Of a stretch of DNA of 64,000 bases, positions 1-64,000 are shown one piece after another. The notes under the pieces were generated by a model, which saw nothing but the letters and a program-made list of their open reading frames with translations, did no database searches and was not told the origin of the DNA. Location: IMG/VR virus record IMGVR_UViG_3300037575_000021, positions 31,314-95,313 of that record; one strand, given 5' to 3'. Positions within the stretch are counted from its first letter, which is position 1. Every line of letters starts with the position of its first letter. Source of the stretch: a virus. Position numbers and translations under genes: made by a program.

Positions 1-47
1 CAACCCAGATCTTCAATCTAGTGCTCTACCTGCTGAGCTAAGGATAC
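1..47 (-). tRNA. tRNA-Phe(GAA), partial (runs off the window edge)
   Basis: Reverse complement GTATCCT-TA-GCTCAGCAGGTAGAGC, then anticodon arm CTAGA-TTGAAGA-TCTGG. Confidence 0.85.
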
Positions 48-53
48 AAAATA

Positions 54-127
54 TGGTGCCTAACCACAGAATCGAACTGCGAATAGCTGATTACAAAACA
101 GCCGTTATACCATTTAACTAGTCAGGC
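54..127 (-). tRNA. tRNA-Thr(TGT)
   Basis: Cloverleaf; anticodon loop TTTGTAA; TTCGATT T-loop; encoded CCA. Confidence 0.9.
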
Positions 128-142
128 ATTAAAACTTATAGG

Positions 143-217
143 GGTGGCCTCACGGATTCGAACCGAGGACATACCAGACTCACAATCTGATGCAATTGAC
201 CACTCTGCCAAGGCCAC
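143..217 (-). tRNA. tRNA-His(GTG)
   Basis: Acceptor GTGGCCT/AGGCCAC; anticodon loop TTGTGAG; TTCGAAT T-loop; CCA not fully encoded. Confidence 0.88.
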
Positions 218-285
218 ACCTATAAGCTCTAAATAAGAACTCCCACGTAAGTTTAAAACTAAGAGGCGGGAGCCGTGTTAATTAT

Positions 286-359
286 TGGTACTAGGTGATG
301 GTAACGCTCCACCGTCGCACCGTTATCAGCGGTGTGCTCTACTTTTGAGCTAACCCAGC
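286..359 (-). tRNA. tRNA-Ile(GAT) with atypical T-loop
   Basis: CACCG-CTGATAA-CGGTG anticodon arm; T-loop AGCGTTA; CCA. Confidence 0.8.
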
Positions 360-436
360 ATTATTCTTTATGGAGCGGGCCTATGGATGCACATAGGGAT
401 CGTCCCGCATAACCTCACCTCACGGTGGCATCTAAA

Positions 437-513
437 TGTCTGGTGGAAGGCACCTTTACAGTATGTAAGTGTCTCACCGTTATCTTCATAAGACCTTCAC
501 TTATCACCAGACA
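437..513 (-). ncRNA. Putative structured RNA between tRNA genes
   Basis: Terminal 9-bp stem TGTCTGGTG/CACCAGACA, inner GAAGG/CCTTC stem and two hairpins. Confidence 0.35.
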
Positions 514-517
514 AATA

Positions 518-594
518 TGGCAGGGGTGACACGATTCGAACGTGCGATCACGGGATCAAAACCCGATGCTTTAGGCCAGCTAAGCTACACCCCG
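518..594 (-). tRNA. tRNA-Gln(TTG)
   Basis: Anticodon loop TTTTGAT; TTCGAAT T-loop; GCCA end. Confidence 0.9.
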
Positions 595-605
595 ATAAAA
601 CTGTT

Positions 606-679
606 TGGAGTCCAGTATAGGATTTTAACCTATCTCTCAAGGGTTGCAGCCAAGCGCATAGTCACTCTGCCAACTGGAC
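606..679 (-). tRNA. tRNA-Cys(GCA), divergent
   Basis: Anticodon loop CTGCAAC; two U-U mismatches in the anticodon stem; T-loop TTAAAAT; TCCA end. Confidence 0.75.
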
Positions 680-687
680 ATAAACTT

Positions 688-784
688 TGGCGGAAGCGTA
701 GAGATTCGAACTCTAACACCCTTTCAAGGATCGACGGTTTTCAAGACCGCTGCCAGTACCCAGACTCTTTTGGCTTACACTTCC
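688..784 (-). tRNA. tRNA-Ser(TGA)
   Basis: GCGGT-CTTGAAA-ACCGT; long variable arm; GCCA end. Confidence 0.9.
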
Positions 785-795
785 TAAATTTTAAA

Positions 796-873
796 TGGTA
801 GGCCAAGGCTGATTCGAACAGCTCCTTCTACCGTTTATGAGACGGTGGCTTTAACCTATTAAGCTATTGGCCC
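796..873 (-). tRNA. tRNA-Met/Ile2(CAT)
   Basis: ACCGT-CTCATAA-ACGGT; TTCGAAT; ACCA end. Confidence 0.88.
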
Positions 874-875
874 AT

Positions 876-951
876 TGGTTGTCATGAGTGGAATTGAACC
901 ACTATCCTCTTCCTTATGAGGGAAGCGCATAAACCATTCTGCCACATGACA
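876..951 (-). tRNA. tRNA-Met(CAT)
   Basis: CTTCC-CTCATAA-GGAAG; acceptor TGTCATG/CATGACA; ACCA end. Confidence 0.88.
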
Positions 952-952
952 T

Positions 953-1195
953 TTAACTTCTGGAGACAACATTGGTTTGTTGCCAGTTAGACCAGACCTC
1001 TACGGACTTGATCTTAGTTGGAGAGTATCCACTATAATCAAAGGGATCTTTCGGGCCTTTATCGGCTTCCCTGAACTTAATATCAACCTCTACAGAACTG
1101 TATGGAACCTGTGCCTTAGTGGCAAAGTCATTTTTAATTAATTCAATCACATCTCCCTGTGTAAGAGTTGTGGACTTAACTGATTTTATTTCCAT
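953..1195 (-). CDS. Hypothetical protein within the tRNA cluster
   Basis: 80-aa ORF with GAGGAGG RBS. Confidence 0.75.
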   Translation of the reverse strand: MEIKSVKSTTLTQGDVIELIKNDFATKAQVPYSSVEVDIKFREADKGPKDPFDYSGYSPTKIKSVEVWSNWQQTNVVSRS

Positions 1196-1221
1196 ACAAT
1201 CCTCCTCGAATTCTTAACTTT

Positions 1222-1306
1222 TGGTGCTCCCAGAGAGACTCGAACTCTCACACCCGAAGGTACTGGAATCTAAACCCAGCGCGTCTACCAATTCCACCAC
1301 AGGAGC
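1222..1306 (-). tRNA. tRNA-Leu(TAG)
   Basis: CTGGG-TTTAGAT-TCCAG; long variable arm; ACCA end. Confidence 0.9.
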
Positions 1307-1307
1307 T

Positions 1308-1383
1308 TGGAGCATCTAGAGGGAATCGAACCCTACTCACTATGGCTTGGAAGGCCAAGGACTAAACCCGTTAGCTTAGATGC
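1308..1383 (-). tRNA. tRNA-Gly(TCC)
   Basis: Anticodon loop CTTCCAA; TTCGATT; TCCA end; atypical D-arm. Confidence 0.85.
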
Positions 1384-1427
1384 TTTTAAAGAGACCCAAG
1401 AAGGGTCTCATAAGTCCCAGTATGGGA

Positions 1428-2894
1428 CTAGAACGAATAACGTTCTTTGTTAACTGTCTCCAACATCATATCAATTGGCGTTACGTTCTTGCAAGACAAG
1501 ATTGAACGCATGATAGCTGGTGAGAAACCACTTACTAGTGCAGCCCCTTTGTCATTAACAGTCACAGAGCTGTTACCCTCACGAGCTTTAATGTTCCAGA
1601 AGATGATATCAGGTAGTTCATATCCAGCTTCTTGGTATGCACTACTTGCGTACTGTAAGGCTGTCTTATTCCACTTGCCAGCATCGTGACGACCACCGTA
1701 TCCGTAAGAGTTGCCACCTGTACATGAGTCAAACTCCATGTCACTTAAGATCAAGATCTTAGTTGGCATTTCCTCTTGAGGAACTCCTGCTCGTACTGCG
1801 TTGTCAAGCACTGTTTGGAACGCTTTGGCGATATCAGTATTCATACCCCAACCAGAACGTTTGCACTGAAGCATACGATCATACAGGCTCCCGTTCAACT
1901 TAACGAGTTGTGGGCTGCCAGAGAACGTTAAGAATGTATCCTTAAACTTACCTTCAAGTCGTTCTGAGATGTATAAGCCTAAGCTCACAGCTACATCCAT
2001 ACAGGTAACAGTACCGCTTCCGCCTGCAGAGCAACCCATAGATCCACTCACATCTACCATTGGTAGGATTCGTTCATCAGAACCTCCTAGGTAATCTGGT
2101 AAAGCATCCCACTGAGCATTAGCCGCTTGTGACTCACCACGTACCATAGACTTCATGATATCGTATGGGTAAACAGCTCCAGCGTTGATCTTAACTGACT
2201 TAGCAATTTCAGGATCTTTGCTAGTCAATGCATCTAAGTATGCACGGTAACGATCTTCGCAGTTACGTAAGAATGCTTTCTGATAACGTGCTGAAGCAAC
2301 TGAAGGTAGCTTCGAGAAATCGATAGAATCGAAATCCTTAGCTGATAACTTCTGCTCAACTGTATCAGACAAGTTCTTAAGGGCTACACGCCACATCTTA
2401 GGTGTGATGTATCGACCTGTAACTTCCTGAACGTGCTTACGAAGCCCGTTAGCAATTTTCTTCTGACGAGGCATCCACTTGGCACACAGACCATCTTTAG
2501 CCTCTAATGCTGTACGGATCATCTCGTATGCAGCATACTTTGTCTTTTGGTTGGTGAAGACCAATAGGTCATCCCAACGACCAACCTCAGGAATCAAATG
2601 CATGAAGCGTAGAACCTGCGAAGGATCTGTCTTGTCTAGGTACACTAGGAAATCACGGAAAAGTTGGCGTTCACCAGCTCCACCACGAACGTCTCGTGCC
2701 CATAGCATGATTCGGGTTGCTAAATCCTTGTCGCCAGCGTTGTAGGCTGAAGACATAAGATTTACGATATTCTTACCACGAGAGGCACCCACTGCTCCAA
2801 ATAGATCTACACATGGATCCATTGAAGATAGGTTAGTTTTGCCACCGTTGGCTGTGCGGCCTTCTGTATTAAAGGCCTCCATTAATGATGTCAT
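1428..2894 (-). CDS. DUF2828-family TROVE/Ro60-like protein with C-terminal vWA domain
   Basis: Motifs RDVRGGAGER, GRWDDLL, AKWMPR, KINAGAVYPYDI; MIDAS-like DVSGSM; SDMEFD; FWN; VSGFS; GGAGG RBS. Confidence 0.85.
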   Translation of the reverse strand: MTSLMEAFNTEGRTANGGKTNLSSMDPCVDLFGAVGASRGKNIVNLMSSAYNAGDKDLATRIMLWARDVRGGAGERQLFRDFLVYLDKTDPSQVLRFMHLIPEVGRWDDLLVFTNQKTKYAAYEMIRTALEAKDGLCAKWMPRQKKIANGLRKHVQEVTGRYITPKMWRVALKNLSDTVEQKLSAKDFDSIDFSKLPSVASARYQKAFLRNCEDRYRAYLDALTSKDPEIAKSVKINAGAVYPYDIMKSMVRGESQAANAQWDALPDYLGGSDERILPMVDVSGSMGCSAGGSGTVTCMDVAVSLGLYISERLEGKFKDTFLTFSGSPQLVKLNGSLYDRMLQCKRSGWGMNTDIAKAFQTVLDNAVRAGVPQEEMPTKILILSDMEFDSCTGGNSYGYGGRHDAGKWNKTALQYASSAYQEAGYELPDIIFWNIKAREGNSSVTVNDKGAALVSGFSPAIMRSILSCKNVTPIDMMLETVNKERYSF

Positions 2895-2924
2895 GATTGA
2901 CCCTCCTATTTATATTGAGTTTAT

Positions 2925-2953
2925 ATGGTAACACATTTTGTGTTGGTTGTCAA
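2925..2953 (-). promoter_or_regulatory. sigma70-type promoter for the DUF2828 gene
   Basis: TTGACA-N17-TACCAT. Confidence 0.6.
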
Positions 2954-2960
2954 TAGGTTC

Positions 2961-3026
2961 TGAGCAATTTTTGCTTTTCAAGGCTTCCAATAGTTTTGAA
3001 AATAGTATTTTTGCTGAAGTTGCTCA
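2961..3026 (-). ncRNA. Y-like RNA unit A (terminal stem, CAGCAA motif, internal hairpin)
   Basis: TGAGCAA-CTTCAGCAA...TTGCTCA; internal stem TTTTCAA/TTGAAAA. Confidence 0.65.
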
Positions 3027-3044
3027 TTAGTTCTAAATTGTATC

Positions 3045-3108
3045 AGGGCAAATCCTAAACGTAGTTTGATTAAAAGTCAAATGTTTTGGGTATTGCTGTA
3101 GTTGCCCT
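3045..3108 (-). ncRNA. Y-like RNA unit B carrying a tRNA-Lys(UUU) anticodon stem-loop
   Basis: AGGGCAA-CTACAGCAA...TTTGA-CTTTTAA-TCAAA...TTGCCCT. Confidence 0.7.
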
Positions 3109-3165
3109 TTAAGTATTTATCTAGTATAAGCCCTCGTGGGAAGACCTATAGTGGATAATTAAGTC

Positions 3166-3255
3166 AGGCTAATTTGTTTGCACCATTGCAATCTCCAAAG
3201 TTGGCTGGAAATAAAGGAATCGAACCTCTAAAGTTATGTTTGCTGTAGTTAGCCT
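3166..3255 (-). ncRNA. Y-like RNA unit C with a permuted, degenerate tRNA-like domain
   Basis: AGGCTAA-CTACAGCAA; T-arm AGAGG-TTCGATT-CCTTT; acceptor-like ATTTCCA-GCCA...TGGAGAT; D-like TGCAATGGTGCA; closing TTAGCCT. Confidence 0.7.
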
Positions 3256-3267
3256 TTAAATTGTTTC

Positions 3268-3403
3268 AGGTTCCTGTTGTTTGCGTCTGCTGCTCTACCA
3301 ACTGAGCTACCCCTTGTCAATGTAAGTTTAAGTGGTCAAGGGGGCTGGACTCGAACCAGCGACCAACAGTATCCATTAGCATTATTGTTGCTGCAAGGAA
3401 CCT
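3268..3403 (-). ncRNA. Y-like RNA unit D with a complete circularly permuted tRNA body (YrlA-like architecture)
   Basis: AGGTTCCT-TGCAGCAA; tRNA 3' half (TGGTC-GCTGG-TTCGAGT-CCAGC-CCCCTTG-A-CCA) precedes the 5' half (CAAGGGG-TA-GCTCAGTTGGTAGAGC-A-GCAGAC); closing AGGAACCT. Confidence 0.8.
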
Positions 3404-3425
3404 TTAAATCTTTATCTTGGTGCCC

Positions 3426-3453
3426 ATTATACATACTTTGATGTAAAAGTCAA
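3426..3453 (-). promoter_or_regulatory. sigma70-type promoter upstream of the ncRNA array
   Basis: TTGACT-N16-TATAAT with an AT-rich upstream element. Confidence 0.7.
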
Positions 3454-3471
3454 GCACTTTTTAAATTAATT

Positions 3472-3557
3472 TGGCGGAAGATATAGGATTCGAACCTATG
3501 CACCGTTTCCGATGTACTCCTTAGCAGGGAGCTGCGTTACCACTCTGCCAATCTTCC
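3472..3557 (-). tRNA. tRNA-Ser(GCT)
   Basis: GCTCC-CTGCTAA-GGAGT; long variable arm; GCCA end. Confidence 0.9.
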
Positions 3558-3565
3558 TGAAATCT

Positions 3566-3697
3566 CTATTCAGACTTCCCTTTCTTCTTGGTTGTATCCT
3601 TCGGCTTACGTCGATAGTTAACGCCAGCGTTAGATTTATCTCCCCAAGAATGGGAAAGGAATATGTACTCAAATTCTTTTTGGTATGGTCTTGACAT
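3566..3697 (-). CDS. Small basic protein (43 aa), not in the ORF track
   Basis: GGAGG RBS; MSRPYQKEFEYIFLSHSWGDKSNAGVNYRRKPKDTTKKKGKSE. Confidence 0.55.
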   Translation of the reverse strand: MSRPYQKEFEYIFLSHSWGDKSNAGVNYRRKPKDTTKKKGKSE

Positions 3698-3790
3698 AAT
3701 TTATCCTCCGTCTGATTGTAATATGCATAAATAAACCTATTATCTATGATTATAGCCCTAATATATCTTTTTATACATATTAGGAATATT

Positions 3791-3866
3791 TGGCTGGCAT
3801 AGCTGGACTCGAACCAGCATACGTCTGATTAACAGTCAGGTCGCCTACCTAGTAGCGCATATGCCA
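3791..3866 (-). tRNA. tRNA-Asn(GTT)
   Basis: Anticodon loop CTGTTAA; TTCGAGT; GCCA end. Confidence 0.9.
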
Positions 3867-4036
3867 ATAAATCTTCTCCCCTGAAAAACTGGTGGGCTTT
3901 GCGCCCACCGAAAGCAATGTTCAAGAATAAACATTACAGAGGAGGGTACTCTTTAGCCCTCAAAGGCTTAAGGATAGACCCAGCTGTTCTGGATATATTC
4001 CTAAACCCTCTAAGATTTCCGAAGATATATATATTA

Positions 4037-4459
4037 AGTATATCACAATTTTTGGATTTGTCAACCCCTAAATTGAAAATAATTTCACTTTTCCTTCATA
4101 TAAGGCTTTCGCCTTCTTTCCCCACCAATAGGGATCCCCTCCGGGGAAGGTCTTACTATAAGGTATAACCATTAGTAATCCTTGCGGAGCTATTAGCTAT
4201 CCTAATAGGATCTACCTTATGGGTTAAACCCTTAAGTCTATATAACTAATTCAATTAATAATCTATTCAAATCAATAACTTAAAGGTAACAACCCTTAAG
4301 GTTTAACCTATTTGATCGATCATTTGTGATTGATTAAGTGAATTAAGCTTAGTCTAAATAGTCATCCTTAAATGGAGAGCCTTTAAGTAATAACCCATAA
4401 GTGTATACCATTATAGCATACAAACTAGGATTTGTCAACCCCTAAATTGAAAATAATTC
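4037..4459 (-). promoter_or_regulatory. Two tandem promoters sharing a ~30-bp direct repeat, upstream of the tRNA region
   Basis: GGATTTGTCAACCCCTAAATTGAAAATAATT at ~4054 and ~4428; TTGACA paired with TATACT and TATAAT respectively. Confidence 0.7.
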
Positions 4460-4569
4460 AAAATTAATTCGATGTGAGCATGTTACATGGCTTTATCCTC
4501 CGTGTCAAGTCTTGACATCTACTGGGTTATCTGTTAGTCTCTTACCTCCTAACTAAGAGGAGGATTGGA

Positions 4570-4989
4570 ATGAGAACAGCTATTATAGTACTATTATTGA
4601 TAATGTCAAGCAATTTATTTGCATCAGATGACAACTTTGAGCTTCACCTAGGACTGAAGACATACCATGTTGACAGATCCCCTAATGAGGATGGGTGTCT
4701 CAACGAGAGTCATGATCTAATTGGTATCAAATACGAGTACTCGATAATGGGAACCTATAGGAATACCCATTGTCGGAGGTCGTTCTACGTAGGGGGATCC
4801 TACCAGATAACGGACAGGTGGGGTGTCGATGCAACCATTGTTAGTGGGTATCCTAAAAAGATGCATAAAATAGGTAGCTTGGTTGTATTCGCATTCCCAA
4901 CCTATACCGTGGGGAACGATAAGGCGGCGGTTAGGTTTATAGTAATCCCCCATATATTGACCGGAGCTGGTCTAATCATTAAATTTTAG
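4570..4989 (+). CDS. Secreted, probable small outer-membrane beta-barrel (PagP-like pattern)
   Basis: Signal peptide, alternating aromatic strands, C-terminal Phe; paralog of 25064-25513. Confidence 0.55.
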   Translation: MRTAIIVLLLIMSSNLFASDDNFELHLGLKTYHVDRSPNEDGCLNESHDLIGIKYEYSIMGTYRNTHCRRSFYVGGSYQITDRWGVDATIVSGYPKKMHKIGSLVVFAFPTYTVGNDKAAVRFIVIPHILTGAGLIIKF

Positions 4990-4997
4990 GAGGTATT

Positions 4998-5255
4998 ATG
5001 AGTAAAGAGAGTGTTGGGGAGTTCCACGTAGAGGTTAAGAGATTCTACATACCCTTTAAGTTCAATCTTGAGTGTCCCTCATGTGGGTACATAAATGGGG
5101 TGGATCTAGAAGATCGCTATCTATCTTACCCGGTGGCAAACAAGGTTGTGGAAGATGCGGCTTGCTGTGAGGAATGTTGTGAGGAGATCCCTTACAATCT
5201 AACCCTTAAGATTGATGTTGAGGTTAGTAGTGAATGTGTTGTTGACAGTGAGTAG
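4998..5255 (+). CDS. Zn-ribbon-like small protein
   Basis: CPSC and CEEC motifs. Confidence 0.6.
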   Translation: MSKESVGEFHVEVKRFYIPFKFNLECPSCGYINGVDLEDRYLSYPVANKVVEDAACCEECCEEIPYNLTLKIDVEVSSECVVDSE

Positions 5256-5299
5256 TATCCTGTGGTAGCCTAGAGAAAACTAAGAGGAGGGTTTATTAA

Positions 5300-5773
5300 G
5301 TGAAAATAGTTAAAGGTAACCTAATCGATATGGCCTTCAATGGCGACTTCGATGTGATCATTCACGGTTGTAATTGCCAGTGCCGGATGAAGAGTGGTAT
5401 AGCTAGAGAGATTGCTGAACGCATTCCAGAGGCTGTGGAGGCTGATAATGAAACTTCGGTAGGGGATGCATCTAAATTGGGCGGCTTTACATTCGCCCAT
5501 GCCTTAGATGACTTTGGTTTACCAGTCTTTACGGTTATTAATGCCTATACCCAGCTTCGCTACGGGACAGACTCCCGGAAGGTTGACTATGATGCTGTTA
5601 GAGCAGTATTTAGGAAGGTAGCTAATAGGTTTGGGGGAGGGTATATACCTTTCCGTATAGGCTACCCTAAGATAGGTGCTGGCCTTGCTGGTGGCGACTG
5701 GGATATCATATCTAAGATTATAGATGAGGAACTTGAAGGGCTTGATCATACACTTGTGGAGTTTGACGGATGA
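5300..5773 (+). CDS. Macrodomain (Appr-1''-p / ADP-ribose-processing) protein
   Basis: KGNL, IIHGCNC, SGIA, NAYTQ and PKIGAGLAGGDW motifs. Confidence 0.9.
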   Translation: MKIVKGNLIDMAFNGDFDVIIHGCNCQCRMKSGIAREIAERIPEAVEADNETSVGDASKLGGFTFAHALDDFGLPVFTVINAYTQLRYGTDSRKVDYDAVRAVFRKVANRFGGGYIPFRIGYPKIGAGLAGGDWDIISKIIDEELEGLDHTLVEFDG

Positions 5774-5991
5774 TACAAGTGATACCTTACACCTATGAGA
5801 AAGATGAATATGGGTACACCAACGGAACTCCAGACCCACGGAAGGTTATAGCTAGGAAAGGAGATATGGTAGTCTCCCATGGGGTGTGCACAGAGACAGG
5901 TCATAATGTCTGTCTCCCTTGTGACCCTTGGCGGGAGTTCACCCGTGAGCACTGTGTTCGTTTTCCTGATGGGTGGTACTTGAAAGCATGA
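5770..5991 (+). CDS. Hypothetical protein
   Basis: ORF coupled to the previous stop (ATGA). Confidence 0.6.
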   Translation: MIQVIPYTYEKDEYGYTNGTPDPRKVIARKGDMVVSHGVCTETGHNVCLPCDPWREFTREHCVRFPDGWYLKA

Positions 5992-6307
5992 GTGTACTTT
6001 ATAATAAGGTTTTCCATCACATAGATCTTGGGGAGGTTAATGTATCTGCCCTGTATGATGCCCTTAAGGATGCCCATAACATAGCCTTTAAGACTTGCCG
6101 GAGGGTTACCTTCCAGTGTGCTGGTGTGTATGTTCACATCACGAGGTATACGAAAGAGGAGGACTTCATGAGGATAGCGCGGAAGGTGGTTGGGAAATCC
6201 CAAAACGGGAGGAATGGTAGGCATGTTTATTGCCCAACATGGGAAAATGCTTGACATTTGACTAAAAGTGTGTATACTACGCACGTTAAATTTAAAGGAG
6301 GAAAAGA

Positions 6308-6766
6308 ATGAGTGACTTTATAATGGGGTTGGCAGTACTTACTTGGGCGCTATCCCCTGCCATCTTTCTGGTGTGTGTCTTGATAAGTTGTGGATGGAAC
6401 TGGACTGTGGATTTCATCAATGATGATGTTTACCCTGAGTTTGCAGCTGAATGGCCAGAAAAGGTGATAGATATCTGTGAGAGTAATATAGGTATGCAGG
6501 CACTCTCTACGCTAACCTTAATAGCGTGCCTAGCATGTGTTCTCCTTGGACTTCCATTGTATTTATTAGAGTTTGATGGAACTCCTTACGAGTTCATAGT
6601 GGGCACTGGTGGCGTGTTTGACTGGGTAGCTTACCCTATATCTGTATTACTAGCATATACGGCATTTATTTTTTCAGCGAGGGCAATAGTCCGGTTGGCT
6701 AAGGCAACCAAGGAATTGAAGAATAAATTACAGAATCACATTAACGACCCGAACGGGCATAAATAA
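6308..6766 (+). CDS. Membrane protein, HIND-motif family copy 1
   Basis: About 3 TM helices; C-terminal LQNHINDPNGH. Confidence 0.75.
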   Translation: MSDFIMGLAVLTWALSPAIFLVCVLISCGWNWTVDFINDDVYPEFAAEWPEKVIDICESNIGMQALSTLTLIACLACVLLGLPLYLLEFDGTPYEFIVGTGGVFDWVAYPISVLLAYTAFIFSARAIVRLAKATKELKNKLQNHINDPNGHK

Positions 6767-6776
6767 GAGGAGTAAA

Positions 6777-7769
6777 ATGACAAGAGTAGTTCCAATTTGT
6801 CAAGAGAAAACTGATTCCTACGTAACACTCTATCCGGGGGCAGAGGATTTTGCAGACCTGCAGAATGAGAACTTCTGGCCTTGGACTGAGTACAACGTAG
6901 AGAAGGACATCCATGAGCTTCACACAGAATTCAGTGAGGCAGAGTTGCATGGAGTTATCACAACACTTAAGCTATTCACCCACTATGAGGTGGTTGCTGG
7001 TAGTGAATATTGGGGTGGTCGTTTTAAACGTATGTTCCCACGACCTGAGTTCCAGCGTATGGCATCAGCCTTTAGTAATATCGAGCTGAACAGTCACGCT
7101 AAGTTCTACAATGAGATTAACAACCTTCTAGGACTATCAACCGATGAGTTCTACACAGACTATGTGAATGATCCAGTGCTTAAGGCTCGTATGGATTTCA
7201 TTGAGGAAGTTGTGTGCCACGAGGATGATCTTATTTCTCTTGGTGCTTTCAGTATCGTTGAAGGGGCTATCCTTTATAGCAACTTCGCTTTCCTTAAGCA
7301 TTTCCAAGCTAACGGTAAGAACAAACTAACCAATGTGGTTGCTGGTATTAACCAGTCAGTTCTGGATGAGAACATCCACTCGATGGGTGGGGCATGGGCG
7401 TTTAAGACTTTGCTTGCTGAAAGACCTGATGCCGATAGGGTATATCTTGAGTCACAGTTTAAGCAAATCACGGATGCCATCCTAGATCACGAATCTCAGA
7501 TCATTGATATGATCTTCGAGAAGGGGACCATCCCGGGCGTAACAGCCACACAGTTAAAACACTTCGTTGAGTCTCGTTTAGACCTATGCCTTGAGCAGTT
7601 AGGTTTTGAGAAGGTGTACAAACCTAAGTACAACCCAATCGGTAAGTGGTTCTATGATAACATCACGGGTAGTCAGTTCCACGACTTCTTTGTGAAGGTT
7701 GGTAGTGAGTACAAACGTGGGTGGAATAAGAAAGCATTTGTTTGGAAGTTGCCTGAGGAGGAAGTATGA
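6777..7769 (+). CDS. nrdB: Ribonucleotide reductase class Ia beta subunit
   Basis: Di-iron ligand motifs ELNSH, EGAILY, DENIH; FW N-terminal motif; DFF near the C-terminus. Confidence 0.92.
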   Translation: MTRVVPICQEKTDSYVTLYPGAEDFADLQNENFWPWTEYNVEKDIHELHTEFSEAELHGVITTLKLFTHYEVVAGSEYWGGRFKRMFPRPEFQRMASAFSNIELNSHAKFYNEINNLLGLSTDEFYTDYVNDPVLKARMDFIEEVVCHEDDLISLGAFSIVEGAILYSNFAFLKHFQANGKNKLTNVVAGINQSVLDENIHSMGGAWAFKTLLAERPDADRVYLESQFKQITDAILDHESQIIDMIFEKGTIPGVTATQLKHFVESRLDLCLEQLGFEKVYKPKYNPIGKWFYDNITGSQFHDFFVKVGSEYKRGWNKKAFVWKLPEEEV

Positions 7770-9478
7770 CAGATCAGTGGGAAGAATTAAGTAAAGAGCG
7801 CAAGAAGCTCCAGAGTGAAGGTCATCTTCCTGATTGGTTCACTACTCAGGGGTGGCAAGCCTTCAAAGAGAAGATGCTTTACCAATCGATAGGTTACCGT
7901 GGCCACTGTGAGCGTATTGCTCGTACACTGGCACAGTGGGCACCTAAGACTCCTGCACCTTTCTGGGTAGATCCAGATATGACGTGGGAGAAAGCATTCT
8001 TTAATGTTTTATGGTCTGGAAAGCTTGTACCAAGCTCGCCTGTGGCTTGTAACACAGGGACAGATCGTGGCTTTTCAGTTAGTTGCTCTGGTGGTTACGT
8101 TGGAGATTCTATCTCTAGCTTCTACGAGCGATTGGGTGAAGGGGCTAAATTATCTCAGACAGGTTTTGGGATTTCGAGTTATCTGGGAGATATCCGTGAA
8201 CGTGGAGCACCGTTCAGCAATGGCGAAGGAAAAGCATCGGGTATTCTCCCAGTCCTAGATGACTTCGTGACAATGGCAGGTAAGGTGTCACAGGGCGGAG
8301 CAAGACGTGGTGCATGGGCAGGTTATATCCCGATGGCCCATGGCGATTTCTACGAGAGTGCTATGTTCCTGAAGAACAACCCGGATGATTGTAATATCGG
8401 GTGGAATGTCTATGACGAGGATATCAATAAGCTGAACCAAGCAGATCCTGACATGACTGATCGTTTCCAAGAGACGATGCTTGTTAAGGCTATGACTGGT
8501 AAGGGTTACTTCATGTTCCCTGATAAGGCTAACCACTTGGCACCTCCAGCGTTGAAGCGTTACAAGACTCCTATTCGAGCAAGTAACCTTTGTACTGAGA
8601 TCATGTTGCCACAGGATGAGGACTACACCTTTACGTGTGTTCTATCGAGCCTGAACCTTGCAATGTTTGATGAGTTGACTCCTGAAGACATCTTCACATC
8701 TATTGTATTCTTGGATTGTGTTGCTGAGGATTTCATTCAGAAGGCCAAAGATGTGCACGAGTTAAGACGTGCAGTGGACTTCACTCGTGATTTCCGAGCA
8801 TTAGGTCTTGGGGCGCTGGGTTTCCACACGTACTTGCAGCGTAAGAGTATTGTTCTTGGTAGTGTTCAGAGCTTCCTTGAGAATACGAAGATCTTTAATA
8901 AGATCCGTACCAATGCTGACTATGCAACTGAGTGGTTAGCTGAGGTTCAGGGCGAACCATTACGCTGTGAAGGTTTAGGTGCTCGTAATGCAACACTGTT
9001 AGCTATCGCCCCTAACACAACATCCGCATTAGTGGGTGGCTCTGTTAGTCAGGGGATTGAGCCAGTGTTTAAGAACACTTACACACAAGGGACAGCTGCA
9101 GGTGAGATGCTCCGTATTAACCCAGCGTTGATTGAGTTAATGCAAGAGAAAGGGATCTACAATAATGATCACATCAAGGAAGTTCGTGATGCTGATGGTA
9201 GTGTCCAAGAGGTAGATTGGTTAACGGAACATGAGAAGGCAGTCTTTAGGACTTTCCCTGAAGTTCCTCAGGAAGCTTTAATTGATCTGGCATCTGCACG
9301 TACACAGATCGATCAGTGGCAGTCATTGAACCTAGCTTTCTCTTCGGATGCATCTGAGGAATACATTGCTTCAGTTTTCCAGAAAGCTTTCCTTGACAAG
9401 AACATCAAAGCTGTGTATTACTCGCGTATGAGCAAGGCCGCAAAGGCTAGCAGTGGTGAGTGTATCGCTTGTGAATGA
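7766..9478 (+). CDS. nrdA: Ribonucleotide reductase class Ia alpha subunit
   Basis: SNLCTEI, VSQGGARRG, AIAPN, YY and C-terminal CIAC. Confidence 0.95.
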   Translation: MTDQWEELSKERKKLQSEGHLPDWFTTQGWQAFKEKMLYQSIGYRGHCERIARTLAQWAPKTPAPFWVDPDMTWEKAFFNVLWSGKLVPSSPVACNTGTDRGFSVSCSGGYVGDSISSFYERLGEGAKLSQTGFGISSYLGDIRERGAPFSNGEGKASGILPVLDDFVTMAGKVSQGGARRGAWAGYIPMAHGDFYESAMFLKNNPDDCNIGWNVYDEDINKLNQADPDMTDRFQETMLVKAMTGKGYFMFPDKANHLAPPALKRYKTPIRASNLCTEIMLPQDEDYTFTCVLSSLNLAMFDELTPEDIFTSIVFLDCVAEDFIQKAKDVHELRRAVDFTRDFRALGLGALGFHTYLQRKSIVLGSVQSFLENTKIFNKIRTNADYATEWLAEVQGEPLRCEGLGARNATLLAIAPNTTSALVGGSVSQGIEPVFKNTYTQGTAAGEMLRINPALIELMQEKGIYNNDHIKEVRDADGSVQEVDWLTEHEKAVFRTFPEVPQEALIDLASARTQIDQWQSLNLAFSSDASEEYIASVFQKAFLDKNIKAVYYSRMSKAAKASSGECIACE

Positions 9479-9513
9479 TAACGAGGCCTCCGGGCCTCTT
9501 ACAGGAGGGAATA

Positions 9514-10011
9514 ATGAGCCTAGTCTACGTATTAAGTGACCTTCACTTAGGTCACAAAAACATTTGTAATTTCCGAACACAGTTCTCTACGGTAGAGGAA
9601 CATGATGAGTTTATCCTCGACAATTACCGCTCAGTTATCACCAAGAGGGATACTGTTATCTTTCTCGGGGATGTTGCCTTTACAAAGGAGCGCCTTGAGG
9701 ATGTTAAGTCCCTTGAAGGGAATAAGATCTTAGTGTGCGGTAATCATGACACTGAACGTGGGATTGATATGAAGTACTTGACAAATTGCGGAGCCTACAG
9801 TAAAGTGTACTCTATGTGGTCACGTAAAGGTTGCTGGTTAACTCATTGCCCAGTCCATCCTGATGAGTTACGTGGGAAGTTTAACATTCATGGGTATGTT
9901 CATAGTAATACCTTGGATGATTCACGTTACTTCAACGCATCTATGGAGAACATTGATTATAAGCCTAAGAAGTTCATTGACATCTTAGAGGAATTACGGG
10001 AGGCAAAATGA
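9514..10011 (+). CDS. Calcineurin-like metallophosphoesterase
   Basis: SDLHLGH, LGD, GNHD, THCP, HG motifs; start refined to the ATG after GGAGG. Confidence 0.85.
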   Translation: MSLVYVLSDLHLGHKNICNFRTQFSTVEEHDEFILDNYRSVITKRDTVIFLGDVAFTKERLEDVKSLEGNKILVCGNHDTERGIDMKYLTNCGAYSKVYSMWSRKGCWLTHCPVHPDELRGKFNIHGYVHSNTLDDSRYFNASMENIDYKPKKFIDILEELREAK

Positions 10012-10817
10012 AAAGTGAGTTTAAGGTACACATTGACGGGAAGCTTGTAGATTTCAACATGCTCACGTTTAATGGAGGGGAGGAGCATGTAAAATTATCT
10101 ACGAACTACATAGAGTACCATGCTGAGATCCAAGCATACATCCGAGATTCTGCAGGTATTATGCAATTAGCTCTAGTAAAGGATGCTATTGATGGTATTA
10201 ACTGCGATAAGATCCCAGTATCGCTTGTCTTACCTTATGTTCCTTACGCAAGGCAGGATAGGCGATGTGAGTGCGGGGAGGCGTTCAGCTTGAAAGTCTT
10301 TGCGCGGATACTTAACGGTATGAACTTTGATTCCGTTTTTATCAGTGACGCGCATAGTGATGTGGCACCCGCACTGATTGATAACTGCACTAATATCAAG
10401 CAGTCCACAATTTTCACCAATTCGAATGTTTTTGCCAATGGATTCCATTCAGATGATACCCTATTGTGCTCTCCAGATGGTGGAGCTTTGAAGAAAATCC
10501 ATTCAATCTCTAAGATCTTCAATAAAGATGTGATCGAAGCCACAAAAGTTCGTTGCACAAAGACTGGACAAATATTAGAGACTCGTGTACACTGCGATAG
10601 CCTTGAAGGTAAGAATGTGTGGATCATTGATGACATTTGTGATGGTGGTCGTACATTTGCTGAGTTGGCGAAGGTGCTGAAGCAGAAAGATGCTAAGCAG
10701 GTTAATCTTTGGGTTACCCACGGGATCTTTGCAAACGGTAAGCAGTACCTATACGATAACGGTGTAGATAATGTCTATGCCCGATATGATTGGACAAATG
10801 AAGGGGGTGTATTATGA
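10008..10817 (+). CDS. Ribose-phosphate pyrophosphokinase-like protein (probable Adps of NARP1)
   Basis: PYVPYARQDR, DAHS, SPDGGA, IIDDICDGGRTF, THGIF. Confidence 0.85.
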   Translation: MKSEFKVHIDGKLVDFNMLTFNGGEEHVKLSTNYIEYHAEIQAYIRDSAGIMQLALVKDAIDGINCDKIPVSLVLPYVPYARQDRRCECGEAFSLKVFARILNGMNFDSVFISDAHSDVAPALIDNCTNIKQSTIFTNSNVFANGFHSDDTLLCSPDGGALKKIHSISKIFNKDVIEATKVRCTKTGQILETRVHCDSLEGKNVWIIDDICDGGRTFAELAKVLKQKDAKQVNLWVTHGIFANGKQYLYDNGVDNVYARYDWTNEGGVL

Positions 10818-11446
10818 AGAAAATTATTACAGTTTTAATGTTAGCAGTTGCTCTTGTGGGTTGTGGTAATGACTCAAGCTGGAGACTATACAGTAAGGCC
10901 ACACCAGAGGAGAAGGAAATCCTAAAGACATCCTTCTTCGACACTCATCCTAATATAGATCATTTAAATAGGTCGGTAGTCAAGGCTATAAACTCCCGTC
11001 AGGTAAGACCTACAAATGGTCACAAGTCTTTATGTGAGTTCAAAGAGTTAGTGTCCTTATCAACATCTCGAATGGAGGCAAGCAATAAGTATAAGATCAC
11101 CATTAAAGATGCATACAGGATGCTTTATAAAAAGGATTTCGATGAGGTATGTTACGGTAATGGAAATAAACCGGAGCTTGCACCTGAAGAGATTCACGAG
11201 GAGCAGATTGCTGAAGAAGTCCCCGCGCCTGAACGTGAGAGTGTGGTGACCATTGAGGAGGACATTGCAGTTCTGTCACCTGAGATGATGCACAACCTCA
11301 AGGGTGCAATTAAAAGCTGTCCACGAGCAAAAGATAAATATATGTCCTTGACAGAGCAAGGGGAGTTGCTTACAGTTAACTTCTACAAGAAGATGAGTGG
11401 AATTATCCACCGCTGTCAAGTAATGGAAATTGAAAAAGTATTATAA
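10814..11446 (+). CDS. Lipoprotein
   Basis: Lipobox LVGC after a hydrophobic signal. Confidence 0.7.
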   Translation: MKKIITVLMLAVALVGCGNDSSWRLYSKATPEEKEILKTSFFDTHPNIDHLNRSVVKAINSRQVRPTNGHKSLCEFKELVSLSTSRMEASNKYKITIKDAYRMLYKKDFDEVCYGNGNKPELAPEEIHEEQIAEEVPAPERESVVTIEEDIAVLSPEMMHNLKGAIKSCPRAKDKYMSLTEQGELLTVNFYKKMSGIIHRCQVMEIEKVL

Positions 11447-11455
11447 GGAGGAAAT

Positions 11456-13183
11456 ATGCAAGCATTGAATTCAACAGATTTTTATAAGACTGGCCACGGA
11501 TCCATGATGGAAGAAGGTACGAATCTAATCTATTCGAACTTTACTCCACGTAGTTCTCGTTTGGCTCAAGTTATTCGAGACCAGTATGATGACTGCATCG
11601 TATGGTTTGGCCTTCAGGGCTTCTTAAAGGAAGTCTTCATGAAGGAATGGCGTAATGATTTCTTCGGCGCACCTAAAGAGTATGCCGTTGAACGTTACAA
11701 GCGCCGAATGGACACATCATTAGGCCCGGGCAAGGTTACCGTAGAACACATTGAAGCTTTGCATGATCTTGGCTATCTGCCACTAGTGATTAAGTCACTA
11801 CCAGAGGGTGCCCGTGTCCCTATTAAGGTTCCAGCGTTTACAATCTACAACACTCACCCTGATTTCCCGTGGCTAACAAACTATGTGGAGACACTATTGA
11901 GCTGTGAACTTTGGAAGCCATCTACAACTGCGACTATCGCGTTTGAGTACAAGAAGCTTCTAATGGAATACGCTGTTAAGACTGGCACACCTGAGGAGTT
12001 TGTAGCTGTTCAAGGTCATGACTTCTCGTTCCGTGGAATGTCTGGTCGTCACGATGCAGCATCAGCTGGTGGTGGTCACCTGTTAAGCTTTATCGGTACA
12101 GATACTATTCCAGCTATTGACCGCATGGAGCAATACTACAATGCTCACTCATCCGAGGAAATGATTGGTTGTTCTGTTCCAGCGACTGAGCACATGGTTA
12201 TGTGTCTTGGCCAGAAGGATACTGAAATCAATACCTTCAAGCGTTTGATTAAAGATGACTACCCAACAGGTATTATCTCAATCGTATCTGACACTTGGGA
12301 TTTCTTCAAAGTAATCACTGAATACACGGTTGAACTTAAGGATGATATCCTAGCACGTCAACCTGATGAGTGGGGCTTATGCAAGACGGTGTTCCGTCCT
12401 GACAGTGGTGATCCAGCTGATATTCTTTGTGGTATTGAGATTAAGGATTACACTGGAAGAGTTTCTGATCTAGATGAGGCAGAGGACTGGTTCCTAGACG
12501 AGCTGGTTGAGAAAGAACGTGAAGAGGCAGGCCACGGTGAACAGGGTGATCAAAGTCCGTATGGATACTTCAAGTTCGAAGGCAAGACCTATAAGTTGGT
12601 AGCAGAGATTTTCTGGAACCGCTACGATAAGCAATACTACTTTGCTGATGAATGGTCAGTTGATTCCTGTGAAGAGGTTGAACTGACACCTCAACAAAAA
12701 GGTGCTGTAGAGTGCTTATGGGAAGTATTCGGTGGAACTGAGACAGAGAAAGGCTACAAGATGCTTAACGATAAAGTTGGTTTAATCTATGGCGACTCTA
12801 TCACTTTAAAACGTGCCAAGGATATCATGGAGCGTTTAGAAGCTAAAGGTTTCGCATCTGGAAACGTTGTATTCGGTATTGGTTCATACACTTACCAGTA
12901 CGTGACTCGTGATACCTTCGGATTTGCTATGAAGGCAACCTACGCTGAAGTAGATGGGATGCCTCGTGAGTTGTTCAAGGATCCGATAACAGATTCTGGC
13001 GTTAAGAAATCAGCTAAAGGTTTATTGCGTGTAGAGCTTGACAATGGCAAATACGTTATGTATGATCAGCAAGATTGGTACGGGGAGTCCCACGGGGAAC
13101 TCAAAGAAGTGTTCCGAAACGGACAATTAGTTAAAGAAACTTCTTTACAAGAGATCCGAGATCGGTTAAACTCCTACCTGTAA
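11456..13183 (+). CDS. Nicotinamide phosphoribosyltransferase-like protein (probable Namat of NARP1)
   Basis: TDFYK, HDFSFRG, SVPATEH, SIVSDTWD, RPDSGDP, IYGDSIT, KDPITD, KKSAKG. Confidence 0.9.
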   Translation: MQALNSTDFYKTGHGSMMEEGTNLIYSNFTPRSSRLAQVIRDQYDDCIVWFGLQGFLKEVFMKEWRNDFFGAPKEYAVERYKRRMDTSLGPGKVTVEHIEALHDLGYLPLVIKSLPEGARVPIKVPAFTIYNTHPDFPWLTNYVETLLSCELWKPSTTATIAFEYKKLLMEYAVKTGTPEEFVAVQGHDFSFRGMSGRHDAASAGGGHLLSFIGTDTIPAIDRMEQYYNAHSSEEMIGCSVPATEHMVMCLGQKDTEINTFKRLIKDDYPTGIISIVSDTWDFFKVITEYTVELKDDILARQPDEWGLCKTVFRPDSGDPADILCGIEIKDYTGRVSDLDEAEDWFLDELVEKEREEAGHGEQGDQSPYGYFKFEGKTYKLVAEIFWNRYDKQYYFADEWSVDSCEEVELTPQQKGAVECLWEVFGGTETEKGYKMLNDKVGLIYGDSITLKRAKDIMERLEAKGFASGNVVFGIGSYTYQYVTRDTFGFAMKATYAEVDGMPRELFKDPITDSGVKKSAKGLLRVELDNGKYVMYDQQDWYGESHGELKEVFRNGQLVKETSLQEIRDRLNSYL

Positions 13184-13235
13184 GTTGATAGGCCCTTCGG
13201 GGCCAACCGTTTTAAATAACAGAGGAGAAATAAAT

Positions 13236-13814
13236 ATGGCTGAAACAATTTTAATTTTCGGTTTAATTCTTATCTTTGGTCTTTGCTGGCTATCGGAGAT
13301 TGTCCGACTAGTTGAGCAGGACTATAAGTTCAAGTATAAAGATCGTAACTTTTATGGTATGACTGCTTGGACGTACACAATGAGCCACTCGACTATGGGA
13401 TTCTGTGGACTAGTGTGGGGATCGTTCCTGATGTATTTGACACTAGGAGGGGTATTTTCACTAGTATCCTACTTCTTGATTTCAATCATCTTAGGATGGG
13501 CTCAGGTATTCCTGACAGGGACTCTACCAACCGCTGAGTTAGCCATTGTAGGTATGGGTCTATCACTCTTACTGCTAATAGCTGTAGTTACCAATTACCT
13601 ATTTGTTGGCTTAAAGTACCTATGTACTGAGTACGCCTTACCTTACATCGGAGATAAAGCTCCAGTTTTGGCAGGTAAGGTCGGTGAAGTAACAGGTAAA
13701 ACAGTATGCCAGACAGGTGTAGCCAAAAAGATTAACTCTAAGTGGGAAGCTTTTAAGTTAGCTTACAAAACCCACAAAGAGAAGAACTGCCCAATTATTG
13801 ACACTGAATACTAA
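13236..13814 (+). CDS. Membrane protein
   Basis: Several TM segments; GAGGAG RBS. Confidence 0.7.
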   Translation: MAETILIFGLILIFGLCWLSEIVRLVEQDYKFKYKDRNFYGMTAWTYTMSHSTMGFCGLVWGSFLMYLTLGGVFSLVSYFLISIILGWAQVFLTGTLPTAELAIVGMGLSLLLLIAVVTNYLFVGLKYLCTEYALPYIGDKAPVLAGKVGEVTGKTVCQTGVAKKINSKWEAFKLAYKTHKEKNCPIIDTEY

Positions 13815-14000
13815 GGAGGTAGATATGCGTAAGCTTAAATATTTCCTGATCCTTATGACTATCCTAGGGATTGCTGTACTGATCAAACTACTTTGGTTTT
13901 TCAAATGGGTTCTATTAGCAGCTGTGGTACTTTACGTTTCTTACAAGGTGCACACAACCTACGTTAAACTGAAGGATCGCTGGCAAGCACGTAAGAAGAA

Positions 14001-14489
14001 GTGGGGTTGGGTATGATGTTAGATATTGGATCTATATTATTTATGGTGGTATTATTCTTACCAGTGTCCATCCCACTAGTGGTTGGTGTAATGTATGCCC
14101 TTAATTTCCTAATTAGTTATGTAACTGCAGGGGATTATGATGAGGTATTTATATGCAACACTGAGTGTTACGGATCTAAGAAGTTTAAGGGTATTAAGGT
14201 TTTCGGTAAAGATGTTGAAATGTTCACTGATTTTCAGGGCGCGGCTATTCTCATCTCTGTAATGATCTGCACCCTCTATTTTACAGGCGTACATAAGGCC
14301 AATCAGGAAGCCGGTGTGAATATTGTTTTCAATAATTTCACTGGAACTATGGGCTGCCTTATGTTATTATTCCTTGCCATCTGGGTAGTGTTATTCTTCC
14401 TACGTACAACCTACGTTACAGGTAAAAAGGTTAAACAGATTAAAAATCATCTAACGGATCATATTAATGATCCTAACGCCCACAACTGA
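14001..14489 (+). CDS. Membrane protein, HIND-motif family copy 2
   Basis: TM helices; C-terminal LTDHINDPNAH. Confidence 0.75.
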   Translation: MGLGMMLDIGSILFMVVLFLPVSIPLVVGVMYALNFLISYVTAGDYDEVFICNTECYGSKKFKGIKVFGKDVEMFTDFQGAAILISVMICTLYFTGVHKANQEAGVNIVFNNFTGTMGCLMLLFLAIWVVLFFLRTTYVTGKKVKQIKNHLTDHINDPNAHN

Positions 14490-14503
14490 AGGAGAAATAA
14501 AAT

Positions 14504-15061
14504 ATGTTTACAGAACTATTAGCTTCATTTATCACACTGGCATCTATGCTCTTAGGGCCTGCCATGGCAGTGCTATTTATTAGCTCACTCGTAGCGGAGT
14601 TACTTACAAGAGGAGTTACTGATGGTGATTATAAGGGCCTTTTCTTCGTCTGCAGTAACCACTTTGATAATAAGTGGACTTTCCGACTCTTCGGTAAGAC
14701 CTACATTGACGAGGTAAGCTCTATAGGTTACTTCATGTTGACGTTCTTAATGAATATTATCAGCATACCTTTCTGGGTATTCATGTCTGAGGAAGGTCTT
14801 GATCTTACTAATCCAGTATCTCTATTCCTTGCTGATATCCTATTAGTGGTTCTTATTGTAGCAGGTAACTACTACTTCGCTAAGGCGCTGTACAAGTTAG
14901 TCAAGAAGGTTCGAACTCTTAAGGAAGTCCTTAAGACTCACGTTAATGATAAGGATGCACACTCATCTTCATCTAAGTCTGGTGAAACTGTCTACCGCGA
15001 GACTGGTGATCGCGTGACAAAAGAAATGCGAGACGAATTCAAAAAGCGTTTCGATTACTAA
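14504..15061 (+). CDS. Membrane protein, HIND-motif family copy 3
   Basis: TM helices; LKTHVNDKDAH. Confidence 0.75.
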   Translation: MFTELLASFITLASMLLGPAMAVLFISSLVAELLTRGVTDGDYKGLFFVCSNHFDNKWTFRLFGKTYIDEVSSIGYFMLTFLMNIISIPFWVFMSEEGLDLTNPVSLFLADILLVVLIVAGNYYFAKALYKLVKKVRTLKEVLKTHVNDKDAHSSSSKSGETVYRETGDRVTKEMRDEFKKRFDY

Positions 15062-15077
15062 TCTCTGATTAAACATT

Positions 15078-15098
15078 AAGGCCCTTCGGGGCCTTTTC
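15078..15098 (+). terminator. Intrinsic terminator (UUCG hairpin)
   Basis: AAGGCCC-TTCG-GGGCCTT-TTCT; similar hairpins at ~13191 and ~20724. Confidence 0.7.
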
Positions 15099-15168
15099 TC
15101 GTTTTAGGGTATTGACTTTTATCATAGGATGCGCCATTATTGCCTGATGAGAATTAAAGGAGGACTAT

Positions 15169-16518
15169 ATGCCAAGACCCGTACATGAAATGCCGCTTTT
15201 TGATCCCGGTATCGCAATAAGGGAGTCACTACGTGACGTACAGATACGTAACACCCATTTCAATAGTAAGGGGCACTATTGCCCGCCTATCCCACACAGA
15301 GAGTGCTATAACCTACGTGGTATTGATTTCCATGTCTATCCTATTGGCCCCGGGAGAGGTGTTCGCTTCATGGGTAGAGACTATGACCAGTTCTCCCTCT
15401 GGAAGCCCTCCGATTGGAGAGGGTTCCTTTATAGAGAGGTTGGGCTACCTACCTCACTTAACCTCAGGGTTAAGGATCATTGTATTTTTGCTGCCCGCAT
15501 CCTAAGAAGAAAGCCATCAACTTTAGTTAATGGATTTAATAAAGCTATGTTAGAGGTTTGGGTGGATCCTATTAGACCTCTAGTAGAGAAGTACTGCAGT
15601 ATGATTGGATACAGACGTGGCTGGGATGTTAATCTGGTTAGAGCACTGTGGGAAAGATTAGATGAAGTGAGTCAAGCGCTGGAGGATAATCAGGAGAGTT
15701 TAGTCCCTTTTATCCTTCAAGATCATGACCTTAAACAACTCAAGGACTCACTCAGTAAGAAAGGTTGGAAGAAGTTGTGCAATAACTCAATATCGAGAAA
15801 CCAACGATTAGCGATTGCAGACACTTGTGAGGTAGGGGAATATATTAACATACCCACGACATTATTAAGACAGATATTTAATAAGAACCACCCCATGATG
15901 AAGCCAGATATGGAGAGCATCGACTGGTTCCTTAATAACTACAAAGGGCACACAACCCTAGATCAGAGATCGGAAAGATTACGTATGATGACCATCTACA
16001 AGGATACCCAGAGAATGTCTGTACAACTTGGGGAGGATTTTAATCCAAAATGGTCTTATCGTAGGATATCGGAAAAGCACGAAGAGTTTACACGAGCTAT
16101 ACATAGGAGGCATTACTCCGATGATGTTTTCCCTTGGACTACACTCCTACCGGAGGAGGTTAAAAAGGTTGAGCATGAGGACTACACAGCTACCCTTTTA
16201 GATAATGCTCTAGCTATTCGTGAGGAGGGTGATTCCATGGGGCACTGTGTTGGATCCTATGCCGTAAGAAGTTCAAATGCTGATTATATGGTTTACTCCA
16301 TAACCAAGGGTGATGAACGTGTGAGTACATTAGGGATAAACGTTGACAACCACATCAGTAAGGAAGAACACAAACCGAGGGCACTGAGGGGTGGATATCG
16401 ATTCAATCAGCACTACGGTAAATATAATTCTTATGTTACTGATGAGGATGTTAAAACTCTTGAGTCAAAAGTCCTCATGAAGCTTAAAAGTATGAGCGAG
16501 GGATTTGAAGATGAATGA
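15169..16518 (+). CDS. PcfJ-like domain protein
   Basis: C-terminal REEGDSMGHCVGSY and Q-x-Y-G-x-x-N motifs. Confidence 0.7.
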   Translation: MPRPVHEMPLFDPGIAIRESLRDVQIRNTHFNSKGHYCPPIPHRECYNLRGIDFHVYPIGPGRGVRFMGRDYDQFSLWKPSDWRGFLYREVGLPTSLNLRVKDHCIFAARILRRKPSTLVNGFNKAMLEVWVDPIRPLVEKYCSMIGYRRGWDVNLVRALWERLDEVSQALEDNQESLVPFILQDHDLKQLKDSLSKKGWKKLCNNSISRNQRLAIADTCEVGEYINIPTTLLRQIFNKNHPMMKPDMESIDWFLNNYKGHTTLDQRSERLRMMTIYKDTQRMSVQLGEDFNPKWSYRRISEKHEEFTRAIHRRHYSDDVFPWTTLLPEEVKKVEHEDYTATLLDNALAIREEGDSMGHCVGSYAVRSSNADYMVYSITKGDERVSTLGINVDNHISKEEHKPRALRGGYRFNQHYGKYNSYVTDEDVKTLESKVLMKLKSMSEGFEDE

Positions 16519-16810
16519 AGAGAAAGAAACTCTTGTTTTAGTCACTGGGGGCAGATCAGCTACCATTGTTGTTGATATGCTCGAAAAGGAAGGGTATGAT
16601 GTTAAAGTTATCGATGACCAATCCCACATAGAGGGACTTGAGTGCGAAGCTTTAATCTTCGATGATGATATCGGAGGGCCAAGTAAAACACAGGGTCAAC
16701 TCTGTGCAGAAATACTTAAATCCTCGGGGGAGACTTATATGTCACCACGAAGAGGATACCAACGTGGGAAAGGTAAACGTAAAAAGAAATGGGAGAGCCC
16801 TTACGGATGA
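16505..16810 (+). CDS. Hypothetical protein
   Basis: ORF in operon. Confidence 0.6.
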   Translation: MKMNEEKETLVLVTGGRSATIVVDMLEKEGYDVKVIDDQSHIEGLECEALIFDDDIGGPSKTQGQLCAEILKSSGETYMSPRRGYQRGKGKRKKKWESPYG

Positions 16811-16926
16811 AGATTAGCAGGATTGACCTTATAGGTTTGAATGGCGCAACAGCTGAACATTACGAAGTTGTTGACAAACAGAAAGAAACGTGTATACTTA
16901 CAGAAAATCAAAAAGAGGAGGCCCAA

Positions 16927-17307
16927 ATGAATTTATTACAAAAAGCTCTACTGAAGATTGCTAAGTTCTGTGTAAACCGATTAGATAACTATGAGGTTTC
17001 GTACATCACAGATGAAGCAATGGGTGAGCTGGAAGACCGCGCCGAAGACATTATCCGTTCATACAATTATGGACCTAAATACGTCAATGTGATCTACGAA
17101 CAGTTAGGAATCACAAGTTATCAAATTAAAGACACTGATCGATTGGTTGAAGACCTAGGTGCTGACAGCCTAGATTTGATCGAGGTGATTATGGCTCTAG
17201 AGGAAGAGTACGGAATTGAAATCCCTCATGGATTTGAAGAGAACATGATGGGTGCCACCGTTGCGGATGTAGCTCGTATTGTTGAAGGCCTAGGAGGTGA
17301 AGAATGA
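16927..17307 (+). CDS. Acyl carrier protein with N-terminal extension
   Basis: EDLGADSLDLIEVIMALEEEYGIEIP phosphopantetheine-attachment motif; start refined by GAGGAG RBS. Confidence 0.85.
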   Translation: MNLLQKALLKIAKFCVNRLDNYEVSYITDEAMGELEDRAEDIIRSYNYGPKYVNVIYEQLGITSYQIKDTDRLVEDLGADSLDLIEVIMALEEEYGIEIPHGFEENMMGATVADVARIVEGLGGEE

Positions 17308-17753
17308 TGGGGAGATGTACACAACTAGCTTGGAAGATTGCGGTTGATTCTCATGGTGATCAGATGTATGGGACTAAGCCCTATGTCCACCACCTACTTC
17401 AAGTGTTTGAAGGAATTAAGCGAAGCGCGAAAGCTTACAACCCTGCAGGTGTTATCTTAGATGAGGTTTGTGCTGTAGCCATCCTTCACGATGTTTTAGA
17501 GGATACCGATATGACAGCGGATAAGTTAGTCATTGCTGGATTACCGGGAAACGTAGTGAGTTCAATCATCACCTTGACAAAATACAAGGATGAGAGTTAT
17601 GATAGGTATATCTCAGGTATCAAGAAAGATACTATGGCTCTTATGGTCAAACGTGAGGACACTATGAAGAACCTTACTCAAAGCCAGAAAGAAGGTAACA
17701 ACAAGCGAATCATTAAGTATTCCAACCAATTGAAACTACTGTACGAGGTGTAA
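17304..17753 (+). CDS. HD-domain hydrolase, RelA/SpoT-hydrolase-like
   Basis: HGDQ, PYVHHL, AILHDVLEDT, LTK, VKRED. Confidence 0.8.
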   Translation: MMGRCTQLAWKIAVDSHGDQMYGTKPYVHHLLQVFEGIKRSAKAYNPAGVILDEVCAVAILHDVLEDTDMTADKLVIAGLPGNVVSSIITLTKYKDESYDRYISGIKKDTMALMVKREDTMKNLTQSQKEGNNKRIIKYSNQLKLLYEV

Positions 17754-17963
17754 TTTGGATCTAAAACGTATCAATGACCATTACAACACAATTGCCAGTA
17801 AGGTCGCTGGCAGTACATCCCGCTCACAAGCGGAAAATAAATTACAGAACCACGTACACAAGCATGACCTGCCAGATATCTTTCGTGTTGTTCACAAAGG
17901 TAATGGATTCGAGGTTAGCGTTGATACGGAGTTCCAACGAGGAGTGGAGAGGTTGAAAGGGTA

Positions 17964-18536
17964 ATGGAAGTTATAGCTTTACTTTTAGTATTGGCCATAC
18001 CAATAGGTATACCCATCGCATTTGCCATCTTGTGTGAGAGAGATAGGATGGCTAACTCACCAAAATCCCCTGAGGAGCCAAGGGAGATATTTCTACCACC
18101 AACATCTTTCAGAAAAGATATAGGTGAACCGATCTATTTCCTAGGTGAGAGAATTACCGAAGAGATTGAACTCTTCGAGTGGGCAACTAGAGAGTTGGAT
18201 AATTGGGGTTACTCGTTGATAGATCACATGAGTAGATCGTCAAGTGCCATCTTTAAGCGGAACCATACAATGCACATGAGCCGCCATTGGTTTTTGGAAT
18301 TCAAGGATATACCTTTTGGTTTTAATTGGTTTATCCAGAGAGATAATTCTCGTTACAATGATGGAGCGGAATATACCTGTAATGGACTAACAGCTGATGA
18401 GGCTGAGTACCTTTACACCAAGTTCGAGGAATTGAAATCAGTTGAGGGTAATTTCGCTATGGCACGATCTCGGAGAACCCACAGGCTCAAGATTAATAAG
18501 TCTTATGGGCTAGAGGATCCTGATGGAGCTTGGTGA
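17964..18536 (+). CDS. Hypothetical protein with N-terminal TM anchor
   Basis: ORF; hydrophobic N-terminus. Confidence 0.65.
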   Translation: MEVIALLLVLAIPIGIPIAFAILCERDRMANSPKSPEEPREIFLPPTSFRKDIGEPIYFLGERITEEIELFEWATRELDNWGYSLIDHMSRSSSAIFKRNHTMHMSRHWFLEFKDIPFGFNWFIQRDNSRYNDGAEYTCNGLTADEAEYLYTKFEELKSVEGNFAMARSRRTHRLKINKSYGLEDPDGAW

Positions 18537-18968
18537 TATACTTTACGTGATTATACTTATGAGTTTAATGTTAATAATTTTTACGAACCCAGATCAATGG
18601 TAGATTATAAAGAACCACCTTGGAATTTAAAAACTGAGGGAAGTACAACAACATTCGGAGCCCCTAGGTTTGCTTATTGCTTTTCCTACAAAGGGACTCG
18701 TTTCTGCAGCGAACTAACGTGGCACACTGAGTCGTTGGCCTTGTCTGCAGGTGAGAGGATTATTAAGGAGAAATTTGATGAAGGTGGGGACTAAGGTTAC
18801 TTACCGGGTGTTCAGATCTTACCTTAAGATCAAGAAAATTGAACAAGATAAAGCTCTCTTAGAGCCAGATACGTTAGACCCACTGGAGGAATTCCTTAAG
18901 AAGCCTTTCTGGGCTAAACTGGATACTCTTAACATATACAAGAGGGCACAACGGAAGAGGAAAGTAAT

Positions 18969-19238
18969 ATGATTGTTAAAGGTGTACAAAAGGCTGAGGT
19001 TGAGGTCTCTGTTAATGTGAGAGAATTTCTCGATGCTTTAAGTCACAAGCTCGTAGGGGTGTCCCTAAACGCCCTTCAGGTAAACGAGGAGGGGAAGCTT
19101 CAAAAGGAAGAATTATCTAATTACCACAGGGGTGAGTACGATTGGGTTGATTGTGAATATCAAAACCCTACCCGTATTCGTAGGGTTAAACTCTTACAGG
19201 ATCTTTATGAGGAGGCCAAGGATGCAGGGCTTAAGTAA
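18969..19238 (+). CDS. Hypothetical protein
   Basis: ORF with RBS. Confidence 0.6.
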   Translation: MIVKGVQKAEVEVSVNVREFLDALSHKLVGVSLNALQVNEEGKLQKEELSNYHRGEYDWVDCEYQNPTRIRRVKLLQDLYEEAKDAGLK

Positions 19239-19611
19239 GGGGGTAAAGGTCGCAGATGTAGTGGATATCTATGCACTATCTGCACCAAAGAATGAGCGCG
19301 AGACTGAGATCCGACGTTACTACGAAGATCGTCTTGTAGCCGAGAGTAATACTAAAGGGTGCGGGTGGTATGGATCCAATGGATCAGTCGGTAAGGTTCA
19401 AGCTTTAAAGTTGACATCTGTAGACGGTAGTGTACAATACTTTCTGATGAGTGATGAAGTGGACATTAATATTGAAAAGCACACACCGGAGGATGTTGAG
19501 AGGCTCGCAAGAGAAGAAAAACGCAAAGCTCTTAGGAAGTTAACTCCTCAAGATATCGAGGCCCTAGGTCTTGATGCTCTAGAGGATGAATTAAAACAGG
19601 AGATTTAAAAA

Positions 19612-20016
19612 ATGAGGATGAGAGGGAAGCTCCCTATCTTCAGTTACAGGGACACGTTCAGCCTTGACTCTACCCTAGCACCAATCATAGCTGCAGGGTT
19701 AAGGAAGTTCAAGGATACCATCTCCAGCACTGAGTGGGGAGGCTATCCCAACGGGTTCGATACTGAGGAAGAGTGGCACGAAGTACTGGATAAGATGATC
19801 TGGTCTTTCGAGAATGCCGACTTTGAGATTGGTCTTCCACCTGAATATTGGGAAGAGACTAAGGGTATGAGTCTCGTGGATACACTTAACCGGGGTAAGA
19901 CACCTAACCAAAAAGCTATCTGGGATGAGTACATGAAGAACTGTGAAGCTCATCAAGAGAGACTGGTGGAGGGGTTTGACCTGTTCGCTAAACACTTCCA
20001 GAGCTTGTGGTGGTAG
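19612..20016 (+). CDS. Conserved phage hypothetical protein
   Basis: W-x-x-x-LDKMIWSF and GFDLFAKHFQSLWW pattern. Confidence 0.7.
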   Translation: MRMRGKLPIFSYRDTFSLDSTLAPIIAAGLRKFKDTISSTEWGGYPNGFDTEEEWHEVLDKMIWSFENADFEIGLPPEYWEETKGMSLVDTLNRGKTPNQKAIWDEYMKNCEAHQERLVEGFDLFAKHFQSLWW

Positions 20017-20017
20017 G

Positions 20018-20362
20018 ATGAAGACAATCATAGCTGGTGGTAGAGACTACTACCTAACAGAAAGTGATATAAGCAAGCTCGATACCTTACACATCACCGA
20101 GGTGGTTGAGGGAGGTGCTCCGGGAGTTGATAGATGTGCATTCCGATATGCACACAAGAAAGGACTGAAGTGCACAACCTTCAATGCTATGTGGCAAGAG
20201 GAAGGGAGAGCTGCAGGGCCTCTCCGAAACAGGAAGATGGCAAACTACGCAGAGGCTGTTGTGCTATTCCCGGGAGGAAGGGGCACACAGTCGATGTACA
20301 ACGAAGCCGTTAAGGCTGGATTAAAGATTTACGATTACAGACAAACAACAGAGGAGAAGTAA
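20018..20362 (+). CDS. SLOG/YspA (DUF2493)-like protein
   Basis: IIAGGRDY, EGGAPGVD, AAGPLRN, FPGGRGT. Confidence 0.8.
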   Translation: MKTIIAGGRDYYLTESDISKLDTLHITEVVEGGAPGVDRCAFRYAHKKGLKCTTFNAMWQEEGRAAGPLRNRKMANYAEAVVLFPGGRGTQSMYNEAVKAGLKIYDYRQTTEEK

Positions 20363-20364
20363 AT

Positions 20365-20718
20365 ATGTTAAACACTTACGTACTACACGCAAACAATCAG
20401 GTTGCTCACAAACAATGTGGCTCAGCAACATTCCGTATGGTAGTTGGCCCAGACAACACCATGTCTATGTCTATGGCGGTATGCTCTAAGAACGATCAAT
20501 TCTCACGTAAACTTGGTCGTGGCATTTCAGCTGATCGATTAACATTCGGTAAGGAAGTTGTTAAGGGTTATTACCACCCATCTCTAGCTATGCGATTCAA
20601 CGTAGAGCTGGCACTTATGGACTTCCTAAAGGCCAATGAGGATAGTAAGAACACACCTGAGTATCGCTTAGTTGAAAAAGCTAAGCTGGCACTTGACGGT
20701 TACACAACTTACACCTAA
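20365..20718 (+). CDS. Conserved phage hypothetical protein
   Basis: CSKNDQFSRKLGR motif. Confidence 0.7.
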   Translation: MLNTYVLHANNQVAHKQCGSATFRMVVGPDNTMSMSMAVCSKNDQFSRKLGRGISADRLTFGKEVVKGYYHPSLAMRFNVELALMDFLKANEDSKNTPEYRLVEKAKLALDGYTTYT

Positions 20719-20966
20719 TATCAGGCCCTTCGGGGCCTTTTCTGTATGGAGATCCAGAAATGGGAATAGATATTGAGGGCGGCATGATTGTAGGTGCCGA
20801 GGGGCATGAGATCAATAAGCCAGATGGGGGGGGATCACCTAGAGCCCCTGTGTGTGAACTACAGGAATACATACAGAAGTTTTAAAGATACCACTGTGAC
20901 CTTGACAAACTGCAAGGTTAAGTATTATGATGGTAGCATACGTAAGAAATACGGAGGGAGACCACA

Positions 20967-22807
20967 GTGAAATGGCTTAAGAAACTACTCAACATCCACG
21001 ATTGTGAGTTCGAGGACTACAAACCAATGGAGCCCATTGGCATTACCATGGGGTGGAGCATGAAGCCCACCGTTGAGTACAAATCCTTCGAGAGATGTAA
21101 GCATTGCCACAAAGAAAAGGTGAAGACAGGATGGATCTTCCATAAAGACCATACCCTCCACCCAGAGAACTATGACGAAGAGGGCAAACCTCTAAGCAAA
21201 TTTAAACCGACTAAGTAGGAGGCACCATGAGCGATGACTCAGAGTACAATGATGGATATCACCAAGGGTGTGAAGATACCTCTCAGGAATACAAAGGGAT
21301 TGTATCTAGCATCCTAGATGATCAAATAAAAGATATTGAGCTTAAAATAGATGAGCTAAAAGTGTCGGCTTATCACCTTACTCAAGTTAAGAACCAAATA
21401 CTAGGGAGCATGGAATGAACTTCAAAGAAGCAATACGTGAATGGTTTGATGATAAGCGATTTCCTATTAGGACAGAGCCTATCCTCAACCTGATACACCA
21501 GTGCTTTGAGGAACTGACCAGTAAGCGTAAAGTATGGATGATCACTACTACAGTTAACGATTACAATCAATATGGTGAGTATATCGGAGCTATATACATA
21601 ACAAAGCCAACCTTTAGTGAGATTAAGTCACTAAATATCTTCACGTCTAGGTATGATCTGGATGACTGTATTAGTAAGCTACTGGAGGAGGGTGAAGTTA
21701 TGCGGGGAGATACCACTTACTACCTAGATGAAGTAGAACAAGGAGAATCACTATGACAGAACAAACACACAAACAAGAATTAACCATCACCGTAGATGTG
21801 CCTGATGGGTACAAGGCTGTTGATTATCGAGCACCTAGAGAGGGAGAGCTATACCTCACTGGTTGTGGGCGTGCACACACAGCATCTGATGACTATAGGA
21901 GCACCCGTTTCCCCATCCTTAAGAAGGAGATATCCCGAACCATCACTATCCCCGAGATAGAGATCAAGGTTGAAGATGCTCAGATATTATACCATCTAAT
22001 CAACCTATCCTTTAATGATAAACAGCGAGTTCTCTCCAATTACGGTGTGGATATCACAGGGGTATATACTACCGGAGGGATCTACAAAACTGTGGGCGAG
22101 AGGTTAAGCCGCATTCTGGAAGAATCCTACGGGATCGATTTGGCCTGCGGAGGAAACGCTCGGACTAGAATCCTCACAATAGAGGAATTGGAGAACTCTA
22201 ATGATTGAACACGGAAAGGAAGCACTAGAGTCTGCCCTAGCCACAGAGTCAAACATCAAGTTTAGACGTGACCTATTGGATATCCAGAACTCCCCTGACC
22301 TGATAGAAAAGGCTGAGTTCTACCTATCCAACTATCAACTAGCTCTATCAAGTGCCTTCAGCATCTACTACACTACTGAAGGTGATAAGGCTAGGAAGTC
22401 TAGGATACTCCTGAACCGAGTCCATGTTATCTCTGTCCTAGAGGCTATACTCGAAGAAGCTAAACGACCATACAAAGACCCAGAATTTGGGTGCCTAGCA
22501 CCATAACCAAGAGGAGAACCAAATGACAGAACATGATGTAACCCAAGACACAATAGGTCTAGGTGAGCCGGGTGTACCTCCAAACCTCTATAATGCATTG
22601 CTTAAGGAGAATGAAGCACTAGAGTTGGGTCTACTAGGTCTCACTCGGATCCTCGCGCAGGTTGGCTTTATCATTGCTACCAAAGAGATCAAGGATGAGG
22701 ATGATGAAGCTATACTTAAGCTTATCAACGAGGGAGGCAAGGAGGTAAAAGAGCAACTCATTAGTTTCCAAGCCGAATGTGATAAACTTCGAGGTAAGAC
22801 TGAGTAG
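20967..22807 (+). CDS. Run of six small hypothetical ORFs (20967, 21227, 21415, 21753, 22201, 22523)
   Basis: Tightly packed or coupled ORFs with RBSs. Confidence 0.6.
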
Positions 22808-23438
22808 CCCTGTGAGGCTCCCTGAGGGCCTCTCTACTCACCCACACAATCACCTTACCCAAACCTTAAAACCTCTCCTGTAGCCATACAGGCCCACCTA
22901 GCGCCATCCCCGCACCTATACCTACCAAAATATCCCACCAACAAGTATAAATACTGTAAAGAAATAACCCATATTAGCATCCCCTTAATTTAGCAACCCC
23001 TAATTCACTACACCCTAATGTTCATCAACCATACAGGTCATTTCCTGTCCGATATTCCCCCACCAATTTCAGACCCTTCTGTACCCATCTAATAGTAAAT
23101 TCCATAATTAAATACCGTAAAGGGCCTGAGAGGCTCTGTACGTCCCTCTACGAGGTGTTCATACCTCTAGGAGTCCCAATACATCAACCCTGTAGAAAAT
23201 ATCCATAGGAGTCCCTGTGGGGCTTCTGTGCGTTTGTGGGAAAATATCTGTGTGGGTGGACTTAAAGGGCCATACCGATTTGTGTTTTCCTGTAAAGTTG
23301 CTCCCGAGGTGCTTAACACAGCGCCTGCCACCCATCTGTCAAGCGAATAATCTCAAAATATCCATAAAGTATAACAACCCTCTAGCCTTAGAACCACGGG
23401 GCATAACGGCAATAAGTGTGCCAATAATTAGGGTACGT

Positions 23439-23466
23439 ACTTCCGATAATTAATATTATCGGAAAT
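23439..23466. other. dif/Xer-like 28-bp site
   Basis: ACTTCCGATAA-TTAATA-TTATCGGAAAT (11-6-11, inverted arms). Confidence 0.5.
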
Positions 23467-23520
23467 TGGTAGAGACTTTTTAGGAATAAGTACAATAATC
23501 GTTATAACTCATAGGTTTAT

Positions 23521-23539
23521 GCTAATGATTATCACTATC
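23521..23539. promoter_or_regulatory. Fur-box-like site
   Basis: GCTAATGATTATCACTATC, 16/19 match to GATAATGATAATCATTATC. Confidence 0.45.
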
Positions 23540-23586
23540 AGGGAAAATAATTAAGAAAAGGCTTGACAAAGAGAATTCGATGTGTT

Positions 23587-23646
23587 TAACCCGAAGGGTA
23601 ACAGAAAGGGTAACCCCAAGGGTAACACAAAGGGTACACAAGGGGG
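23587..23646. repeat. 12-bp tandem repeat TAAC-N3-AAGGG, 4-5 copies
   Basis: taacccgaaggg taacagaaaggg taaccccaaggg taacacaaaggg tacacaaggggg. Confidence 0.75.
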
Positions 23647-23971
23647 AATAACACAAAGCCCTCGACCATTGGCATGGTCTCGGTCTATGCCCTGTGTGTA
23701 TGTATAGTTATACCTTAAGGTGATGCTGAAGGGTCATGCTAGCAGGGCCTAGGCTTATGATAATAAGCCGTTAAGATAAGCACCCACCATATAAGGCCCT
23801 TTCATGTAAGCGCCTATTGTAAGTGTCTTATGGTAGGTGTATTGAGTAGGGTTATTTATTTGATTAGGGCTTGACACTAAAGGCCCCAACCCGTAAGCTA
23901 GTCACTGTAAGATAGGGAAGGTAGGCTCATACTGTAGGGTTAGACTGTAACGTATAAGTAATACTTTATTG

Positions 23972-24020
23972 ATTATAGCATGGAATTATATAAAAGTCAA
24001 TGATAATAACAACCATTATC
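23972..24020 (-). promoter_or_regulatory. sigma70 promoter with an abutting Fur-like box
   Basis: TTGACT-N17-TATAAT (24000 to 23972); GATAATAACAACCATTATC (24002-24020), 16/19 to consensus. Confidence 0.55.
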
Positions 24021-24181
24021 ATTAGCATTTTCTTCCAAACCACTACACCAAGCCTTAACAGTTGTCAATACCTAAATGTTTATACAGTACCGTTGTTTAA
24101 GCTCCTGTAAGGCGCTCTGAGAGGTGTTTGGGACTACCCCCTTGTAATGGTATTCCTTAAGGGAGAACTCCCTACAGACCT

Positions 24182-24436
24182 TTAGTATTCATACATAGGG
24201 GCAGTGTACCCCCAAAAAATGTACACATCAGCTTTATAGCTCTCTTGCTCTAGTAGGTTTAGCACCTTCAGTACGCAATACTTTTCTAGAGCTTCTTCAT
24301 AATCTACTTTTGCAGTGTATCCCCTACTTTCTAGTTGCTTTTTAATTTCTAGTAGTAGGGTGGTCGCTTGCTCTTGGTTTTGATCTCCTGCTTGCTTGAA
24401 GGTCATTAGAAAAGCTTTTAAATCTTGTTCTTCCAT
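24182..24436 (-). CDS. Hypothetical protein
   Basis: ORF with its own promoter (TTTACT/TATAAT at ~24476-24503). Confidence 0.6.
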   Translation of the reverse strand: MEEQDLKAFLMTFKQAGDQNQEQATTLLLEIKKQLESRGYTAKVDYEEALEKYCVLKVLNLLEQESYKADVYIFWGYTAPMYEY

Positions 24437-24621
24437 GTTTTCGCCCTTGGTTGTTTTCTTAACTGTATGACTAACATTATACAGACAAAAACCACAAAGT
24501 AAACATTTTGTTTAAATTAAATCATACCTAGAGCAAGGGCAGCACCTAGGGCGCTTATTACCATTCCAGCTATAAAGAAAAGGGTTATAAGCAGTATTAA
24601 GACTGAGTGTTTCATAGTGGG

Positions 24622-25053
24622 CTATTCGTCGTGATACCTTGGTAAATGGTAACATTCAATAATGTGATGCTCTCCTCTTTCATCCATAACCAAGTAAACG
24701 TCAGCATGGTCTCTAAAACCTGTATAAACCACAGTATCCAATTCCTCAGGCTCTATGAAGATTACCCCACCAATATTGAGAGATACTTGGTCTGTCTCTT
24801 TGTCATAGAACCATTCGTCGTGACCATCAAAGCCATAAACCTCTACGGTGTCTATGCTTATTCCATTTAGGGGTATTCCCTCTTCTTCCTCATATTCTGT
24901 ACCTACAGAGCACTCGTCTATTAGTTCAGATAGGGAAAGTCTAGTTTCTTGCTTTGGGGTGTAAACCTTGACATGTTTCCCTTTTGATTCATCCCAAAAA
25001 TGGGCTAATGTGTTAGTGCTTATTACTAGGGTAATCAATGCTAGTGATTTCAT
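24622..25053 (-). CDS. Secreted acidic protein
   Basis: Signal-peptide-like N-terminus. Confidence 0.65.
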   Translation of the reverse strand: MKSLALITLVISTNTLAHFWDESKGKHVKVYTPKQETRLSLSELIDECSVGTEYEEEEGIPLNGISIDTVEVYGFDGHDEWFYDKETDQVSLNIGGVIFIEPEELDTVVYTGFRDHADVYLVMDERGEHHIIECYHLPRYHDE

Positions 25054-25063
25054 GGTGTTTCCT

Positions 25064-25513
25064 TCAGAATTCTAGGTTTAGTGGTACATGGAAGCTCACA
25101 CCGACTAGAGACTTAGGGATGTACATAAAACGGGTGCTTAAGTAGGTGCTTACGGGTACAGTGTAGGACAAATGGGGGAAGGCTAGTATTCTTTCATGGT
25201 TATATTTTACGTACCCAGTGGCTAGGGCTAGGCCTGCCTTAAGTTCACCATATTTACTTTTATGGAGTCCATATTCTTTACCTAGGTAGAATGACTCCTC
25301 GCATACTGTGTTTTTATACCTTCCGAATGAGTACCCATTGTAAGTGACGCCTATTAGGTTGTGGGTCTCGTTGAAGCAATCATCTCCTATTTCTTCTTTT
25401 ACATAACTTCTATGACCTGACCATAAGCCTAGGTCAATTCCAAACCCCTCTAATTCATAAGATAGGGATGGTAGTGAGAATAGTGAAGCTAGAACAAATA
25501 GGTAGTATTTCAT
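25064..25513 (-). CDS. Secreted, probable outer-membrane beta-barrel (paralog of 4570-4989)
   Basis: Signal peptide; C-x-NE-x-H-x-LIG, Y-x-NT-x-C-x-x-SFY-x-G; C-terminal Phe. Confidence 0.55.
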   Translation of the reverse strand: MKYYLFVLASLFSLPSLSYELEGFGIDLGLWSGHRSYVKEEIGDDCFNETHNLIGVTYNGYSFGRYKNTVCEESFYLGKEYGLHKSKYGELKAGLALATGYVKYNHERILAFPHLSYTVPVSTYLSTRFMYIPKSLVGVSFHVPLNLEF

Positions 25514-25792
25514 TATTGCTTACCTTTGTTTAAGTGTCTGTATAGAAGTTCGCCTAAAAAACAACCTAATCCGAAAACTATCAGCGCCAATGCTAATACT
25601 ACTGAGACTAAGGCCATGTTTAATTCCTCTTATTGGAATACTGCCAATGCAGCGAATCCAGCAAAGCTAAAAGAGATAATTTCACCAATGATTAGTAATT
25701 CCATGGTATCTACTCCCTTAAGCTGCTAGGCAAAGTGCACAAGTAACGATCACTGGAAGGTAGATGAATTTGAAAGCGAATGAAGTGGCCAT
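25513..25792 (-). CDS. Three tandem hydrophobic micro-ORFs (25718-25792, 25630-25704, 25513-25617)
   Basis: 24, 24 and 34 aa; each has an RBS; the last overlaps the next gene by TAATG. Confidence 0.6.
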
Positions 25793-26197
25793 GTGGGCGA
25801 TTCCTTTTGTTTGTTGAATGTCTATAATTCAATAATAAAGCATCCTACTTTAAAGTCAAACATTTTGTTTAATATTATTATGATTTTTTAAGGTTTATTT
25901 GGAACTTCTCTAATGTCTCCAATTCTTTAGGGCTTACTGTCATAATGTGGCCATTTACTAGGGCTATCCAGTAGCACCTATCAATCAATCCTTTGACTCT
26001 TTGGCAGATATTGGAGGTGTACCCCAAATCCTTACCAAAATTGGTCACTTTCCCATGTCCTTGGTAATTCTTGTTAAGGTAAGCCTGTACCCTCATTAGT
26101 CGAATCATATTTAATACCTCAAATAAAAAAGGGGCTGGTAGTTGTCAGGGAGAGAACCAGCCCCTAAGTAATGGCCCACATGGCCAAACCTTAAAAT

Positions 26198-26473
26198 TTA
26201 TTTAAACTTAATACGGTCTTTATTAGCTTCGATTGTTTTAGGCCCAATGCGGTAAACCTTATCAAAATCCTCAAAAGTTTTAAAAGGACCATTCTTTTCA
26301 CGGTATTGCACGATTGCCTTAGCAGTCTTAGGGCCAATACGCTCTAGTGTGTCTAATTGCTCAACCGTTGCCGTGTTTACATTTACTGGGCCATCCTCAG
26401 CAAATACAGGGTTAAAGATTAGGCTTGATAGCACAAGCACAAGGCCAGAAAGTAATACATTAAGTTTTTTCAT
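26198..26473 (-). CDS. comEA: ComEA-family helix-hairpin-helix DNA-binding protein with signal peptide
   Basis: VNVNTAT...IGPKTAKAIVQYREKNGPF...IGPKT. Confidence 0.9.
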   Translation of the reverse strand: MKKLNVLLSGLVLVLSSLIFNPVFAEDGPVNVNTATVEQLDTLERIGPKTAKAIVQYREKNGPFKTFEDFDKVYRIGPKTIEANKDRIKFK

Positions 26474-26580
26474 GGTTTAGTTTCCTATTTTGGTTTGAAT
26501 TGGGCCAGTTTCCCGCCCCGTCACTTTCAATATAGGACACCCCAAAGTTAAAGCAAGTAAATTTGTTTAAATTTTTAAAA

Positions 26581-27195
26581 TTATTTATCAATTAGCTTTG
26601 TCACTAGCTCTGTATGCTCAAAAGCTAGTTCTCCCGTGAGCTTATGCATATTACTGTTAGGGGTTAATAACACTAGCGTGCATAGCCAATCGGTGCCCTG
26701 AGAGTTAGGCCCTAGGTTCTTGGTCAATTCCCTACAGTATTTTTCGTTGTACTCAGGCTCTATTGAGTTAGTCCTATGGAATCCAAACAGGCTAGTTCTA
26801 TACGCTTCCCTTTCTTTAAAGTTTGTGTATATCACTAGGCAGCTAGAAAGGCATTGACCCTCAGGGGCAACCCTTACAGGTAGACCAGTATTAGAGAGTA
26901 GTTCAGCTATTCGCCTAGCCTCGTTTATTGACCCTCCTATTGAGTCTATTTGTATTACATCTATTTCACTGGTTAGGCCCTTCTCTAACTTATCCTTAAT
27001 CCTCTTATATGTTCCTTTCTTTATTTCACCTATGGGGATATTAAGAATGTTGCCATTCCCTCTAAAGTCTGGCTCTAATTTCTCAGGTGTGAAGTAAGGA
27101 ACTTTAAACCGACCCCCTTTATATTCAGGGAAAGGATTAACTATTATCACCCCAACGAATAGAGCCGCTAGTAAGTTCTCTAAGGTCTCGTTCAT
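26581..27195 (-). CDS. ClpP/crotonase-fold-like membrane-anchored protein
   Basis: IDSIGGS, CLSSC and GFH motifs. Confidence 0.55.
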   Translation of the reverse strand: MNETLENLLAALFVGVIIVNPFPEYKGGRFKVPYFTPEKLEPDFRGNGNILNIPIGEIKKGTYKRIKDKLEKGLTSEIDVIQIDSIGGSINEARRIAELLSNTGLPVRVAPEGQCLSSCLVIYTNFKEREAYRTSLFGFHRTNSIEPEYNEKYCRELTKNLGPNSQGTDWLCTLVLLTPNSNMHKLTGELAFEHTELVTKLIDK

Positions 27196-27632
27196 CTGGT
27201 ACTGCCTCTAATTTCCGAACCCTTTAATGATAGCCTATTAGCCTATATTGACTAAAAATTAAGCAAAATGACAAGGGATTGACATTAATTAGCGCCCTAT
27301 GACTAAAGTCAGATAAAAATACATAAAAAGTGTCAAAAAGGTGTTGCAAGTTAGAACGAGCCACTTTATAGTTACAAACAACAAAACGGAATAAGGAACT
27401 AATCCAAGCAATACGGAAATTATAAGAAGTACGGAAGCGGTCTAGCCCAATCGATAAACTAATTAAGAACAAATACCAAATAAAAATAGTTCGCAGTTAG
27501 TTTTAATTTCCAAACTTAAAAACGCTTATCAATTAGCTTTGTGTTTCAAGAATGCGAATGACTATCATTTATCTTTCTAGATGCAAACGCTTCTCACTCA
27601 GGAACCATTCCTGATCCTGTATAAAAACGGAA

Positions 27633-27717
27633 GTCAAACTCTCAGATGAAAAAGTCAATTGGGTTCGAAAATTTACGTCAACTTTTCAAATGAAAAAGCC
27701 AATTGGGTTCAAAAATT
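27633..27717. repeat. Two copies of the tripartite motif GTCAA-N8-ATGAAAA-N9-GGTTCRAAAATT
   Basis: Same spacing as the 46-bp array at 32351. Confidence 0.65.
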
Positions 27718-27837
27718 CTCAAATGTTAAAACCACCCATCTGGTTATTATAGATGAGCAAGAGCCTCCATTATTGCTTTCCCTTCTGCCACTCTTCCACC
27801 GTATCTATAATAAGGTGATTTGGTGGGGTGTCAAGCT

Positions 27838-30800
27838 TTAAAGGTAGATAATCTCTTGATTATATTCAATTGTTCTAGTTATAGGATTATATAGGAAATT
27901 GCTTGTTAGTGGGTTGGTGCCTAGTTCAGTCTCTATACATCCGTATAGGTCAGAAAATTCTAGCAAGGGCTCTAATAGCTTATCATGCTTAGGCCTCCAA
28001 AACATATTCCTTTCCCTATCATTACATAGTAAGGTGAAAAAGTCCACACCTTCGGATATAAAGGTAAATGTGCCCATTCCGCTAACGTACTCTAGGCGTC
28101 TCTTGGGGAACCTTCCAGCCCAGTACTTAAAGACATCTAGTAGGGCACTGTCTAATTGCCTCATTATGTCCTTGTGTAGCCTCTCATTCTGGGCTTTGAT
28201 ATTCTGTAGGATTGCTTCCTTCATAGTGCACCCCCTAGGCAAGCTGAAGAGATAAGGCCCCTAAATGAATCGGTTTGGCCATAGCCTGACCATGCTAGAA
28301 GGTGCTCTTTAATGTTTCTCCCTGTCTGGTCTACAATGATTAAACCTTGTGTTGTATTGCGTACAGCTAGGAAGGCATGACCTTTGCGGTTAAGTACATG
28401 TTCAATTCCCTGTTTTCTAGCCTTCACAATAGCTTTAAGAAGGTTAGCCTTAACGGTTCTGTTCATGTGGGAGCGGTTGAAAGCAAAAGCCATGATTTTA
28501 GTCCTTTGTTGGTTTGTTTAGCTTATGGGGTAATGATAAAGGCCCACTAGGGGCCTGTCAATAGTTTATTTTAGATTTTGTTTAAATCTTCTAGGTCTAA
28601 TTCAATGCATATATGTGTGGTGCTTGCCTCTACCCACTTATCAGTGCAACGCATACCACGGGGTAAGGTGTGCTCTAGCTTCCGTACAAGGTGTTTGTAC
28701 TTATAGCTAATGGGTTGGCCTGCCATTTGCTTGATGGCGCGCTTACGTTGTCTAGAGTACTCAGCAAAAGGGTTATATTGCCCCCTGTGAAGGTGTAGGT
28801 GCAATAAGTGGGTTTGAGAGGCTTTTGATTGTTTCATGCTCATAATAGGAACCATCAACTAATTGGACTTTATGTTTAAGAGGGGGTAATAATAAAGGCC
28901 CCTTCGGGCCTTGTCAAGGGTTTATCTCCCTTAACCTAAAACTAGGGCGCGGGTCGTTTAACTTCCATCCTGAATTATTACCGCCAACTTTAAACAAGGC
29001 CCTTTTGGGGGCTGCATTAATCATTTGGTACTTACTGCGCCCTATAACCCCTTTGTGGGACTCAATCCCAAGCGCTACCCCGTGATCGATATAGACAATA
29101 GTATAGGTAGTCTCGTTAAAACTTCCTACATTATTTGCATAAATACGCCCAACCTCTAAATCCCTAGCCGTATCAAATTGGGAATAATATTCCTCAAATG
29201 TGCACAAGCCGTCTAGTGCGTTACTATAAGTGAACCGCATTTTAGAAATCCTCTATATTGAGGGCACTGTATGACAATTGGTAGCAAGTGCCTTGTGAAT
29301 CGTCTAGGTCGTTGGTCTCTGAATGGCCTATATTTTGATAGTCATTAGGGACTAAAGAACTAGCGCCCTCTTTGCTTAGGGCCTTTTCGTACTCCTGCCA
29401 TGTTTCCACCTCTTTAGGCGTTAACTGACTGGTGTTACCGTCAAAGATTGCATTTAGGTATTTTTTAGGGACTACACGTTTTAGAATTGCCATGGCTCTA
29501 TTATCCTCTGTGATTCACGTCACAATTATTTTCATTCCACTCATAAGTGGATTTTGGGGTTTGGGTTGGTTTGTTAGCTTTGCGGTCTCTAGCTCGCTTT
29601 AGGGCGGCTTCTTGACGTTTGGTAGCTTTTGATTTGAAAATGCACATTGTTTGGTTCTCGTTGGTTCGTTTCAAAGTATGTACACATAATAAAGGCCCAC
29701 TAGGGGCCTGTCAATAGATTATTTAAAATAATTTAACTATTTTATTTTTCATATCTTCCCCTAAGTGGGTTAGTCCGTAGGAGCCATTAGAGGCCTTTCT
29801 TTCAATATAGCCTCGACTCTCAAGAAGTGCCGCCCCTGTCTTGCTATGTATACCGAAGGCTTTTTCTGGGGCAAGGATGCAGGCTATACCACGGTAGCCG
29901 TAATCAGTGGCGAATTCTGAAGCAGTTAGGCGCTTTTCATTGCCCTTTTCTGGTTTTATATCACTTATGGGTGTCTGTCCCTCATCATCTACAATTTGTT
30001 CAAGGGTAATAAAACCCCTGTTAGTGACTACACCAGCACAAACACCAGTTAAACTAAAACATGATTTCATGGTGTCGATAACCTCTAAGAGGTCAAAGGC
30101 CCCTGTAGTGTTTCCCCCTTCGTCAGTCACACAGTCCACAGTTGAAGGGGTAGTGTATACCGCATTTTCCTCTAGGGCTTCGTTATAGGTGCCATAGTCG
30201 CCAGTGTTAAACATTGAAATGTTGTAATAGGTGCTCATGGTTTACCCTCCTACAGGTAACGGTTTTGTTTGTTCTTACGGTTATCACGGAAAAGCTTAGC
30301 AGCTTTACGTTGTTTCTTGCTCAAGTTTTTATGATTATTTGGATTATAATCTTCGTTCTCAATTTCTACAGTGTTTAAGTTTTGAGCGTTTTTCATATAG
30401 TCACCTTTTTGGTTAGTGGTTTGTTTAGTGTGTTGTTATTTTAAGGAAGTTATCCTCAAGTGTTAACACTTTACCGTTATTTAATTCTAGTGTTTTTGCT
30501 TTTGATTGCTTCATAAGAGAAGCAACCCGAAAGACTGCGCCCAGTAGGTTATCAGTGTCAACGCCTTGACAATCTAGGTCAAAAACTGCCGTTTCCATTA
30601 GGCCCTTGGCGGTCTCTAGCTCGATCTTGGCGCACTCTAAAGAGTACGCCTTTTCGGCTTCTTTTTGGGCTTTTCTTTTACCGAAACCAAACATTATGCC
30701 GCCGCCTTATATTCATCTTCGCTTACTTCATAGCTAAGGCAATCAAAAGCAGCCTTTTGGATGCAGTGGTCTAGGGTAATGGATTGGCCACATGCTTGGC

Positions 30801-31404
30801 GTCCCCAATACTCATTATTTAGTGTCACTTCGTCTTTCAACCAGTACACAATGTCAGGGCATAGGAACCACTGATAAACCTCTGGGTAATGCTCATAACA
30901 ATCTAGACTTTCTAACTCGTCAATAATGTCCTGCACCTCTTGGCGCTCATCATATAATTCGTCTGAAACTTCAGATAAAAATTCTTCGTAGTCCTCTATA
31001 TATGTAGAGAAATCAATAGGGCCAGCCTTGCGGCGTTCTTCGTAAGACTCGACCCATAACTGGTGCAAATCGTCCTCATTATCAGGGTCAGGCATAGAGT
31101 CAAGTTTTTCTTGATACTCTTCTATTTTCTCGTCTCTTTCTTCCTCTGTTAGTTGGAAGTGCTCACCCTCTAGCTCAATTTCACCCCAGCTTTCATCTAG
31201 CCCACAATCTTCACGGGTAAAAGGTGCATCCTGCCCATGCTCTGTGTGTTCCATGCTTAAGATAAATTCAACCTCTGTGGTCATGTTGTAGCATTGGCGG
31301 GTTCTTACAAATTCATCGGCTATTTCTTGACGTTGGGAGCCATTTAGCTTATCGAAAGATTCAACATAAAGAACTGGCTTATTTGGTAGGTTGATTTTAA
31401 ACAT
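27838..31404 (-). CDS. Cluster of small early-type hypothetical ORFs (27838, 28221, 28571, 28914, 29242, 29501, 29723, 30250, 30425, 30694)
   Basis: Short ORFs, most preceded by their own sigma70 promoter; 29501-29647 and 30250-30396 are 48-aa basic ORFs absent from the track. Confidence 0.6.
28533..28561 (-). promoter_or_regulatory. Promoter with hairpin spacer (further copies at 28889-28917, 29686-29714, 31443-31471)
   Basis: TTGACA-GGCCCCTAGTGGGCCTT-TATCAT. Confidence 0.75.
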
Positions 31405-31485
31405 TTTGTTTACCTTTTAGGCTTTGCTTTGAATGTGTTTGTATTGTGGCCCCTTAGTTGGGGCCTGTCAAGGGTTTATTTTAAA

Positions 31486-32070
31486 TTATTTTTCAATTTC
31501 TAAATGATCCCATTGCTCAGGGCAGCCTTTTATATTATCCCAACTAGATTGGTAATCATACTCATTTTCTAAGATTTTGTAGATATGTTTCATAAATTCT
31601 TTACAAGCAATAATCCAAAGGGATTCTGTAAAGTTCTCACTAACCCAACCGTAGGTATTTCTTGAGTCTTCAAAATCAAACACAGTACAATTTTCATGTT
31701 GATAGTGCCCTGAATGTGACACTTTAAAAGTAATTGAGTAGAAATCTTGTTGGCTTAATCGTTGTAATCGTTCCGCTAGTTGGTGCAATTCCTCCCATTC
31801 TGGGTACTCTTTTTTGATGCTAGCTAGTGCCCCCTTTTTGTACACGTAATTACCTGTAAAGTGTGCCCCGTCCCCTTGCGACCAAAAACCAGAAAAGTTT
31901 ATATTAACTTTTGAGAATCCTATACGCTCTAAAGCCTCTTTTATATTTTCAATAGTGCACCAGTACCAATCCTCAGTAAGAGCGAATTTTTCTTGATTGG
32001 CTTCAAAGTATGCTTTTTGTTCTGATTTTGATAATTCAGAGAATTTATAAAAAGTGCGAGTGAGTGGCAT
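31486..32070 (-). CDS. Conserved phage/plasmid hypothetical protein
   Basis: FSGFWSQGDGA and HxGHYxHE motifs. Confidence 0.65.
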   Translation of the reverse strand: MPLTRTFYKFSELSKSEQKAYFEANQEKFALTEDWYWCTIENIKEALERIGFSKVNINFSGFWSQGDGAHFTGNYVYKKGALASIKKEYPEWEELHQLAERLQRLSQQDFYSITFKVSHSGHYQHENCTVFDFEDSRNTYGWVSENFTESLWIIACKEFMKHIYKILENEYDYQSSWDNIKGCPEQWDHLEIEK

Positions 32071-32350
32071 AGCGGCCCCCTTTGGGCTTTGTGGTTAAGA
32101 TGGTGATAAGTCTACATGATAGGGTTTAACTGTCAATACTTTTACAAAGTATTTTAAAATAATTTATAAACCAATTAGCCATATATAGAAGGAAGACTTT
32201 AATAAAAATAATTTCAGAAAGTACTTGCATTGTGTGGTGGCCCATGTACAATGGGAACCATAGAGGAAACGAGCGGGAACACAGAAACCGGAGTACAAGG
32301 GTCAACCCTGCCTGTCGTTCTGGTTCTATAGGGAGAGTGATGCCAAGATC

Positions 32351-32565
32351 TGAAATGAAAATGCTAGACCGTTTCAAAAATTTTAACGTCAAAGTTTGAA
32401 ATGAAAATGCTAGACCGTTTCAAAAATTTTAACGTCAAAGTTTGAAATGAAAATGCTAGACCGTTTCAAAAATTTTAACGTCAAAGTTTGAAATGAAAAT
32501 GCTAGACCATTTCAAAAATTTTAACGTCAAAGTTTGAAATGAAAATGCTAGACCATTTCAAAAAT
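32351..32565. repeat. 46-bp tandem repeat, about 4.7 copies
   Basis: Unit TGAAATGAAAATGCTAGACCRTTTCAAAAATTTTAACGTCAAAGTT starting at 32351, 32397, 32443, 32489, 32535. Confidence 0.95.
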
Positions 32566-32572
32566 CTAAGAG

Positions 32573-33073
32573 CTATTGCAACGGAAACCACGAAGGGGTG
32601 CTGTAAAACCCTGTATTTATAGGCTTTTCTCGTGATTGCCACTCTCTAAGCTTAGCAATAATGTACAGACGGTAACCATTAATCGATAGCTTTTGTTTGT
32701 ACTCATCGGGCATAGCCTGTGGTGGCTGTATAAACCATTTGTCTGGGATATTCAATGGAGACTGACTAAGAATGTCAAGAACAGTCGTAGCCGTCTTGTG
32801 GTGCTTTCCTGTAGCTCTGTAAAAATTATCACAAAGTTGTTTGAGGCAAATGTACAGCCAGTCGTAGTGAGCTTTAGAAATTCTAACCCACTTGGCACTG
32901 GGGTGATTAGTGTGAGTACTCTTATAGATACCTTCAGGTGCTTTGGATTTATCAAGAACATGGTGAGCTGTGCTAAGTAGTTGTGCATACTCAACAATCA
33001 TTTTACGGGTGTGGACGATACAATGCTCATTGGCACAGGTGATGGGATTCATACTTGTAAAGAATACGTTCAT
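32573..33073 (-). CDS. Pyrimidine-dimer DNA glycosylase (DenV-like) family protein
   Basis: MNVF, KMIVEYAQLLSTAH, YKSTHTNHPS, PQAMPDEY. Confidence 0.75.
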   Translation of the reverse strand: MNVFFTSMNPITCANEHCIVHTRKMIVEYAQLLSTAHHVLDKSKAPEGIYKSTHTNHPSAKWVRISKAHYDWLYICLKQLCDNFYRATGKHHKTATTVLDILSQSPLNIPDKWFIQPPQAMPDEYKQKLSINGYRLYIIAKLREWQSREKPINTGFYSTPSWFPLQ

Positions 33074-33549
33074 AGTTACCTCTTGTGATCAGTTGAGAGG
33101 ATAATACTTTATCATTACGTTTCTGTCAAGCACGAAGTGAGGTAACGAGAAACGAAAAAGCCCCGAAGGATTTCTCCAACGGGGCTAACGATTACTTAAG
33201 CTTATGCCTCTCTATCATCCTGTGCAACCTAATAACTGTTGATCTACGGGGGGAGTTTATAACTCTCATCGTAGTGCCCTCCATAGCTGCACGGATAGTT
33301 GCCAGTCCATACCTTTTCATCACCTACCATATATGAGCAAGGCCCTGTATTAGAGACCTTCCCAGTTTTCATAGCCCTTCGAAGCCTCTTGTCCCACTCA
33401 TAACTTGTGTGTCCAAGCCTAATCCAACATCCGGGATCAAGGAGTGGCCCGATAAAGGCTAGAATAGCAGTAATTATGTCATATCTGCACATACATACCT
33501 CCTAACGTCAAAAGCGGGGATGAAAATCCCCGCCCGTTTCAAAATTTTA

Positions 33550-34161
33550 CTACTTAATTTTGGTGTCCATTCGATACTCAAGGTCAACTTCTTGAGCGTT
33601 AGGTGTGTGAGCATCCTTATCATTGATATGGGTTTTCACTGCCTTGCTGAACTTGGTTAGAGCTTTCTGACCATCACGAAGTAGACGAGCCATAACTACT
33701 GAACCTACAACACCGATCACTGTTAGTACAAGCATTGGTGCTAGAGAGATTAACTTCAGCACTCCACAACCTGCAAGGAGCAGTATAATCAGAAGGAATG
33801 CGGCTGACACCTCACCCATTTGGTTGTATACCTTAAAGTCTTCATCTTTAAATTGACTATTATCAGCAAAGGCTTGAGCTTTCTTTTTAGAAAAGAACAT
33901 AGCGGCTCCATCCTCAGTCCAACACCTACGGTCATCAGGCGTTAGGTAGACTTTATCTCCTTCCCTATCGATTCCACGAACCGAATAAACACGTAGTAAG
34001 TTGAGCAGTAAAATTGGGAAAGAGCTTTCACCACGGTCAATGTAGTACCACAATGCCCATAGTAAACGGTTACCAGCGGCGGTTAACACAACTAGAGCTG
34101 ATCCTAACATCGCAACGTTCAGTAGCATGTCAGTAATTGCTGAGTCAATACCTAAGTTCAT
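33550..34161 (-). CDS. Membrane protein, HIND-motif family copy 4
   Basis: TM helices; VKTHINDKDAH. Confidence 0.75.
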   Translation of the reverse strand: MNLGIDSAITDMLLNVAMLGSALVVLTAAGNRLLWALWYYIDRGESSFPILLLNLLRVYSVRGIDREGDKVYLTPDDRRCWTEDGAAMFFSKKKAQAFADNSQFKDEDFKVYNQMGEVSAAFLLIILLLAGCGVLKLISLAPMLVLTVIGVVGSVVMARLLRDGQKALTKFSKAVKTHINDKDAHTPNAQEVDLEYRMDTKIK

Positions 34162-34223
34162 CTTTTATCCCCTCTGTTGTTAAAAGATGGGGCTATATTA
34201 CCCCACCGATTTTAGTTTGTCAA

Positions 34224-34790
34224 CTATTTTCCTGAAGAAATTGTCACAGAAGATTTACCTGCTTTAATTGCACGATTGGTCTTGTAGTTAACATCCACAG
34301 GGTAAGGGTATACAGTCACCTTGGTTTCAACGTAGATAGGCTCAATACTACCCATCTCACCTGCACACATCACCCATGTTGCACTGGTATTCTTACTGGC
34401 AAAGATACTATTAGGCTCAGCCTGTTCGATTGTGCCCACAGCATATCCATGATTAGCACTCATATACTCACGGGTAACTTTTAAAGGGTTTGTTAAGCTC
34501 GTATCGTAAGGGATACCGAAGCCAATGCTCGGGCAATCACCTTCGATTTCACCCGTATTAGAACGCCATACAGAGTGTGTAGCCGCCTTAGAGTTACGGA
34601 TATTGTACAAACTGATCACCAAATGGCGCTCAAGGCTCCAATTATACGCTGGAACTGGTTGTGATTTAGCCACTTGAGACTGAATTCGGTCTGTTGTTTG
34701 GCGATCCTTGGTCTCTTGGCTAACTGTACGCTCCTGACAACCTGCTAGGGCTAGTGTAGACGCTAATACCAATGCTAATAACTTTTTCAT
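34224..34790 (-). CDS. Lipoprotein
   Basis: Lipobox LAGC. Confidence 0.75.
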   Translation of the reverse strand: MKKLLALVLASTLALAGCQERTVSQETKDRQTTDRIQSQVAKSQPVPAYNWSLERHLVISLYNIRNSKAATHSVWRSNTGEIEGDCPSIGFGIPYDTSLTNPLKVTREYMSANHGYAVGTIEQAEPNSIFASKNTSATWVMCAGEMGSIEPIYVETKVTVYPYPVDVNYKTNRAIKAGKSSVTISSGK

Positions 34791-34798
34791 GTGTCCTC

Positions 34799-35080
34799 CT
34801 ATTGAACTGCGTTTGCTTGAATACGTAGAATACGGATCTGAGAATCAATCTCAGCGGCCTTGTGTGGATTCTGGAACTTCATTTCTTCCAGCTCAGCAAT
34901 CTGTGCCTGAAAAGTATTAACACGTTGCTTCATCCCCTCTTTGTACTGGAATGAGTTTTCATACACCACTCGCTCCATAACGGTGTTGCCGAACATACCT
35001 AGAGCGCTTAGGCCCCAAGTCAGTGCACTTAGTAGGACTACAATACCTACTGCACCTAATAGTAATTTAGCTGAACTCAT
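34799..35080 (-). CDS. TM plus coiled-coil protein
   Basis: N-terminal TM helix; adjacent to the lipoprotein gene. Confidence 0.65.
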   Translation of the reverse strand: MSSAKLLLGAVGIVVLLSALTWGLSALGMFGNTVMERVVYENSFQYKEGMKQRVNTFQAQIAELEEMKFQNPHKAAEIDSQIRILRIQANAVQ

Positions 35081-35983
35081 TTATCCTCCCGTTTGTAACC
35101 TAGTTTATAAAGTACCTCGAAGACATCGCCCAATCTGGCCTCAGATTGCAGATTATCAAAGATGTTATCAAGGCTGTCGTGAGTCCAATCATTCAACATC
35201 TGATCCACACCCTTCTCTTGGTCTGTACGTGTATCAGCTACACTCAGATTCTCATGAGGGACTGCAAAGGCCTTCCCATCCACTAAGAAAATGTACAGTC
35301 CATCACGTATGGCAACAATCTCACTGGTGTAGATTGGGCCATTACCCTCACTGAAGTGCACGGTCTGGCCCACCTTAAAGGTTTTACCAAGGTCGTGCTT
35401 TACTTTGTCTGGTAATGTAACTTCATTGTAGCGACTACCCGCTTGGATAGCCCCTGTGTCTTCTTCCCTCTTGGAGAAGATATTATCCCGGTAGAATTCG
35501 TTTGCTTTCATTCATCCTCCTAAAAATCAAAGAACCAGTCATTGCTTGGTGGCAGGTTCTTATTCCATTCTTCAGCCTCAGCCAGTGTACGGAACACACG
35601 GTTGGTATCATTTTCGTAGGTTTTTACATCCTCACCTTCTGGGCCAACCTGTGGCTGATCTAAAATGCCAGCGTCAGAGAGGTATCGATAGTGTTCTCGA
35701 TTACAATCGCTAGCTAGTGATACATACGCAATCTTCCAACGACTCTGGTATTCAGTGCTATCAAGTAACCCCCATTCCTCAGTTATTAGATAAGGGGTAG
35801 ATGTCAGTTTAACCTTCTCTACGTATTTACCGCCGTAGCAGAAGTAAACTACATCTTTTCGTTTCAGATCTTTAAAACCAAGAGGTTTCATTTTGATTGG
35901 GAAGTTTAGAATACTCATGTTTGTACCTCTCTGTGTGATTGATAGGGGAATCATGGCACAACCAATCACCCCTGTCAACACTT

Positions 35984-37075
35984 TTATTCGTAATCCCTTA
36001 CAGCAATCCCCACTGGGAACTCAGGCATGTTGAATTCCGTCAATACTTGGAACTTAACAGTTAGAGGCTTACCGATGTATTCCTCTTTGTAGTCCCAAAC
36101 ATGTTGACGTGCTTCGTGCGTACCCTTAAGAACGCATGTGAATGTTTTCTTATCAACGTGAGTACTGTCAGGACATGAGCATACAAATACACCTCGACCA
36201 TCCTTATCCTGAACAACATCAACGATCATGTACTCATCATCCTTGAACTCTTTGTGTTTCAATAGGTCTTGAGATCGGTGATCAAACTTATAGAGGCTGT
36301 CCCAGTTACGAACCATAACACCTTCATAGCCTGCAGTTGCGTATTTGCCGTGGTAGTCCATGATGTCTAGCTCACCGTGACCATAGTTAGTCTCAACGTA
36401 GTGAAGATAACGACTATCAACCTCATCACAAATGAATTCCATATCATTAATACGCTTAGTAAGGGTAACACCCTCTTCAGCTATATCGAATACATGGAAC
36501 TCTAAGGTCAGCTTATCTGGTTCTGGCTTCTTAGCCGCACTGATGATGCGATTAAGGTCATGACCATGCAGATAAAGCTCACCATCAAGCTTAGTATACC
36601 CGAAAACCTGTGCCACTGCCAGAGCCTCTGAGATGGGCTCCATTAGGTGGTCAGGTACAGGGTAGTACTTTGCCCCTCGGGACTTGAAAACTAAGCCCTC
36701 ATCCTCATACGTTGCGATACAGCGTACACCATCCAGCTTGGGCTGGATTGCACAGGGGAATTTCACCTTATGTGCATACTTTTCGTAGGGATGAGCAAGC
36801 ATTGGGTTAAGTAGTGGTTGAATATTGTCAGGATCTTCACAGTAGGACTTATCCTTTTGCTTATTCCACTTCGACTTAGCCTCTAGCTCAGCCTGTTGCT
36901 CTGGCGTGGTCTCATTTGATCGACCCACATTCTTAGCCTCAGCTGTTGTAACCCGTTGTTGCTTCTTCCCGTCTACCAGTCCATGGGTGACGTATATATC
37001 AGCACCCTCTGTATGGACACTCCATTCTTTTGTTCGACCTTTGGAGTCTAGGCCATATAGTTTTGGTAACTCCAT
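35984..37075 (-). CDS. lig: ATP-dependent DNA ligase
   Basis: QPKLDGVR, LDGELY, FHVFD, EGVMVR, LLKHK. Confidence 0.95.
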   Translation of the reverse strand: MELPKLYGLDSKGRTKEWSVHTEGADIYVTHGLVDGKKQQRVTTAEAKNVGRSNETTPEQQAELEAKSKWNKQKDKSYCEDPDNIQPLLNPMLAHPYEKYAHKVKFPCAIQPKLDGVRCIATYEDEGLVFKSRGAKYYPVPDHLMEPISEALAVAQVFGYTKLDGELYLHGHDLNRIISAAKKPEPDKLTLEFHVFDIAEEGVTLTKRINDMEFICDEVDSRYLHYVETNYGHGELDIMDYHGKYATAGYEGVMVRNWDSLYKFDHRSQDLLKHKEFKDDEYMIVDVVQDKDGRGVFVCSCPDSTHVDKKTFTCVLKGTHEARQHVWDYKEEYIGKPLTVKFQVLTEFNMPEFPVGIAVRDYE

Positions 37076-37311
37076 CTATACTATTCCGCTTCTTCCTAGG
37101 ATATTCATAATCATATCCCATTCTTTAATGATTACAAAGATATAGAGGAATGCACACAGATCTAGAAACCCACCAAGCCCTGATTGATCTAGGTTACGGG
37201 TTGTGAACATCGAAATGATCCGTACTACAAAATTACGTGCTCCGAACATAAACATATATGCCAGCCACAATAGGCACCCCCAATAGATAACCACATTATA
37301 ATAATCACCCA

Positions 37312-37842
37312 TTAGTGGCCCTCCTCATCATTAATGTGCTCAGTAATCTGAGTTTTTAGTTTGGTTACAGCCTTTTTACCATCGAACAATGCTCGAAGTA
37401 GGAATGGGAAGGCCACGATACATGCGCCCACAAGAACCACGAAAGGTATTGTGATTGCAATTTTAACAGCTAGGGGAAGTGTACAGCTTAGGATCAATGG
37501 TACTGACCATCCCACAAGTAGAGTTGAGCGCTCCACAATCTCATACCCTGACTTATCACGCCTAGCAAATACTAGCTCCGCTTTTGCCTCTTCCATTGTA
37601 TAGGTACTGCGCCTAGTGGTATCACTCATCCAATAATACCCGTAGAAGCGTGTATTATCTTCAATAACATACTTCCGCTTACCCATGAGTAAAGAACCCA
37701 GCTTACTAAAGAATAATTTTGGTAATTTATCTCTTCGATCCGCAAATTTAATGAGACCGGCAAATAATACATCTAGTAGAATGAGTGCGAGAACACCCAT
37801 AATTGATACAAAAGTTAAAATACCTACATCCATCATAGTCAT
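37312..37842 (-). CDS. Membrane protein, HIND-motif family copy 5
   Basis: TM helices; ITEHINDEEGH. Confidence 0.75.
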   Translation of the reverse strand: MTMMDVGILTFVSIMGVLALILLDVLFAGLIKFADRRDKLPKLFFSKLGSLLMGKRKYVIEDNTRFYGYYWMSDTTRRSTYTMEEAKAELVFARRDKSGYEIVERSTLLVGWSVPLILSCTLPLAVKIAITIPFVVLVGACIVAFPFLLRALFDGKKAVTKLKTQITEHINDEEGH

Positions 37843-37843
37843 A

Positions 37844-38509
37844 TTAACTTAACTCCTTATAGTTGAGGCGATCATAGCGACAATCGAACAGTGAGTAGTC
37901 CATGTGGTAGATAGTCTCTTCTCCGTCCACACCGAAGACATGAATCTCTGGCTTTGGTGGACTAAGGACATCACCAACTAAACCACATTTCTGGAACTCA
38001 CGGACATGCCCTGCAACCCTTTTAGCATATGCTCTAGCTGCGGCCCCTGCACCGTTGTAACGTGCCACTAGTGAACGCCATGGTTGATCTTTCTTCTGAA
38101 CACTCTTAAGCTTCTTAAGTGCTAATTGAATAGCGTAGTGATCATCCATTACTAGATCTCTTGCAATCGTAGCTCGTGCCCTCCATAGATTGGTCTCACC
38201 CTCTAACCACATTCCTGTGGTGAGTAGGATTTGAGTCACACCATAACTGCCGCGCACCTTGTATTCTGAACCGTCACCGCGTTCATGGGTTGAGTAGTCA
38301 TTCGGGTTGTCTCGTACAATATAAGACCCCACAAATGACTCCTCTTTGACAATAGCCGCAAGTGTAAGTCCTAAGTCCTCACTGTAACCAACCTCATAAG
38401 CTAGCTTCAGAATGTTTTCCTGCTCAGGTGTGTAAACCCGGCACTCAGTTTCCTTAGCGAAGCTAAAGGTTGTTACCATGGCAAGCATAAGGGCTACGAT
38501 TGATCTCAT
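37844..38509 (-). CDS. Secreted lytic-transglycosylase/lysozyme-like protein
   Basis: AIVKEES, SYGVTQI, ARYNG motifs; signal peptide. Confidence 0.75.
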   Translation of the reverse strand: MRSIVALMLAMVTTFSFAKETECRVYTPEQENILKLAYEVGYSEDLGLTLAAIVKEESFVGSYIVRDNPNDYSTHERGDGSEYKVRGSYGVTQILLTTGMWLEGETNLWRARATIARDLVMDDHYAIQLALKKLKSVQKKDQPWRSLVARYNGAGAAARAYAKRVAGHVREFQKCGLVGDVLSPPKPEIHVFGVDGEETIYHMDYSLFDCRYDRLNYKELS

Positions 38510-39691
38510 CTAATCCTCCTCTTTTGGTTTCTTTTTAGTCTTGATGAAAGAGGCTCCATTATGGCACACAATTTCACGTTTGTCACTAAAAAGTTTAATA
38601 TGTTCTATCCCTTGGTTCTGATCACATACACGCTTGGCGTTGTAAATGTCACGACCAGAGATTGAAAACTCCTTGTAGTATATGTTAGCACTGATCCACA
38701 CGAGAGTGGATAGCAAGAAAACACAAAAACCTAACGCTACAGAGTTCTTCATAATACCTCCTTGTTTCATCGATACACTCGTACATAGGTGACAGCCTGA
38801 GTAGAACCATCTTTATAAACTCTAAACTCACAGTCCAAGACCTTACCTTCCCAAATCTGAAAGACATACTCTTGAACTGGGCCATCAATTAAACCACCTG
38901 TTACTTGTGCTGTTTTAGATCTTTCCTTTACACGCTTCTCAAGTTCGGTGTGGAAAGCACTGATTTGCTCGTTTTCTTCGGTTGTAAACACACTAATCAT
39001 TCTCACCCTCCTTTAAGCGGGACGCTGTTGGTGTATAGTCAATAAGTTCCTTAGGTAGTTGATGCCACTGGTTATCCTGCATGAACTTAGCTATCTCAGT
39101 ACGAGCCTTGTTAAAGTCCTCTTCATGGAACAACTCGTTAGTTGAGTTATCCTCACGTTTGATGTACGTGTTGAAGAAGAACTGCCCTAGTCGCTGGCCT
39201 GCTCCTACTTGATAATAGCGGTGTACAACTTCATCGATCAACGGCATATTTCCTCCTGTGGTTTTTTACCACCAAACAACATTTTAGTTACTTAAGGGCT
39301 ATACCTTAAGGTTTGTTTAAATTTAAGTTGGTATTTAGTTTAGTAGATACCAACCCTTATGTCAACACTTAAATGATTAAGCTTATTGATTGCTAAAATG
39401 TGAACTTAAAGCTCCTTTAACAATCAGCAAAACCATAGAGTTATTACTTTATAGCATACTTTTCTTAACTTGTCAATACTCTTTGTCGTAAATCGTCAAG
39501 AACTTCATTCAATACAGCGTACTGGGAGCCCTGTAAGGACTTAATAATAGAGATCCCAGACTCAGCGTGCTTCATATCAACTGTCCACATAGTAGTAGAC
39601 ACCCCACTGGTTGAATTAAGAGGTGAGATGCTATACTCAACCTCCCCTAGTCCATCTACTGTCATGATAGCTGAGGCATTCATCACGTTTG

Positions 39692-40096
39692 TCATTTAAT
39701 TTTCTCCTTGATTATCATTTGCGCCATCTTCATATCGACACGATCACCGTGGTTTTTCTTAAGGTAACCCATTACAGGCCCCATCCCTTTTGATAAATCC
39801 TGACCATCAATGATGTTTTCTAACTCACTGATGGTGTAGGTTTTAGGTAAGTACAGCTTGAGGATAGCTAATTCCTTAGACTCATCTAAGCTTAGACCAC
39901 CCTTAGCATTAGCTGTATCCTCTAGACCTTTAATGAATTTCTTCACAAGAGCTACAGTTGAGTAGTTCTTAGCCTGTTTACTCTTGAGGATGTTATCAGC
40001 CTCACCCACTAACGTAGTAAGAAGTGTAGCCTTAACGCTGTCCTTCTCACGACGTGCAACCATACGGTCTTTCTTAATCTGCTCTAATAGCTCCAT
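39692..40096 (-). CDS. GatB/YqeY-domain protein
   Basis: IKKDRMVARREKD, ELAILKLYLPK, MGPVMGYLK, VDMK. Confidence 0.8.
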   Translation of the reverse strand: MELLEQIKKDRMVARREKDSVKATLLTTLVGEADNILKSKQAKNYSTVALVKKFIKGLEDTANAKGGLSLDESKELAILKLYLPKTYTISELENIIDGQDLSKGMGPVMGYLKKNHGDRVDMKMAQMIIKEKIK

Positions 40097-40251
40097 TTAT
40101 TTACCTCGCTTTTCTGTTTTGATCATTAACTCCTAAAAGTTATAGCCAGAATACATACAAATTATTTTAAAGTCAACACTTGACGGGAGATTATTTTGTG
40201 TGTATAGTACTTCCATCTTAATCGGAAACCATCTAGAGGAGTGTAAGTAGT

Positions 40252-40917
40252 ATGTATATTTATGATATGACAGCGGATAAGTTCTTTATCAATTGTATAA
40301 CAACCTCATCGAGGGATATTAAGCTTAACTCTCACGGGAAGATCTCCCACTATAAAGCGGCTGAGCTTAAACAAGTGCCACCACCACCAAGGGTACTTGA
40401 ACACCTCTCTTCCCTTAGTTCCTTTGAAGAGTTCCAACCTTTTCGTAAAGTCGCTGGATGTATAGATGAAGGCTTCAAGGTGTGGAGTCAATGGTTCATT
40501 GACAGTCTACGGTTAACAAAAAGCACTGAGCCTGAGTGTGAACGAATTAAAGAATGGTGTGATGCCATCGATATGATTGAGGACATCCTACTTAATACAC
40601 CGGACAAAGGTGTACAGTTTAAGATGGATGACGTAGAGGCCTTTAATGCTAGCCTTAGTGGTGAGAAAGCTTGGAATGATCCTTATGATCCTGTTCGCCA
40701 ACAAACCGTTCTCGATGTAACTTGGCATGAAACCCCCGTCGAGGTTAATAATGAGGTTCGAGATCTCTGGGGTGATAGGGAACTAGGTAATGACAACTAC
40801 ATCGCCAAGGTGACAGTTGATGAAGAACTATTCGAGGATTACCCATACATCTGCATGTATTTACTGTCAAAAGGTATTGACAAAGGTACGGATGTTTGGG
40901 TACACTTCTGGTGGTAA
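40252..40917 (+). CDS. Hypothetical protein
   Basis: ORF with RBS downstream of a TTGACG/TATAGT promoter. Confidence 0.7.
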   Translation: MYIYDMTADKFFINCITTSSRDIKLNSHGKISHYKAAELKQVPPPPRVLEHLSSLSSFEEFQPFRKVAGCIDEGFKVWSQWFIDSLRLTKSTEPECERIKEWCDAIDMIEDILLNTPDKGVQFKMDDVEAFNASLSGEKAWNDPYDPVRQQTVLDVTWHETPVEVNNEVRDLWGDRELGNDNYIAKVTVDEELFEDYPYICMYLLSKGIDKGTDVWVHFWW

Positions 40918-41791
40918 TTATGAACAGTATTCAAGATCAATGGAAAGAGGAGGTTAGCTCTATGAAAATCACAGTTGGCTTAATAGCCTTAATCGTATTC
41001 ACCGTCTTCGCTGATGACTCTAATGCATTCGGCCTACGGGAGATGGAATTACAGGACTACGCTAATTATCTTGAGCAACCCCTCGTGTGCTCAGGTATTA
41101 GTCAAATGGATGAAGATGTAGCCAAGCTATCTAAAGAGATCAACAATGATCTTAAGATGAGGGCCAAGAAAGTAAAAGATAATACCACACCTGTTGAGTA
41201 CCAGTACGTCATTCGCACAGTGCGTGGTAAGGCCTATAACCGCCTACGTTACTTCTATGAAGATGACCTAGGTAAGTGTAAAGCAATGTACACAGAAACT
41301 TTCATTTAACACTTGACTTTTGTATTGAAGTGTGCATATAATAATGAGAACCTTGATGTTAAAGGAGGTGTTATGAGCGGTATGAGCGGTATGGGTGAAT
41401 GGGATGCAGTGGAATCATTCGTTATGGACTGTGTGAATGATCCATCTATCCTATCAGAAGAAAACATGGTGGAGATGCCTAAAGATATTGAAACCAAAGA
41501 ACAATTCGATGAGTGGATTGAACATGTAGATTCAGAACTTGAGGAGACTAGAGGATTTGAATGACTGATGCAGATGAACAGGATTACATCTGCATTGAAG
41601 CTGAACAAGATACTGAGGTATGGTTGGAGACTGAGTGGGATTACCTAGATGAAATAGGAATCGCAATTCTAAATCCGTCTGGCCATTCAACAGCGTCCTT
41701 GACAAGGCAACAATTAGATGTTCTAATCGAAAGGCTCACTGAGTTGAGCAAGAAGAAGAACCCAAAACTAGTGTTACATTAGGAGTCAGCA

Positions 41792-42685
41792 TTGGGCTAT
41801 GTAAAAGAAGAGTACCAGAAAAAGGTTAAACCAGTGACTCCTAGAGAGACACTAGAAGAGGTTTTAACCTACCCAATCAAAGGTTTCGCTGACCGTGGTA
41901 TAACAACCAAAACAGCACAACACTTCGGAGTACGTACTAAACTAAGTAGTGCAGATGGAGTGACACCAATAGCTATCTATTTCCCATACACGGAAATACA
42001 AGAAGATGGCTCAAGAAAAACAGTAGGCTTTAAGAAAAGAGACCTCACTAAAAATAAGAAAGATCGTGGGTATTTCACCACCATAGGTAATGTGGCCAAG
42101 GAATCTGTGGACTTATTCGGTACAGATTGTGGTAACACAACAGGTGGTAAAAAGATCATGATAACGGAGGGAGAATTTGATTCCATGATTGTGTATCAAG
42201 TTCTCAAAGAGAAGTATTCTAAATCCAACCCAACGGTAGTATCTATCGGGTTTGGTACGGCTAATGCTGTTGGACATCTAGGTCAGAAGCATGTACAGAA
42301 GTTCTTACGTAAATTCAAAGAGACAATCGTAGGGTTTGATAACGATTGTGCTACACCTGAGGAACGTAAGAAGGGAATCATGAAAGGTCAGGAAGCAACC
42401 CACGCTGTGTATGGCTTAATGCCAGACATTATGGTGGCACACTTACCTGAGAACCAAGACCCATGCGATATGTTCAAACGTGAAGGTTCAGAGCAGTTGT
42501 ACTGGGCATTCATGTCACCTAAGAAGTTTACACCTGAAGGTTTCATTCAGTTTAGTGATATCCGTGAGAAGTCAATAGAGTTGCCAACTATTGGGCGACC
42601 TTGGCCATGGCCCACTATGACGAAGAAAACCCTAGGTAGGCGTGAAGGTGAGGGGTATTACATCGGTGCTGGTGTTAAGATGGGT
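41792..42685 (+). CDS. T7 gp4-like primase-helicase, exon 1
   Basis: TOPRIM motifs ITEGEFD, GFDND, DPCD; ends in the first part of Walker A (GAGVKMG). Confidence 0.9.
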
Positions 42686-43395
42686 TGACTTTGGCCCATG
42701 TAAAAGGTATTGAATTCAGGGGACACCTAGAACAGGCAATCCTGAGCGAAATTTAGATTAGTAGGAGGCGGTGTGAGACCCATCCAAATAGAAAACTGTG
42801 AGCACTATTCTGTAACTGAGTGCGGTAAAGTCAAAAATACAAACACAGGAAGACAGCTTAAGTACGATCTTTCTAGTGGAGGGTATAGAAGGGTGACCCT
42901 GTGGTCATCTGACCAAAGACGTATAAGAATAGCGGTTCATAGGTTAGTAGCTATGACCTATCTGTGCAACCCTGATGGGAAGCCCATGGTTAATCACAAA
43001 GATGGCGATAAGCTTAACAACCATAAAAACAACCTTGAGTGGGTTACCTGTAAAGAGAACACTACCCATGCCTTTAAAGAGGGATTACGGAAAGGCCCTA
43101 ATCGGCTGCCTGATAATGTTGTGATTGGTGTTAAGAAGGATAGAGAGGCGGGTATATTGACAGCCTCCCAAATTCGCCAAAAGTATGGGCTATCTAGAAG
43201 CCGGTACAGTGATATAAATAGGTACTATAAAGATCTAATCTGAAGACGTGCAACGACTATCCCGGAAGGGAGTACACCCAAGCGGGTGGAAGCGGTACCC
43301 ACCGAAAGGTGATGATATAGTCTGATCTGCATGGGGACATGCAGCAGTTCATAAGAGAACGGCTCAGGAATTAGCGACCCTGAGTGAACATAATG
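42686..43395 (+). mobile_element. Group I intron in the primase-helicase gene
   Basis: P1 ATGGGT/GCCCAT with U-G wobble; P (TGAATTCAGGGGA), Q (AATCCTGAGC), R (CAACGACTA), S (GATATAGTCT); terminal G; splicing restores GAGVKMG-KST. Confidence 0.9.
42773..43243 (+). CDS. Intron-encoded HNH homing endonuclease
   Basis: VHRLVA, VNHKDGDKLNN, NLEWVT-x-KEN-x-x-HA. Confidence 0.9.
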   Translation: MRPIQIENCEHYSVTECGKVKNTNTGRQLKYDLSSGGYRRVTLWSSDQRRIRIAVHRLVAMTYLCNPDGKPMVNHKDGDKLNNHKNNLEWVTCKENTTHAFKEGLRKGPNRLPDNVVIGVKKDREAGILTASQIRQKYGLSRSRYSDINRYYKDLI

Positions 43396-44274
43396 AAAAG
43401 CACATTCCTCGATCAGTTGTGTGAGTTCATTATCACCAATGAAAGGGACGTAGATGGCAACCCACAGAAGGTAGCACTCTTCAAGTTTGAGGAGCAGCCT
43501 GATGAGACCCTGAAGAAGTTAGCTGGTAAGTTCTATCGTAAGGATTTCTCTAACCCTGAAAAGATATTGTTTATCGATCAAGAGGGTAACGAGGTAGATA
43601 TTTGGGGCAACCCTATACTGGATAGCTCTACGTTCTACACTCAAGGTGATCTGATGCAGGCAGTGGATGATGTAGGCCCTAACGTTATCCTATATAACAA
43701 CTATGGTCGATGCCACTGGGATGAACTGAAAGGTGCTATCCGACATGCTGTACTGGTTGAGAAGGTGAAGGATATCTTTATTGATCCTATCACACGATTG
43801 ACTGCAGGGATGAATGCCTCAGAGGCCAACACTGAACTAGAGACCTTCTCGGATGAGATCAGTAAGATGGCTAAGGACTTAGGGTTCACCTTCTACTGCT
43901 TCTGTCACTTGAAGGCTCCAGAGAAAGGGGCACCACATGAGCAGGGCGGGAAGGTTTTCTCCAGTCAGTTCCGTGGATCCCGAGCTATGATGCAGAGCTG
44001 TTACTACACTTGCGGTATCGAGGGCAACAAAGACCCAGAGCTACCAGTCAAGGAGCAGAACACTCGCTACCTGAGCATACTGGATGACCGTAAACACGGT
44101 AGAACCTGTAAGTTCCCAGTCTTCTACGATGAGGATACTGGCAGCTTCCTAGAGCCTCCTGAGGGCTTCCTAGAGAGCGATTGCCAAACACTGGCCCAAT
44201 TCTATAGCGGAGGGTCAAGTATCCATCATGAGGAATTTGAGGAGCATACAGCACCATTTCAACCAGATTTCTAA
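43396..44274 (+). CDS. Primase-helicase, exon 2 (DnaB-like helicase domain)
   Basis: KST; IFIDPI; CHL; FRGSRAM. Confidence 0.9.
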   Translation, partial: KSTFLDQLCEFIITNERDVDGNPQKVALFKFEEQPDETLKKLAGKFYRKDFSNPEKILFIDQEGNEVDIWGNPILDSSTFYTQGDLMQAVDDVGPNVILYNNYGRCHWDELKGAIRHAVLVEKVKDIFIDPITRLTAGMNASEANTELETFSDEISKMAKDLGFTFYCFCHLKAPEKGAPHEQGGKVFSSQFRGSRAMMQSCYYTCGIEGNKDPELPVKEQNTRYLSILDDRKHGRTCKFPVFYDEDTGSFLEPPEGFLESDCQTLAQFYSGGSSIHHEEFEEHTAPFQPDF

Positions 44275-44283
44275 GAGGAGTAG

Positions 44284-46827
44284 ATGATGGATGGTTATTG
44301 GGTACTAGATACCGAGGGTGATGACCTATTAGACGGTATTACTAAGTTCCATTGTATTGTTTTTAAACGGTACAAGAAGGATGAATGGGTTATCTTATTA
44401 GATCCTAACCATCCTGAATACAAGGAAGCTCTCCTGTTCATTGAGAACAGTGATATCAAGGCCAGAGTATTACCTCTGGATCACCTTGATGATTTCCTAA
44501 GCTGGTCTGATGTTAAGTCTGTAGCGTGTCACAACCTACATGGCTATGATGTGCCAGCCTTTAAGAAGCTTAAACTGGTTGAGGATTTCGATATGTGCCC
44601 TCAGTCAATCAATGGTCACGAGATTAAGATGATCGATACACTGTCAGTTAGTCGTGCGTTGTGGCCTGATAGACCTCTACCGAGGAATTGTCCTACTCAT
44701 GTTCTCAATCCGGTGACGGGTAAGAAGGATATGGTAGGCCCACACGGCTTGATGGCATGGGGTTACCGAGTGGCCAACATGAAACCTACAGTTCATGACT
44801 GGAGGGATCAACCATTGGTGACTTACCTTGATCGTTGTATTGAGGACGTTAAGATCAATGACCTAACACTGACAGCTCTGTTCAATGAAGCAGGTAAAGC
44901 TGCTAAGGGGGGTAGTTGGTCTGAAGCACTTAAGTTGAACAATAAATGTGACTGGCTGATGGAGAAGCAGTTCCGTGACGGTATCTTATTCGATCAAGAG
45001 TTCGCTGTAGAACTTCGTGATCGTATCGATCAGATGATGGAGGATATCGAGAGGGAGATTGAGCCAAGGCTACCACCAAGGGAAATGCCTAAAAGTCAAC
45101 GCCCTAACTTCCCAGCTAATCCTTTCAAGGGTGATGGGACTATCAGTGCTGATGGCTGGAAGTGGCTTAAGCGTCTTGGTTATGAGGTGGATGATGAAGC
45201 TCTTAATTTCAAGCCACCACCTAAGACAGCTTTCAAGAACAACGGGGATCTATCAGCTAATGGTCGTAAATACTGCATCAATAATGGTGTTGTTGATGAC
45301 GAGAAGATGCCTGACTTTATCCGTGAATGTTTGAAGAAGGGTGTAGAATTTAAACCACTACCTGATGATGAGATGGAGAAAGCACGTAAGGATCTACAGA
45401 ATAAGGTAGAGCCTAGCTGGTTAGTACCGATGAAGATTGCTAACCAAAAGGATATCAAGGAGTACTTGGTTGAACACGAAGGATGGAGGCCTACTATTTG
45501 GGGCACAAAAGATTCTACTCGTGATGCATTCAAGAAAGAATATCCTAAAGAAGTTCAGATGCAAAAGCTAAGAGACTACATACAGGAAGTTAGAAACTCT
45601 GTGTACATGGATCAGATTGCAGATGAGATGGATATCAACTTCTGCGATGATATCGAGGATCGTATTGTCGATAAGCTTAAGCGTCAGGCTAGATATCTAG
45701 TCACAACCCCTAAGTTTAAAGATGAGAAGGGTGACCTGTGCCCATCCATTGAGCTGTTGGATGGTGAGTTGGCCAAGGCAATCGTTAAGTGGCTATCACT
45801 TCGTAACCGTAGGTCTGTTATTCAGACTAAGGATGAGAAGAAAGATACAGGTTGGTTGAACAACCCACGTCTAGCAGTTGATGGTCGTATTGGTCAGGGC
45901 TTCGGTGGTGTGACAAACACAAACCGTTATAAGCACAGGGAGATCGTTAACCTTCCAAAGGCAGACCCATCAGTCTTGCTTGGCCATGAGATGCGTAGTT
46001 GCTTCATAGCACCAAAGGGTTACAAGATCCTAGGTTACGATGGATCTAACCTTGAGCAGTTCGTAGCAGCTAGTTATGCCTTTAAGTATGACAATGGTGA
46101 CTATGCTCGTAAACTTGGTTGGGGATTAGCCGAGGGTGAAGAACCTATCGATGCCCACACCGAGAACGCTAAGGCGTACTCACGAGCAGCTGGTAGGGAG
46201 GTGACACGTTCATCAGGTAAGAACATTACTTATGCTGTTCTCTACGGAGCACAGGCTAAGAAGATTGCCAAGATGTTAGGTATCTCCCGTAGGAATGCAC
46301 AGAAAGTAATTGATGCGTTCTGGGACTCGAACATGGGCCTTAAGAAGTTAAGGGATAACTTAGAGACGTACTGGACTTCAACAGATAAGCGATACATCCG
46401 TGGTATTGATGGTCGTAAGATCTACACCCGTAGTAAGCACAGCTTGGTTAATGCACTCTTCCAGAGTTGCGGTAGTTTAATCATGATGTTGTCTGGGTGC
46501 TTTATGTATGACATGTTAGCAAGACGTGGACTACTTAAAGACGGTAAGGTTATTCGTCTGGCCTTCGTGCACGATGAATACCAGTATCAGGTTCATGAGT
46601 CTTTGATCGAGACCAAGGTGTTTGATACCAAAGAGGAGGCTAAAGCTTATAGCGATGGTCGCCTATGGTCAAACCCAACAGAAGTAAACGGTAAGTGGGA
46701 GAAATATTATTGTATTGTTGGTGAGCTGGGAGATAAGAGTCTTCAGATGGCTGGCAAACACTATGATATGGCCCTCCCATTTAATGCAGCCTACGATGTA
46801 GGTAATAATTTAGCAGAAACTCACTAA
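44284..46827 (+). CDS. Family A DNA polymerase with 3'-5' exonuclease
   Basis: DTE, HNLHGYD, DGSNLE, KNITYAVLYG, VHDE motifs. Confidence 0.95.
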   Translation: MMDGYWVLDTEGDDLLDGITKFHCIVFKRYKKDEWVILLDPNHPEYKEALLFIENSDIKARVLPLDHLDDFLSWSDVKSVACHNLHGYDVPAFKKLKLVEDFDMCPQSINGHEIKMIDTLSVSRALWPDRPLPRNCPTHVLNPVTGKKDMVGPHGLMAWGYRVANMKPTVHDWRDQPLVTYLDRCIEDVKINDLTLTALFNEAGKAAKGGSWSEALKLNNKCDWLMEKQFRDGILFDQEFAVELRDRIDQMMEDIEREIEPRLPPREMPKSQRPNFPANPFKGDGTISADGWKWLKRLGYEVDDEALNFKPPPKTAFKNNGDLSANGRKYCINNGVVDDEKMPDFIRECLKKGVEFKPLPDDEMEKARKDLQNKVEPSWLVPMKIANQKDIKEYLVEHEGWRPTIWGTKDSTRDAFKKEYPKEVQMQKLRDYIQEVRNSVYMDQIADEMDINFCDDIEDRIVDKLKRQARYLVTTPKFKDEKGDLCPSIELLDGELAKAIVKWLSLRNRRSVIQTKDEKKDTGWLNNPRLAVDGRIGQGFGGVTNTNRYKHREIVNLPKADPSVLLGHEMRSCFIAPKGYKILGYDGSNLEQFVAASYAFKYDNGDYARKLGWGLAEGEEPIDAHTENAKAYSRAAGREVTRSSGKNITYAVLYGAQAKKIAKMLGISRRNAQKVIDAFWDSNMGLKKLRDNLETYWTSTDKRYIRGIDGRKIYTRSKHSLVNALFQSCGSLIMMLSGCFMYDMLARRGLLKDGKVIRLAFVHDEYQYQVHESLIETKVFDTKEEAKAYSDGRLWSNPTEVNGKWEKYYCIVGELGDKSLQMAGKHYDMALPFNAAYDVGNNLAETH

Positions 46828-46944
46828 AAACACTTGACTTTCATACGAAAGTGTGTATAATAGGTGGGCTTAATTGACAGAAGTTATGGAGGGAAAGCCT
46901 CCCTCTATATCAATTATAACATAACCAAAGAGGAAAGTAAACTA

Positions 46945-47667
46945 ATGAGCAAGAATTTTGAATACAATGCAGCGGAAGGTAAAGAACGTGCTAACGGTAA
47001 GATCAAGAACGGTGTGTTCGCTTACTGCAAACTCCACTACGCTGATTTCAAATACGAAAGCAAGACCGAGAAGGAATACGGTGTAGACTTTATCGTTGAT
47101 AAAGCAACTGCTAAAGCCTTCAAGAAGAAGTTCCCTAAGAACAAGGTTCGTGAAGTAGATACTCCAGATTTCGAAGGCATCTACAAGATTCCTGCTCCAT
47201 TCCCAGAACAGGATGAGCAGTTCGTTCTTAAGCTACGTGCTCGTGCACAGCTGGCTCGTGACAACGCAGATGCTGGTCTTAAAGCTGGCGACATGGTTCC
47301 ATACAGCTGGAGCAACCGTCCTAAAGCTTATGAGATGGAAGATGGTAAGGTTCGTGACATCACCATGGATGAGAACAAGATCCCAGCCAATGGCTCTAAG
47401 GGTCACCTATCCTACACTGTTCTTGAGAACACTTACGGTTCTTTCATTCAGTTAGGTAACATCCTGATCACTGATCTGATCCCTTACGCTCCTAAAGCTA
47501 AGGCAACATCGAACGAGTGGGGTGAAATCATCCAAGATGAAACCACTACTGAGTTTGATAACGCACCAGAAGCTCCACAGGAGTCTGAAATACAAGAGGA
47601 AGCTGATGACGTTCCTTTTGAGGCTGATGTAGCTGAAGATCAAGATGGTGAAGATCCTTTCGCTTAA
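46945..47667 (+). CDS. Single-stranded DNA-binding protein (T7 gp2.5-like)
   Basis: Position after Pol; acidic C-terminal tail ending DPFA. Confidence 0.7.
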   Translation: MSKNFEYNAAEGKERANGKIKNGVFAYCKLHYADFKYESKTEKEYGVDFIVDKATAKAFKKKFPKNKVREVDTPDFEGIYKIPAPFPEQDEQFVLKLRARAQLARDNADAGLKAGDMVPYSWSNRPKAYEMEDGKVRDITMDENKIPANGSKGHLSYTVLENTYGSFIQLGNILITDLIPYAPKAKATSNEWGEIIQDETTTEFDNAPEAPQESEIQEEADDVPFEADVAEDQDGEDPFA

Positions 47668-47953
47668 TTGATAGAGCCCCTTCGGGGGCTTACACGAGGA
47701 GGTAAGATGTTTTTAATTGGTGATGAGCTGAGTGTAAAGCTGAAGCTTGTTGAGATAGAGACAGAAGAGGATGAAGTACGTGGCGATCTATACAGATTTA
47801 TTGTTGTAGGTTCAGACGGTGAAGATTCCATCTATATGTACAAGGATGAGATAGAGAAGGCTAACCCAGAAGCAGAGATGTTAATCCTCTTAGAGCGCCA
47901 AGAGGAAATTGCTAAAAGGTTGAAGACTCTGGAGGATAGATTGGCGGGGGAAG

Positions 47954-48994
47954 ATGTTCAAGAAGATAATAATTGATGGTGATACTCCGGTTCTACGTGC
48001 AGCCATAGACGTTCAAGAGACTTACGTCCTTGTGACAAACAAGGAAAGTGGTAAGACTCAGAGGTATAAATCCCGCATGGAATTCTATGGACACTGGAAG
48101 AAGAAGAATGGGGGAGCATTAGCAGCCATTAACGAGAAGTATGGTAAGACCTACACCTCTGAAGACTTTGATTATGAGGATGTTGTTAAGGTACGTGACG
48201 GGATAGATCCAATTGAAGAGGGTGTTAAACACTTTGATTTCTTTATCGGTAAGATCAAACGTGCTGACTTAGCAGTTGATTATGAGATTGTCCTAGGCGG
48301 TGGTGAGTGTTACCGTCATGAATATGCTAAGATCCTTGAGTACAAGGGAACCCGTGTAGATAAGCCGTTAATGTTTGCTGAAGTTAAAGAGGCAATCATT
48401 AAGAAGTATGGCAAACGGGTGACAATAGTTTCTGGTATGGAAGCTGATGATTATCTTGGCATCAAGGGCTACGAGAACTTCAAGGAGTACAAGAAGTCAG
48501 GATCATGGGACTACCTATTAGCCTACATCGATAAAGATATTGATATGGTTATTAGTCCAAGTATTGACCCTTATGATTTGAAGGGTGGAATTCACTACAC
48601 AACACCAAGTGAAGGTGCATTATGTTTTGCATCCCAGCTATTGAGTGGTGATACGGTGGATAACATTCAGGGACTTCCTAAGTTCACGGATGACATAACA
48701 ACCAAGTATGGTCTTCGTAGGGGTAGAGGGATAGGGAAAGCAACAGCCTTGACCTACCTTAAAGATCAAACAACACAAGAAGTTTTCCGTAGAGTTTGTG
48801 AGGCATATCACTCATACTACGGCTCAGAGAAATTACCAATGGTGTCTTGGCCAGGAGATATCCTCAAGTACAATTGGTTAGATTATCTGAAAGAGAATGC
48901 AATCCTGTTGTGGATGCAACGTGAAGAGAATGAACGATTCGATATGGAAGAGTTCTTAACAAAAATAGGTATCGATCTCGATGAGTTCAAGTAA
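47954..48994 (+). CDS. 5'-3' exonuclease (T7 gp6-like)
   Basis: IDGD, EADD, DKD, GDTVDNIQG. Confidence 0.9.
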   Translation: MFKKIIIDGDTPVLRAAIDVQETYVLVTNKESGKTQRYKSRMEFYGHWKKKNGGALAAINEKYGKTYTSEDFDYEDVVKVRDGIDPIEEGVKHFDFFIGKIKRADLAVDYEIVLGGGECYRHEYAKILEYKGTRVDKPLMFAEVKEAIIKKYGKRVTIVSGMEADDYLGIKGYENFKEYKKSGSWDYLLAYIDKDIDMVISPSIDPYDLKGGIHYTTPSEGALCFASQLLSGDTVDNIQGLPKFTDDITTKYGLRRGRGIGKATALTYLKDQTTQEVFRRVCEAYHSYYGSEKLPMVSWPGDILKYNWLDYLKENAILLWMQREENERFDMEEFLTKIGIDLDEFK

Positions 48995-49379
48995 TACACA
49001 GCAAAGACGCACCGAAACATTTATATCTTTTCTTTGTGCAACCCTACTGACGTGGGCTATAATTAGTGGCCCAGTCTGGTTGTCAGGGACAAGTCAGTTT
49101 ATATCTTTTGTCTTCCTTTGTCTTGGTGTGGTAGGGGCTGTAATAGCTCTAATAGGTGCCGATAAATTTATCCAAGGGATTAAGACTGGAAGGGAGCCTA
49201 AGAAGGTTAGTATTTTTATGGTAACCCTGAGAATAGTTGTTCAAGCGGTTTGTATAACGATGTTAATCCTTAATGGGCACCTTGTAATAGGTTACCTCTG
49301 GTTAGCTCTGGCGATAACAGGTAGCATAGTGGGCCTTTGGGTTCTACTATTATCTGGTAACTGGAGACTAACACTTTGA
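48981..49379 (+). CDS. Membrane protein
   Basis: About 4 TM helices. Confidence 0.65.
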   Translation: MSSSNTQQRRTETFISFLCATLLTWAIISGPVWLSGTSQFISFVFLCLGVVGAVIALIGADKFIQGIKTGREPKKVSIFMVTLRIVVQAVCITMLILNGHLVIGYLWLALAITGSIVGLWVLLLSGNWRLTL

Positions 49380-49987
49380 GCTACCTATTATCAATAGACC
49401 AAAGCTTAGCCAAGTGTGCTTATGTCTTTTGGAAAGACGGTAAAGTAGTACTGAAGGGGGTGATCCGTACAGGGTCATCCTCAGCTAAGACCAAATCAAA
49501 AGGTGTTGAATATTTCGATACCGTGGATGAGCAAATAGATCGTATCTGTAGAGATATTGAGAAAGAGTTAATCAAATACGAGAAAGACTATGTAGGTCAA
49601 CAAATGACTGAAGTGCCTATCGTATTTGAAGGATTATCTTTCGGATCTGTTGGGGATGCTACTAGGAACCTTGCTGGACTCTACTTTGTTATGAGGAACC
49701 ATTTCTTTTATAGTGGTCTTTCAACCTTTGAAGATATGTACACTATTGCGCCAACATCTCTTAAAGCGTTTGCAAGGGATTACTTACCTGAAGAAGACCG
49801 CTTGACAGATGGTGGGAAAAAGGTTAAGATGGATAAGAAGTTAATGGTAAAAGCCTGTCTAAACTCAGCTGGTGACGATTTCCTAAACGGATATAATATG
49901 AGCACTGGTAAAGATGACTTGGCTGATGCCTACTTCTTAGGTTTGAAATGGTTGGAGGAAAATAGTGAGTCTTTGGTCGAAGATTAA
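49376..49987 (+). CDS. RuvC-like Holliday junction resolvase
   Basis: LSIDQS, VFEG, APTSLK, DDLADA. Confidence 0.75.
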   Translation: MSYLLSIDQSLAKCAYVFWKDGKVVLKGVIRTGSSSAKTKSKGVEYFDTVDEQIDRICRDIEKELIKYEKDYVGQQMTEVPIVFEGLSFGSVGDATRNLAGLYFVMRNHFFYSGLSTFEDMYTIAPTSLKAFARDYLPEEDRLTDGGKKVKMDKKLMVKACLNSAGDDFLNGYNMSTGKDDLADAYFLGLKWLEENSESLVED

Positions 49988-50453
49988 AAATAAGTTAAAC
50001 GTAAATCGTAAGTACCTTTCAGGTCAAGAGGACTTCTGGGTTAACGGTGAGAAGAAGGATCTTAAATGGTTTACCATGGAGGAGAACAAACACTTTGTTT
50101 TCCACAAACACATTGGTAAGTTCCAAACAACAGCTGACTTCAAGTTAACCTACTACTGGAAGAAGAATGGCTCTAAGCGAGCAACTACTATCTACATCCC
50201 TCTAGGTTTCCTATGGGATGGGGCAAGCATCCCTGAGATGTTCCAAGGCCTGATCGGTGGTAAGTTCGATCCTGAGTTTGTATTCGCCAGTATGATTCAT
50301 GACAAAGCAGTTAAGATGAATCTAGATCACTACCCTGAAAGTCGAATCTTCTATGAGATTCTTAAAACCCGTCGAGGGCATCTAAGCATCCCTTGGTGGA
50401 AAGAGAAGGCTATGTACCTCGCGGTTTATAGCTGGAGTATTTATACAGGATGA
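49965..50453 (+). CDS. DUF1353-like protein
   Basis: PLGFLWDGASIP...ASMIHD. Confidence 0.7.
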   Translation: MSLWSKIKNKLNVNRKYLSGQEDFWVNGEKKDLKWFTMEENKHFVFHKHIGKFQTTADFKLTYYWKKNGSKRATTIYIPLGFLWDGASIPEMFQGLIGGKFDPEFVFASMIHDKAVKMNLDHYPESRIFYEILKTRRGHLSIPWWKEKAMYLAVYSWSIYTG

Positions 50454-51022
50454 AGTAATGACTCAACAAGTTAATGAAATCCTTCAGGGTTTCACACAGG
50501 ATCAGATCGACACATTGTTTATAGCTATCTCTCATTGTGTTGGTAAAGATGTCTACGCACTATCTGAGATGCTGAAGCCACACATCAGCGCTCCTGAGGA
50601 GGAATTGTGGGATGAGTGTACCTACAAGGCTTGCGACAAGTCTGCATTCAATGATAGGGATGTACTGGTTGTAGATATCCATTTAGGTGGGCACCTAGCA
50701 GCACTATAGCAAATAGGAGGAAAGATATGGCTAACTATGGAGGATGGGCATTTGCTCAACCAAAAATATGGACTCGTGAGAAGATACAAGAAAGGTATGG
50801 AGAGATTGCTCACTTCTTAAAGGGTGGCCATATCGAGTACTCTAAGACGCAGGGATATGTCCACGGGGCTTTCCAAGGGAAACTCGTCTCGGAAGATGCT
50901 AAGCAACTTACCGATATGGATGTATTGATCCTGATGGATCGTGGGAACCTCTGCTTTGGTGGTTATTGCTACCTTAAAGATGGTTCATTCAGCGGTAAGT
51001 ATTACACAGATTAAGGAGTAGT

Positions 51023-51436
51023 ATGAAAGTAGAATTCAAAGGGGTTCCCCCTCAATACATGACAAATGGTGCAGCTGGGGCCGATCTAGCTTGCTTCGTG
51101 GATACAGTTATAGAACCCGGGCAAGAGGTCTTAGTCCCCACAGGGACCAAAGTAGCTATCCCAGAGGGTCACTTCGGGATGCTGGTCCCCCGCAGCTCTA
51201 CATGTCGAAAGAAACTATTAGAACTAACTAACAGTGTTGGTATTATAGATTCTGACTATAGAGGTGAGCTTATGTTCTCCTACCGGAATATAGGCCGTCA
51301 GGATGTCCATATCGGTGCAGGAGAGCGAATTGGGCAGTTAGTTATCCTACCCTACGTGAAGGCTGATCTGGTGCTCGTAGAGGAGCTTACAGACACCGAG
51401 AGAGGGGAAGGCGGATTCGGATCCACTGGACAATAA
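51023..51436 (+). CDS. dut: Trimeric dUTPase
   Basis: AGADL, PRSS, GIIDSDYRGE, RGEGGFGSTG. Confidence 0.95.
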   Translation: MKVEFKGVPPQYMTNGAAGADLACFVDTVIEPGQEVLVPTGTKVAIPEGHFGMLVPRSSTCRKKLLELTNSVGIIDSDYRGELMFSYRNIGRQDVHIGAGERIGQLVILPYVKADLVLVEELTDTERGEGGFGSTGQ

Positions 51437-51446
51437 GGAAGATAAT

Positions 51447-52691
51447 GTGGTTTTATCAGATGATATTAAGTTAGAAATCATCCAAATGGATAGCGAGGGG
51501 CTCGGATCCCGAAAGATCGCTAAGGAATTAAACATCGGGAAGTCTACTGTTGGTGACTTCCTACGTAAAAAGACCTATCAGAAATGGTGGGCAGAATATG
51601 AAGCAGGTGCTCAGGAGCCTCAGGAGACCTCTGAGGAGGAGATCATCGACGAGCTATGTGATAGCCCTGATGAGCATGTAGCTAACTTAGCTAAGCGTCT
51701 ACGCACAGCTCAGCGGTCTAATACACAACTCCGTAGAGTGATTAATGGATCTGTTGACCAGACTGATCACTTCGAGGATATGATTAAGGCAGTTGAAGCA
51801 GCTACACGCAACCTTGGTGGTGGTATAGTTGTCAAGAATGACTATAAGAAAGCTAAAGGTTCTACCCTAGCAACTGCTGAGATCCTATTCAGTGACTACC
51901 AGATCGGTAAGATTGGTCAGTATTACAACAGTGAGTTGGCCCACAAGGCTATGGCCAAGTACTCTAAGTCAATCCTTGAGGAATTAGCTAATGAAGAGTA
52001 CACCTTCGAGCGTATCATCTTAGCAAGCCTTGGTGATACAGTTGAGGATCACTTGAAGCATGGAGTCCAATCAGCTACATCAACCGATAGTGGGTTGGCA
52101 GAACAGATGGCTAACGCTATTGAGTACATGTGGACTTACCTGATCCAACCTCTAGGTGTGTTAGAGATCCCAATGGAAGTGTACTGCATTGCAGGTAACC
52201 ACGGATCATCTCAGCACAAAGGGATGGATATGTTCAAGGCTGGACTATACAGCTACGACTATGTGATCTACAAAGCTCTTGAGGGCTACTGTAAGGTTCG
52301 TGGTTGGGATCATATCACCTTCGTTATTCCTGAGGGTGTGTTTGGCTACACAGAGATTTATGGTCGTGGTGTAGTTTATGAACATGGCTACTTCAACAGT
52401 TGTACTGAGAAGTCCCTACAGGATCAGAAAGCCAAGCGAAGCCAACAACTAAAACGACACATTGAGTATTTCCGTTGTGGAGATATGCATCACGTATGTG
52501 ATTACAATTGTGGTCAAGAGGTTGTTAACGGGGCTTTCTTCGGTGTTGACAATGGTGGTGAGGAGTACAGTGGTATCTTAGGGTTTAACTCTATCCCAGC
52601 ACAGAAGATGATGGTGCACACAAGAGAGGCCTCTATTGGTCGTAACACCATTAAAAGGAATATCAACATTCAAGTAGCGGATGGTTATTAA
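51447..52691 (+). CDS. HTH plus metallophosphoesterase
   Basis: N-terminal SRKIAKELNIGKSTV; SDYQ, LGD, GNHG, EHG, GDMHH. Confidence 0.8.
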   Translation: MVLSDDIKLEIIQMDSEGLGSRKIAKELNIGKSTVGDFLRKKTYQKWWAEYEAGAQEPQETSEEEIIDELCDSPDEHVANLAKRLRTAQRSNTQLRRVINGSVDQTDHFEDMIKAVEAATRNLGGGIVVKNDYKKAKGSTLATAEILFSDYQIGKIGQYYNSELAHKAMAKYSKSILEELANEEYTFERIILASLGDTVEDHLKHGVQSATSTDSGLAEQMANAIEYMWTYLIQPLGVLEIPMEVYCIAGNHGSSQHKGMDMFKAGLYSYDYVIYKALEGYCKVRGWDHITFVIPEGVFGYTEIYGRGVVYEHGYFNSCTEKSLQDQKAKRSQQLKRHIEYFRCGDMHHVCDYNCGQEVVNGAFFGVDNGGEEYSGILGFNSIPAQKMMVHTREASIGRNTIKRNINIQVADGY

Positions 52692-54062
52692 TGTGTTATA
52701 TTGATGGCGGTGAGGTAGGAGGTAATGAGTTCCTATCTCCTTGGGATAAGCGCAGGCAGTTAGATCTGTTTGGGCCTGACCCATCCCTGATTGATCCCAA
52801 AGTGATAGAGGATTTTGAGAAGTACCTTAAGGACACTCTGGATAATCATACCAATGCGACAGGTGTAGGGCCATTGGAAACCCCAAGACCTGTTGAGATT
52901 GATGCTCATTATTCTCTTGAGTACTTCCTTCAGGATGATGAAGTAGAGAAAAGGTACATCCGTATGGATCCTTACCGAGTTGCTAAGACTTGGAGATTAT
53001 CTCAAAGGGATTCCACAGGGGGATTGTTCCACATCCTTAAGACTCTGGCGAGGAATAAGGTAGGGAACACAATGGAACGTGAGATTAAAGCTATCTACAA
53101 AACGATTAAGCGGGTAGCTGAGATTGAAGGAGTTGACTTAGAATGAGTCACGTTGAAACAATAAAACAGAAAGCACTTGATATCATCAATGACTGGATCT
53201 ATGACTACGATTCTTGGGATGGTGATGATCTTAGTGAGGAAGAGATGGATGAGATCTGGGAAACCCTAGATAACGTTACCATCAAAGTAGATGTGGAGGT
53301 ACATGATGAGTGAACCAAGAGCTGTAGTATCAGCAATCTTTGAAATCCAAGCGCCAATGGTTAGCTTTGAAGAGTTTATGGATCAGGTAGCTGAGGTGGT
53401 TAACCCTGATGCTGTGAATATAACCTACGTAAGGGTTCCAGATCTTAATGGCGATGAGGTAGATGAGATCGAATACATCGAGTTTAAAGATGATCGGTTC
53501 CGTCTAGATAAAGCTGTTGATCGAGCAAGTGGAGAGGTTGTTTACCTTCTAGGGTTTGACCTAGCAGATAACCCTGACTATGATCATTGTTACTCTATCA
53601 GTGAAACAACATCGGTTGAGATAGAGAAAGAGGTTACTAATATTCTTGGGGAAGAGATTACAGCTCTTTTCGCAGATGTTCAGATTGCTTCATTCATCTA
53701 CTCGAATGGGACTGATAAACCAACACCTTGGAAGTTTTAATATGGATGTATTGATCCGGTTATATAAAGATCCAAGTCTACTGTCAACCATGATGAAGAA
53801 GATCATCGCCTCAAGGGATCAGTACTGTATTGATCCCCAAGGGGTTGTTCGAATCAAAAGTAATGGTCAATGGGTTCCTTATTTTGAACTGATTGATCGT
53901 GAAGAGTTGTATGATTTCGATCTATACCATAGGGCTGCAAACATCCTATTCATCTATAACCATCAGTGGGATGAGAACCTATCTCTTCCAGAGTGTCCAA
54001 GATACTTAGTGGAGATGAAGGCCCACTCAATCCATTCAGCACTAGCTGAGGATTTTGAATGA
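52691..54062 (+). CDS. Hypothetical proteins (52691, 53291, 53646)
   Basis: Packed ORFs. Confidence 0.6.
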
Positions 54063-54502
54063 GCACTGTAACCATCTACACAGATGGTGCTTGCAAAGGT
54101 AAGACAAAGATTGGTGGGTGGGGAGCCCACCTAGAATTCAACGGTAAGACCAAAGAGATCTTCGGTGGTGAAAGAGATACCACAAACAATAAGATGGAAC
54201 TTACCGCTGTTATAGAGGCTCTCCGTTGCCTTAAAAGGGCTTGCAAGATCGATCTATGGACAGACTCAGAGTATGTCAAGAGTGGCATTACAGAGTGGGT
54301 ACATAACTGGAAGAAGAGAGGATGGAAAACAGCCTCCGGTAGTCCGGTTAAAAACAAAGAACTCTGGGTTGCTTTAGAGAGCGAGTGTAGTAAGCACAAT
54401 ATTAGTTGGCACTGGGTTAAAGGTCACAGTGGTGACGTTGGGAATGAGAAGGCTGATGATTTAGCCAACAAAGGAGTGGAACAGATTTTAAATGCAACAT
54501 GA
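54059..54502 (+). CDS. rnhA: Ribonuclease HI
   Basis: YTDGAC, TTNNKMEL, TDSEYV, WVKGHSG, NEKAD. Confidence 0.95.
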   Translation: MSTVTIYTDGACKGKTKIGGWGAHLEFNGKTKEIFGGERDTTNNKMELTAVIEALRCLKRACKIDLWTDSEYVKSGITEWVHNWKKRGWKTASGSPVKNKELWVALESECSKHNISWHWVKGHSGDVGNEKADDLANKGVEQILNAT

Positions 54503-55091
54503 TTACAAACGAGTAAAGCAAACCCTTGAACGACTTAAGATATGGGGTTATCAGGGATGTCTAGCAGGTGGTTACCTGAGAGATGTGGATGCAGGTAAGG
54601 ATCCAAAAGATATGGATTTCTTCTTGATCAATGAAACGCTTATAAATATCCAAGGGTATAAGTTAGACAGGGTTGTCGGAGATGAAGATACATCCTCGTT
54701 CCTTCCTGTTGCCAGAGGTAAGCGCCTTGATCGTTATGACGGCATGGAGATGAGGGAAGATGTAGTTGTTCTCTATCAACGTCCTGATAAAGAAACAGAT
54801 TTCATAGCCACACGTAACACTTGCTTCGGAGATCTAGTAGGTAATTTTGATATTAGCGCCTGTCAAATTATTGCTAAACTAGAAGATAATAAGGTTAATG
54901 TGTATGCAACTGAATCATATAAACGATTTGTAGAGACAGGTGTACCTGAACTATTCAGTCCTATCAAAACAAGTCAAGGACATATTGATCGTGTAGCGGA
55001 GAAGTATGGGTCAGTAGAAAGTATTGACAAGACTGATGAAGTTCTGGTACTATATGGCGAACTAACTGAAGGAGGTATTAAGAAATTATGA
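54492..55091 (+). CDS. Nucleotidyltransferase (CCA-adding/poly(A) polymerase head-like)
   Basis: AGGYLRD, DMD, NFDISACQ. Confidence 0.75.
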   Translation: MQHDYKRVKQTLERLKIWGYQGCLAGGYLRDVDAGKDPKDMDFFLINETLINIQGYKLDRVVGDEDTSSFLPVARGKRLDRYDGMEMREDVVVLYQRPDKETDFIATRNTCFGDLVGNFDISACQIIAKLEDNKVNVYATESYKRFVETGVPELFSPIKTSQGHIDRVAEKYGSVESIDKTDEVLVLYGELTEGGIKKL

Positions 55092-55315
55092 GTATTATTC
55101 TAGCAAGCGCACCTTGGTGTGGAAACTGTGGCCCAGCCAAGCTCCTGCTTACACAAGCTGGTATTGAATTTGAAGAGTTCGATATCTCAAGTGATGATGA
55201 TGAAGCACAGATCATGGGTCAGGTTAAGAATCTTCCAACCTTGCTGGTTAACGGTGAAATAGTAGCTGTAGGTGGGCAAGAGATCAAAGAATGGATAGCG
55301 GAGCAGAAGTCGTGA
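55088..55315 (+). CDS. Glutaredoxin/NrdH-like redoxin
   Basis: WCGNC and LPT motifs. Confidence 0.85.
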   Translation: MSIILASAPWCGNCGPAKLLLTQAGIEFEEFDISSDDDEAQIMGQVKNLPTLLVNGEIVAVGGQEIKEWIAEQKS

Positions 55316-56012
55316 GTCTACCTGATGAAAGAAAACTAGAGCTTCAGCAATACCTCATAGATGTTTGTGAGGAGAAGTTGGAGGACGTTATGCCAGAAGT
55401 TATGGCAGCCTTAGAAAACGGTGAGTTATCTAAAGAAGAGGGTGAATATCTTTCCGGTCTCTCATACTACGCAAAGGTTAAGGAACAATAATGGCGATAA
55501 TCGCAGTAAGTTTTATAAGTGAAAGTTCTGATCATTATCTGGTAGTAGCTACTGGTGGCCTTCCTGAGGTTAAGGAAGAAATTGAGAAGCTACCTGAAGA
55601 GTTAGATTACCTATACGTTCAGAACGTTGTGATCAAGGATTCAGATATGGATCCTAGAGAAGTAGAAGATTTTATCAATGGAGGTTGTTAACTATGAGTG
55701 TTAAATTACGTGGTACAGGTCGTTCAGGTGGGAACCAACCTATCAGTCAGATCAGCAACAAAGAATTAAATAAGCGTTTAGAATCTGCCACTGGTGCAGC
55801 CAAAGTTAAGATCTTAAATGAGTTAACTAAGCGAGGTGCTTAATGGCCCTTACTGAAGAAAGAAAGCAAGAGCTGAGAGAGATAATAGAAGGATGCGCCT
55901 TAGATCATATCCATGTAACCATGGCACACCATGATTATTGGGATGATGATATAACAGATGAGGCGGAACTTGACTTCATCTTCGATGAGCTACCGGCAGT
56001 GGAGGTTATAGT

Positions 56013-56477
56013 ATGACTGATGATTTAGAACAAGAATTAGAGAACCAGTTTGGGCAAACAATCGATGTAGAGTTTGACCCCGAGACAGAAGTAAATGATC
56101 TCGAAGACAAGATGCGCGCCTTGAACTATACGGTTACTAAATACATATCGATGTATGATGTTAAACGAACAGGACTTGTTTGGAATAAACTCACAGATAA
56201 GCAGAAGAAAGATCTGTTGTGGGAAGCAGGCCTAGACGTTAGGCACTACAGATACATCACTCACAAGGATGCACACATAACACTTGAAGGTTTGAGAAAG
56301 GAGTGTGTACGGTTTATTTGTGAGGAACGAAGTGATAAGAAATGGATCGATACAGGGTTGGCATCTGATGATGCTTACTTAAAATACAAGAACGACCCAT
56401 CCTTCACTCGAAATATTAAGCAAATGGAAAATTGCTACCTTAATTGGGATCACCAAGTGAGCGCGCTTAAGGAATAG
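56013..56477 (+). CDS. Hypothetical protein
   Basis: ORF with RBS; ends at a bidirectional hairpin (~56481). Confidence 0.65.
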   Translation: MTDDLEQELENQFGQTIDVEFDPETEVNDLEDKMRALNYTVTKYISMYDVKRTGLVWNKLTDKQKKDLLWEAGLDVRHYRYITHKDAHITLEGLRKECVRFICEERSDKKWIDTGLASDDAYLKYKNDPSFTRNIKQMENCYLNWDHQVSALKE

Positions 56478-56513
56478 GAGAGCCCCATAAGGGGCTTGTA
56501 CCCTCCAGAGTTC

Positions 56514-56792
56514 TTAGCTAAGGAAGTTAAGAACTTTTGCAACAATATTCTTGGGCTTGCTTTCGGCGATCTTAGCAACAAGAGCCTGATCAAGCTCAGG
56601 AGATCCTGTCAACTTAGCCTTCTTATTACTTGAGGCTAGCCAATCAACTACCTTCCCTACTTTACCCCACTTCTGAGTGTCCAAGTTGTTAACAGCAACA
56701 GCGGCAACACCCTTCAGCATAATGAAAGCAGTCAAAGCAGTAGCTCCAGCGTACTCGCTAAGAGCAAATTCAATAATAGTATTTAGATCCAT
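56514..56792 (-). CDS. Possible holin
   Basis: TM helix, basic C-terminus, adjacent to the endolysin. Confidence 0.4.
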   Translation of the reverse strand: MDLNTIIEFALSEYAGATALTAFIMLKGVAAVAVNNLDTQKWGKVGKVVDWLASSNKKAKLTGSPELDQALVAKIAESKPKNIVAKVLNFLS

Positions 56793-56802
56793 GGTTTAAC
56801 TC

Positions 56803-57234
56803 CTATGGGTTGAAGAAATATAATTTATTTTTACCAGTTGGTTTTGTATCAACATGCAACCATGTAACCTTATTCTCTATTCGAGTAATGTAAGGTACAG
56901 GTGCCACCTCTTCCTCATACTTAATCAGAGCCTGCCTTAGTGCCTCTGCAGTCCAACCCTTAACCTTTAGATCAAGGGCACAACCCTTAGAGTGCATAGA
57001 TGTCTCTGAGTAATACTCTGAGGACTTAGTTCTTAAGCCGCTCTGCTTGAGGTTACCACCCCAGACCCAGTTATTAATTGTAACTGAGGCCCCACCACAG
57101 AACCCTTTTAGCCAATCGGCAAACTTAAGAACATTCTCATCAAACATAGCCCATATTAGATCCTCGTGAAGCTCGTCACAAAGCTCAGGAGGGGCTAACT
57201 CCTCGATACTGAAGTGTTTACACTTATAAACCAT
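56803..57234 (-). CDS. Peptidase M15-family endolysin
   Basis: SGLR, SMHSKGCALD, WLHVD Zn-ligand motifs. Confidence 0.8.
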   Translation of the reverse strand: MVYKCKHFSIEELAPPELCDELHEDLIWAMFDENVLKFADWLKGFCGGASVTINNWVWGGNLKQSGLRTKSSEYYSETSMHSKGCALDLKVKGWTAEALRQALIKYEEEVAPVPYITRIENKVTWLHVDTKPTGKNKLYFFNP

Positions 57235-57270
57235 AAAAGTTCCTTGTGGGACCAGAGAGGCCCCTTAAAG

Positions 57271-58413
57271 TTAGTTAGTAATAGGCCTTATCTTCACTCT
57301 AGCTTGAGCAAAGGCTGGCATGTTCCCCGTAGTAGGGGCTGTTGCATTTAGGTTGTAGCTAGTATAGGTATTAACATCACACTCATAGTCAGTGGCATCG
57401 CCACCTTCCTCGTAGAGGAAGACTCTAGCGTAACCAGATGATCTGTGCCCTGTCAGTGTAATGTCAAAAGCACCACCCCTAACAATAGGCCCAACCACAC
57501 TAGCAGCCTCAGGGTCAGAAACCCCGTTGATGCTTATCGCTCCAGCGTCTGAAGCGGCTGTAGCAAGAGCTGAGGTAGACTTAGGTGCCACATAGTCGTA
57601 ACCATGGACTGACAACGGGTAAGTCTCTGCGTTGAAATCTACAGAGAACAGTGAGTTAGTGTCACCACTACCATCTACTGCATAGATAACACTAGCCTTA
57701 GCAATGTCATAGGCGTTGTTATCGGAGCCAGCATCAATACCATCGTTGTTACTACCAGTGTTTTGAACACCAGCATCTATGAAGATCGTATTAGTGATAG
57801 GGCCGCAGGTACGAATACCTCGACAGTTCCTAATGATACTACGATCTATTGTAGAGCTTGTGGTTGCCCTCATAGCTCCGTAGAAGCTTCGGTAACAGTT
57901 CTCGATAAGACAATTAGTAACAGCTAGTCCAGATGAGGAAGCGGAGATAGCTCCACAGTGTTGGAGGGTTGCATCCCCAGATAGTATCCAGTTGTTAATT
58001 GTTGTCCATTTGGTTGCACTAACCAAAACCCTATCTAAGGCAACACCTTCAAGTGCTCTAATAATACCAGCCCCGAAAGACTCAGCATCTACAGTCACCT
58101 CATCGTCACGAATACCCATCAAAGCAGTATTTGCAGTGTTGGATTCCTCGGTAAGGATGAAGGGATTGTTATTAGATATTTGGGCCATCAATATTACATT
58201 GTTGCCCACACTTGGTGTTAGGCCATCGAAGTTTAAGTACTCTGTACAAGGAACCCCAGAGGAGTTCCTTAAGTTAACAGTTACTGGGCCATTGTTAAGT
58301 ACTGAGCTACCACCACTATCTGTCCTAATGGCATCTAGGACATCTGCCCAGACAGAGAAAGTTGTAGTTCCATCTGTGAGGGTGGCATCTGTGTCATAAA
58401 TAAAAGTAGCCAT
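57271..58413 (-). CDS. Beta-helix-like virion/appendage protein
   Basis: Pectin-lyase-like repeats (TNCLIENC, NTIF). Confidence 0.55.
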   Translation of the reverse strand: MATFIYDTDATLTDGTTTFSVWADVLDAIRTDSGGSSVLNNGPVTVNLRNSSGVPCTEYLNFDGLTPSVGNNVILMAQISNNNPFILTEESNTANTALMGIRDDEVTVDAESFGAGIIRALEGVALDRVLVSATKWTTINNWILSGDATLQHCGAISASSSGLAVTNCLIENCYRSFYGAMRATTSSTIDRSIIRNCRGIRTCGPITNTIFIDAGVQNTGSNNDGIDAGSDNNAYDIAKASVIYAVDGSGDTNSLFSVDFNAETYPLSVHGYDYVAPKSTSALATAASDAGAISINGVSDPEAASVVGPIVRGGAFDITLTGHRSSGYARVFLYEEGGDATDYECDVNTYTSYNLNATAPTTGNMPAFAQARVKIRPITN

Positions 58414-60857
58414 TATTGTACCTCTATGATGTTAGATATAATATCTGAACCGTATACGGCGGTAACAACATCCACAGTAATAGTTGTGGTTGCTACAGCT
58501 TTACCACCATGAGAGGCTGTTACAGTGAACGTATTGTTCCCTACAGTTGCACTCTTATAGGTTAAGATATTACCATTGATTGTATAATCACCTGCTTCAG
58601 CTATTGTGTAAGTTACAGGATCACCGTCAGCGTTGTTAGCTAGACCTAGTGTTAGGCTACCATTCACATGTTGTGGAACTTGCAAGGTCTGAGGTTGTAG
58701 TCCTAATGCAACAGGGTCATTAAGGTACTCACTCCAGTTTGCAGGAAGCTCGTAACGGTAAATGTCAAGGTTACCAGAAGGTGTACCCCAGTTATTGGTT
58801 ACATAGATACGGTTACCTGCTAGGTTAATACTTGCAGTAGCCTCATCCCAGTAATCGCCCTGATAGAAGTTGTACATTCTACCAATACGCCAGATCTTAG
58901 GATTCTCTGTACCGATGTCCTTGATCTGCATCATGAACAACTGGTGATCAGCCCATTCCTCAGCTCCATTACTGTAGGTAGATACTAAGATCCATCCCTT
59001 ACAGCTTAATGGCATCTGAGCAAAGTGGAACCCTGTGTAGGATAGATTTGCATGATTAGCAAAGTCTATAGTACCCGGGCCTGCATCATCACCAACAGTA
59101 GCATTACTACCTAAGGCGTAACCTTTGTTAGCGCCGCTGATGTATGTTGCTGATAGGACATCCCTACGGTTATCTTGGTAAACAAATAACTCACGACCAT
59201 CTTCAGCAAAAGCCCAACCTGAGTGAGTCTCACTAATGGAGATCTTAAGAGGTTCTTCTGTTGCATGATCGAAGTCAAGAGGCCACAAGTGAGCACCGTC
59301 AAACCAAGTACCTATTGTGCTCTCATTCCATCCAGCGTATGATCTACCTGTATGGATAACAACACCAGTTCCCAGAGGGCTAATCTCAACCATGTTGGGT
59401 CTCTTAGGGAAGGCATCATCATCCTTAAAGGCATCCATATTGGTTCCAGCAAGATCTGAAGGATACAATGTGTGAAGGGTGTCAGTGGAGATCTGGTAGT
59501 GCAAGATAGCAGCAACTTGGAAAGTAGTTCCATCGTAGTATGCCGCCATGAATGCCCAGTGATCAGAGTCTAGAGAACAATCACCTTCTTGGTCATTGTA
59601 GATCTTCTTAACTTGACCATTAGCTGCAGCTGGCCATGTGATATCTGTAGCGAAATCTCTGATTAGAGTTCTGCTTGGGTTAGATCTATCAACATTATTG
59701 TTCTGGGTTACATCAATATGGTTAAATGTAGTACCCTGGACGTAGTAGATCCTATTAGGGAAGTTACCTGTTTTATCCCAACGCATCTCATGAGCCATAC
59801 CTAAAGTACGAATATCTTCACCAGAGTCATTGTAAGCTAGGTAAGCTATTGGATTACCTGTTGCAGTATCTAGGATAGTAGAACTTGTAGAGTTCGTTCC
59901 GAAGGAGATCAGCTTAGTCCCATCAGAGTTCTCTTGAGTCCAACGTGAGTAACCGTTAACAGCATCGGTAGGAGTCTGTTGCATATCAGTTGATGCATCA
60001 GTCATTCTGGTTACGTATGTGCCTGTTGTTGGATCAACAAAAGGAGCTAACTTGTTAGGTGCCCCAGCACCGTAATCGACAGTGATAACAGTTTGATCAG
60101 TCTCTTCTTCTAGGATGTAGTTGTTTGATACCAGAGAGTCATAAGTCGTTACAACAACAACTGAAGTATCTGTGCCACCGTTACCATCATCAGCTGTAAC
60201 GTTTAGAGTCTGTGTTCCTAGAGTGCTAGTGTTGAATATACCTCTGTTAGCCTGAGCACCAGATGCATAATCTGAAGACCCTGTAACTGTGTAGGTGAGG
60301 GTATCTCCATCAACGTCCACTAGTGGCCCTAGGGTAATAGTTAGAGGAGTATTCTGAATAGCTGATAGGTTTTGGTTATTAATCACTGGAGGATTATTAA
60401 CAGGTGTAGGATCAGGAGCTGGTTCAGAACCTCCTGAGGTACGCCACCCCGTTCCTAACTCAGTGTCAAGAAGTTGGATAATCGCTGTTGCTGTTAATGT
60501 TGATGTCTTCCAGCTAGTTCCAATCTCATTATCGATCTTGGTAATAATCTGAGCACCAGTATCTGTACCACCAGTTTTAACATGCCAGTCCTCATCACTG
60601 AAGTATTCAGCTAACGCCTCATTCAGATCCTTACCTTGATAGTAAAGAGCCGACTTAGGTACTGGTATAGGATCTGGGTTTTGAGGATCATACGTATTCA
60701 TGTACTCCTCAAGAGATTCCCTCTCCAAAGCTTCAGAGAATTCTTCAGGGACTGGAACAAGGGATGTATTAGATTGGAGTAGAATATCCTCTACATCTTC
60801 ATCTATTTGATAGGATACTACTTTTCCCTTAACCCTATCATAGTACAATCTTATCAT
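58413..60857 (-). CDS. Large virion/appendage protein with Ig/cadherin-like domains and a probable beta-propeller
   Basis: NNPPV..DVDGDTLTY..DGNGG Ig-like repeat; central propeller-like region. Confidence 0.55.
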   Translation of the reverse strand: MIRLYYDRVKGKVVSYQIDEDVEDILLQSNTSLVPVPEEFSEALERESLEEYMNTYDPQNPDPIPVPKSALYYQGKDLNEALAEYFSDEDWHVKTGGTDTGAQIITKIDNEIGTSWKTSTLTATAIIQLLDTELGTGWRTSGGSEPAPDPTPVNNPPVINNQNLSAIQNTPLTITLGPLVDVDGDTLTYTVTGSSDYASGAQANRGIFNTSTLGTQTLNVTADDGNGGTDTSVVVVTTYDSLVSNNYILEEETDQTVITVDYGAGAPNKLAPFVDPTTGTYVTRMTDASTDMQQTPTDAVNGYSRWTQENSDGTKLISFGTNSTSSTILDTATGNPIAYLAYNDSGEDIRTLGMAHEMRWDKTGNFPNRIYYVQGTTFNHIDVTQNNNVDRSNPSRTLIRDFATDITWPAAANGQVKKIYNDQEGDCSLDSDHWAFMAAYYDGTTFQVAAILHYQISTDTLHTLYPSDLAGTNMDAFKDDDAFPKRPNMVEISPLGTGVVIHTGRSYAGWNESTIGTWFDGAHLWPLDFDHATEEPLKISISETHSGWAFAEDGRELFVYQDNRRDVLSATYISGANKGYALGSNATVGDDAGPGTIDFANHANLSYTGFHFAQMPLSCKGWILVSTYSNGAEEWADHQLFMMQIKDIGTENPKIWRIGRMYNFYQGDYWDEATASINLAGNRIYVTNNWGTPSGNLDIYRYELPANWSEYLNDPVALGLQPQTLQVPQHVNGSLTLGLANNADGDPVTYTIAEAGDYTINGNILTYKSATVGNNTFTVTASHGGKAVATTTITVDVVTAVYGSDIISNIIEVQ

Positions 60858-60902
60858 TAAATTCTACCTGTGAGGATGTGAAGGCCCCGAAGGGCCTAAT
60901 TA

Positions 60903-63900
60903 TTAAGCGTAAGCTGTAACGTTACGAACCATAATGTCACCAGCCGCATCTGGCTCGATCCTCATAGTTCCACCGAATGGGTTGATATCTTCAGGCAATG
61001 TTGCTGTGAACATTTGAGCATCATCAGCCATGATAGTTAATGATGTCCCTACAGCGATAACCTCATAAGTTCTCCATGGCTCGTTACCACCAGTGTCACC
61101 ACTTGTGTTACCAAAACCTGAAAGACCGCCTAAGTTGTGTGTAGTTCCTGCTCTATCAACGTATTCCACCCAACCGTTACTGCCAGTTCGTGGGTAACAG
61201 TACATTCTGATCACACCAACACCGCCACCTGTACCATCACAACCGATACGGATACGTGGGTAAGCTGCATAGTCGTTAGCTTGATCCATAACCTTAAGAT
61301 CGAACTTAACCGATCCCTTGGTAGCACTTGTCCACCAGTCAGCTACGCCAATAACAGTTCCATTTAGAGTTGCCTCATTACCAGCAACCGTCATAGATCC
61401 AGACCAGTTAGATGTATCTGTAAAGGTATCAGTGAATACAGGGCTACCTACTAGGTAAGTCACTGAGTTAGAGGTTCCAACGTTGTTTTGTGGATCCGTT
61501 GCACTTACTGTCAAGCTTCTGTTACCATTAGCCAGCCCTTGGGCTGTTAGGTCGATAGATGTCACACTCCCTGAGAAGGTTGCACCTATAGGGCTTCCAC
61601 TATCTAGCAATTGAAGTGTTAGATCGCCATTAGCGTAGATGTTATCTGAAACAGTGATGTTCAAAGTATCTGTAGCCAAAGCAACACTGATTGTTGGAGC
61701 TGTTGAATCAAGAGGTGTCACCGTTAGGGTTGCACCATTAGAGGCTTGATCACCAACATCGTTAGTGGCCACAATAGTGTACACTGCTCCGTTGTCTGCT
61801 GTAGCCGCCGCAAAGGTGTATGAGAGGCCTGTGGCACCAACTATATCAACACCATCCTTCTTCCATTGCAAGCTGTTGTAGCCCTGTATGGAAGCTGTGA
61901 AGGTCACCTGATCACCATCGATAACACTGGCACTCACAGGGTGAGTATCAATCTGAGGAAGAACAGTAGGAACTCCATTAGGTCTGATGTAAACTGGGTA
62001 ACTTAAACTACTCTCACCAGTAACACTATCAGTTGCTGTCACAGCAAACCAGTGGTCAAATCCATTGATTAAACCTGTGATTGTAAGCTCAGTGGTTCCA
62101 GCTGCTACAGCTCGACCATTGATCATGTTGCCATTGGTTGGATTGTAGTCGTATACTGTGTAACCAGTGATGTTAGCTTGGTGATTATCTGCAGGTAATT
62201 CCCAACGGATTGTAGCCTGAGCGTCACCATTGATACCAACAAGACCCATAGGAGGTACTGTATTACCCATGTAGCCCCAAACGTAAGACGTTAGGGTCTC
62301 ACCAGCGGCACAGAATCCACGGTTCCCTAGAAGCGTTCCATCTACGCCTGCTACACGGTTAAGGTAATCACTACCGCTGTACTCAGGGCCAGTCCAAGAG
62401 TAAGTAGACATCATCTCTTGCATGTAAGACTGGAATGGGAAATCCCACATAGGGATGTTAGTCTCTTGATCGTAGCCTGCATCACCCCAGAACGTTCCTG
62501 ACTTACCTTTCAGTGTCATAACCTCTGCAGCGTGTGTATCAGCTAACTCATGAGTTGGTTCAAAACGAGGAACGTATTTGAATCCAGCTGTAATGCCAAC
62601 GTTTGTAGTTCCAGCTTCATGCTGATCACCGTAGCCTGTTTTAATCAGGTTGAAGGCACCTACGTTAGTTAGGTTGTTATTAAGCATACCATACTTAGTA
62701 ACGGTACGACTTGTGCCACCATCATAAGGAATAGGTGAGTCACCGACTGTGATGTTAGTTACACCATTAGGAACGCTTGTGTTAACCGGGTCAGTATCAT
62801 CCCAGATACAGCTAACTAATCCACGGAAGTTGTTATAACCACCTGCATGGATCAACGTATCATCTGTTATGTGTTGAGGCCTAATCTTAGAGAAAGTACA
62901 TTTCTGGAATAGGTTGAATCCCCAAGTGTAAAGATAGATGTTGTGAGGTCTTGCATCGTAACTTACTAGATCGTAAGCCTCTACGTCTGCAGCACCACCA
63001 CCGCTGTTAACTTGGTAATCGAACTGGGCTACCAATTGCTCACTGTTAAGGTGTAGGCATCTTTCAACAAAACCACGAGAACCCTCAGGTGTTACACTCG
63101 TAGATGTTACAGGTGTTCCAAAAGCACCAGCTTTATAACCACTACTCACGAATCTATCAACATCATCAATAGCAATACAGTTATCCATACGGAAGTCCAT
63201 AGTGTTATACATGGTGTGAGATCCTTTAGGATCATTAGCAGGCTTTCTGTCAGACCTATCGTAACGTGCTAGGTTTCTACGGAAGATACATTTAGTCGAT
63301 TCGTTGATAGAGATCTTGTAACGACCACCACCATAAGCGAAACAATTCTCAAAGACCATGTAGTCACAAATTCTAGCGTATAGTGGGATATCATCCTCAC
63401 CAACACCACCACAGTTTATAACCTTAATGTGGTGAGGTCTTGTAGTTAGCTTATCGTTTGGATCACCGTTGATAGCCAGTGTACTTCCACCTTGGAAGAA
63501 TAGACCTTTGAATGTGATGTAAGAGGCTTCGTTCTTACCTCCACTCCACAAGTTAAATGCAACACCTGCAGTACCACCATCAAAGATAGCCTTGGTAGGG
63601 TTCTCAGCCATAACACAAGTTAGTTTAGCTGCATTACCTGACTTAGGGTATTTATCTAGTGTAGTCTCGTTGTTACGACCTATACGGTTATTACCATCGA
63701 GATAGGTGCCATCGCGGAAAACGATAGTGTCCCCAGCTTTGTGAGCTGCCTCAGCATCAACCCAAGTAGTATAAGTTTCCAGTGGCCCAACATATAGGAT
63801 ATCTCCTTGAACTTTACCAACGTGAACAAGGAAAGTCTTACGACCAACCCCGTTAGTATTACTACAACGTAGGCCTACGTGGAATGACTCACCAGCTAAA

Positions 63901-64000
63901 CCAGTTGTATCCCAAGTAACAGCACCAGTTGTTGGATTGACCTGAACATCATCGTGCCCGAAGTCTTTGTACCATCTAACAGATCCAGCTGCAGTTGGGT
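60903..64000 (-). CDS. Tailspike/depolymerase-like protein (beta-helix, FN3 and Ig-like domains), 5' end outside the window
   Basis: Frame stays open from 63611 to 64000 and includes AGDTIVFRDGTY; FN3 (W..P..Y..Y..GL) and Ig (QWKKDG) motifs. Confidence 0.65.
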   Translation of the reverse strand, partial: PTAAGSVRWYKDFGHDDVQVNPTTGAVTWDTTGLAGESFHVGLRCSNTNGVGRKTFLVHVGKVQGDILYVGPLETYTTWVDAEAAHKAGDTIVFRDGTYLDGNNRIGRNNETTLDKYPKSGNAAKLTCVMAENPTKAIFDGGTAGVAFNLWSGGKNEASYITFKGLFFQGGSTLAINGDPNDKLTTRPHHIKVINCGGVGEDDIPLYARICDYMVFENCFAYGGGRYKISINESTKCIFRRNLARYDRSDRKPANDPKGSHTMYNTMDFRMDNCIAIDDVDRFVSSGYKAGAFGTPVTSTSVTPEGSRGFVERCLHLNSEQLVAQFDYQVNSGGGAADVEAYDLVSYDARPHNIYLYTWGFNLFQKCTFSKIRPQHITDDTLIHAGGYNNFRGLVSCIWDDTDPVNTSVPNGVTNITVGDSPIPYDGGTSRTVTKYGMLNNNLTNVGAFNLIKTGYGDQHEAGTTNVGITAGFKYVPRFEPTHELADTHAAEVMTLKGKSGTFWGDAGYDQETNIPMWDFPFQSYMQEMMSTYSWTGPEYSGSDYLNRVAGVDGTLLGNRGFCAAGETLTSYVWGYMGNTVPPMGLVGINGDAQATIRWELPADNHQANITGYTVYDYNPTNGNMINGRAVAAGTTELTITGLINGFDHWFAVTATDSVTGESSLSYPVYIRPNGVPTVLPQIDTHPVSASVIDGDQVTFTASIQGYNSLQWKKDGVDIVGATGLSYTFAAATADNGAVYTIVATNDVGDQASNGATLTVTPLDSTAPTISVALATDTLNITVSDNIYANGDLTLQLLDSGSPIGATFSGSVTSIDLTAQGLANGNRSLTVSATDPQNNVGTSNSVTYLVGSPVFTDTFTDTSNWSGSMTVAGNEATLNGTVIGVADWWTSATKGSVKFDLKVMDQANDYAAYPRIRIGCDGTGGGVGVIRMYCYPRTGSNGWVEYVDRAGTTHNLGGLSGFGNTSGDTGGNEPWRTYEVIAVGTSLTIMADDAQMFTATLPEDINPFGGTMRIEPDAAGDIMVRNVTAYA

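What the first reader, a model, noticed from the sequence alone, without database searches (positions are those of the whole stretch)
3045..3108. Stand-alone tRNA-Lys(UUU) anticodon stem-loop displayed on a Y-like RNA: possible anticodon-nuclease decoy
Seen: 3065-3081 on the minus strand reads TTTGA-CTTTTAA-TCAAA, a perfect 5-bp stem with the canonical 7-nt tRNA-Lys(UUU) loop, at the tip of a rod-like RNA. Known: tRNA-Lys(UUU) is the target of the anti-phage anticodon nucleases PrrC and PARIS (AriB). Inference: the RNA is a decoy or inhibitor of such nucleases. It supplies the arm that unit D lacks.
Basis: partly seen in the sequence, partly recalled or inferred. Interest (0 to 1): 0.85.

Follow-up and report, generated by a model that had tools for sequence, protein, structure and literature searches.

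The report
Phage small RNA displaying lysine-tRNA anticodon arm
A phage encodes, in front of a gene for a ring-shaped Ro60-like protein, a ~64-base RNA whose tip copies the lysine-tRNA anticodon arm. The same design recurs in well over a hundred other phage contigs, so it is a real RNA class that I did not find described, and it may serve as bait in the bacterium-phage fight over tRNAs.

Summary
On the minus strand, 3081-3065 reads TTTGA-CTTTTAA-TCAAA at the tip of a 64-nt stem-closed RNA (3108-3045).

This RNA is the third of four tandem RNAs between a promoter and a DUF2828 gene. The predicted fold of that protein matches only Ro60 proteins over its full length.

All four RNAs share a "handle": a 7-bp closing stem, 3 nt, then CAGCAA. 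Handle RNAs flank DUF2828 genes in most of 80 related phage loci, always on the gene's strand.

The lysine-type tip is conserved.
- It recurs in about 90 IMG/VR contigs with 38 different covarying closing stems.
- A scan anchored only on flanking sequence gave a 5-bp stem plus 7-nt loop in 78 of 82 cases.
- The loops were CUUUUAA (50), CUUCUAA (22), CUUGUAA (4) and CUGCUAA (2). A31-U39 was kept in all of them while the rest of the stem covaried.

The tip is not a copy of the phage's own tRNA-Lys, whose stem differs at positions 39-41.

The decoy idea is plausible but untested. Positions 36-41 of the tip equal the E. coli PARIS/AriB cleavage site, and a preprint reports that a Ro60-like protein of phage Bas63, which I infer to be a homologue, counters a defence system.

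I found no description in Rfam or in the papers searched. Earlier agents of this scan noted the same RNA-protein pairing on other DNA.

The parts
3426..3453 (-). Sigma-70-like promoter (TTGACT, 16 nt, TATAAT) just upstream of the RNA array
   Evidence: 11 of 12 matches. Consensus match only; expression was not tested.
3268..3403 (-). Unit 1: handle RNA with a YrlA-type tRNA-like module (T arm, closed acceptor-like stem with ACCA, D arm)
   Evidence: Rfam YrlA RF02553 hit at 3284-3368: 43.5 bits, E 5e-8, below the gathering score of 69, model positions 23-89 only. Found by the handle scan. The acceptor-like stem shows compensatory changes against L003/L004.
3166..3255 (-). Unit 2: handle RNA with a T-arm-like hairpin, a closed acceptor-like stem (loop contains GCCA) and a minimal D-like hairpin
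   Evidence: Handle scan and a weak CM R1 hit of 20.7 bits. In the 95%-identical relatives L003/L004 a different unit occupies this position, and the homologue of unit 2 lies elsewhere in their array.
3125..3150 (-). 11-bp hairpin in the spacer between units 2 and 3; role unknown
   Evidence: Predicted. Three positions change compensatorily in L003/L004.
3045..3108 (-). Unit 3, the finding: handle (AGGGCAA, CTA, CAGCAA ... TTGCCCT), an intermediate helix, and the anticodon-arm mimic
   Evidence: CM R1: 45.1 bits, E 6e-8. 100% identical in L003/L004. Homologous units in Aeromonas phage LAh_8, Vibrio phage EniLVp02 and Pseudomonas phage Milchi.
3065..3081 (-). Anticodon stem-loop mimic: a 5-bp stem (TTTGA/TCAAA) around the loop CUUUUAA, read as C32 U33 U34 U35 U36 A37 A38, with A31-U39
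   Evidence: The loop and the A31-U39 pair are invariant across the family while the rest of the stem covaries.
2961..3026 (-). Unit 4: handle RNA (TGAGCAA, CTT, CAGCAA ... TTGCTCA) with a tip that is not anticodon-like
   Evidence: Handle scan, CM R1 18.9 bits, fold.
2925..2953 (-). Promoter-like site (TTGACA, 17 nt, TACCAT, with TG) in front of the protein gene
   Evidence: 10 of 12 matches. Consensus match only.
1428..2894 (-). DUF2828 + DUF7788 protein, 488 aa: a Ro60-like HEAT-repeat ring plus a vWA domain with an intact MIDAS motif
   Evidence: Pfam PF11443 (7e-21) and PF25043 (1e-45). AlphaFold2 model with mean pLDDT 81. The 13 best PDB matches are all Ro60 proteins over the full length, E 1e-7 to 1e-4. 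D281, S283, S285, T353 and D385 are invariant in 26 sequences.

Best explanation
Unit 3 (3108-3045, minus strand) is a small non-coding RNA of a widespread class that I did not find described. I call its members "handle RNAs".

Structural reading:
- The RNA ends form a 7-bp stem, followed on the 5' strand by 3 nt and an unpaired CAGCAA.
- This handle is the likely docking site for the adjacent Ro60-like DUF2828 protein, as the Y-RNA stem docks on Ro60.
- The distal end is a free module. Here it is a mimic of the tRNA-Lys(UUU) anticodon arm: a 5-bp stem with loop C32-U33-U34-U35-U36-A37-A38 and A31-U39.

Proposed function (inferred): the particle presents this arm as bait for a host factor that reads the anticodon loop of Lys-type, ANN-decoding tRNAs. 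The most likely factor is an anticodon nuclease of an anti-phage system of the PrrC, RloC or PARIS/AriB kind. The particle would titrate or trap the nuclease, possibly with help from the protein's vWA/MIDAS domain. Translation would then run on the phage's own tRNAs, including a tRNA-Lys with a different anticodon stem.

Shown here: the structure, the conservation, the linkage to the protein gene and the protein fold. Inferred: RNA-protein binding, expression as a discrete RNA, and the identity of the partner. The confidence given (0.45) is for the whole statement including the nuclease-bait function; the structural part alone I hold at about 0.9.
For: Linkage to the protein gene:
- Handle units flank DUF2828 genes in most of 80 related IMG/VR loci and in cultured phages. 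The scan found 477 units against 39 in shuffled DNA.
- All 118 covariance-model hits lie on the gene's strand.
- A DUF2828 homologue is present in 38 of 50 records that carry a Lys-tip unit, and in 13 of 14 records at least 90% complete. The background is 711 of 50,697 phage records.

Protein:
- Its predicted fold matches only Ro60 proteins over the full length, and the MIDAS residues are conserved.

The tip is under selection:
- 69 of 76 distinct Lys-tip contexts close with a 7-bp stem, against 9 of 76 in the control, and use 38 different stems.
- With the arm's stem left free, CTTTTAA is still flanked by a perfect 5-bp stem in most of 76 units, and that stem covaries: TTTGA/TCAAA 26, TTCAA/TTGAA 11, TTAGA/TCTAA 8.
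- With only the flanks fixed, 78 of 82 contexts are anticodon arms with C32, U33, U36, A37, A38 and A31-U39.
- Covariation score 0.438 against 0.098 in shuffles, exceeded by 0 of 500 shuffles.
- In loci chosen only through the protein, 11 of 78 small units carry a perfect canonical anticodon arm, against 2 of 780 shuffled, and Lys is the commonest type.

Link to tRNA-targeting defence:
- Positions 36-41 of the tip are UAAUCA, the E. coli tRNA-Lys AriB site U36AAUC|A41. U39 is essential for AriB cleavage, and the UAAU motif is shared by AriB's targets Lys(UUU), Thr(UGU) and Asn(GUU) (PMC12409363).
- The phage's own tRNA-Lys(UUU), just outside the window, has CCG at 39-41.
- Only 2 of 51 phage tRNA-Lys genes in these loci have the UUGA/UCAA stem.
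- The genome has no RtcB and no PF09414-type RNA ligase to repair cut tRNA. The T4 Rnl1 family search was uninformative.
- In Bas63, a Felixounavirus, the Ro60-like gp130 sits directly upstream of the tRNA array and counters the Ppl defence system (preprint PMC11482910). FelixO1 has its DUF2828 gene in that position.
Against: - There is no experimental or direct computational evidence that any nuclease binds this RNA, or that the RNA binds the protein.
- AriB needs D-loop contacts (U16-U17) in addition to its cleavage site. A bare arm may therefore bind poorly or not be recognised.
- The arm's stem is not fixed to the E. coli-type sequence. UCA at 39-41 occurs in under half of the units.
- Within one homologous subfamily position 35 varies (U 50, C 22, G 4). 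This could mean relaxed constraint rather than lysine specificity.
- Many handle RNAs have tips unrelated to anticodon arms, and many DUF2828 phages have no Lys-type unit, among them FelixO1, KVP40, Aeh1 and MsGreen.
- Whether a phage's own tRNA-Lys has an altered 31-39 pair does not depend on the presence of a Lys-tip unit: G-C in 58% with a unit and 50% without.
- The defence that Bas63 gp130 counters, Ppl, is not known to cut tRNA.
Confidence: 0.45

Rival explanations
1. Tether or sponge for a tRNA-handling enzyme rather than a defence nuclease. The handle holds the Ro60-like ring. The anticodon arm recruits or titrates an enzyme that recognises C32-U33...U36-A37-A38, such as the t6A37 or wobble-U34 modification enzymes, or an aminoacyl-tRNA synthetase anticodon-binding domain. 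This would parallel YrlA, whose tRNA-like domain is a substrate of tRNA-modifying enzymes, and the Y RNAs that tether PNPase to Ro60.
For: - The invariant positions C32, U33, U36, A37, A38 and A31-U39, with variable positions 34-35 (UUU, UCU, UGU, GCU), define the ANN-decoding tRNA class as a whole rather than lysine alone.
- YrlA RNAs are modified by tRNA enzymes (Chen et al. 2014).
- Phage phiLo Ro60 forms a complex with its Y-like RNAs and host PNPase (PMC12135203).
Against: - No benefit to a phage from titrating such enzymes is known.
- In the protein-anchored sample about half of the anticodon-like tips are not ANN types: Tyr, Phe, Ser(GGA), Glu.
- A change at position 35 would abolish synthetase recognition, yet it occurs within one subfamily.
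Confidence: 0.2
2. Sacrificial sensor or quality-control cofactor. The anticodon arm is cut by the same nuclease that cuts host tRNA. Cutting changes the particle, for example by freeing the Ro60-like ring to bind damaged RNA ends or to recruit an exoribonuclease. The particle would then manage tRNA fragments or signal the attack rather than inhibit the nuclease.
For: - In bacteria Ro60 and Y RNAs are genetically linked to the RtcB repair operon, which is regulated by damaged tRNAs (PMC7790460, abstract seen).
- Listeria phage LP-125 has an RtcB-like ligase about 1.3 kb downstream of its DUF2828 gene.
- Ro60 rings bind misfolded RNA ends (PDB titles).
Against: - This phage has no RtcB and no PF09414-type RNA ligase.
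- Nothing indicates that the RNA is cut.
- The model needs several unobserved steps.
Confidence: 0.15
3. The tip has no function of its own. Handle RNAs are the protein's partners, and their distal parts are leftovers of tRNA genes picked up by recombination inside tRNA arrays. The anticodon-arm shape is then inherited rather than selected.
For: - Units sit inside or beside tRNA arrays, and modules are shuffled even between 95%-identical phages.
- Other units carry T arms, D arms or whole tRNA bodies.
- Many tips are not tRNA-like.
Against: - The 7-nt loop and A31-U39 stay fixed while the arm's stem and the closing stem change compensatorily across many lineages.
- The arm is not a copy of the phages' own tRNA-Lys arms.
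- UCU-type tips all keep A31-U39, whereas only 7 of 67 phage tRNA-Arg(UCU) genes do.
Confidence: 0.07
4. A DNA-level signal or a chance match. TTGACT in the hairpin is a -35 box of a promoter (TTGACT, 17 nt, TAGGAT at 3080-3052), or the hairpin is a chance inverted repeat.
For: The promoter scan lists this site at 9 of 12 matches. The fold z-score is only -1.6.
Against: - Related units lose TTGACT (TTCAA, TTAGA and TTGAA stems) but keep the pairing.
- No -10 element is conserved at the right spacing in other units.
- Promoter-like sites are no more frequent than in shuffles: 14 against 10.1 +/- 3.7.
- The covariation statistics exclude chance.
Confidence: 0.02

Closest known systems
Ro60 (Rsr/TROVE2) with Y RNAs, especially bacterial and phage YrlA (Rfam RF02553; Chen et al. 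2014, PMC4201824)
   Same: - Small RNAs are encoded beside, and on the strand of, a ring-shaped Ro60-fold protein with a vWA domain.
- The RNA ends pair into a stem next to a conserved unpaired motif.
- The distal module mimics parts of tRNA. Unit 1 of this array matches the tRNA-like core of the YrlA model.
   Different: - The protein is DUF2828, only 12-16% identical to solved Ro60 proteins over the structural alignments.
- The handle (stem, NNN, CAGCAA) does not match the Ro-binding part of the YrlA model.
- YrlA mimics the T arm, D arm and acceptor stem and has no anticodon arm. Unit 3 is the reverse: an anticodon arm and nothing else.
- The units come in arrays of up to 7-8 per locus.
Thermus phage phiLo Ro60 with Yrl1/Yrl2 RNAs and host PNPase (PMC12135203; PDB 9KOP, 9L5Y)
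   Same: It is a phage-encoded Ro60 homologue with partner RNAs encoded upstream of its gene, and its authors propose that it subverts host functions. It is the best structural match to the window's protein.
   Different: The Yrl RNAs were identified by a CGAA motif in a bulge, not by CAGCAA. No anticodon-arm mimic is reported.
Bas63 (Felixounavirus) gp130, a Ro60-like protein that counters the Ppl defence system (PhageMaP preprint, PMC11482910)
   Same: The gene lies directly upstream of the tRNA array, as the DUF2828 gene does in FelixO1. The authors guessed that some neighbouring "tRNAs" are Y RNAs. This is the only experimental phenotype I found for what appears to be this protein family.
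   Different: The RNAs were not identified there. Ppl is not known to target tRNA. FelixO1 has handle RNAs but none with a Lys tip. That gp130 is a DUF2828 protein is inferred from synteny and taxonomy, not tested.
Phage tRNAs that escape anticodon nucleases (T5 tRNA-Lys, tRNA-Thr and tRNA-Asn against PARIS/AriB; PMC11464382, PMC12409363)
   Same: The same battleground. The window's phage also carries its own tRNA-Lys(UUU) with changes at positions 39 and 41, the positions that make the T5 tRNA resistant.
   Different: Those are functional replacement tRNAs. Unit 3 cannot be charged, because it has no acceptor, D or T arm, and it keeps the susceptible-type sequence.
   Same: The concept is the same: a phage-made RNA copy of a molecule that a host defence protein recognises.
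   Different: Those decoys mimic the defence system's own RNA component. This one would mimic the cellular target and is displayed on a protein ring.
Dictyostelium Class I RNAs (PMC7919456)
   Same: They are about 60 nt long, with a short stem joining the two ends and an 11-nt motif next to the 5' strand of the stem. The motif has T, C, C, A, A conserved at positions 3, 6, 9, 10 and 11, which fits ccTtaCagCAA. The middle is variable, the 5' G is conserved, and the 3' end is CUGU. The phage consensus is AGGAU.. yUw CAGCAA ... AUCCU-G-U.
   Different: They belong to a eukaryote, and their known binding protein is an RRM protein. The motif's letters are given in a figure that I could not read. 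A link to DUF2828 proteins was not tested here.

Membership tests
Handle RNAs associated with DUF2828 (defined here; covariance model R1) | A closing stem of 7 bp joining the 5' and 3' ends, covarying between members | tested here: met
   AGGGCAA/TTGCCCT in the window. Helix 1 is 98.5% paired, and all 7 pairs show changes on both sides.
Handle RNAs associated with DUF2828 (defined here; covariance model R1) | An unpaired CAGCAA 2-4 nt after the 5' strand of the stem, and a G after the 3' strand | tested here: met
   CTA-CAGCAA at 3101-3093 and TTGCCCT-G at 3051-3044. Position frequencies over 396 units are.
Handle RNAs associated with DUF2828 (defined here; covariance model R1) | Encoded near a DUF2828 gene and on its strand | tested here: met
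   The unit lies 151 nt upstream of the start codon at 2894, on the same strand. All 118 model hits are on the gene's strand. Co-occurrence is 13 of 14 in near-complete genomes.
Handle RNAs associated with DUF2828 (defined here; covariance model R1) | A significant score against a model that does not include the window | tested here: met
   45.1 bits, E 6.3e-8 over 633 kb on both strands. The shortened calibration makes E-values rough.
Y RNA / YrlA (Rfam RF02553) | A match to the family's covariance model, including the Ro-binding stem | tested here: not met
   No YrlA hit at 3045-3108 even at E up to 10. Only unit 1 hits, below the gathering score and only over model positions 23-89.
Y RNA / YrlA (Rfam RF02553) | A tRNA-like domain with T arm, D arm and acceptor-like stem | tested here: not met
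   Unit 3 holds only an anticodon-arm mimic.
Y RNA / YrlA (Rfam RF02553) | Physical binding to a Ro60 orthologue | not testable with these tools
   The neighbouring protein has the Ro60 fold. Binding needs co-purification or a gel-shift assay.
tRNA (RF00005) | A cloverleaf with acceptor, D, anticodon and T arms | tested here: not met
   ARAGORN and Rfam find 10 tRNAs in the window and none at 3045-3108.
Substrate or ligand of the PARIS AriB nuclease | The sequence U36-A-A-U-C-A41 around the cleavage site | tested here: met
   The tip reads C-U-U-U-U-A-A-U-C-A-A-A. The site is as given in PMC12409363.
Substrate or ligand of the PARIS AriB nuclease | D-loop contacts (U16-U17) with the second AriB subunit | tested here: not met
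   Unit 3 has no D arm. The requirement is described. This argues against cleavage, but not necessarily against binding.
Substrate or ligand of the PrrC/RloC anticodon nucleases | A tRNA-Lys-type 7-nt loop with anticodon UUU on a 5-bp stem. By my recollection, not checked here, stem-loop analogues are cleaved by PrrC in vitro and the wobble modification matters. | tested here: inconclusive
   The sequence and shape are present. The modification state and recognition cannot be tested with these tools.
Ro60/TROVE protein family (for the neighbouring gene) | A HEAT-repeat ring plus a vWA domain with a MIDAS motif | tested here: met
   The Foldseek top 13 are all Ro60 proteins, aligned over 526-584 columns. 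DxSxS, T and D are invariant. The profile search against PDB sequences finds only Ro60 proteins, weakly (E 0.03-0.2).

The most novel reading that the evidence does not exclude
DUF2828 rings and handle RNAs form a modular phage platform. Interchangeable tRNA parts (whole anticodon arms of Lys, Arg-UCU, Thr, Ser, Tyr, Met, Asn and others) are plugged onto one protein-docking handle and displayed as baits. This would be an RNA-based sponge against the many defence nucleases that cut tRNA anticodon loops, with specificity reset by single-base changes in the loop. The same handle design may be ancient enough to reappear in the unexplained Class I RNAs of Dictyostelium.
Probability: 0.35. Interest if true: 0.92.

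Novelty: new variant of a known kind. Interest (0 to 1): 0.8.

Why it matters
tRNA cleavage has recently emerged as a major mode of bacterial immunity (PrrC, RloC, PARIS, retron/Septu PtuAB, Cas13, Schlafen, OLD). The phage answers known so far are replacement tRNAs and tRNA repair.

A protein-displayed RNA copy of the target's anticodon arm would be a third, RNA-based strategy. It would also give a function to a large family of phage Ro60-like proteins. That family is present in 711 of 50,697 phage records, including FelixO1-like, KVP40-like, Listeria, Staphylococcus, Campylobacter and mycobacterial phages, where the genes are annotated as hypothetical or "RNA-binding protein".

It would extend the Y-RNA concept from T/D/acceptor mimicry to anticodon-arm mimicry. 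It also offers cultured systems in which to test it: Aeromonas LAh_8, Vibrio EniLVp02 and Pseudomonas Milchi.

Independently of mechanism, these units are mis-annotated or unannotated in public records. Some are called tRNA-OTHER or pseudo-tRNA, and some are overlapped by wrong CDS starts. No Rfam family reached E 10 at unit 3.

Tried and rejected
1. tRNA gene or pseudogene: ARAGORN and Rfam find nothing at the site.
2. Copy of the phage's own tRNA-Lys arm: its stem is TTCGG/CCGAT, not TTTGA/TCAAA. Only 2 of 51 phage tRNA-Lys genes in related loci share the UUGA/UCAA stem.
3. Promoter reading of TTGACT: not conserved in relatives.
4. Thermodynamic support: weak (z = -1.6 for the unit and -1.8 for the array), so I relied on covariation instead.
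5. RNA-repair genes in the phage: RtcB and PF09414 are absent. The PF09511 search was uninformative because the controls did not respond.
6. Test of whether phages with a Lys-tip unit more often carry an altered own tRNA-Lys: no difference.
7. Lys-tip units in FelixO1, S13, KVP40, Aeh1 and MsGreen: none. The one S13 match is an isolated hit about 70 kb from its DUF2828 gene, which I did not inspect.
8. An 18-nt exact match to the handle in 115 Synechococcus phages: in the one record I opened it lies inside a coding region, so I treat it as chance.
9. MAFFT alignments of the units leave the 3' stems out of register. I solved this by building a covariance model from 10 seeds in register.
10. MFE-based detection of tips misses weak AU-rich arms, including the LAh_8 Lys arm. 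I replaced it with direct stem-and-loop pattern detection, checked against shuffled controls.
11. Literature searches on DUF2828, YrlA with phage, Ro60 with anticodon, decoy with anticodon nuclease, and Ppl found no description of these RNAs.
Full report
**What is in the window**

The window is bases 31314-95313 of a 95.3-kb IMG/VR phage record that CheckV rates as complete. Everything relevant lies on the minus strand, in this order:
- tRNA-Asn and tRNA-Ser;
- a strong sigma-70-like promoter at 3453-3426;
- four tandem stem-closed RNA units: U1 3403-3268, U2 3255-3166, U3 3108-3045 and U4 3026-2961;
- a second promoter-like site;
- a 488-aa gene at 2894-1428 with Pfam DUF2828 and DUF7788 domains;
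- eight more tRNA genes.

The whole genome has 20 tRNA genes.

The bases at 3081-3065 read TTTGA-CTTTTAA-TCAAA exactly. This is the only such site in the window, against 0.04 expected by chance. The minimum-free-energy fold places the hairpin at the tip of a rod closed by AGGGCAA/TTGCCCT. The energy z-score is only -1.6, so folding energy alone would not carry the case.

**The four units share a handle**

Each unit begins with a 7-bp stem strand followed by 3 nt and CAGCAA, and ends with the complementary strand followed by G.
- U1 matches the tRNA-like core of Rfam YrlA (43.5 bits, E 5e-8, below the gathering score, model positions 23-89 only) but not its Ro-binding stem.
- U2 has a T-arm-like hairpin and a closed acceptor-like stem.
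- U3 carries only the anticodon-arm mimic.
- U4 has an unrelated tip.

Two phages whose protein is 95% identical (L003, L004) have U3 unchanged. They carry a different unit in place of U2, and U1 shows compensatory changes in them.

**The neighbouring protein is Ro60-like**
- A profile of ten homologues finds only Ro60 proteins among PDB sequences, weakly (E 0.03-0.2).
- An AlphaFold2 model (mean pLDDT 81) matches Ro60 proteins over its full length in the 13 best Foldseek hits: phage phiLo Ro60, Xenopus and human Ro60, and Deinococcus Rsr, with E 1e-7 to 1e-4. Only isolated vWA domains follow.
- The MIDAS residues are invariant in 26 homologues.
- Homologues occur in 711 of 50,697 phage records across very different phage groups.

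**The handle travels with the protein**

I fetched 80 IMG/VR loci through the protein alone, plus 12 cultured-phage loci.
- A simple scan for stem + CAGCAA + closing stem found 477 units, against 39 in shuffled DNA.
- A covariance model built from ten Lys-tip units of other phages found 118 hits at E up to 1 in these loci. All are on the strand of the DUF2828 gene, mostly just upstream or downstream of it. Window U3 scores 45.1 bits, E 6e-8.
- On the model-fitted alignment 95.9% of cells pair, against 63% in shuffles. All 15 pairs change on both sides. The covariation score is 0.438, against 0.098 in shuffles and about 0.04 with partners slid. Because the alignment is fitted to the model, this leans towards the structure.
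- Two counts that do not depend on the model agree. First, 69 of 76 distinct contexts found through CAGCAA plus the Lys arm alone close with a 7-bp stem, against 9 of 76 in the control, and use 38 different stems. Second, a DUF2828 homologue is present in 38 of 50 records that hold such a unit, and in 13 of 14 records at least 90% complete. The exception, L160, looks like part of a tRNA-like sequence rather than a stem-closed handle unit.

**The anticodon-arm tip is selected, not accidental**
- In loci chosen only through the protein, 11 of 78 small units contain a perfect 5-bp stem around a canonical loop (pyrimidine-32, U33, purine-37), against 2 of 780 shuffled. Lys(UUU) is the commonest, followed by Met, Ser, Tyr, Thr, Phe and others.
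- Aeromonas phage LAh_8, whose protein is 41% identical, has a unit with the same 20-nt core as the window, a different covarying closing stem and a similar intermediate helix. Vibrio phage EniLVp02 and Pseudomonas phage Milchi carry such units too.
- A scan that fixed the handle and the loop but left the arm's stem free returned 76 closed units. Most have CTTTTAA flanked by a perfect 5-bp stem that covaries: TTTGA/TCAAA 26, TTCAA/TTGAA 11, TTAGA/TCTAA 8, TTTCA/TGAAA 3.
- A scan that fixed only the sequences flanking the arm returned 82 contexts. Of these, 78 are 5-bp stems with 7-nt loops: CUUUUAA 50, CUUCUAA 22, CUUGUAA 4, CUGCUAA 2.
- The conserved frame is therefore A31, C32-U33, N34-N35, U36-A37-A38, U39. 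Position 35 is variable and position 34 less so.
- The UCU tips are not copies of tRNA-Arg arms. Only 7 of 67 phage tRNA-Arg(UCU) genes have A31-U39, whereas all the tips do.
- Over all loci fetched, 204 of 489 distinct small units carry a canonical arm, against 19 of 1467 shuffled. This total is inflated for Lys by the way the loci were found.

**Relation to tRNA-targeting defence**
- The PARIS nuclease AriB cuts E. coli tRNA-Lys(UUU) at U36AAUC|A41. U39 is essential and A41 important. The UAAU motif is shared with its other targets, Thr(UGU) and Asn(GUU). The resistant T5 tRNA-Lys has AAACC (PMC12409363).
- Window U3 reads UAAUCA at 36-41.
- The phage's own tRNA-Lys(UUU), at record bases 30906-30979 just outside the window, reads UAACCG.
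- Of the distinct phage tRNA-Lys(UUU) genes in the fetched contigs, 41 of 84 have G31-C39 and 37 have A31-U39.
- AriB also needs the D loop. Fewer than half of the Lys-type tips have UCA at 39-41. Carriage of a Lys unit does not predict an altered own tRNA-Lys.
- The phage has no RtcB and no PF09414-type RNA ligase.
- A preprint reports that the Ro60-like gp130 of the Felixounavirus Bas63 lies directly upstream of its tRNA array and counters the Ppl defence. Its authors guessed that some neighbouring "tRNAs" are Y RNAs. FelixO1 has its DUF2828 gene in that position together with handle units, and Bas63 is a Felixounavirus. That gp130 is a DUF2828 protein is my inference.

**Interpretation**

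I hold the structural part with about 0.9 confidence. Unit 3 is a partner RNA of the Ro60-like protein, in a conserved class whose tip mimics an anticodon arm.

I hold the functional part with about 0.45. The particle would act as bait or trap for an anticodon-loop-reading defence nuclease.

The rivals are a tether or sponge for tRNA-modifying enzymes or synthetases (0.2), a sacrificial sensor or quality-control cofactor (0.15), an inherited tRNA remnant without its own function (0.07), and a DNA signal or chance (0.02).

Lys units are accompanied by T-arm-bearing units in 37 of 82 loci, and I saw none beside them in LAh_8.

**Novelty**

Rfam has no family reaching E 10 at unit 3. Searches on DUF2828, YrlA with phage, Ro60 with anticodon, decoy with anticodon nuclease, and a November 2026 review of phage countermeasures gave no description of these RNAs.

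The kind is known: Ro60 with Y RNAs that mimic tRNA, described by Chen et al. 2014 and for phage phiLo Ro60. The handle, the protein subfamily, the array organisation and the anticodon-arm display are new variants of that kind.

This scan has noted the same pairing before on other DNA. One search lists about 129 notes. I reached my reading before consulting them and tested it independently here.

Noticed in passing
Own genome record, bases 30906-30979 (minus strand), about 335 nt before the window start: The phage's own tRNA-Lys(UUU) has the anticodon stem TTCGG/CCGAT, which gives G31-C39 and CCG at positions 39-41. Positions 39 and 41 are those that make the T5 tRNA-Lys resistant to AriB. In the fetched contigs 41 of 84 distinct phage tRNA-Lys(UUU) genes have G31-C39.
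   Followed up: partly
window 3125-3150 (-): An 11-bp hairpin lies in the spacer between units 2 and 3, preceded by CCACTATAGG. Three of its pairs change compensatorily in L003/L004. It has no handle motif. It may be a processing or termination signal; its role is unknown.
   Followed up: no
L004:1873-2934 compared with window 2961-3403: Phages whose DUF2828 protein is 95% identical differ in array content. L003/L004 have six handle units, including two extra YrlA-type units. The window's unit 2 homologue sits at another position there, next to a tRNA-Asn(ATT)-like gene. Units therefore behave as shuffled cassettes.
   Followed up: partly
L006:4395-4515 and 4525-4637 (Cronobacter phage S13); L005:4391-4505; L368 about 565-690 (Vibrio phage EniLVp02): These 113-121-nt genes are annotated tRNA-Ser, tRNA-OTHER or pseudo-tRNA. 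They have a normal acceptor stem, D arm and T arm, but carry a long hairpin with the handle motifs (ACGCAAAC ... CAGCA) in place of the anticodon arm. This is the circularly permuted counterpart of YrlA-type units.
   Followed up: partly
L015:935-1486 (Listeria phage LP-125): A ROOL RNA match (87.4 bits, below the gathering score of 99.1) lies about 1 kb upstream of the DUF2828 gene. Two small handle units (2129-2184 and 2216-2271) lie in between, and an RtcB-like ligase gene about 1.3 kb downstream.
   Followed up: no
L011:2375-2490 (Aeromonas phage LAh_8): The annotated DUF2828 CDS starts at 2399 and overlaps two handle RNA units (2375-2429 and 2440-2490, the latter with a CAU Met-type loop). 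The protein similarity starts at 2501, so the annotated start is probably too early. The phage has at least seven handle units upstream of the gene.
   Followed up: partly
L079:203-300 and L067:1858-1956: A third topology: the handle stem replaces the acceptor stem of an otherwise tRNA-like body (D arm, anticodon arm with loop CUUCUAA or CAUCAAA, T arm).
   Followed up: no
Handle consensus compared with Dictyostelium Class I RNAs (PMC7919456): The phage handle (5' G-rich stem, yUwCAGCAA, variable middle, 3' stem, then G-U) fits the published description of the ~60-nt Dictyostelium Class I RNAs. Those have a stem joining the ends, an 11-nt motif with T3, C6, C9, A10 and A11 conserved, and a CUGU 3' end. 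I checked only the paper's text.
   Followed up: partly
L014:4058-4166, 3973-4021 and 4174-4228 (Mycobacterium phage MsGreen): Downstream of the "Ro-like RNA binding protein" gene lie a YrlA hit (39.3 bits) and two small handle units. One of these has a Ser(GCU)-type arm, TTTCA-CTGCTAA-TGAAA. The tips are AT-rich.
   Followed up: no
window 3574-3696 (-): A 41-codon ORF between tRNA-Asn and tRNA-Ser has no Pfam match. Whether it is coding is unknown.
   Followed up: no

What the first reader, a model, noticed from the sequence alone, without database searches (positions are those of the whole stretch)
3268..3403. Complete circularly permuted tRNA body with internal CCA and no anticodon
Seen: the 3' half (anticodon-stem strand, 5-nt variable loop, canonical T-arm, acceptor strand CCCCTTG, A, CCA) comes before a 16-nt linker and then the 5' half (CAAGGGG giving a perfect 7-bp acceptor stem, a canonical D-arm, GCAGAC). 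The anticodon loop is replaced by the CAGCAA-bearing terminal stem. From memory, the D-arm (AGCTCAGTTGGTAGAGCAG) and variable region (TTGGTCGC) match enterobacterial tRNA-Lys, although this D-arm is shared with other tRNAs. Inference: RNase P plus 3' trimming of the linker would give a two-piece RNA with a free CCA that could be charged or act as a tRNA decoy. tRNA scanners would miss it or call it a pseudogene.
Basis: partly seen in the sequence, partly recalled or inferred. Interest (0 to 1): 0.85.

Follow-up and report, generated by a model that had tools for sequence, protein, structure and literature searches.

The report
Phage Y RNA shaped like tRNA
This 136-base stretch is a small non-coding RNA gene of an uncultured phage that folds like a tRNA opened at the anticodon end and joined at the acceptor end; it is most likely one of four partner RNAs of the Ro60-like protein encoded next to it, so it is an uncatalogued branch of a known RNA-protein particle, not a new kind of tRNA.

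Summary
On the minus strand, 3403-3268 holds a complete tRNA body in permuted order: T arm, 7-bp acceptor stem, ACCA, 16-nt linker, D arm, and no anticodon loop. tRNA scanners miss it.

It is a Y RNA of the YrlA type. Rfam YrlA matches the tRNA-like core (43.5 bits, E 2e-8, below the family cut-off). It is the first of four tandem units, each with a closing stem followed by CAGCAA. The units lie between a sigma-70-like promoter and a 488-aa DUF2828 gene whose model matches only Ro60 structures.

A model of this handle hits only these four units in the 95-kb phage genome. In 84 other DUF2828 loci all 97 hits are on the gene's strand, in phages of Gram-negative, Gram-positive and actinobacterial hosts. 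The canonical Ro60 motif GNCGAA is absent, and I found the handle in neither Rfam nor the papers searched.

The encoded ACCA and 7-bp stem suggest RNase P nicking, as shown for M. smegmatis YrlA. Relatives keep NCCA while the stem covaries, and Citrobacter phage Ci1 has the same parts in normal tRNA order ending in CCA. Cleavage and function are inferred.

This scan has noted the same RNA class on many other genomes.

The parts
3426..3453 (-). Sigma-70-like promoter (TTGACT, 16 nt, TATAAT). The predicted start lies about 15 nt before unit 1.
   Evidence: 11 of 12 matches. The same promoter sequence heads the array in relative L009. It is a consensus match only; no transcript data.
3268..3403 (-). 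Unit 1, the finding: a Y-like RNA made of a closing stem, CAGCAA and a permuted tRNA-like body.
3388..3403 (-). Handle, 5' part: stem strand AGGTTCCT (3403-3396), then TG, then CAGCAA (3393-3388).
   Evidence: T-N-CAGCA is invariant in 35 aligned units. The handle model hits this part at E 0.06.
3344..3369 (-). Anticodon-stem 3' strand (3369-3366), 5-nt variable loop (3365-3361) and T arm (3360-3344).
   Evidence: Rfam YrlA alignment; T stem 100% paired in 13 units.
3333..3343 (-). Acceptor 3' strand CCCCTTG, discriminator A and encoded CCA.
   Evidence: In L009/L010 the stem changes with two compensated pairs while ACCA is kept.
3317..3332 (-). 16-nt linker, the proposed 5' leader for RNase P. 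It is 11 nt and largely different in L009/L010.
   Evidence: Cleavage is inferred.
3287..3316 (-). Acceptor 5' strand CAAGGGG (3316-3310), U8 and A9, D arm (3307-3292), A26 and anticodon-stem 5' strand (3290-3287).
3268..3286 (-). A-rich 3' side of the internal loop (3286-3276) and handle 3' strand AGGAACCT (3275-3268), followed by G.
   Evidence: A similar GCAAA-type 3' side is seen in units 2 and 4 and in Ci1.
3166..3255 (-). Unit 2: same handle, carrying a T arm, a 7-bp acceptor stem with GCCA and a 4-nt linker, and a small hairpin. Its 3' half matches the phage's own tRNA-Pro 23/26.
   Evidence: (E 1e-5). In L009, pair 1-72 is compensated and GCCA is kept.
3045..3108 (-). Unit 3: same handle, carrying a short hairpin with a 7-nt CUUUUAA loop.
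   Evidence: E 2.5e-8; identical in L009.
2961..3026 (-). Unit 4: same handle, with a small payload.
   Evidence: E 1e-6.
1428..2894 (-). 488-aa DUF2828/DUF7788 protein with a Ro60 fold (HEAT-repeat ring plus vWA domain with a DxSxS MIDAS motif). It is the proposed protein partner and has its own promoter-like site at 2953-2925.

Best explanation
The stretch is a gene for a Y-type non-coding RNA. It is one of four made from one transcript that starts at the promoter at 3453-3426.

Its two ends pair into an 8-bp stem. That stem, with the adjacent single-stranded CAGCAA, forms a conserved handle that is bound by the Ro60-fold DUF2828 protein encoded 374 nt downstream. The rest of the RNA is a payload: a tRNA body (acceptor, D and T arms, variable loop) with the handle in place of the anticodon loop, as in bacterial YrlA.

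The acceptor stem has the full 7 pairs and is followed by an encoded ACCA and a 16-nt linker. I therefore expect RNase P to cut before C3316 and exonucleases to trim the linker back to CCA. The result would be a nicked, two-piece RNA with a tRNA-like free end, held together by the acceptor, anticodon and handle stems.

The particle would then present a tRNA look-alike to some host factor that recognises tRNA bodies or ends. It could tether that factor to the Ro60-like ring or titrate it, probably as part of phage counter-defence.

Shown here: the anatomy, the family relation, the association with the protein gene, the covariation and the Ro60 fold. Inferred: protein binding, cleavage and function. 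My odds are about 0.9 for the identity as a partner RNA of the Ro60-like protein, about 0.55 for the nick, and about 0.3 for a counter-defence role. The confidence given for this entry (0.55) is for identity and nick together.
For: Identity:
- Rfam YrlA matches the tRNA-like core, 43.5 bits, E 2.3e-8.
- The T, acceptor and D helices covary across 13 units that were chosen by their handle, not by these helices.

Protein:
- Pfam DUF2828 plus DUF7788; PHROG 850 'RNA-binding protein'.
- AlphaFold model pLDDT 77.7. The top 13 Foldseek PDB hits are all Ro60/TROVE over the full length, E 4e-9 to 7e-5.

Handle:
- All four units share the closing stem and CAGCAA.
- The handle model R1 hits only these units in the whole 95-kb genome.
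- 81 of 81 hits in 79 other DUF2828 loci are on the gene's strand, mostly within about 450 nt of the gene.
- 16 of 16 hits are on the gene's strand in Mycobacterium, Listeria, Staphylococcus, Campylobacter and Bacillus phages that were not in the seed.
- A simple stem-plus-CAGCA descriptor finds 143 units on the gene's strand, 66 on the other strand and 53 +/- 7 in shuffles.

Nick:
- M. smegmatis YrlA is a published precedent.
- In L009/L010 five of the 14 acceptor bases differ with pairing kept, and the linker goes from 16 to 11 nt, yet ACCA is kept. The same holds for unit 2.
- Long acceptor loops (7-20 nt, NCCA included) all start with NCCA right after a 6- or 7-bp stem. Closed loops are 4-10 nt and have no CCA.
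- An IMG/VR pattern scan that required no handle returned one clean permuted unit with GCCA (L181). It turned out to have both the handle and a DUF2828 gene 5 kb downstream on the same strand.
- Ci1 and L011 carry the same parts in normal tRNA order, ending in NCCA, with the handle closed by a loop.
- 19 of the phage's 20 called tRNAs also encode CCA.

Function:
- Deleting the Ro60-like gp130 of Bas63, which lies directly upstream of that phage's tRNA genes, sensitises it to the Ppl defence (bioRxiv 10.1101/2024.10.10.617714).
- The Ro60 of phage phiLo with its Yrl RNAs binds host PNPase (PMC12135203).
Against: - There are no expression, binding or cleavage data for this RNA or for any CAGCAA-handle RNA.
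- The YrlA score is below Rfam's cut-off (69 bits) and covers only model positions 23-89. The published Ro60-binding motif GNCGAA(N)G is absent.
- The partner is not a Pfam TROVE protein. Sequence searches against the PDB gave nothing, or only E 0.04 with a profile.
- Many relatives have closed acceptor loops, so a free end is not needed for the class.
- ACCA conservation rests on few lineages. ACCA and the linker could be a relic of how the permutation arose.
- Position +1 is C and position -1 is A. From general knowledge of RNase P, neither is the preferred base.
- The 35 units used for the handle statistics were chosen by pairing, so their 97.7% pairing is partly circular.
- That Bas63 gp130 belongs to this protein family is inferred from synteny and fold. 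I did not check it by alignment.
Confidence: 0.55

Rival explanations
1. It is the same Y-like partner RNA of the Ro60-like protein, but the acceptor end stays a closed 20-nt loop. On this view ACCA and the linker are only a relic of how the permuted gene arose. Two tandem copies of a normal-order handle-bearing tRNA-like gene existed, and the stretch running from the handle of copy 1 to the handle of copy 2 was kept, so the 3' CCA and the intergenic spacer ended up inside.
For: - Normal-order versions ending in NCCA, 6 nt apart, exist next to a permuted one in L011.
- Unit 2's 3' half, CCA included, looks copied from the phage's tRNA-Pro (23/26).
- Most YrlA RNAs and many units here have closed loops.
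- S. Typhimurium YrlA and D. radiodurans Yrn1 are not cut by RNase P.
Against: - NCCA is kept in the most variable part of the unit while the stem and linker change.
- Every long loop starts with NCCA at exactly positions 73-76 after a 6- or 7-bp stem, in at least three lineages.
- A 7-bp acceptor stem stacked on a T arm with 3' RCCA is the classic RNase P substrate.
- The one YrlA known to have 7 pairs is cut in vivo.
Confidence: 0.3
2. It is a true circularly permuted tRNA gene, as in the red alga Cyanidioschyzon merolae. The precursor would be circularised and re-opened at the acceptor end to give a working, decoding tRNA.
For: The gene order (3' half, CCA, linker, 5' half) is the same. The YrlA structure paper itself raises this resemblance.
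Against: - Joining the ends gives an 8-bp stem with a 26-nt and an 11-nt internal loop, not a 5-bp stem with a 7-nt anticodon loop. No anticodon can be named.
- The ends carry a handle shared with three neighbours that hold no tRNA body.
- From general knowledge, bacteria and phages are not known to have the splicing endonuclease and ligase route that this needs. The phage encodes no RtcB or T4-type RNA ligase.
Confidence: 0.02
3. It is debris: the 3' half of one decayed tRNA gene and the 5' half of the next, with no function of its own.
For: Adjacent tRNA genes give the same linear pattern.
Against: - The two acceptor strands pair perfectly with each other and stay paired through compensated changes.
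- The ends form the conserved handle.
- The YrlA model fits.
- All tertiary-contact bases are intact.
Confidence: 0.03
4. It is a two-piece (permuted) tmRNA-like RNA for ribosome rescue.
For: There are weak Rfam hits to permuted tmRNA families over the T arm and acceptor region only (E 0.11 to 8.7). The gene order is the same as in permuted ssrA.
Against: - ARAGORN finds no tmRNA.
- There is no tag reading frame and no pseudoknots.
- A full D arm is present.
- G3-U70 is absent in the window copy.
- The scores are far below the cut-offs (10-14 bits against 47-84).
Confidence: 0.01

Closest known systems
YrlA Y RNAs with Ro60/Rsr, as in S. Typhimurium and M. smegmatis (Chen et al. 2014, PMC4201824; Rfam RF02553; structure in bioRxiv 10.1101/312249)
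   Same: - The ends pair into a protein-binding stem.
- The payload is a tRNA body in permuted order with no anticodon loop.
- It is encoded next to, and on the same strand as, a Ro60-fold gene, together with smaller sister RNAs.
- M. smegmatis YrlA also has a 7-bp acceptor stem, is cut by RNase P and ends in CCA.
   Different: - The stem motif is CAGCAA, not GNCGAA(N)G.
- The partner is DUF2828/DUF7788, not a Pfam TROVE protein.
- CCA is encoded here, whereas in M. smegmatis the final CA is added after cutting.
- The RNA scores below the Rfam cut-off.
- It is part of an array whose units are shuffled between close relatives.
Ro60 of Thermus phage phiLo with Yrl1/Yrl2 (PMC12135203; PDB 9KOP, 9L5Y)
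   Same: A phage-encoded Ro60-fold protein with Y-like RNAs encoded just upstream. It is the best structural match to the protein here.
   Different: The phiLo RNAs were picked by the CGAA motif, and the paper does not describe them as tRNA-like. Sequence identity in the structural alignment is 16%.
Bas63 gp130, a Ro60-like protein of a Felixounavirus (bioRxiv 10.1101/2024.10.10.617714)
   Same: A Ro60-like gene directly upstream of the phage tRNA cluster, as in FelixO1 and here. The authors guessed that some of the 'tRNAs' are Y RNAs.
   Different: No RNA partner was identified there. Here four handle RNAs are found among the FelixO1 tRNA genes. Membership of gp130 in this family was not checked by alignment.
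Circularly permuted tRNA genes of Cyanidioschyzon merolae and some green algae and archaea (Soma et al. 2007, as cited)
   Same: The 3' half with its acceptor strand comes before the 5' half, with a linker between them.
   Different: Those genes mature into decoding tRNAs through a circular intermediate. Here there is no anticodon loop, and the ends carry a protein handle.
Two-piece tmRNA (permuted ssrA)
   Same: A permuted gene with an internal CCA that is processed into two base-paired pieces.
   Different: There is no tag frame, no pseudoknots and no SmpB context. A full D arm is present.

Membership tests
YrlA-type Y RNA (Rfam RF02553; Chen et al. 2014) | tRNA-like domain with T, acceptor and D arms in permuted order and conserved D and T stems | tested here: met
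   cmscan alignment to model positions 23-89, E 2.3e-8; covariation of all three helices.
YrlA-type Y RNA (Rfam RF02553; Chen et al. 2014) | Score at or above the Rfam gathering cut-off (69 bits) | tested here: not met
   43.5 bits. The stem parts of the model (positions 1-22 and 90-114) do not align.
YrlA-type Y RNA (Rfam RF02553; Chen et al. 2014) | GNCGAA(N)G motif near the 5' end, the proposed Ro60/Rsr contact | tested here: not met
   Read from the sequence: the 5' part reads stem, TG, CAGCAA. The only CGA in the unit is in the T loop.
YrlA-type Y RNA (Rfam RF02553; Chen et al. 2014) | Encoded within 4 kb of a Ro60 orthologue, on the same strand | tested here: met
   The gene at 2894-1428 lies 374 nt downstream on the same strand and has a Ro60 fold by Foldseek. 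Caveat: the Pfam families are DUF2828/DUF7788, not TROVE.
YrlA-type Y RNA (Rfam RF02553; Chen et al. 2014) | Bound by the Ro60 protein; carries tRNA modifications (psi55, D) | not testable with these tools
   Needs co-purification and modification mapping.
CAGCAA-handle RNAs beside DUF2828 genes (class defined here and in earlier notes of this scan; not in Rfam 15) | Closing stem of 7 or more pairs, 1-4 nt, CAGCAA, and G after the 3' strand | tested here: met
   8-bp stem, TG, CAGCAA, then G. Model R1 hits the 5' part at E 0.06; the 120-nt payload weakens the full hit.
CAGCAA-handle RNAs beside DUF2828 genes (class defined here and in earlier notes of this scan; not in Rfam 15) | Same strand as, and close to, a DUF2828 gene, usually in an array | tested here: met
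   97 of 97 hits in other loci are on the gene's strand.
Permuted tRNA gene (Cyanidioschyzon type) | Joining the ends restores an anticodon stem-loop, with a bulge-helix-bulge splice motif | tested here: not met
   The ends form an 8-bp stem with large internal loops and there is no 7-nt anticodon loop.
Two-piece tmRNA | Tag reading frame, pseudoknots, and detection by ARAGORN or the Rfam tmRNA models | tested here: not met
   No tmRNA by ARAGORN; 10-14 bits against cut-offs of 47-84.
RNase P substrate (bacterial pre-tRNA-like) | 7-bp acceptor stem stacked on a 5-bp T stem, a 3' RCCA and a single-stranded 5' leader | tested here: met
   Sequence features are present. Actual cleavage is not testable here.

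The most novel reading that the evidence does not exclude
DUF2828 proteins (thousands of members, in FelixO1-like, T4-like, Listeria, Staphylococcus, Campylobacter, Bacillus and mycobacterial phages) form a second, undescribed branch of the Ro60/Y-RNA particle. This branch has its own universal RNA handle (stem plus CAGCAA) and swappable payloads that display parts of tRNAs.

Unit 1 is the form in which a whole tRNA body is nicked by RNase P to expose a genuine ACCA end. On the ring it would serve as bait for host anti-phage enzymes that attack or mark tRNA bodies or 3' ends.
Probability: 0.3. Interest if true: 0.8.

Novelty: new variant of a known kind. Interest (0 to 1): 0.6.

Why it matters
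What the tRNA-like domain of bacterial Y RNAs does has been open since 2014.

Here the same idea appears in phages with a different protein family and a different, very conserved handle. The payloads range from a full tRNA body with an encoded CCA end to a bare acceptor/T minihelix and an anticodon-like hairpin. Close relatives swap and reshuffle these units. That points to tRNA mimicry itself as the selected property.

It also supplies the missing RNA partners for a Ro60-like phage protein that was recently reported to counter a bacterial defence system. The handle gives a simple way to find such RNAs, which annotation pipelines now skip or label as pseudo-tRNAs.

Cultured phages that carry the system (FelixO1/Bas63, Ci1, Listeria P100-like phages) make the binding, cleavage and defence questions directly testable.

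Tried and rejected
- Minimum-free-energy folding of the unit and of its core gave z-scores of only -1.5 and -1.3 and missed the D stem. It is not useful as evidence here.
- A single-sequence search of the protein against the PDB found nothing. A profile search gave only E 0.04 to TROVE chains. The fold search was needed.
- blastn of the RNA region against cultured phages found only a 73-nt match in Bacillus phage G.
- The metagenome scan returned only the same 95%-identical relatives. Direct orthologue comparison of unit 1 therefore rests on two alleles.
- My first reading of L011:4447-4650 and L003:3552-3639 as permuted units was wrong. ARAGORN with introns and the Rfam tRNA model show they are normal-order tRNA-like genes with a closed handle hairpin. 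The stems I had paired came from the repeated hairpin sequence.
- The phage has no RtcB, Rnl2 or T4 Rnl1 (the Rnl1 control rang nowhere, so that one is uninformative). RNA-repair coupling is not supported for this phage.
- A tRNA-Lys origin of the body was rejected as stated, because only the D-arm half fits.
- The supplement of Chen et al. 2014 and the 2020 Annual Review (PMC10870794) are not held. I could not check which 22 phages they listed.

Full report
**What is there.**
All ten tRNA genes that the scanners call in this window lie on the minus strand, and the finding must be read on that strand too. From 3403 down to 3268 the RNA-sense sequence runs as follows:
- an 8-nt stem strand, then TG, then CAGCAA
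- 18 unpaired nt
- four pairs' worth of an anticodon-stem 3' strand
- a 5-nt variable loop
- a canonical T arm
- the acceptor 3' strand, a discriminator A and CCA
- a 16-nt linker
- the perfectly complementary acceptor 5' strand
- U8 and A9, then a canonical D arm
- the anticodon-stem 5' strand
- 11 A-rich nt
- the complement of the first 8 nt

Every base that makes the standard tertiary contacts of a tRNA is present. ARAGORN and the Rfam tRNA model at its cut-off do not report it.

**What it is.**
A permissive Rfam scan of 2850-3480 gives one clear match: YrlA (RF02553), 43.5 bits, E 2.3e-8. It covers model positions 23-89, which is the tRNA-like domain only. In the whole 95-kb virus record this is the best YrlA hit.

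YrlA RNAs are the Y RNAs of bacterial Ro60 (Rsr). The literature describes them as resembling circularly permuted tRNAs with a closed acceptor loop and no anticodon loop, with the 5' and 3' ends forming the protein-binding stem (PMC4201824; bioRxiv 10.1101/312249).

The gene 374 nt downstream on the same strand (2894-1428, 488 aa) is Pfam DUF2828 plus DUF7788 and PHROG 850 'RNA-binding protein'. Its AlphaFold model (pLDDT 77.7) matches Ro60 structures and nothing else at E below 1e-4, over the full length. The matches are Thermus phage phiLo Ro60, Deinococcus Rsr, and Xenopus and human Ro60. Isolated vWA domains follow only at E above 1e-3. The RNA therefore sits where a Y RNA is expected.

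**The array and the handle.**
Four adjacent units lie between a sigma-70-like promoter (3453-3426) and a second promoter-like site just before the gene (2953-2925), with no terminator-like site in between. They are at 3403-3268, 3255-3166, 3108-3045 and 3026-2961.

Each unit has a 7- or 8-bp closing stem of different sequence, then 2-3 nt, then CAGCAA, with G after the 3' strand.

I collected short units of this form from other DUF2828 loci and aligned 35 of them. T-N-CAGCA is invariant, and the stem is paired in 97.7% of cells with six of seven pairs changing on both sides. These units were picked by pairing, so that percentage is partly circular.

The less circular tests are these:
- A simple descriptor finds 143 units on the gene's strand, 66 on the other strand and 53 +/- 7 in shuffles.
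- A covariance model of the handle (R1) hits only units 3, 4, 2 and the 5' part of unit 1 in the whole phage genome.
- In 79 other DUF2828 loci (478 kb, both strands) all 81 hits at E 0.01 or better lie on the gene's strand. Most lie within a few hundred nt of the gene's end or start.
- Five phages that were not in the seed were then searched: Mycobacterium Faith1, Listeria LP-125, a Staphylococcus phage, a Campylobacter phage and a Bacillus anthracis phage. All 16 hits are on the gene's strand, in tandem sets in the unannotated gap beside the gene, and each reads CAGCAA.
- FelixO1 carries three short units and one tRNA-like unit among its tRNA genes.

The published Ro60 contact motif GNCGAA(N)G is absent. 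Rfam 15 has no family for the handle, and no paper I could search describes it.

**The tRNA-like payload is under selection.**
I aligned thirteen units chosen by their handle, from the window, L009, L011, FelixO1, phiM7, Faith1 and five metagenomic phages. On that alignment the T, acceptor and D helices in permuted order are paired in 95.6% of cells, against 70% in shuffles and 40-51% when partners are slid. Thirteen of 16 pairs change on both sides, which 0 of 500 shuffles reach. The acceptor stems nearly all differ in sequence, and most have 7 pairs.

**The internal CCA.**
This is the part that goes beyond ordinary YrlA.

In the two close relatives (L009 and L010, protein 95% identical) the rest of unit 1 differs at two positions. 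The acceptor stem, by contrast, differs at five of 14 positions, all keeping pairing: two fully compensated pairs and one A-U to G-U change. The linker shrinks from 16 to 11 nt and is largely different, yet ACCA is unchanged.

The copy of unit 2 in L009 has pair 1-72 switched from U-A to A-U and a 3-nt instead of a 4-nt linker, and it keeps GCCA.

Across all the units seen, the acceptor loops fall into two groups. Loops of 4-10 nt have no CCA. Loops of 7-20 nt (NCCA included) all begin with NCCA directly after a 6- or 7-bp stem: window units 1 and 2, L009 units a, c and 1, the third unit of L011, and L181.

L181 came from an IMG/VR pattern scan that asked only for a T arm, NCCA, a gap and a D arm. 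Among 126 matches it was the one clean self-complementary case. It turned out to carry the CAGCAA handle and to lie 5 kb upstream of a DUF2828 gene on the same strand, inside a tRNA cluster.

Citrobacter phage Ci1 (protein 52% identical) and the similar contig L011 have the same parts in normal tRNA order. These are genes that Rfam's tRNA model scores at 55 bits, with a 7-bp acceptor stem and a 3' NCCA. In them the 7-nt anticodon loop is replaced by about 50 nt holding a hairpin followed by the CAGCA motif. The layout is that of unit 1 with the chain break moved from the handle to the acceptor end. Such genes should mature like tRNAs and so end in a free CCA. In L011 two of them sit next to a permuted unit with ACCA and a 7-nt linker.

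M. smegmatis YrlA is the one characterised YrlA with a 7-bp acceptor stem. It is cut by RNase P in vivo and in vitro, and its 5' piece ends in CCA.

Together these make RNase P nicking of unit 1 the more likely reading, at about 0.55. It remains an inference.

The same data suggest how the permuted gene arose. Take two tandem normal-order copies and keep only the stretch from the handle of the first to the handle of the second. That places the CCA and the spacer inside. This origin is compatible both with cleavage and with a closed loop that is a mere relic, which is the main rival (0.3).

**tRNA identity.**
The T-arm half is best matched by tRNA-Arg at 24/25. The phage's own tRNA-Lys is unlike it. 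The T arm is identical to that of the phage tRNA-Asn. The D arm is simply the conserved YrlA D arm.

Unit 2, in contrast, clearly derives from the phage tRNA-Pro acceptor and T arm, at 23/26.

There is no anticodon and no conserved acceptor identity element. The L009 allele has G3-U70 with A73, but the window has A3-U70. Charging is therefore not supported.

**Function.**
Nothing is shown for this class. These are the leads:
- In Deinococcus, Y RNA tethers Ro60 to PNPase.
- phiLo Ro60 with its Yrl RNAs binds host PNPase.
- The Ro60-like gp130 of the Felixounavirus Bas63 lies directly upstream of the tRNA genes and is needed to overcome the Ppl defence. Its authors guessed that some 'tRNAs' there are Y RNAs.
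- DUF2828 genes sit beside tRNA clusters in very different phages, and sometimes near RNA ligase or RtcB genes. This phage has neither RtcB nor Rnl2.
- Between the window and L009 the units are reshuffled. The window has four units and L009 has eight. The window's unit 2 lies before unit 1 in L009, and a different unit takes its place. The spacers between units are conserved.

I therefore commit to a Ro60-like ring holding tRNA look-alikes that tether or titrate a host factor recognising tRNA bodies or ends, probably in counter-defence. The odds for that last step are low, about 0.3.

**Standing.**
This is a real, conserved RNA gene and a variant of a known kind (YrlA-type Y RNA), not a new tRNA type. 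Four things appear to be unpublished: the DUF2828 partner, the CAGCAA handle, the encoded CCA, and the coexistence of permuted and normal-order forms.

Earlier notes of this same scan describe the same class on many other genomes (146 notes in at least 119 genomes). They are AI notes and not independent evidence. The points of theirs that I rely on I tested here myself.

Noticed in passing
window 3081-3065 (-), inside unit 3: The payload of unit 3 is a 5-bp hairpin with the 7-nt loop CUUUUAA, which looks like a tRNA-Lys(UUU) anticodon stem-loop. It is identical in L009.
   Followed up: no
window 3165-3109 (-), spacer between units 2 and 3: A hairpin in this 57-nt spacer keeps its pairing through several changed stem positions in L009, with a similar loop. 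It may be a processing or termination element inside the array.
   Followed up: no
L009:1850-1947 and L084:1858-1956: A fourth layout: the CAGCAA handle stem replaces the acceptor stem of a normal-order tRNA-like body that keeps its D, anticodon and T arms. ARAGORN calls the L009 one tRNA-Asn(att).
   Followed up: partly
L024:2237-2336, L040:149-280, L046:1095-1197, L052:859-967, L065:1776-1870: A recurrent payload that is not tRNA-like sits on the same handle. It has a conserved 3' block (...GAACCTTTCTGGAGGGGAAAGCAAAAACTCGCC...). Its nature is unknown.
   Followed up: no
window 1394-1316 (-) and 795-690 (-): Two tRNA-shaped genes that ARAGORN and Rfam do not call in the window. One is tRNA-Gly(UCC)-like, with a mismatch at the top of the anticodon stem; its orthologue in L009 (4430-4504) is called. 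The other is tRNA-Ser(UGA)-like, with an oversized D region.
   Followed up: no
L009:1966-2096: The L009/L010 allele of unit 1 has G2-C71, G3-U70 and G4-C69 with A73, the alanine identity pattern used by tRNA-Ala and tmRNA. The window allele has A3-U70 instead.
   Followed up: no
L215:935-1486 (Listeria phage LP-125): A ROOL RNA match (87.4 bits, just under the cut-off of 99.1) lies about 1 kb upstream of the DUF2828 gene and its three handle RNAs. An RtcB-like ligase gene lies 1.3 kb downstream.
   Followed up: no
L003:3552-3639 and L011:4565-4650: In the normal-order handle-bearing tRNA-like genes, the strand before the CAGCA motif can also pair (10-11 bp) with sequence just past the 3' CCA. 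This is an alternative to the local hairpin. It could be chance from the repeat or a switch between two folds.
   Followed up: no
L009:640-1030: L009 has an extra ORF with HNH-like cysteine/histidine motifs between tRNA-Asn and the small conserved ORF. The window lacks it, so it is probably a mobile endonuclease insertion.
   Followed up: no
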